Under the pieces are notes generated by a model that worked only from the letters and a program-made list of their open reading frames with translations, ran no database searches and had not been told where the DNA came from. A program made the position numbers and the translations under genes. Below, one piece after another: positions 1 to 18,640 of a stretch of 18,640 nucleotides of DNA; the first letter of the stretch is position 1, and every line of letters starts with the position of its first letter. The stretch covers positions 1 through 18,640 of the forward strand of contig JBEKYR010000065.1 in the NCBI GenBank assembly GCA_049510745.1, given 5' to 3'. This DNA comes from Verrucomicrobiota bacterium (lineage in GTDB: Bacteria; Verrucomicrobiota; Verrucomicrobiia; Limisphaerales; Palsa-1400).

Positions 1-176
1 CGAAGCATCATTTGCCTTCGGCGCGCGGCGACGACGTTGTTCACCGTCTGAGCGGAGGGGCAAACCGGGGCGCCCTTGCTCAGCCGATGAACAACGTCGG
101 GGAAGCTATACGAGGATTTGGGTGTCCGCTTCGGGCTTGCGCGGGGGCGGGAACTCTGGTTAACTGGCGCCGTTCT

Positions 177-446
177 ATGCAACAACGGCGGCGACCATCT
201 TTGGGAGACACGCTCCTGGTCTGGGGTTTTTTGCTCTCGTTTGCCGGCTTGTTCGGCGCGGCCTGTTTCGAGGCGTTCAAGATTGTCGCGGTTATTCCGG
301 CCGCCTTTCAATCGTCACCTGTCGTCATGCGCTATCCGATGACGGCATCGGACGACGATTTCCCGCCCAATCAATCTGGCCGGACGAGACTGACCGCGCA
401 GCAACGCGCCCAACTCGCCGCGCGCGCCGCGCAGCAGCAGCGATAA
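177..446 (+). CDS. Small hypothetical membrane protein (about 89 aa)
   Basis: Part of ORF 12..446. From ATG 177 (MQQRRRPSLGDTLLVWGFLLSFAGLFGAACF...) there is a basic N-terminus followed by one hydrophobic segment. No family recognised; start uncertain. Confidence 0.4.
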   Translation: MQQRRRPSLGDTLLVWGFLLSFAGLFGAACFEAFKIVAVIPAAFQSSPVVMRYPMTASDDDFPPNQSGRTRLTAQQRAQLAARAAQQQR

Positions 447-661
447 TGTGTGTCAGGGGAATGATTTTCAGAGGAATGGAAAGAACAGTTTGAAGCACTA
501 TTCTCCGGCCAATCATTCCCGGCGCCAATCCGAGTTCAACCCGCCAAAAACCGTGATGCCCTGGGGACAGGTGAAAATGCCTTTGACTTTCCGGCGGCAA
601 TCCAGATTGTGACTGCGGGCGGCAAAGAGGCCGCGCCACCACCGATCATCGCAGCGGTTCC

Positions 662-2524
662 ATGCCAGTGTCATCGCCCAGCATCAAATCCAGCCGCGAG
701 TACCCCGCCGGGGAACTCGTGCGGCGCCTGACTGCCCTGGCCTGGCAGTATCGCGCCGACTTCCTGCTTTCCCTGGGTCTGAGCGTGGTCTTGCTCGTGC
801 TTGGGCTGATTGGCTTGCAGTTGTTGGGCGTGGTCATCGATGTCATCCGCCACGCGCTGGATGCCTCGCAGCGGGCGCCGCAATATCCCTTTGGCTGGAG
901 GCCGCCCGCCGGCTGGCCGCCGCTGCAAATTGTCACCGTGCTCTCGCTGGCCATCGTCGCGCAGGCGCTGCTTCGCGCCGGGCTGACTTTCGCTTTCAAC
1001 CTGACCACCGCCCGGCTGACGCAGGGCGAAATTGTGCCGGATTTGCGCGACCGCCTTTACGCCCGGTTGCAGCGGCTCAGTTTCCGCTTCTTTGACGTGC
1101 ATGGCTCCAGCTCGATCTTCAATCGCGTGACCGGCGACGTGCAGAACACCCGCTTGTTTGTCGATGGCGTCCTGTTGCAGGGGCTGAACATGATTCTGAC
1201 TCTGGGCGCTTACGGGATTTTCATGTGGCGCATTCATCCGGCGCTGACGCTGGCCTGCCTTTCCGTCGCCGTGCCGCTCTGGGGGGTCACTCACTACTTT
1301 TCGGGGCGGCTCCGCCCGGCGTATCTGCGCAACCGCGAACTGTCCGACAACCTGGTGCAATTGTTCACCGAAAGCGTGCGCGGCATGCAGACCATCAAAG
1401 GGTTCGCCGCCGAGCCGCATCAAATCCGCCGCTTTGCGGACGCCAACGGGATGGTTTCGACGCAGCAACGGCGCATTTTCCGGGACCTCTCGGTCTTCAC
1501 GTTCTCCACGCAGTTGCTCTCGCAGTTGAGCCTGGTGGTTTTGTTCAGCTACGGCGGCTGGCTTTACGTGCAGGGCCAAATCCCGCTGGGCGCGGGCCTG
1601 GTGGTCTTCGCCGGCCTGCTGCAACAGTTCAACGGCCAGGTGGCCAACATCACCAACATCGCCAATTCCGTCCAGCAAAGCCTGGCGGCGGCCCGCCGCG
1701 TTTTTGAAGTGCTCGACATGCCGCTGGGCGTGGAAAGCAAGCCGGGCGCCATTGTGCCCAAGTCCCTGACGGGCCGGATTGTCTTCGAGAACGTCACTTT
1801 TGGTTACAACGCCGCCGAGCCGGTCTTGCGCGACGTTTCTTTCGAGGCCCAACCGGGCCAGGTCATCGGCATCTTCGGCATGACCGGCGCGGGCAAAAGC
1901 TCGCTGCTCGGTTTGATTCCGCGCTTCTACGATCCGCAACGAGGCCGCATCCTGGCCGACGGCCTCGATTTGCGCGACCTGGACCTGGACGCCTACCGGC
2001 GGCAGATCGGCATTGTCTATCAGGAGAGCTTTCTCTTCTCCAACACGGTCAGCGCCAACATCGCCTTTGGCAGCCCGCACGCCACGCGGGAGCAGATCGA
2101 GCGGGCGGCGCGCACCGCCTGCGCCCATGACTTCATCACCGCGCTGCCGTTCGGTTATGCGACCGTACTGGGGGAATCCGGCGTGGACCTCTCGGGCGGC
2201 CAGCGCCAGCGCCTCTCGCTGGCCCGCGCTTTGTTGCCCGCCCCGCCCGTGCTCATCCTGGACGATCCGACCGCATCGGTGGATGCCAGGACCGAGAACG
2301 AAATCCTTGCCGCCTTGCGCGCGGCCATGGCGGGGCGCACCGCCTTCGTCGTCTCCAGCCGCCTGAATCTGCTCCGCCGGGCCGATGTCATCCTGGTGCT
2401 GGACGATGGCCGGCTGGTGCAAACGGGCACGCATGAGCAACTGGCCCATTGTCCCGGCCCGTATCACGAAACCGCCCTGTTGCAGTTGATGGACCTGGGC
2501 GAAACCGAAGGGAGGGCGGCATGA
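662..2524 (+). CDS. ABC exporter, fused permease/ATP-binding subunit (MsbA/TM287-like half-transporter, degenerate NBD)
   Basis: 620 aa; N-terminal TM domain, Walker A GMTGAGKS, Q-loop VYQE, signature LSGGQ. Walker B is LILDD (no catalytic Glu) and the switch region is SSRL (no His). Confidence 0.93.
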   Translation: MPVSSPSIKSSREYPAGELVRRLTALAWQYRADFLLSLGLSVVLLVLGLIGLQLLGVVIDVIRHALDASQRAPQYPFGWRPPAGWPPLQIVTVLSLAIVAQALLRAGLTFAFNLTTARLTQGEIVPDLRDRLYARLQRLSFRFFDVHGSSSIFNRVTGDVQNTRLFVDGVLLQGLNMILTLGAYGIFMWRIHPALTLACLSVAVPLWGVTHYFSGRLRPAYLRNRELSDNLVQLFTESVRGMQTIKGFAAEPHQIRRFADANGMVSTQQRRIFRDLSVFTFSTQLLSQLSLVVLFSYGGWLYVQGQIPLGAGLVVFAGLLQQFNGQVANITNIANSVQQSLAAARRVFEVLDMPLGVESKPGAIVPKSLTGRIVFENVTFGYNAAEPVLRDVSFEAQPGQVIGIFGMTGAGKSSLLGLIPRFYDPQRGRILADGLDLRDLDLDAYRRQIGIVYQESFLFSNTVSANIAFGSPHATREQIERAARTACAHDFITALPFGYATVLGESGVDLSGGQRQRLSLARALLPAPPVLILDDPTASVDARTENEILAALRAAMAGRTAFVVSSRLNLLRRADVILVLDDGRLVQTGTHEQLAHCPGPYHETALLQLMDLGETEGRAA

Positions 2525-4386
2525 GCCAGCCGTCGCCGCCCTCCGCCAGCCCGCCGCGCGCCCTGTCCGCCCTGGAGCACGACCGCGAGGCGATCACCTT
2601 CTTTCATCCCTACGACGACCGCGAGGCGGACCAGGCGCCGCTGCAACTGTCACTGGTGCGGCGGATTTTCAGCTACACCCGGCCGCACGCGGCGAAGCGG
2701 AACTGGTTGTTCGTCTTGACATGCGCCCGCGGGCTGCAATTGCCCGCCCTGGCCTGGATGATCGGCCGCACCATCAACGGCCCCATCGCCGGCAAGGACT
2801 GGCCCGGCATCCAGCTTCACGCCGCCGTTTACCTCGGCTTGACCCTGGTGATGGTGGCGACGCTTTTTTTCCGCCAGCGCTTCGCCCTGGAAATGGGCGA
2901 GGCGGTGGTGCATGACATGCGCTCGGACCTGTTCCGCAAGCTGGCCACGCTGCCCATGTCGTTTTTCAACCAGACCAAGTTCGGCCGCATCATCAGCCGC
3001 ATGACGTCGGACATCGACAACATCCGCATCGGCGTGCAGGACGTGGCGTTTGTCTTGACAGTGCAGGGATGCCAGATGGCGGGGGCGGCGGTCTTGATGC
3101 TGTGGTATGATTGGAAACTTTTCGCCGTCATGCTCCTGCTGGTCCCGATGATCTGGCTGATCAACGAGCATTACCGGCGCGAGATGAGTTCGCGGCTGCG
3201 CAAAGTGCAGGAATCCTGGAGCCGCCTCAGCTCGACCCTCGCCGAATCCGTCGGCGGCATCCGGGAGACGCAGGCCTTTGTGCGCCAGGAAATCAACGCC
3301 GGTTTCTTTCGCAAATTGCTCACCGTGCATGGTGACAACAACCTCGGCGTGGCGCGGGCCTCGGCGGTGTTTGTGCCGTTGTTGCAGATGAAGAGCCAGT
3401 TGTTTCTCGGCGTCATGGCGCTGCTGGGCGGCTACGGGGCGTTGCGCTGGCACGGCTGGGCGCACATGGAAGTCGGGGACCTGGTCATGTTTTTCTTTCT
3501 CGCCAACTTGTTTTTCGAGCCGGTCCAGGTCATTGGCGACCGCTATAACCAGGCCCTCACCGCCATGGCCGGCGCCGAACGGCTCTTCCGCCTGCTCGAC
3601 CAGGAACCCGAATGGCGCGATGCCCCCGCCGCCAAACCCCTGCCCCCGGTGCGCGGCCGCGTCGCTTTCGAGTCGGTCTGTTTCCAGTACCAGCCGGGCC
3701 GGCCGGTTTTGTCGGACGTTTCGTTTGCGGTTGAACCCGGCCAGACGGTGGCGCTGGTCGGCCACACCGGCAGCGGCAAAACCACCATCGCCGCCCTGCT
3801 GCAAAAACTTTATCTGCCCACCCGGGGGCGCGTGTGCATCGACGGAATCGACCTTCTGGACGTGACCAGCCAATCGCTCCACGCGCAAATGGGCACCGTG
3901 CAACAGAACAATTTTCTCTTCTCCGGGTCGATCATCGACAACATCCGGTTTGCCCGGCCCGACGCGACCGAAGCCGAGGTGCGCCAGACCTTGCGGGCGC
4001 TGGATTGCCTGGACTTGATCGAGGCGCTGCCCGGCGGACTGGGGCACGAGGTGGGCGAGAAGAGCGCCGCGTTGTCGCTGGGGCAGCGGCAACTGGTCTG
4101 TTTCGCCCGCGCCATGCTGGCCGATCCGCGCATCGTCGTGCTGGACGAGGCGACCAGCGCCATCGACACCCTCACCGAAACGCGCCTGCAACGGGCCTTG
4201 GAGGTTTTGTTGCGGGGGCGGACGGCCTTTGTCGTCGCGCACCGTTTGAGCACGATGCGCAAGGCGGACCTGGTTTTGGTTCTGGAGCACGGGCGCATCG
4301 TCGAGCGCGGCACGCACCGGAGCCTGTTGCGCAGCGCCGGCGTCTATGCCCGCCTCCACGCGGAATTCATCGGGGCGAATGATTGA
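2521..4386 (+). CDS. ABC exporter, fused permease/ATP-binding subunit (TM288-like partner)
   Basis: ATG 2521 overlaps the upstream stop (ATGA) and follows GGAGG at 2511-2515. Walker A GHTGSGKT, signature LSLGQ, Walker B VVLDE, D-loop SAID, switch AHRL. Confidence 0.93.
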   Translation: MSQPSPPSASPPRALSALEHDREAITFFHPYDDREADQAPLQLSLVRRIFSYTRPHAAKRNWLFVLTCARGLQLPALAWMIGRTINGPIAGKDWPGIQLHAAVYLGLTLVMVATLFFRQRFALEMGEAVVHDMRSDLFRKLATLPMSFFNQTKFGRIISRMTSDIDNIRIGVQDVAFVLTVQGCQMAGAAVLMLWYDWKLFAVMLLLVPMIWLINEHYRREMSSRLRKVQESWSRLSSTLAESVGGIRETQAFVRQEINAGFFRKLLTVHGDNNLGVARASAVFVPLLQMKSQLFLGVMALLGGYGALRWHGWAHMEVGDLVMFFFLANLFFEPVQVIGDRYNQALTAMAGAERLFRLLDQEPEWRDAPAAKPLPPVRGRVAFESVCFQYQPGRPVLSDVSFAVEPGQTVALVGHTGSGKTTIAALLQKLYLPTRGRVCIDGIDLLDVTSQSLHAQMGTVQQNNFLFSGSIIDNIRFARPDATEAEVRQTLRALDCLDLIEALPGGLGHEVGEKSAALSLGQRQLVCFARAMLADPRIVVLDEATSAIDTLTETRLQRALEVLLRGRTAFVVAHRLSTMRKADLVLVLEHGRIVERGTHRSLLRSAGVYARLHAEFIGAND

Positions 4387-4448
4387 CACGAATGGGGTTT
4401 ATCCGATGCCACCCGCCGGCCTGAAATTTCTTACACCTGTTCTGATGC

Positions 4449-4477
4449 TTGCCCGGCGGGCGGCGAAGGGGCAGACT
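4449..4477 (+). promoter_or_regulatory. Possible sigma-70-type promoter for lpxK
   Basis: TTGCCC-17 nt-CAGACT just upstream of ATG 4489; weak match to consensus. Confidence 0.25.
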
Positions 4478-4488
4478 ATGCCTTCTAC

Positions 4489-5661
4489 ATGCGCCAAACA
4501 ATTCGAGCGTGGATCGAGGCGATTGAAACGCCGTTTTTGGAAACCATCTTCGAGCAGCGCCGCGGCAAGCGCGCGGCCCTGGCGCGTTCCCTCTTGTTCG
4601 GCTTGTCCAAGGTCTATCAATTCGGCCTCAAAATCCACCGCTTCTGCATCCGGGTCCGGTTGTTCCGCGATTCGACCCTCGGCATCCAGGTCATCGCCAT
4701 CGGCAACCTCACCTTTGGCGGCACCGGCAAAACGCCGGTGGTTGAAAAATTCGCGCGCGAACTGCAAAAACAGGGCCGCACCGTCGCCATTCTCTCCCGC
4801 GGCTACCGTTCCAAACCGCAGCCTTTGGCCGAGGTGCTCCTCAACAAGTTGCTCCTGCGCGAGGACACCACCCCGCCGCGCGTGGTCTCCGACGGCAAAT
4901 CGCTCCTCCTGGATTCCGACACGGCCGGGGACGAGCCTTACATGCTGGCCTCCAATCTCAAGGACGTCGTCGTGCTGGTGGACAAGAACCGCGTCAAAAG
5001 CGGACGCTACGCCATCGAGCGTTTCGGCTGCGACACCCTTCTGCTGGACGACGGGTTTCAGTACTGGCGGCTGGCCGGGCGGCGGCAGGACGTGGTGCTG
5101 GTCGATTGCCAGCAACCGTTCGGCAACGAACATTTGTTCCCGCGCGGCACCTTGCGCGAGCCGCCTTCCCACCTGGCCCGCGCCAGCGTTGTTTTCATCA
5201 CCAAGAGCGACGGCCGGACCGGCCTCCTGCGCGAGCGCATTGCCCGCTACAATAAAAGCGCCGGCATCATCGAATGCATTCACGCGCCGCTCTACTTCGA
5301 GGACGTGTTCACCGGGGAACGCCGGGACCTGGATTTCTTGCGCGGCAAACGCGTCGCCTCCCTCAGCGGCATCGCCCAGCCGGAGAGCTTCGAGCAAAGC
5401 CTGGTGAAGTTGTGCCGCGAGCTGGTTTATTCCAAACGCTTCGCCGATCATCACCGCTTCACCCAGCAGGAGATTTTAAACGCCATCAACCGCGGCAAAA
5501 AGCGCCAGGCCGAGATCATCGTCACCACCCAAAAGGACGCGGTGCGCTTTCCCAAACTGGACCGCCGCGACCTGCCCATTTATTTCATGCGCGTGGAAAT
5601 TAAAATCCTCAGCGGCGCCCAGGATTTCGACGAATGCGTGCGCAAAATCTGCCTCCGCTGA
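4489..5661 (+). CDS. lpxK: Tetraacyldisaccharide 4'-kinase
   Basis: Motifs VIAIGNLTFGGTGKTP, ILSRGY, GDEP, LLDDGFQ, PRGTLREP, FADHHRF and TTQKDAVR are characteristic of LpxK. Confidence 0.96.
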   Translation: MRQTIRAWIEAIETPFLETIFEQRRGKRAALARSLLFGLSKVYQFGLKIHRFCIRVRLFRDSTLGIQVIAIGNLTFGGTGKTPVVEKFARELQKQGRTVAILSRGYRSKPQPLAEVLLNKLLLREDTTPPRVVSDGKSLLLDSDTAGDEPYMLASNLKDVVVLVDKNRVKSGRYAIERFGCDTLLLDDGFQYWRLAGRRQDVVLVDCQQPFGNEHLFPRGTLREPPSHLARASVVFITKSDGRTGLLRERIARYNKSAGIIECIHAPLYFEDVFTGERRDLDFLRGKRVASLSGIAQPESFEQSLVKLCRELVYSKRFADHHRFTQQEILNAINRGKKRQAEIIVTTQKDAVRFPKLDRRDLPIYFMRVEIKILSGAQDFDECVRKICLR

Positions 5662-5663
5662 AC

Positions 5664-6746
5664 ATGTCCCCCCCGCAAAGCATTTTGGTGCGCGGCGTCA
5701 ACTGGCTGGGCGACGCGGTCATGACGACGCCGGCGCTGCTGCGCCTGCGCCAGGCCCGGCCCGGCGCGCGCCTGACCCTGCTGGCGCCGGAAAAACTGGC
5801 GGGCCTGTGGGAAGGCCAGCCGTTTGTCGATGAAGTGCTGGCGTTCTCCCCCTCCGAAACCCTCTGGCACGTCAGCCGGCGCCTGCGGGAGAAACGCTTC
5901 ACAACCGGCGTCGCCTTTCCCAATTCCCTGCGGGCGGCGCTGGAGTTGTGGCTGGCGGGAATCCCGGAGCGGATTGGCGCCGCGCGGCCGGGCCGAGGAT
6001 TCTTCTTGACTAAATCGGTCGCTCCGCCTCCGGGCGCCGTCATGATGCGCAAACGTTCGCCGCGCGAGATTCAGCGGCTCCTGGCCCGCGCAACCCCCCC
6101 GCCGGCGATTCCGGCGGAGGCGCACCACGTTTATCATTATCTGCATTTGGCCGGCGCGTTGGACGCTTCGACCGAGCCGCTGGCGCCGCGCCTGGAAGTT
6201 GCCGAAGAACAAATGGACGAAGTCCGCCGGAAATTCGGCTTGGCGCGCGAGGGCGGCGGCCCGTGGTTCGGGTTGATTCCCGGGGCCGAATACGGTCCGG
6301 CCAAACGCTGGCCCCCCGAACGCTTTGTCGCGGCGGCGGCGGCCTTGCGCCAAAAGACCCAATGCCGCTGGGTCCTCTTTGGCGGCGCGGGGGACTGTGA
6401 TTTGGCGGGGCGGATCGCCCGCGACATCCCCGGCGCGGCCCTCAACCTGGCCGGCAAGACCACCCTGCGCGAGCTGGCGGCCGCGCTGAAAATCTGCAAC
6501 CTGGTATTGACAAACGACACCGGCCCGATGCATCTGGCGGCGGCGGTGGGCGCGCCGGTCGTGGCCGTATTTGGAAGCACCTCGCCGGAGCTGACCGGCC
6601 CGCTCTTTTCCCCGCGGGCGCAAATCGTGCGCCAGCCCGTTCCCTGCGCCCCCTGTTTCCGGCGCCAATGTCCGATCGACCTCCGTTGTCTGCGCGGCAT
6701 CCCGCCTGAATCGGTGGTCGAAGCCGCCCTGCGCCGCGGGCCATGA
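5664..6746 (+). CDS. waaF: Lipopolysaccharide heptosyltransferase II (GT9)
   Basis: ATG 5664, 2 nt after the lpxK stop. Motifs NWLGDAVM, PGAEYGPAKRWP, NLAGKTTL, NDTGPMHLAAA, FGST and C-terminal CAPCFRRQCP...C. Confidence 0.9.
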   Translation: MSPPQSILVRGVNWLGDAVMTTPALLRLRQARPGARLTLLAPEKLAGLWEGQPFVDEVLAFSPSETLWHVSRRLREKRFTTGVAFPNSLRAALELWLAGIPERIGAARPGRGFFLTKSVAPPPGAVMMRKRSPREIQRLLARATPPPAIPAEAHHVYHYLHLAGALDASTEPLAPRLEVAEEQMDEVRRKFGLAREGGGPWFGLIPGAEYGPAKRWPPERFVAAAAALRQKTQCRWVLFGGAGDCDLAGRIARDIPGAALNLAGKTTLRELAAALKICNLVLTNDTGPMHLAAAVGAPVVAVFGSTSPELTGPLFSPRAQIVRQPVPCAPCFRRQCPIDLRCLRGIPPESVVEAALRRGP

Positions 6747-6832
6747 CGCCGGCGATGGGCGCCTCCCGGTGTTGGCAACCCTGTGGACAACGAGAGATCA
6801 TGGTTTAGCAGGATGCGCGCGCGCGGGTTGGC

Positions 6833-8272
6833 TCACCCCACCCGGATTCCGTACGGCTCGCGCGGCGTTCGAGTCAAGAGATAATTTGCCTGCTTGTTTT
6901 CGATGAACTTGGAGTTGGCCGGGTTCATTTTCAGGACCGCCCCCAGCGTGGCGGGAGTCTTCTCCAGGTCCACGTTGTTGGCGGCCAAATGTTCGGACAG
7001 CCGCTGGAAGGTCGGCAGCGCGTCGCGGTCGCCTTTGATCTGTTCGCGGATGGCGTCCGGGGATTGCCAGCTTCCCAGACGGTAGGAGATGTTTGCGGTA
7101 TGGCAGAGGGCGGAGGAGAGATGGCCCTGGAGGATGGGGGCGTTGAGAACGCTCTCGTTGCGGCTGCGCACGGCCTCGATGAAGTTCTCGAAATGACTGG
7201 AAGCCCCCGTAAAACGCCTGATTTCCTTGCCGGCTTTGTCAAAGGCGGTGGCGCTCATGTAATCGGACACCAGCACGTGGCCGCCTTCGCATTCGACGAC
7301 CACGCCGACTTTCGCCCCTTTGTAATTGTCCATCTCGCGGGAGCCGGCCTTTTCCGGCAGTCCGCGAACTTCGATGAGGAGGGGCGCTTTGACGTAATCG
7401 TGGAAGACAACCAGGGTGTTGGGCGTCTCGCCGTCATCGACGTAACCGAAGCGGCTGCCGAGCGCCAGGACGCGCGGGGAGAGCACTTGTTCACCGAGAA
7501 ACCACCGGGCAACGTCCGTTTCGTGGATGGCCTGGTTGCCGACCTCGCCGGCGCCGTAATCCCAAAACCAATGCCAGTCATAGTGAAACTGCCGCCGGCG
7601 CGGCGGTGTCAAGGGCGCCGGCCCGCACCACAGATCGTAATCGACGCTGGCGGGGACGGCTTGCGGCCCGTCGGCTTTGCCGATGCTGGGGCGCGGTTTG
7701 TAGCAGAGCGCCCTGGCGACGAGGATTCTTCCCAAATTGCCCTGATGCACCCACGCGACGGCTTCCTTGAGGCCGGAACTGGAGCGGGACTGGGTGCCGG
7801 CCTGGACAATCTTCTCGTAGCGCCGGGCCGCCTGGACCATTTTTTCCCCTTCCCAGACATTGTGGGAGACGGGCTTTTCAACGTAAACGTGCTTGCCGGC
7901 CTGGAGACCCCAGACCGTGGCCAGAGCGTGCCAATGATTGGGGGTGGCAATGGAAATGGCATCGACATTTTTGCTGGCCAAAAGTTTGCGAATATCGGTG
8001 TAGGTTTCGACCTTCGGGCCATCCTTTTCGAGGCGTCCCAGTTCGGCCTCGATCACTTTGCTGTCCACGTCGCACAAGGCCGTCAACCGGACGCCTTTGG
8101 TCTTGAGCCAGGAACTGATATGCGAGCGGCCACGCCCGTTAAAGCCGACGACCGCGACGCGGATGTCTTCATTGGCCCCCGGAACTTGCGCCCAGGATCG
8201 GGCGGCGAAACCCATGACGCCCGCGGCGAGGGCGGATCGCTTCAGGAAGGTGCGGCGTGTCATGTTGCTCAT
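6833..8272 (-). CDS. Tat-exported Gfo/Idh/MocA family oxidoreductase
   Basis: Twin-arginine signal TRRTFLK, Rossmann motif VAVVGFNGRG, ATPNHWH, HVYVEKP, YDLWCGPAP, WHWFWDYG and GNQAIHETD. Confidence 0.93.
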   Translation of the reverse strand: MSNMTRRTFLKRSALAAGVMGFAARSWAQVPGANEDIRVAVVGFNGRGRSHISSWLKTKGVRLTALCDVDSKVIEAELGRLEKDGPKVETYTDIRKLLASKNVDAISIATPNHWHALATVWGLQAGKHVYVEKPVSHNVWEGEKMVQAARRYEKIVQAGTQSRSSSGLKEAVAWVHQGNLGRILVARALCYKPRPSIGKADGPQAVPASVDYDLWCGPAPLTPPRRRQFHYDWHWFWDYGAGEVGNQAIHETDVARWFLGEQVLSPRVLALGSRFGYVDDGETPNTLVVFHDYVKAPLLIEVRGLPEKAGSREMDNYKGAKVGVVVECEGGHVLVSDYMSATAFDKAGKEIRRFTGASSHFENFIEAVRSRNESVLNAPILQGHLSSALCHTANISYRLGSWQSPDAIREQIKGDRDALPTFQRLSEHLAANNVDLEKTPATLGAVLKMNPANSKFIENKQANYLLTRTPREPYGIRVG

Positions 8273-8329
8273 AATGGATGTCGCATAACTGACGCTGAGA
8301 GGCCGGGTTTATTCGATTGGCTTCGATCT

Positions 8330-9319
8330 TCAATGCCGGGCGGGCTTTGACCGGGCATATTCCTGGTAATGTTCGGCCACGCGGGCTTGCGCCTCGTTGC
8401 CCCGGTGATAGTAAAAGCGGTAACGAAAGGTGATGTTCTGGCCGGCGGGAAGGGTGTAGTCGCCGGTTCCCTTTGGCTTTTTCTCGAAGTCGTGGATGCC
8501 AAAGGGATTGGCCGCAAAAAGGCCATAGTCCCTGACATGCCACCAGGTGGGGTGGCGGAGGTTGTCCGGGTGATCGAAAATGGCGACTCCCACCGTTTTC
8601 CCGCCGACCGGCCCGTAATAGTCGCACCAATCGGCCTGTTTTCCCCAGGTCTCCCCGTCGCGCAGGCCGGTGGATAGTACAATGTGTCCGTCCCCCGGCT
8701 GCTTGTTTCGGTCCTGCAGGCGCATGGTTTCGGCGACGCGCGTCGCAATGGTGCCGTCCTTGTCGTCGCCAAACACCACCGGTTTGTCGGCCGGAGCCTG
8801 GAAGGTGATCTCGAAGTCCAACAGGCGCTCATCGTCCGGCCGGTTGTAAATCCGAATCGTGCGGACCTCACTGCAAACCAAGGCGCCATCCGGGGCGACC
8901 CAGTTGTTTTGCTCGACAATCGCGCCCGATTTCTTGCCGGACTGAATCTGGAGGAATTTCTGATGGTCAATTTTGCATTTTTTGCCGTCCGTCCAAAAAT
9001 CAAGGCCGTCGATGTTGGAATGAGCGTACCAAAGGCCGCGGTGATGGGGGTGATCGTGCCCCTCGTTGGTGGTCTGTTCCAGCGGCCATTTTCGCGTCAT
9101 GGCCAGTTCATCCGGGCCGAGGACGGGATAGAAATAGGGGCGGGGCACGTCTTTGTAGTGGTATTCGGTGAACAGTTGGCCGTTGATTTCGACGCGCAGT
9201 TTGCCGTCAAGCTGCGAAATCTGGACGCCCTGGCCGGTGCCCGATTGGGTGGAACAGCCGGCCAGGATTCCCAAGCAGAAACAGGCCAGACCAGCGGTTG
9301 AACAAGCCTTCGAGCGCAT
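8330..9319 (-). CDS. PmoA-family/DUF6807-like lipoprotein
   Basis: Start taken at ATG 9319 (MRSKACSTAGLACFCLGILAGC), lipobox LAGC. Motifs RPYFYPV, DHPHHRGLW, FDHPDN, WHVRDYGLFAANPFG recalled as typical of this family. Confidence 0.8.
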   Translation of the reverse strand: MRSKACSTAGLACFCLGILAGCSTQSGTGQGVQISQLDGKLRVEINGQLFTEYHYKDVPRPYFYPVLGPDELAMTRKWPLEQTTNEGHDHPHHRGLWYAHSNIDGLDFWTDGKKCKIDHQKFLQIQSGKKSGAIVEQNNWVAPDGALVCSEVRTIRIYNRPDDERLLDFEITFQAPADKPVVFGDDKDGTIATRVAETMRLQDRNKQPGDGHIVLSTGLRDGETWGKQADWCDYYGPVGGKTVGVAIFDHPDNLRHPTWWHVRDYGLFAANPFGIHDFEKKPKGTGDYTLPAGQNITFRYRFYYHRGNEAQARVAEHYQEYARSKPARH

Positions 9320-9447
9320 TGATTCTCGATTTTGCAAGGGGGATGCCGCCGTTTCCAGCAAATTATTCCGGTCGTCTGTCCTGGAATGAGACAGGCCCGT
9401 CCAAAAAACCAGCACCCGATACCGGTGAAAAAAGGGGAAACCACTGG

Positions 9448-9534
9448 TGGTGCCGACGGAGGGGGTCGAACCCACACGGCCTTTCGGCCACTAGATTTTG
9501 AGTCTAGCGCGTCTGCCAATTCCGCCACATCGGC
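9448..9534 (-). tRNA. tRNA-Leu (anticodon CAA)
   Basis: Reverse complement GCCGATGTGGCGGAATTGGCAGACGCGCTAGACTCAAAATCTAGTGGCCGAAAGGCCGTGTGGGTTCGACCCCCTCCGTCGGCACCA: acceptor stem, anticodon stem CTAGA/TCTAG with CAA, long variable arm, TTCGA loop, encoded CCA. Confidence 0.97.
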
Positions 9535-9549
9535 CAAACCAGGGGACAG

Positions 9550-9577
9550 AGGGTAGCAGAAGGGATTCTCGGAGCAA
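9550..9577 (-). promoter_or_regulatory. Probable sigma-70 promoter of tRNA-Leu
   Basis: Minus strand TTGCTC-16 nt-TACCCT with an extended -10 TG; lies between the pilin terminator and the tRNA. Confidence 0.4.
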
Positions 9578-9603
9578 GCAGATTGCTCGGCGAAGAGGAA
9601 AAT

Positions 9604-9637
9604 AAAAAAGGCTTGGGAATTGTCCCAAGCCTTTTTT
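9604..9637 (-). terminator. Intrinsic terminator after the last pilin gene
   Basis: Perfect inverted repeat AAAAAAGGCTTGGGA-attg-TCCCAAGCCTTTTTT with A/T tracts on both sides, so potentially bidirectional. Confidence 0.88.
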
Positions 9638-9677
9638 GCGGGCCGCGCTCCCGAAGGAATCGCGGCAGAATCAAGCT

Positions 9678-10055
9678 TTACGGCAGAACGTGACTTGAGG
9701 AAACGATCTGGCAGACCGGCGGAGTGCCGACGGCGTTTGGCGTGTAGCTGGTGGTGAAGCTATTCTGCGAATCCACCGGGCAGGTGGGCAGTTCGCCATT
9801 GTTGCCGCGGCCCAGATAAGGCTGGAGGTCCGTGCCTTGCGGGGTGTCGGTGGACACCTTTTTCTGCTCCAAGGCCCATTGCTGCTTGGAGGAATCAATC
9901 AACCGGAGGTTGTTGATGCAAGCGTTTTGCTGTGAGGTGGTGCGGGCTTTCACGAAGTTGGGAATCGCAATCGCGGCCAACAGACCGATAATCGCGACAA
10001 CAATCATGATTTCAACGAGGGTGAAGCCCTGTTTTTTTGCAGTAGTTCTTTTCAT
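9678..10055 (-). CDS. Type IV prepilin (PilA-like), copy A
   Basis: Basic leader MKRTTAKKQG, cleavage/methylation motif G|FTLVE, hydrophobic helix IMIVVAIIGLLAAIAIPNF; 125 aa. Confidence 0.93.
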   Translation of the reverse strand: MKRTTAKKQGFTLVEIMIVVAIIGLLAAIAIPNFVKARTTSQQNACINNLRLIDSSKQQWALEQKKVSTDTPQGTDLQPYLGRGNNGELPTCPVDSQNSFTTSYTPNAVGTPPVCQIVSSSHVLP

Positions 10056-10073
10056 ATTTCTCTTTCCATTGAC

Positions 10074-10145
10074 GCGGCGTGAACACAGCCAAAGAGCGGG
10101 TTAATATTAAAACTGAAGGTTCACAGATTGCTCTTTGACAACCGC
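10074..10145 (-). ncRNA. Candidate structured 5' leader of pilin A
   Basis: Pairings GCGGU/GCCGC, GUCAAAGAGC/GCUCUUUGGC and GUGAAC/GUUCAC; equivalent stems in the other two leaders. Confidence 0.5.
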
Positions 10146-10157
10146 TTTTAGTTTTCC

Positions 10158-10174
10158 AGCATTGCCTGTGCCAA
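10158..10174 (-). promoter_or_regulatory. Sigma-54 (-24/-12) promoter of pilin A
   Basis: Minus strand TTGGCACAGGCAATGCT, with exact GG-N10-GC spacing, about 100 nt upstream of the ATG. Confidence 0.8.
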
Positions 10175-10225
10175 GGAGCCGGAGCGGCCCCTGGCTTTGT
10201 CACGATCGCTTCCTTGCCAACCGTG

Positions 10226-10264
10226 AAAAAAGGAAAAAAGGGCCTGGATGGTTTCCAGGCCCTT
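10226..10264 (-). terminator. Intrinsic terminator after pilin B
   Basis: Minus strand AAGGGCCTGGA-aacca-TCCAGGCCCTT followed by TTTTCCTTTTTT. Confidence 0.85.
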
Positions 10265-10304
10265 CTTGATGCTCACGACCTCGCAGGATCGTGAAAGAGC
10301 GTCG

Positions 10305-10682
10305 TCAGGGCAGAACGTGGGAACTCGAAACGATCTTGCACTGCGGAGGCACGCCGACGGAGTTTTGACTGTAACTGGTGGCGAAGCTGTTTTGCGAATC
10401 CACCGGGCAGGTGGGCAATTCGCCCGCGGAGCCGCGGCCCAAATAAGGCTGGAGGTCCGTGCCTTGCGGGGTGTCGGTGGACTGCTTTTTCTGCTCCAAG
10501 GCCCATTGCTGCTTGGAGGAATCAATCAACCGGAGGTTGTTGATGCAAGCGTTTTGCTGTGAGGTGGTGCGGGCTTTCACGAAGTTGGGAATGGCGATCG
10601 CGGCCAGCAGACCGATAATCGCGACAACGATCATGATTTCCACGAGGGTGAAGCCCTGTTTCTTTGTAGTGGTCCTTTTCAT
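10305..10682 (-). CDS. Type IV prepilin (PilA-like), copy B
   Basis: MKRTTTKKQG|FTLVEIMIVVAIIGLLAAIAIPNF; 125 aa; 11 residues differ from copy A. Confidence 0.93.
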   Translation of the reverse strand: MKRTTTKKQGFTLVEIMIVVAIIGLLAAIAIPNFVKARTTSQQNACINNLRLIDSSKQQWALEQKKQSTDTPQGTDLQPYLGRGSAGELPTCPVDSQNSFATSYSQNSVGVPPQCKIVSSSHVLP

Positions 10683-10700
10683 ATTTCTCTTTCTATTGAC

Positions 10701-10772
10701 GCGGCGTGAACCCGGCCAAAGAGCGGGTTAATATCAAGACTGAAGGTTCACAGATTGCTCTTTGACAACCGC
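10701..10772 (-). ncRNA. Candidate structured 5' leader of pilin B
   Basis: Same stems as leader A, with GUGAACC/GGUUCAC. Confidence 0.5.
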
Positions 10773-10784
10773 TTTTAGTTTTCC

Positions 10785-10801
10785 AGCATTGCCTTTGCCA
10801 A
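10785..10801 (-). promoter_or_regulatory. Sigma-54 promoter of pilin B
   Basis: Minus strand TTGGCAAAGGCAATGCT, GG-N10-GC. Confidence 0.78.
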
Positions 10802-10853
10802 GGAACCGGCAGCGGCCCCTGGCTTTGTCACGGTTGCTTCCTTGCCAACCGTG

Positions 10854-10893
10854 AAAAAACAAAAGAAGGGCCTGGACTCTTTCCAAGCCCTTC
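10854..10893 (-). terminator. Intrinsic terminator after pilin C
   Basis: Minus strand GAAGGGCTTGGA-aagag-TCCAGGCCCTTC (one U-G pair) followed by TTTTGTTTTTT. Confidence 0.82.
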
Positions 10894-10932
10894 CTGATGC
10901 TCATGACCTCGCAGGATCATGAAAGAGCCTCG

Positions 10933-11310
10933 TCAGGGCAGGATGTGGGAACTCGAAACGATATTGCAGACCGGCTTGGTTCCGACGTTGTTTTGAGTGT
11001 AACTGGTGGCGAAGGTATTCTGCGAATCCACCGGGCAGGTGGGCAATTCGCCGGCGGAGCCGCGGCCCAGATAGGGCTGGAGGTCCGTGCCTTGCGGGGT
11101 GTCGGAGTTCTGTTTGCGCTGCTCCAAGGCCCATTGCTGCTTGGAGGAATCAATCAACCGGAGGTTGTTGATGCAGGCGTTTTGCTGTGAGGTGGTGCGG
11201 GCTTTCACGAAGTTGGGGATCGCGATCGCGGCCAGCAAACCGATAATGGCAACGACGATCATGATTTCAACGAGGGTGAACCCTGACTTGCGGGTGATTT
11301 TCTTCTGCAT
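10933..11310 (-). CDS. Type IV prepilin (PilA-like), copy C
   Basis: Start at ATG 11310 (MQKKITRKSG|FTLVE...), preceded by AAAAGG; this gives the same 125-aa length as A and B. Confidence 0.93.
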   Translation of the reverse strand: MQKKITRKSGFTLVEIMIVVAIIGLLAAIAIPNFVKARTTSQQNACINNLRLIDSSKQQWALEQRKQNSDTPQGTDLQPYLGRGSAGELPTCPVDSQNTFATSYTQNNVGTKPVCNIVSSSHILP

Positions 11311-11332
11311 AGTATTTACCTTTTCTGCTCTT

Positions 11333-11408
11333 TTGCGGCGTGAACAGGGCAAAAGGCGGGTTAATATGAATACAGTTTTGTTCACTAATTGCCTTTTGCT
11401 GACCGCAA
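11333..11408 (-). ncRNA. Candidate structured 5' leader of pilin C
   Basis: UUGCGGU/GCCGCAA, GCAAAAGGC/GCCUUUUGC and GUGAACA/UGUUCAC; sequence is diverged from A/B but pairing is retained. Confidence 0.5.
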
Positions 11409-11420
11409 CGCCTAAAACCT

Positions 11421-11437
11421 AGCACCGCTCATGCCAA
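11421..11437 (-). promoter_or_regulatory. Sigma-54 promoter of pilin C
   Basis: Minus strand TTGGCATGAGCGGTGCT, GG-N10-GC, at the equivalent position despite unrelated flanking sequence. Confidence 0.78.
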
Positions 11438-11530
11438 AATCAAGCACTTCTCAACTTTGCGCGGGTCAAATCCTGTAAGGGCGGTTCGCTTTTCTTCTGC
11501 GAGGCAATCCCCTACACGCTTGGTTCGTCA

Positions 11531-11558
11531 TTGACACGGCCCGATTCAAGCCGAAAAT
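11531..11558 (+). promoter_or_regulatory. Possible sigma-70 promoter of the flavoprotein/reductase genes
   Basis: Perfect TTGACA, 16-nt spacer, then GAAAAT; 30 nt before ATG 11589. Confidence 0.35.
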
Positions 11559-11588
11559 CTAATTCGTCCGTGATTACAGATCAGAACT

Positions 11589-12200
11589 ATGAAAGCCATT
11601 GCCATTAACGGAAGCCCGCGAAAGGGCGGGAACACTGAAATCCTTCTGAAAAAGGTGCTTGCGCCGCTGGCCGCAGCCGGCTGGGAAACCCAGTTCGTCC
11701 AATTGGGCGGCAAACCGATCCGCGGATGCCAGGCCTGTTACCAGTGTTTCAAGAAGAAGGATTCCCGATGCAGCCAGAAGGATGATTTTTTCAACCCGTG
11801 CTTCGAGAAAATGGTGGCGAGCGACGCGATCATCCTCGGATCGCCGACCTACTTCACTGACGTGAGCGCTGAAATGAAGGCGCTGTTGGATCGCGCCGGG
11901 CTGGTGGCGCTGGCCAACGGCGGATTGTTCCGCGGAAAAATCGGAGCCGCCGTGGTGGCGGTCAGACGCGGCGGCGGCACGCACGCGTTTGACACGATGA
12001 ACCACATGTTCCTCATGTCCGGGGCCATTGTGCCGGGATCCACGTATTGGAATCTCGGGTTTGGATTGGACAAGGGGGATGTGGCCAAGGATGAGGAGGC
12101 TTCGCGCAACCTGAAGGATCTGGGCCAGACCATCGCCTGGTTGGGCGCAGCGATCCATCAGCACGCCGGGAGCCGGCCGCCTGCCGATGTTGGCGAATGA
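11589..12200 (+). CDS. Flavodoxin-fold iron-sulfur flavoprotein (Isf/NADPH-dependent FMN reductase family)
   Basis: INGSPRKGGNT FMN-phosphate loop, Cx2Cx2Cx7C cluster motif, ILGSPTYF, RRGG. Confidence 0.9.
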   Translation: MKAIAINGSPRKGGNTEILLKKVLAPLAAAGWETQFVQLGGKPIRGCQACYQCFKKKDSRCSQKDDFFNPCFEKMVASDAIILGSPTYFTDVSAEMKALLDRAGLVALANGGLFRGKIGAAVVAVRRGGGTHAFDTMNHMFLMSGAIVPGSTYWNLGFGLDKGDVAKDEEASRNLKDLGQTIAWLGAAIHQHAGSRPPADVGE

Positions 12201-12236
12201 ATCCTCCCCATCTCACTCTGGAACCGGTTCGTTACC

Positions 12237-13382
12237 ATGCAATTCCGCAAATTCGGCAGACTGGACTGGAACGCCTCGGTTCTGGGCTTCGGCTGTATGC
12301 GCCTGCCCACCGTGGACGGAAATCCAAACGGCCCAAATATCAATGAAGCGGAAGCGGTGCGCCTGATCCGCCACGCGCTGGATCGAGGCGTGAACTATTT
12401 CGATACCGCTTACGTCTATCACGAAGGCCACAGCGAGACCATCCTGGGCAAGGCGTTGCGCGGCCATCGAGACCTGGTAAAAATAGCCACAAAGTCCCCG
12501 GTGTGGCTGATCGAAAAGGGAGCCGATTTCGACCGGTTTTTAAACGGGCAACTGCGCAGGCTTCAGACCGATCACATTGATTTCTATTTGCTCCATGCCC
12601 TGGGAAAAAGCCGCTGGAGCGAAATTGTCCTGAAATACAAACTCCTGGAAAAGGCCGAGGCTGCGATTGGCGACGGCCGCATCCGCCATCTGGGTTTCTC
12701 GTTCCACGACAACTACGAGAGCTTCCCGGACATCGTCAACGGCTACGACCGCTGGACGTTCTGCCAGATTCAATACAACTACATGGACACGGAAAACCAG
12801 GCGGGCACCAAGGGATTGAAGCTGGCCGCCGCCAAAGGTCTGGCCGTCGTGATCATGGAACCGCTGCTCGGCGGCAGGCTGGCCCGTCCGCCCTCGTCGA
12901 TTGCCCAGATGATCGAGCGCTCCAGCGTGAAGCGATCCCCGGCGGACTGGGCGTTGCAATGGCTTTGGGACCAGCCCGAAGTGTCGGTGGTGTTAAGCGG
13001 CATGAGCAACATGGACCAACTGAAAGCCAACCTGGAATCGGCCTCTCACGCGCGCAGTAATTCGTTTGAGGCGGCCGACCGAAAACTGATCGCCGACTTG
13101 CAGCAAAAGTACCGGGAACGAGCCGCTATTCCTTGCACCAAGTGCAACTACTGCATGCCCTGTCCAAACGGAGTGAACATTCCGGGCATTTTTGAAATCT
13201 ACAACGAAGCGTTTCTCCACGAAGACATTCCGGGCGCGCGCTTCAAGTATCAGATTTTTATCCCGGAAGCGGCGCGGGCCGATGTTTGCGTGGCCTGCCA
13301 CGACTGCGAAGATCATTGTCCCCAGAAAATCCCGATCAGCGAATGGATGCCCAAGGTTCACGCGCTGCTCGGCGGGGCATGA
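12237..13382 (+). CDS. Aldo/keto reductase with C-terminal 4Fe-4S dicluster domain
   Basis: LGFGCMRLP, NYFDTAYVY, IATK, IDFYLLH, LGFSFH, IMEPLLGG; C-terminal CTKCNYCMPCP and CVACHDCEDHCP. Confidence 0.92.
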   Translation: MQFRKFGRLDWNASVLGFGCMRLPTVDGNPNGPNINEAEAVRLIRHALDRGVNYFDTAYVYHEGHSETILGKALRGHRDLVKIATKSPVWLIEKGADFDRFLNGQLRRLQTDHIDFYLLHALGKSRWSEIVLKYKLLEKAEAAIGDGRIRHLGFSFHDNYESFPDIVNGYDRWTFCQIQYNYMDTENQAGTKGLKLAAAKGLAVVIMEPLLGGRLARPPSSIAQMIERSSVKRSPADWALQWLWDQPEVSVVLSGMSNMDQLKANLESASHARSNSFEAADRKLIADLQQKYRERAAIPCTKCNYCMPCPNGVNIPGIFEIYNEAFLHEDIPGARFKYQIFIPEAARADVCVACHDCEDHCPQKIPISEWMPKVHALLGGA

Positions 13383-13488
13383 TTCAGCGCCGTGCGGCTT
13401 CGGTGATAATCCGACGAACCAAAGCGGCGAACCGGTCCCGAAGTCGCGCGCGATTGATTCTCCGAGCTGCGAGGAGTAACCTGGCGCC

Positions 13489-14142
13489 ATGAACACTTCG
13501 CCTGCTGTTCGCCAGACGGCTTCAAACCCGCGGCAACTCGCCCGCAGGGTGATCAAAGACCCCCGGCTGTTGGAGAAAGTCATGGAGGGATTAGGCTCAG
13601 AGAAAGCCCGCGTCAAATTCGGTTGCGCCAAAGCGCTGCGCCTTCTTGGCGAAACGCGCCCCGATCTGCTTTACCCGCGATTCGAGTCTTTCGTTCGCCT
13701 GCTGGACCATCCAAACAAGATCTTCCAGTGGGAGGCCGCGGGCGTGCTCTCGCAATTGGCCCGGGTGGATGCCGAGGACAAGTTTACGGCGATTTTTGAC
13801 AAGTATTTTGCTCCCATTCGTGGCCCGGTCATGATCACGGCCGCCAATGTCATCCGGGGTGGCGCCAGGATCGCTGCGGCCAAACCTCACCTGGCCGACC
13901 TCATTGCGGCCGAAGTGCTGAAGGTGGACCGGGCGCGCTACCAAAGTCCGGAGTGCCGGAATGTCGCCATCGGCCATGCCATTGTCGCATTGGGCGATTT
14001 TTTTGAGTTGCTCCAGCATCCGGCTCCGGCGCTGCGGTTTGTGCGAAGGCAAATCAAGAATGCGCGGCCGGCGACGCGGAAGAAGGCCGAACAATTTCTG
14101 AAAGGAGTGCGAAACCGGGCGAACCGGCCCGAGGTCAAATGA
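13489..14142 (+). CDS. Hypothetical protein, probably HEAT/ARM-like helical repeat
   Basis: 217 aa, GAGGAG upstream; amphipathic helical pattern (VKFGCAKALRLL, IFQWEAAGVLSQLA). Confidence 0.7.
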   Translation: MNTSPAVRQTASNPRQLARRVIKDPRLLEKVMEGLGSEKARVKFGCAKALRLLGETRPDLLYPRFESFVRLLDHPNKIFQWEAAGVLSQLARVDAEDKFTAIFDKYFAPIRGPVMITAANVIRGGARIAAAKPHLADLIAAEVLKVDRARYQSPECRNVAIGHAIVALGDFFELLQHPAPALRFVRRQIKNARPATRKKAEQFLKGVRNRANRPEVK

Positions 14143-14155
14143 TTCTGCGGCTTCC

Positions 14156-15916
14156 TCAGAACCGGCCCGGCAAGGGGGGAGGTTTCGAGCCGGGGGACAA
14201 CAGCAAGAGGCCCGGCAGTTCCAGGCGCCGGGCTTCGTCCGGGTCAATTCTCGCAATCGCCATGGCAGCGGCGTAGCGGGCGTCGTCGGTGGCGCTGAGG
14301 ATTTTCTCCAAGGCCGGCAGGGTGTCCCGTGCCGGCGGGCCGATATCGCCCGCCAGTTCAATGGCCCGCGTGTCGCGGCGTTCCACGGCGGCGGTCAACT
14401 CGGCCAGCGGAAGGTTGGTTTCCAATCCCAACCGCCAGAGGCAGACTGCCGCGCCGCAGCGCACCATCGGGAAGTCCGCGCCGCGCAGGGCTTGCAAGGC
14501 CGGCAGAGAGTTGGAATTGTCCCGCGGTGCGATCTGGCACAAGGCGCCGGCCGCGTCGAGCCGGACAAAGCGACCGCTTTCGTGCAGTAATTCTTCCAAC
14601 GTTGGAATCGCCGCCGCCGCCCCCGGCCCGATCGCGCCCAACGCGCGGCAGTAAGCGTGGCTGTTCCATCCCGAATGTTCGAGCAGGTCCGCCAGCGCCG
14701 CCGTTGCGGCGGCGGAGGGGGGGCCGATCTGGCCCAGCGCGTTGGCGGCCGCCCCCAGCACCTCACGTCGCAGGGAACCGGAAAGCATTCGGAGCCGGGT
14801 CGAGGAAAGCATTTTCGCCAGCGCGGGCACGGCTTCCGTGGCGCGCGGGCCGGCCAGTTCGATCCTTTTCATGGCCAGAACCGATTTCGCGGAAGGAGCC
14901 TCTTGCAAGGAGTCGATCAGGAGCCGAAGCACGGGCGCGGGGTCGCAATTGCACTGACGCACGGCGTCGCGCCAGCCTTCCGGGTCCACGTCCTGCAACA
15001 GGCTGGCGGCCTCTTCGCGCACGTCCCAGTCACGATCGAGCAGGGCCTTCTGGATGGCGGGCGCGGCGAGCCGGGCGGCGGGCGGCGCTCTGGCGAAGGT
15101 CTGCAAGCTGCGGATTCTGTCGGCCGGCTTGCCGCGGCGCAGCGCCTGCGACACAATCTCAACAAAAGCATTAGTCTGGCGGTCCAGTTCCCACAAGGCG
15201 AGGGCGGCGGAGAGTGAGAGGCTGCCGCCTTGGCGGCCAACTTCCAGCAGGCAGGGAAGGGCGGCCCTGGCAGTAGGTCCCGCGGCGGCCAGAAGGGAGA
15301 GACATTCCTCGCGAAACGGGCAATTGGTGTTGCGCAAGTTGTCAATCAATTCCGGCACGATGCAGTCCAGCTTCGGCCCGGCGGCGCGCAACACGGTGTC
15401 GAGCATGGCCTGGTCCTCCGGGTCGGCCTGGGGGTACATCTGCCAGACCAGCGGCACGGCGGGCGCGGCGTCCGGCCCCAGGCTGCGCAACAAATCGGCG
15501 GCCAGATGGCGCTGGGCTTCGGCCCGGGTCGTCATTCTTGCGTTGGATTCGGACCAGTTTTCGACCGCCTCGTCCAGCCAGTCCGGCACCCAATCGGGCA
15601 GGTCGCGGGCCTCGAGGATTTCCGACCAGGATTGGGCGATCGGCCCGCGGCGCAAAGGGGGCAGGGAGTTGGCCAGGAACAGCGCGCCTTTTGGACCCAT
15701 CTCCTGGAAGACAGCCCGGCTGCGGGCAAAGTTATTGTCGGCCGCGGCCAGCCAATGGCCGGCGGACAACCCGTGGTAATGCGGTTCGTGTCCGAACCAC
15801 CCCGCCCACCACGCGGCCACCGCAATGGCGCTGGCCGTCAAGAGCGCGGCGAGCCAGCGTTTGGATCGCTTGGATAGGACTGAGTTGGGCTGGGCATCAG
15901 ACTTCATACAGGACAT
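14156..15916 (-). CDS. Membrane-anchored HEAT-repeat protein
   Basis: N-terminal hydrophobic anchor; repeated A..ALG.IGP.A..AVP.L units typical of PBS-lyase HEAT repeats; start could be 15907. Confidence 0.82.
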   Translation of the reverse strand: MSCMKSDAQPNSVLSKRSKRWLAALLTASAIAVAAWWAGWFGHEPHYHGLSAGHWLAAADNNFARSRAVFQEMGPKGALFLANSLPPLRRGPIAQSWSEILEARDLPDWVPDWLDEAVENWSESNARMTTRAEAQRHLAADLLRSLGPDAAPAVPLVWQMYPQADPEDQAMLDTVLRAAGPKLDCIVPELIDNLRNTNCPFREECLSLLAAAGPTARAALPCLLEVGRQGGSLSLSAALALWELDRQTNAFVEIVSQALRRGKPADRIRSLQTFARAPPAARLAAPAIQKALLDRDWDVREEAASLLQDVDPEGWRDAVRQCNCDPAPVLRLLIDSLQEAPSAKSVLAMKRIELAGPRATEAVPALAKMLSSTRLRMLSGSLRREVLGAAANALGQIGPPSAAATAALADLLEHSGWNSHAYCRALGAIGPGAAAAIPTLEELLHESGRFVRLDAAGALCQIAPRDNSNSLPALQALRGADFPMVRCGAAVCLWRLGLETNLPLAELTAAVERRDTRAIELAGDIGPPARDTLPALEKILSATDDARYAAAMAIARIDPDEARRLELPGLLLLSPGSKPPPLPGRF

Positions 15917-16014
15917 TCCCGGCGCCCGGAATCGTAACGGCAGCCGCCTGGCTGAAAAACCGTCAACGGCCTCCAGCCGCTTTACGGACGGGCAGTTGCA
16001 CTGGCTGGAACTTC

Positions 16015-16269
16015 CTATTCACGTCCGCCGTTTGCTCTCCTTTTTTTGGAGGAGTGCTCGTTTTTCAACTCCAACGCGGTCACCAGCAGGATGTCGATGA
16101 ATATGGAGGCGTCGTTCGGACCGTGAAAAACATGGAGGATCCGTCCGGTCTGGGACGACGAAACAAAGTCCGGATGTTGGACGGGAATTTGCCGTCCGTC
16201 GGCCAACCGCATGACAAACGGCACGAACGGTTCCGCGTTGACCAATTCGCGCACTTTTTCAATCGTCAT
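16015..16269 (-). CDS. Small conserved hypothetical protein (84 aa)
   Basis: Motif PFVPFVMRLADGRQIPVQHPDF resembles small PVC-group hypothetical proteins (from memory); co-oriented directly downstream of the topoisomerase gene. Confidence 0.75.
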   Translation of the reverse strand: MTIEKVRELVNAEPFVPFVMRLADGRQIPVQHPDFVSSSQTGRILHVFHGPNDASIFIDILLVTALELKNEHSSKKRRANGGRE

Positions 16270-16315
16270 AGAGCTTCCTTACTCTTTCCCGCCCTGAAAA
16301 GCAAGTTCAGGGAAT

Positions 16316-18148
16316 CTACTCTTCGACGGGCACGACCAGGTTTTCCATGATGTAATCCTTGCGCTCGGGGGTGTTTTTGCCCATGTAAAAACCAAGAATG
16401 CCCGCCGTCTCCGGCTTGGGGGCGTATTCGACCTGGCTCAACTTCATTTGCGGGCCGATGAATTGTTTGAACTCGCCGGGGGTGATTTCCCCCAGGCCCT
16501 TGAAGCGGGTGATCTCGCAGTTCTTCCCCAGCCTGGCCGCTGCCGCGTCGCGCTCGGCCTGGTTGTAACAATAGATGTTCTGCTCCTTGTTGCGGACGCG
16601 GAAGAGCGGCGTTTCCAGAACGTAGAGATGGCCGTCATGCACCAGCGGGTCGAAGAACCGGAAGAAATAGGTGATGAGCAGGTTGCGGATGTGCAGGCCG
16701 TCCACGTCCGCGTCCGTCGCCAGGATCACCTTTTCGTAGCGGAGGTTTTCGATGTTGTCCTCGATGTCCAGGCTGCGCATCAAATTGTACATCTCGTCGT
16801 TTTTATAGACGATGTCGCGCTTGAGGTCCCAGACGTTGAGGGGCTTGCCTTTGAGGACGAAGATGGCCTGGGTGTGGACGTCGCGGCAACTGACAATGGA
16901 GCCGGCGGCCGACTGGCCTTCGGTGAGGAAAATCATCGACCCGCGGCCTTTGCCCCTGGGCTTGTCAAAATGAATTTTGCAGTCCTTGAGCTGCGGGATG
17001 CGCAGGGTGATGGCCTTGGCCCGCTCGCGCGCCAGTTTTTTGACCTCCTGCAATTCCCGGCGCAATTGCCAGGTGTCCCCGACCTTGGCCATGATCTTCT
17101 CGGCGACGTCCTTGTTGCGATTGAAGAAGTGGAGCAATTCCTCGCGCACGGTGTTGACCAGGTCGGAGCGGATTTCGGTGTTGCCCAGTTTGTTTTTGGT
17201 TTGGGACTCGAAGACCGGGTCCTTGAGGCGGATGGCCACGGCGCCCACCATGCACTCGCGCACGTCATCGCCCTCGAATTTGCCCTTGGAGTATTCGTTG
17301 ACGGCCTTGAGCAGGCCCTCGCGGAAGGCGCTTAAATGGGTGCCGCCGTCGGTGGTGTACTGGCCGTTGACGAAGGAAAAGAAGGTCTCGCCGTAGCGGC
17401 TGTTGCTGTGGGTGAAGCAAAATTCGAGGGTCTTGCTGGAATAATGCAGGGGGGGGTAGATCGGCTCGGACTGGTCGGCGCGCAAGTCCTCCATGACCAA
17501 ATCGAGCAGGCCGTTGCGCGAGACAAAGGTCTGGCCGTTGTAACTGAGCTTCAGGCCGGTGTTGAGGTAGCTGTAATGGCGCAGGCGCCTCTCCACCAAT
17601 TCCGGGCGGAAGGCCGTTTCCTTGAAAATCTCCGGGTCCGGCACGAACCGGATGAAGGTCCCGTCCGGCTCGCTGGAACCCTTGCCGCTTTTCTCGCCCT
17701 TGAGTTTGCCCACCTTGAAGGCGGCCTCGACAAATTCACCGCCGCGATGGCTGCGGACCAGGAACTCTTTGGAGAGAGCGTTGACGGCCTTGGTGCCGAC
17801 GCCGTTGAGGCCGACGCTGAATTGGAAGACGTCGTCGTTGTATTTGGCGCCGGTGTTGATCTTGGAGACGCAATCGACGACTTTGCCCAGGGGAATGCCG
17901 CGGCCGAAATCGCGCACGCTGACGGTGGTGCCGTCGATGCTGATCTGGACCTCCTTGCCGTAGCCCATGATGAATTCGTCGATGGCGTTGTCGATGACTT
18001 CCTTGAGCAGGATGTAACAGCCGTCGTCGTAATGGGAGCCGTCGCCGATGCGGCCGACGTACATGCCGGTGCGGAGGCGGATGTGTTCGAGGGAAGAAAG
18101 CGTTTTGATTTTGCTTTCGTCATAGACGTGTTTTTTGCTCTCGGCCAT
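16316..18148 (-). CDS. parE: Type IIA DNA topoisomerase subunit B (topoisomerase IV ParE-like)
   Basis: EHIRLRTGMYVG, EVIDNAIDE, DFGRGIP, GLNGVG (GHKL domain), GGTH, FESQTK; TOPRIM TEGQSA, LKGKPLN, TDADVDGLHI, RFKGLGE; 610 aa. ParE versus GyrB is inferred from the divergent motifs. Confidence 0.85.
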   Translation of the reverse strand: MAESKKHVYDESKIKTLSSLEHIRLRTGMYVGRIGDGSHYDDGCYILLKEVIDNAIDEFIMGYGKEVQISIDGTTVSVRDFGRGIPLGKVVDCVSKINTGAKYNDDVFQFSVGLNGVGTKAVNALSKEFLVRSHRGGEFVEAAFKVGKLKGEKSGKGSSEPDGTFIRFVPDPEIFKETAFRPELVERRLRHYSYLNTGLKLSYNGQTFVSRNGLLDLVMEDLRADQSEPIYPPLHYSSKTLEFCFTHSNSRYGETFFSFVNGQYTTDGGTHLSAFREGLLKAVNEYSKGKFEGDDVRECMVGAVAIRLKDPVFESQTKNKLGNTEIRSDLVNTVREELLHFFNRNKDVAEKIMAKVGDTWQLRRELQEVKKLARERAKAITLRIPQLKDCKIHFDKPRGKGRGSMIFLTEGQSAAGSIVSCRDVHTQAIFVLKGKPLNVWDLKRDIVYKNDEMYNLMRSLDIEDNIENLRYEKVILATDADVDGLHIRNLLITYFFRFFDPLVHDGHLYVLETPLFRVRNKEQNIYCYNQAERDAAAARLGKNCEITRFKGLGEITPGEFKQFIGPQMKLSQVEYAPKPETAGILGFYMGKNTPERKDYIMENLVVPVEE

Positions 18149-18166
18149 AGTCAGGGCACTTTAAAC

Positions 18167-18198
18167 AAGGATGAAGGCGGAAGGAAGAAGGAAGAAGG
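18167..18198. repeat. Heptamer tandem repeat AAGGNNG, about 4.5 copies
   Basis: aaggatg aaggcgg aaggaag aaggaag aagg. Confidence 0.75.
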
Positions 18199-18315
18199 CC
18201 GGCGGTTGGCGGGTTTGCCCCAATGTTTTGTTGGTCGGAATTGGCAGCGCGGTTTGGGACTGGCGCAACCCTTGACCGGGCTTGACTGGGATTGACCGCA
18301 GGGCGCTGAAACTCC

Positions 18316-18350
18316 ATTGAAAATTGAAAATTGAAAATTGGTAATTGCAC
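18316..18350. repeat. Heptamer tandem repeat ATTGAAA, 3 perfect plus 2 degenerate copies
   Basis: attgaaa attgaaa attgaaa attggta attgcac. Confidence 0.8.
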
Positions 18351-18640
18351 AGCCGGGCCAGCCTGGGGGTGAAGGTCCCGTCCCGTGAGGCGGCTGGGCT
18401 ATACGGCGGTTCGATTTCCGCGGTTTTTGAGTGCGGTTTTTTCAATTGGCATGGCGACATTTTTGTTTTTGGTCAAATTTGATCAAATTCAGTCAGAGGG
18501 GGGAAAGGGGTTAAACTGGAATGGCACTTAGTTAGTGCCTAAAACCTTTTGCGTCAACCGTTTGCGACGGCGCGGATTTGGGGTCGATTGGAAGATGATC
18601 CGACGGGAAAGACTCTCCAATTGCTTGAGTTGCTGGCGCA

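Follow-up and report, generated by a model that had tools for sequence, protein, structure and literature searches.

Three tandem pilin genes and their leaders

The window, by which we mean the whole 18,640-nt stretch of DNA analyzed here, carries on its minus strand three tandem type IV pilin-like genes encoding 125 aa each: C (10933–11310), B (10305–10682) and A (9678–10055). Gene C gave an N_methyl match and a TIGR02532 match, the latter over the cut-off, with the next-best match, Myxococcus PilA, below it; the same domain and family searches identified genes B and A as type IV pilin-like. Using the usual sigma-54 consensus and motif-to-start offset, we read from the sequence a −24/−12 motif of this type ahead of each gene, again on the minus strand, at 11421–11437 (C), 10785–10801 (B) and 10158–10174 (A), with predicted starts near 11410, 10774 and 10147, respectively. 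As each gene is also followed by an intrinsic-terminator-like hairpin on that strand (10863–10895 after C, 10235–10267 after B, 9604–9637 after A), the three look like separate transcription units. A tRNA gene (9451–9534, minus strand, 53 bits), whose anticodon reads CAA (leucine), lies directly downstream of the array. A search of the host genome found rpoN, PilT-family and PilM genes; the PilT-family ATPase genes over the cut-off number seven, and the pilin query matched 63 times. Spread over several contigs, these predicted genes point to an unusually large type IV filament repertoire.

An earlier note on this DNA had proposed a cis-regulatory RNA motif in the 5′ leader of all three pilin genes. 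We found the three elements where it had placed them, on the minus strand: C at 11333–11408, B at 10701–10772 and A at 10074–10145, scoring 88, 70.1 and 74 bits, respectively, with the covariance model described below. Along the mRNA, each element consists of P1a, P2a, an AAU-NN segment (L1), P4a, an AU-rich loop (L2; 12–34 nt among homologues, ending in AACC), P2b, about 3 nt, P4b and P1b, so that P4 crosses P2 and abuts P1. In element C, these parts lie at 11406–11402 (P1a, with outer pairs from 11408–11407), 11399–11391 (P2a), 11390–11386 (L1), 11385–11380 (P4a), 11379–11358 (L2), 11357–11349 (P2b), 11345–11340 (P4b) and 11339–11335 (P1b). Element A is composed of P1a (10145–10141), P2a (10139–10130), P4a (10124–10119), P2b (10097–10088), P4b (10084–10079) and P1b (10078–10074), and element B has the architecture of C, but with a P2 of 10 bp.

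Most of what the note had described within these elements is indeed there: the outer stem P1 is GCGGU/GCCGC in all copies, with two further U-A pairs in C; the second stem is GUCAAAGAGC/GCUCUUUGGC in A and B versus GCAAAAGGC/GCCUUUUGC in C; and the GUGAAC/GUUCAC complementarity is present in A, B and C. The last helix stops 18, 18 and 24 nt ahead of the ATG (A, B and C), in line with the suggested distance of about 20 nt, and the sigma-54-type motifs put P1 at +3, +3 and +5, close to the predicted start, as had also been suggested. A loop segment called invariant, AUAUUAACCC, does occur in all three copies, but in only 14 of 256 homologues, among which it is conserved only as AACC (229 of 256). 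An extra pair, said to lengthen P4, fared worse: it is canonical in 74 of 135 sequences, and its two bases do not change together along the tree (p 0.28).

Since elements A and B sit inside a duplicated unit that is 90% identical, and single-sequence folding is weak (z-scores of −1.71 for A, −0.72 for B and −3.07 for C), the window alone proves little, and homologues have to carry the case.

Distribution and gene link

We gathered homologues in several ways. A pilin search in 61 related genomes gave a first set, in which most close pilin homologues have the element upstream. A pattern scan of genome contigs then yielded at least 127 loci, from which 133 distinct elements were analyzed (a loose regular expression returned noise only). 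Among the matches listed, 126 of 133 precede a pilin motif, the remaining seven being accounted for by pilin starts cut by the contig or locus end or by a variant pilin. To avoid the bias of the pattern, 164 pilin genes of the same clade were collected by protein alone, and 138 of these have the element upstream (139 profile matches, one of them a spurious partial). Finally, a covariance model built from 70 element sequences detected the element in 75 of the 101 genomes of the order.

From 74 loci, comprising the 29 top-scoring ones and most of those at the weak end, 88 model matches were aligned; eight weak ones were dropped. Of the 80 retained, 76 precede a pilin, two precede a cut pilin start and two have no downstream DNA. 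No gene other than a pilin was seen downstream of the element, either among the 133 listed pattern matches or among these 80 strong model matches. The source labels listed for 80 of the pattern matches are mostly Verrucomicrobiota, several being Limisphaerales, Pedosphaera or subdivision 3, and a few bins are named otherwise. Outside the order, only scores of 22–24 bits were obtained, in five of 150 other genomes of the phylum and in one of 131 other-order genomes of the class. These matches, together with two of the same strength within the order, do not lie upstream of pilins and were discarded as chance, as was a 26.9-bit match in L305. By sequence comparison, the element is thus a conserved RNA structure confined to one pilin clade in one order of Verrucomicrobia.

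The host genome contains five copies by the covariance model, each upstream of a pilin of the same clade. Two of these, at C8:174753–174830 (minus strand) and C48:22623–22701 (plus strand), lack a strict sigma-54 motif; the former has an ECF-like motif instead, and pilin paralogues may therefore answer to different sigma factors.

A number of loci depart from the rule. Two close pilin paralogues with a sigma-54 motif (L008 near 1199 and L009 near 1500) have no element; their leaders are short and A/U-rich, the start lying 40–41 nt beyond the −12 base, and these genes could serve as natural controls in expression studies. Same-clade pilins with sigma-54 motifs in G068 and G073 (L363 and L365) have different structured leaders, that of L363 consisting of two short hairpins. 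Four pilin relatives on viral contigs (L258–L261; 51–59% identity) have no element. In G111, a degenerate copy (L355:1293–1367, 19.6 bits) keeps P1, P2 and five of six P4 pairs with changed letters, and genomes scored as negative may contain degenerate copies of this kind.

Covariation supports three helices

The conserved features are the GUGAAC/GUUCAC arms of P4, the AAU (94–95%) and the AACC (86–93%), while P2 consists of 9–10 contiguous pairs. In the alignment of 70 sequences, 96% of cells are paired overall (96.8%, 93.0% and 99.8% for the three helices), compared with 34–51% for slid controls, and 17 of 20 pairs show two-sided change. RNAalifold recovers P1 and P2 unaided. Against a null simulated on the pilin tree (n=136), six of nine P2 pairs are significant (E<0.003), whereas the best P4 and P1 pairs are borderline (E of 0.06 and 0.067, respectively) because these pairs rarely vary. 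To resolve P4 and P1, we counted co-changes on the same branch of the tree (n=256). P4 pair 4 co-changes on 10 branches, in 10 of 12 changes (0.9 expected), and P4 pair 1 on three (0.1 expected); three P1 pairs do so 14, 7 and 3 times (2.9, 0.5 and 0.1 expected). Homologous leaders thus covary in all three helices, also when the tree is taken into account, and the note's claim of covariation holds.

The pairing also distinguishes the strands. Among strict-pattern matches, P4 pair 4 is A-U in 121, G-C in 10 and G-U in eight, and A-C in none; over all cells read on the mRNA strand, G-U outnumbers A-C by 236 to 64. This excess fits an RNA acting on the mRNA strand.

Three further interactions were considered and rejected. 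A base triple in which an L2 base would contact P2 pair 5 (E<0.003) has seven same-branch changes compared with 6.3 expected, and we read the signal as shared ancestry. Pairing of P1a with the AACC segment shows no co-change. Pairing of P2b with the Shine–Dalgarno region is possible in the window copies but unconserved (−5.51 kcal/mol for native, −5.25 for swapped and −5.89 for shuffled tails).

One fold or two

The note had argued that the short linkers make it unlikely for all three helices to form at once, leaving either a pseudoknot or a two-state switch. Linker lengths are tightly conserved, L1 being 5 nt in 112 of 136 sequences and P2b plus the joiner being 12 nt in 107 of 136; J1/2 and J2/4 are variable. 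We built a rigid-helix 3D model from standard A-form geometry; it ignores linker threading, and an H-type control passed. With natural linkers, J1/2 of at least 1 nt and L1 of at least 3 nt, the three helices were free of clashes in 20–29 of 30 starts; the model fails at an L1 of 2 nt and at a J1/2 of 0. Two zero-joiner cases were feasible in 0 of 30 starts, partly by construction. This failure implies that P1 and P2 cannot both extend fully. Maximal extensions of the two are common among the copies, and an end pair would be frayed in these. The coarse model thus allows coexistence, so the steric argument is not supported, and we read a single pseudoknot instead of two competing folds: P4 crosses P2, both covary, and the helices may well fold together, a result that the modeling allows rather than demonstrates.

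In nested ViennaRNA folding, P1 with P2 is favored over P1 with P4 by a median of 4.1 kcal/mol; formation of P4 may therefore depend on Mg2+, on a protein or on a ligand. Each of these two nested folds is the minimum-energy structure of some single copies.

Position at the predicted 5′ end of the transcript

A strict sigma-54 motif lies ahead of 266 of 324 elements, and in 262 of these it is 10–19 nt before P1. Of the 58 elements that lack it, 19 match a relaxed sigma-54 motif; the 39 still unassigned include 10 with a sigma-70-like motif and 11 with an ECF-like one, each at a distance that matches (means of 0.42 and 0.04 in shuffles), these two patterns having been picked after viewing the sequences. 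As P1 lies beside motifs of three promoter types at a matching distance, promoters can apparently be exchanged without P1 losing its place at the predicted 5′ end. Transcription would start just ahead of P1. With starts predicted in this way, 135 of 204 leaders have at most 2 unpaired 5′ bases, 177 at most 4 and 27 at least 5.

RNA contigs from four studies match the leader, the RNA runs covering only small shares of the stretch. One contig, with five differences in 275 letters, runs from 11393 to 11119 and spans the junction of the leader with the coding region. This is consistent with a transcribed leader, the contigs showing neither start nor strand; there is no RNA contig cover upstream of 11404, which is uninformative because relatives diverge there.

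Comparison with known RNA systems

The note did not recognize the element as a known family, and neither did Rfam: the search of the window returned one tRNA and sub-threshold noise, and nothing was matched over the elements in 12 other loci. The RF01786 (c-di-GMP-II) model had no match in the window, in these 12 loci or in the host genome (it matched one of 14 in the control set). RF01051 (c-di-GMP-I/cGAMP) had none in the window or the 12 loci, and its genome-wide search matched no control genome either. Models of twister and other small ribozymes had no match in the window or the 12 loci. We found no description of the element in a literature search covering mainly open-access papers; the main texts of PMC11109978 and bioRxiv 10.64898/2026.10.21.760802 mention neither pilins nor Verrucomicrobia, the supplements of PMC2864571 contain no pilin term, and the available text of PMC3764141 has nothing on class II.

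The element resembles a riboswitch insofar as it gives the 5′ UTR a domain whose conservation and structure are like those of an aptamer. However, no expression platform of the terminator or anti-Shine–Dalgarno type was found in the leaders: a TTTT run occurs in just one of 255 tails, and no segment pairs with the Shine–Dalgarno region better than shuffled sequence (−5.5 kcal/mol for the P2b-to-tail duplex, −5.9 when shuffled). The Shine–Dalgarno-like motif lies at a median of 7 nt beyond P1, and the ribosome-binding site has a predicted unpaired fraction of 0.70. The leaders likewise showed no platform that would serve a two-state switch.

Among known systems, the class II c-di-GMP riboswitch Cdi-2-4 comes closest; according to the available text of PMC6366702 and PMC11477304, it precedes pilA1 of Clostridioides difficile and works via termination. 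In both cases a type IV pilin mRNA begins with a structured leader. Class II switches have a closing stem, an inner stem and a pseudoknot from loop to 3′ joiner within the closing stem, an order of helices also found here. Class II riboswitches have a kink-turn in the inner stem. The element, in contrast, has no RF01786 match, kink-turn or terminator, is limited to one gene clade, and occurs mostly in genomes where no GGDEF domain was found: GGDEF domains are encoded by 26 of the 101 genomes of the order and by 16 of the 75 carriers, and were not found in the other 59 carriers or in the host genome, which is 94% complete. With neither a terminator nor an anti-Shine–Dalgarno platform in evidence, we consider c-di-GMP unlikely as a ligand.

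Other likenesses are partial. The leaders bound by S15, by S4 (alpha operon) and by the phage T4 gene 32 protein contain pseudoknots; as in these, the element lies close to where the ribosome binds on mRNAs of just one gene family, but it has no Rfam match and no partner that we could find, and the product is a membrane-inserted pilin rather than an RNA-binding protein. In twister ribozymes, a pseudoknot helix is stacked on the closing stem next to an inner stem; the element shares this topology, but not the second pseudoknot, the conserved cleavage-site loop or the Rfam match. The E. coli ompA 5′ UTR is a 5′-terminal mRNA stabilizer, according to the available text of PMC7509114. Both have a helix at the 5′ end (here a predicted one), with an unpaired ribosome site downstream, on the mRNA of an abundant envelope protein; the element, however, is a three-helix pseudoknot with conserved sequence rather than a simple hairpin, and its stabilizing role is inferred.

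Interpretation

Taking the three helices, their strand, the gene link and the place beside promoter motifs as established, we tentatively favor, at somewhat less than an even chance, a constitutive 5′-end pseudoknot that works without a small-molecule switch, protects the pilin mRNA and keeps its ribosome site open. P1, P2 and P4 would form simultaneously in a compact structure, in which P1 joins the first transcribed bases to the end of the leader, P4 stacks upon P1, and P2 packs alongside both via the conserved unpaired AAU and AACC. The element would then act post-transcriptionally: the folded 5′ end would be hidden from 5′-end-dependent decay, and an A-rich, unpaired ribosome-binding region would be left just downstream, so that output of the bulk filament subunit is raised and buffered. 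RNase E senses a 5′ monophosphate (available text of PMC7509114). The host genome encodes an RNase E/G, and no RNase J match over the cut-off was found there. We rank this reading first because it accounts for the fixed position, the absent platform and the single-gene link. Against it, a plain 5′ hairpin would suffice for such a role, whereas the conserved GUGAAC/GUUCAC, AAU and AACC look like a binding surface; the 27 leaders with at least 5 predicted unpaired 5′ bases do not fit well, and the L008 and L009 pilins manage without the element. If the fold is constitutive, tertiary contacts are the only role it offers to the unpaired bases that are conserved, which leaves room for two kinds of partner.

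The pseudoknot could be the site of an RNA-binding protein that alters pilin translation or decay, which we regard as possible but doubtful. Such an operator requires neither a terminator nor an anti-Shine–Dalgarno segment, and it would be in keeping with both the restriction of the element to a single gene clade (126 of 133 listed pattern matches, 76 of 80 strong model matches) and the conservation of unpaired bases; no candidate protein was found, however, and neighbors are unconserved, no conserved partner gene emerging when 73 of 159 neighbor-cluster representatives were scanned. CsrA was rejected, being present in only 55 of 101 genomes, with GGA in the loops of only 24 of 256 elements, and Hfq was not found in the 94%-complete host genome. 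Rather unlikely, in our view, is a riboswitch that responds not to c-di-GMP but to c-di-AMP, some further nucleotide signal or an ion; its ligand would bind the P1/P4/P2 junction or an AAU/AACC pocket, lock P4, and thereby alter decay or translation. Its compactness, the constancy of its linkers and the conservation of its joining bases suit aptamers (available text of PMC5473149), P4 is the weaker helix, riboswitch control of a pilin has a precedent (available text of PMC6366702), and 93 of the 101 genomes encode a diadenylate cyclase domain. Five carriers, including two 94–96% complete genomes with three copies each, have no match to the cyclase, though, and the lack of a platform, the restriction to pilin genes, the absence of any Rfam riboswitch match and the divergence of distant copies, in which L2 is shortened to 12–14 nt and AACC is lost in 23 of 80, all weigh against a ligand. 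That the element is a new riboswitch class, whose signal has not yet been tied to pilus control and which acts via 5′-end access or mRNA decay, rather than a terminator or anti-Shine–Dalgarno helix, in an order where c-di-GMP synthases were mostly not found, seems more unlikely again. These readings are not exclusive of the favored constitutive pseudoknot, as a partner could tune the same fold.

The remaining explanations are far less probable. A switch with mutually exclusive P2 and P4 draws on the two nested folds, some 4 kcal/mol apart, but is improbable given that sterics allow all three helices together, the ribosome site is untouched in either nested state, linker lengths are conserved as for a single tertiary fold, and the alternative P1a–AACC pairing does not co-change. 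We give very little credence to two other readings, a DNA site for a repressor or activator within the first transcribed stretch and a ribozyme that cleaves itself: the element abuts the promoter, and its helix order is similar to that of twister, but the mRNA strand prefers G-U over A-C, arms co-change in nested and crossing patterns, the element is kept behind different promoter types, no ribozyme family is matched, and J1/2 and J2/4 are variable. Least credible of all is a divergent class II c-di-GMP or cGAMP riboswitch; its helix order and the pilA1 precedent in C. difficile (available text of PMC6366702) are offset by an unmatched RF01786 in the host genome, the scarcity of GGDEF domains, the missing terminator and an unbroken P2 without a kink-turn.

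Significance and further observations

We regard the element as a real pseudoknot RNA family of cis-regulatory leaders that has not been catalogued, with a putative function; it probably sets the longevity or translation of the pilin message. Well supported but absent from Rfam, this structured RNA is frequent within one verrucomicrobial order and goes with a single gene clade. It would give pilin genes driven by sigma-54 a further, post-transcriptional level of control in organisms where c-di-GMP, the usual pilus signal, appears mostly absent. At about 75 nt and with more than 250 natural variants, it is suited to probing and structure work. Should a ligand bind to it, a new signal would be indicated; as a 5′ stabilizer, it would be unusually elaborate and might be put to use as a portable part for expression.

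Two observations concern the pilin loci themselves. In G034 (L270 near 1600), the reading frame departs from the pilin sequence after about 24 residues and an integrase gene adjoins, which suggests an insertion in the pilin. In 10 of 58 loci the pilin has a sugar epimerase gene as its neighbor, and elsewhere the neighbor is an O-antigen-ligase-like, YfhO or TPR gene (neighbors of these kinds occur at L266, L289, L283, L268, L263, L274; L267; L300); such neighbors hint at glycosylation of the pilin.
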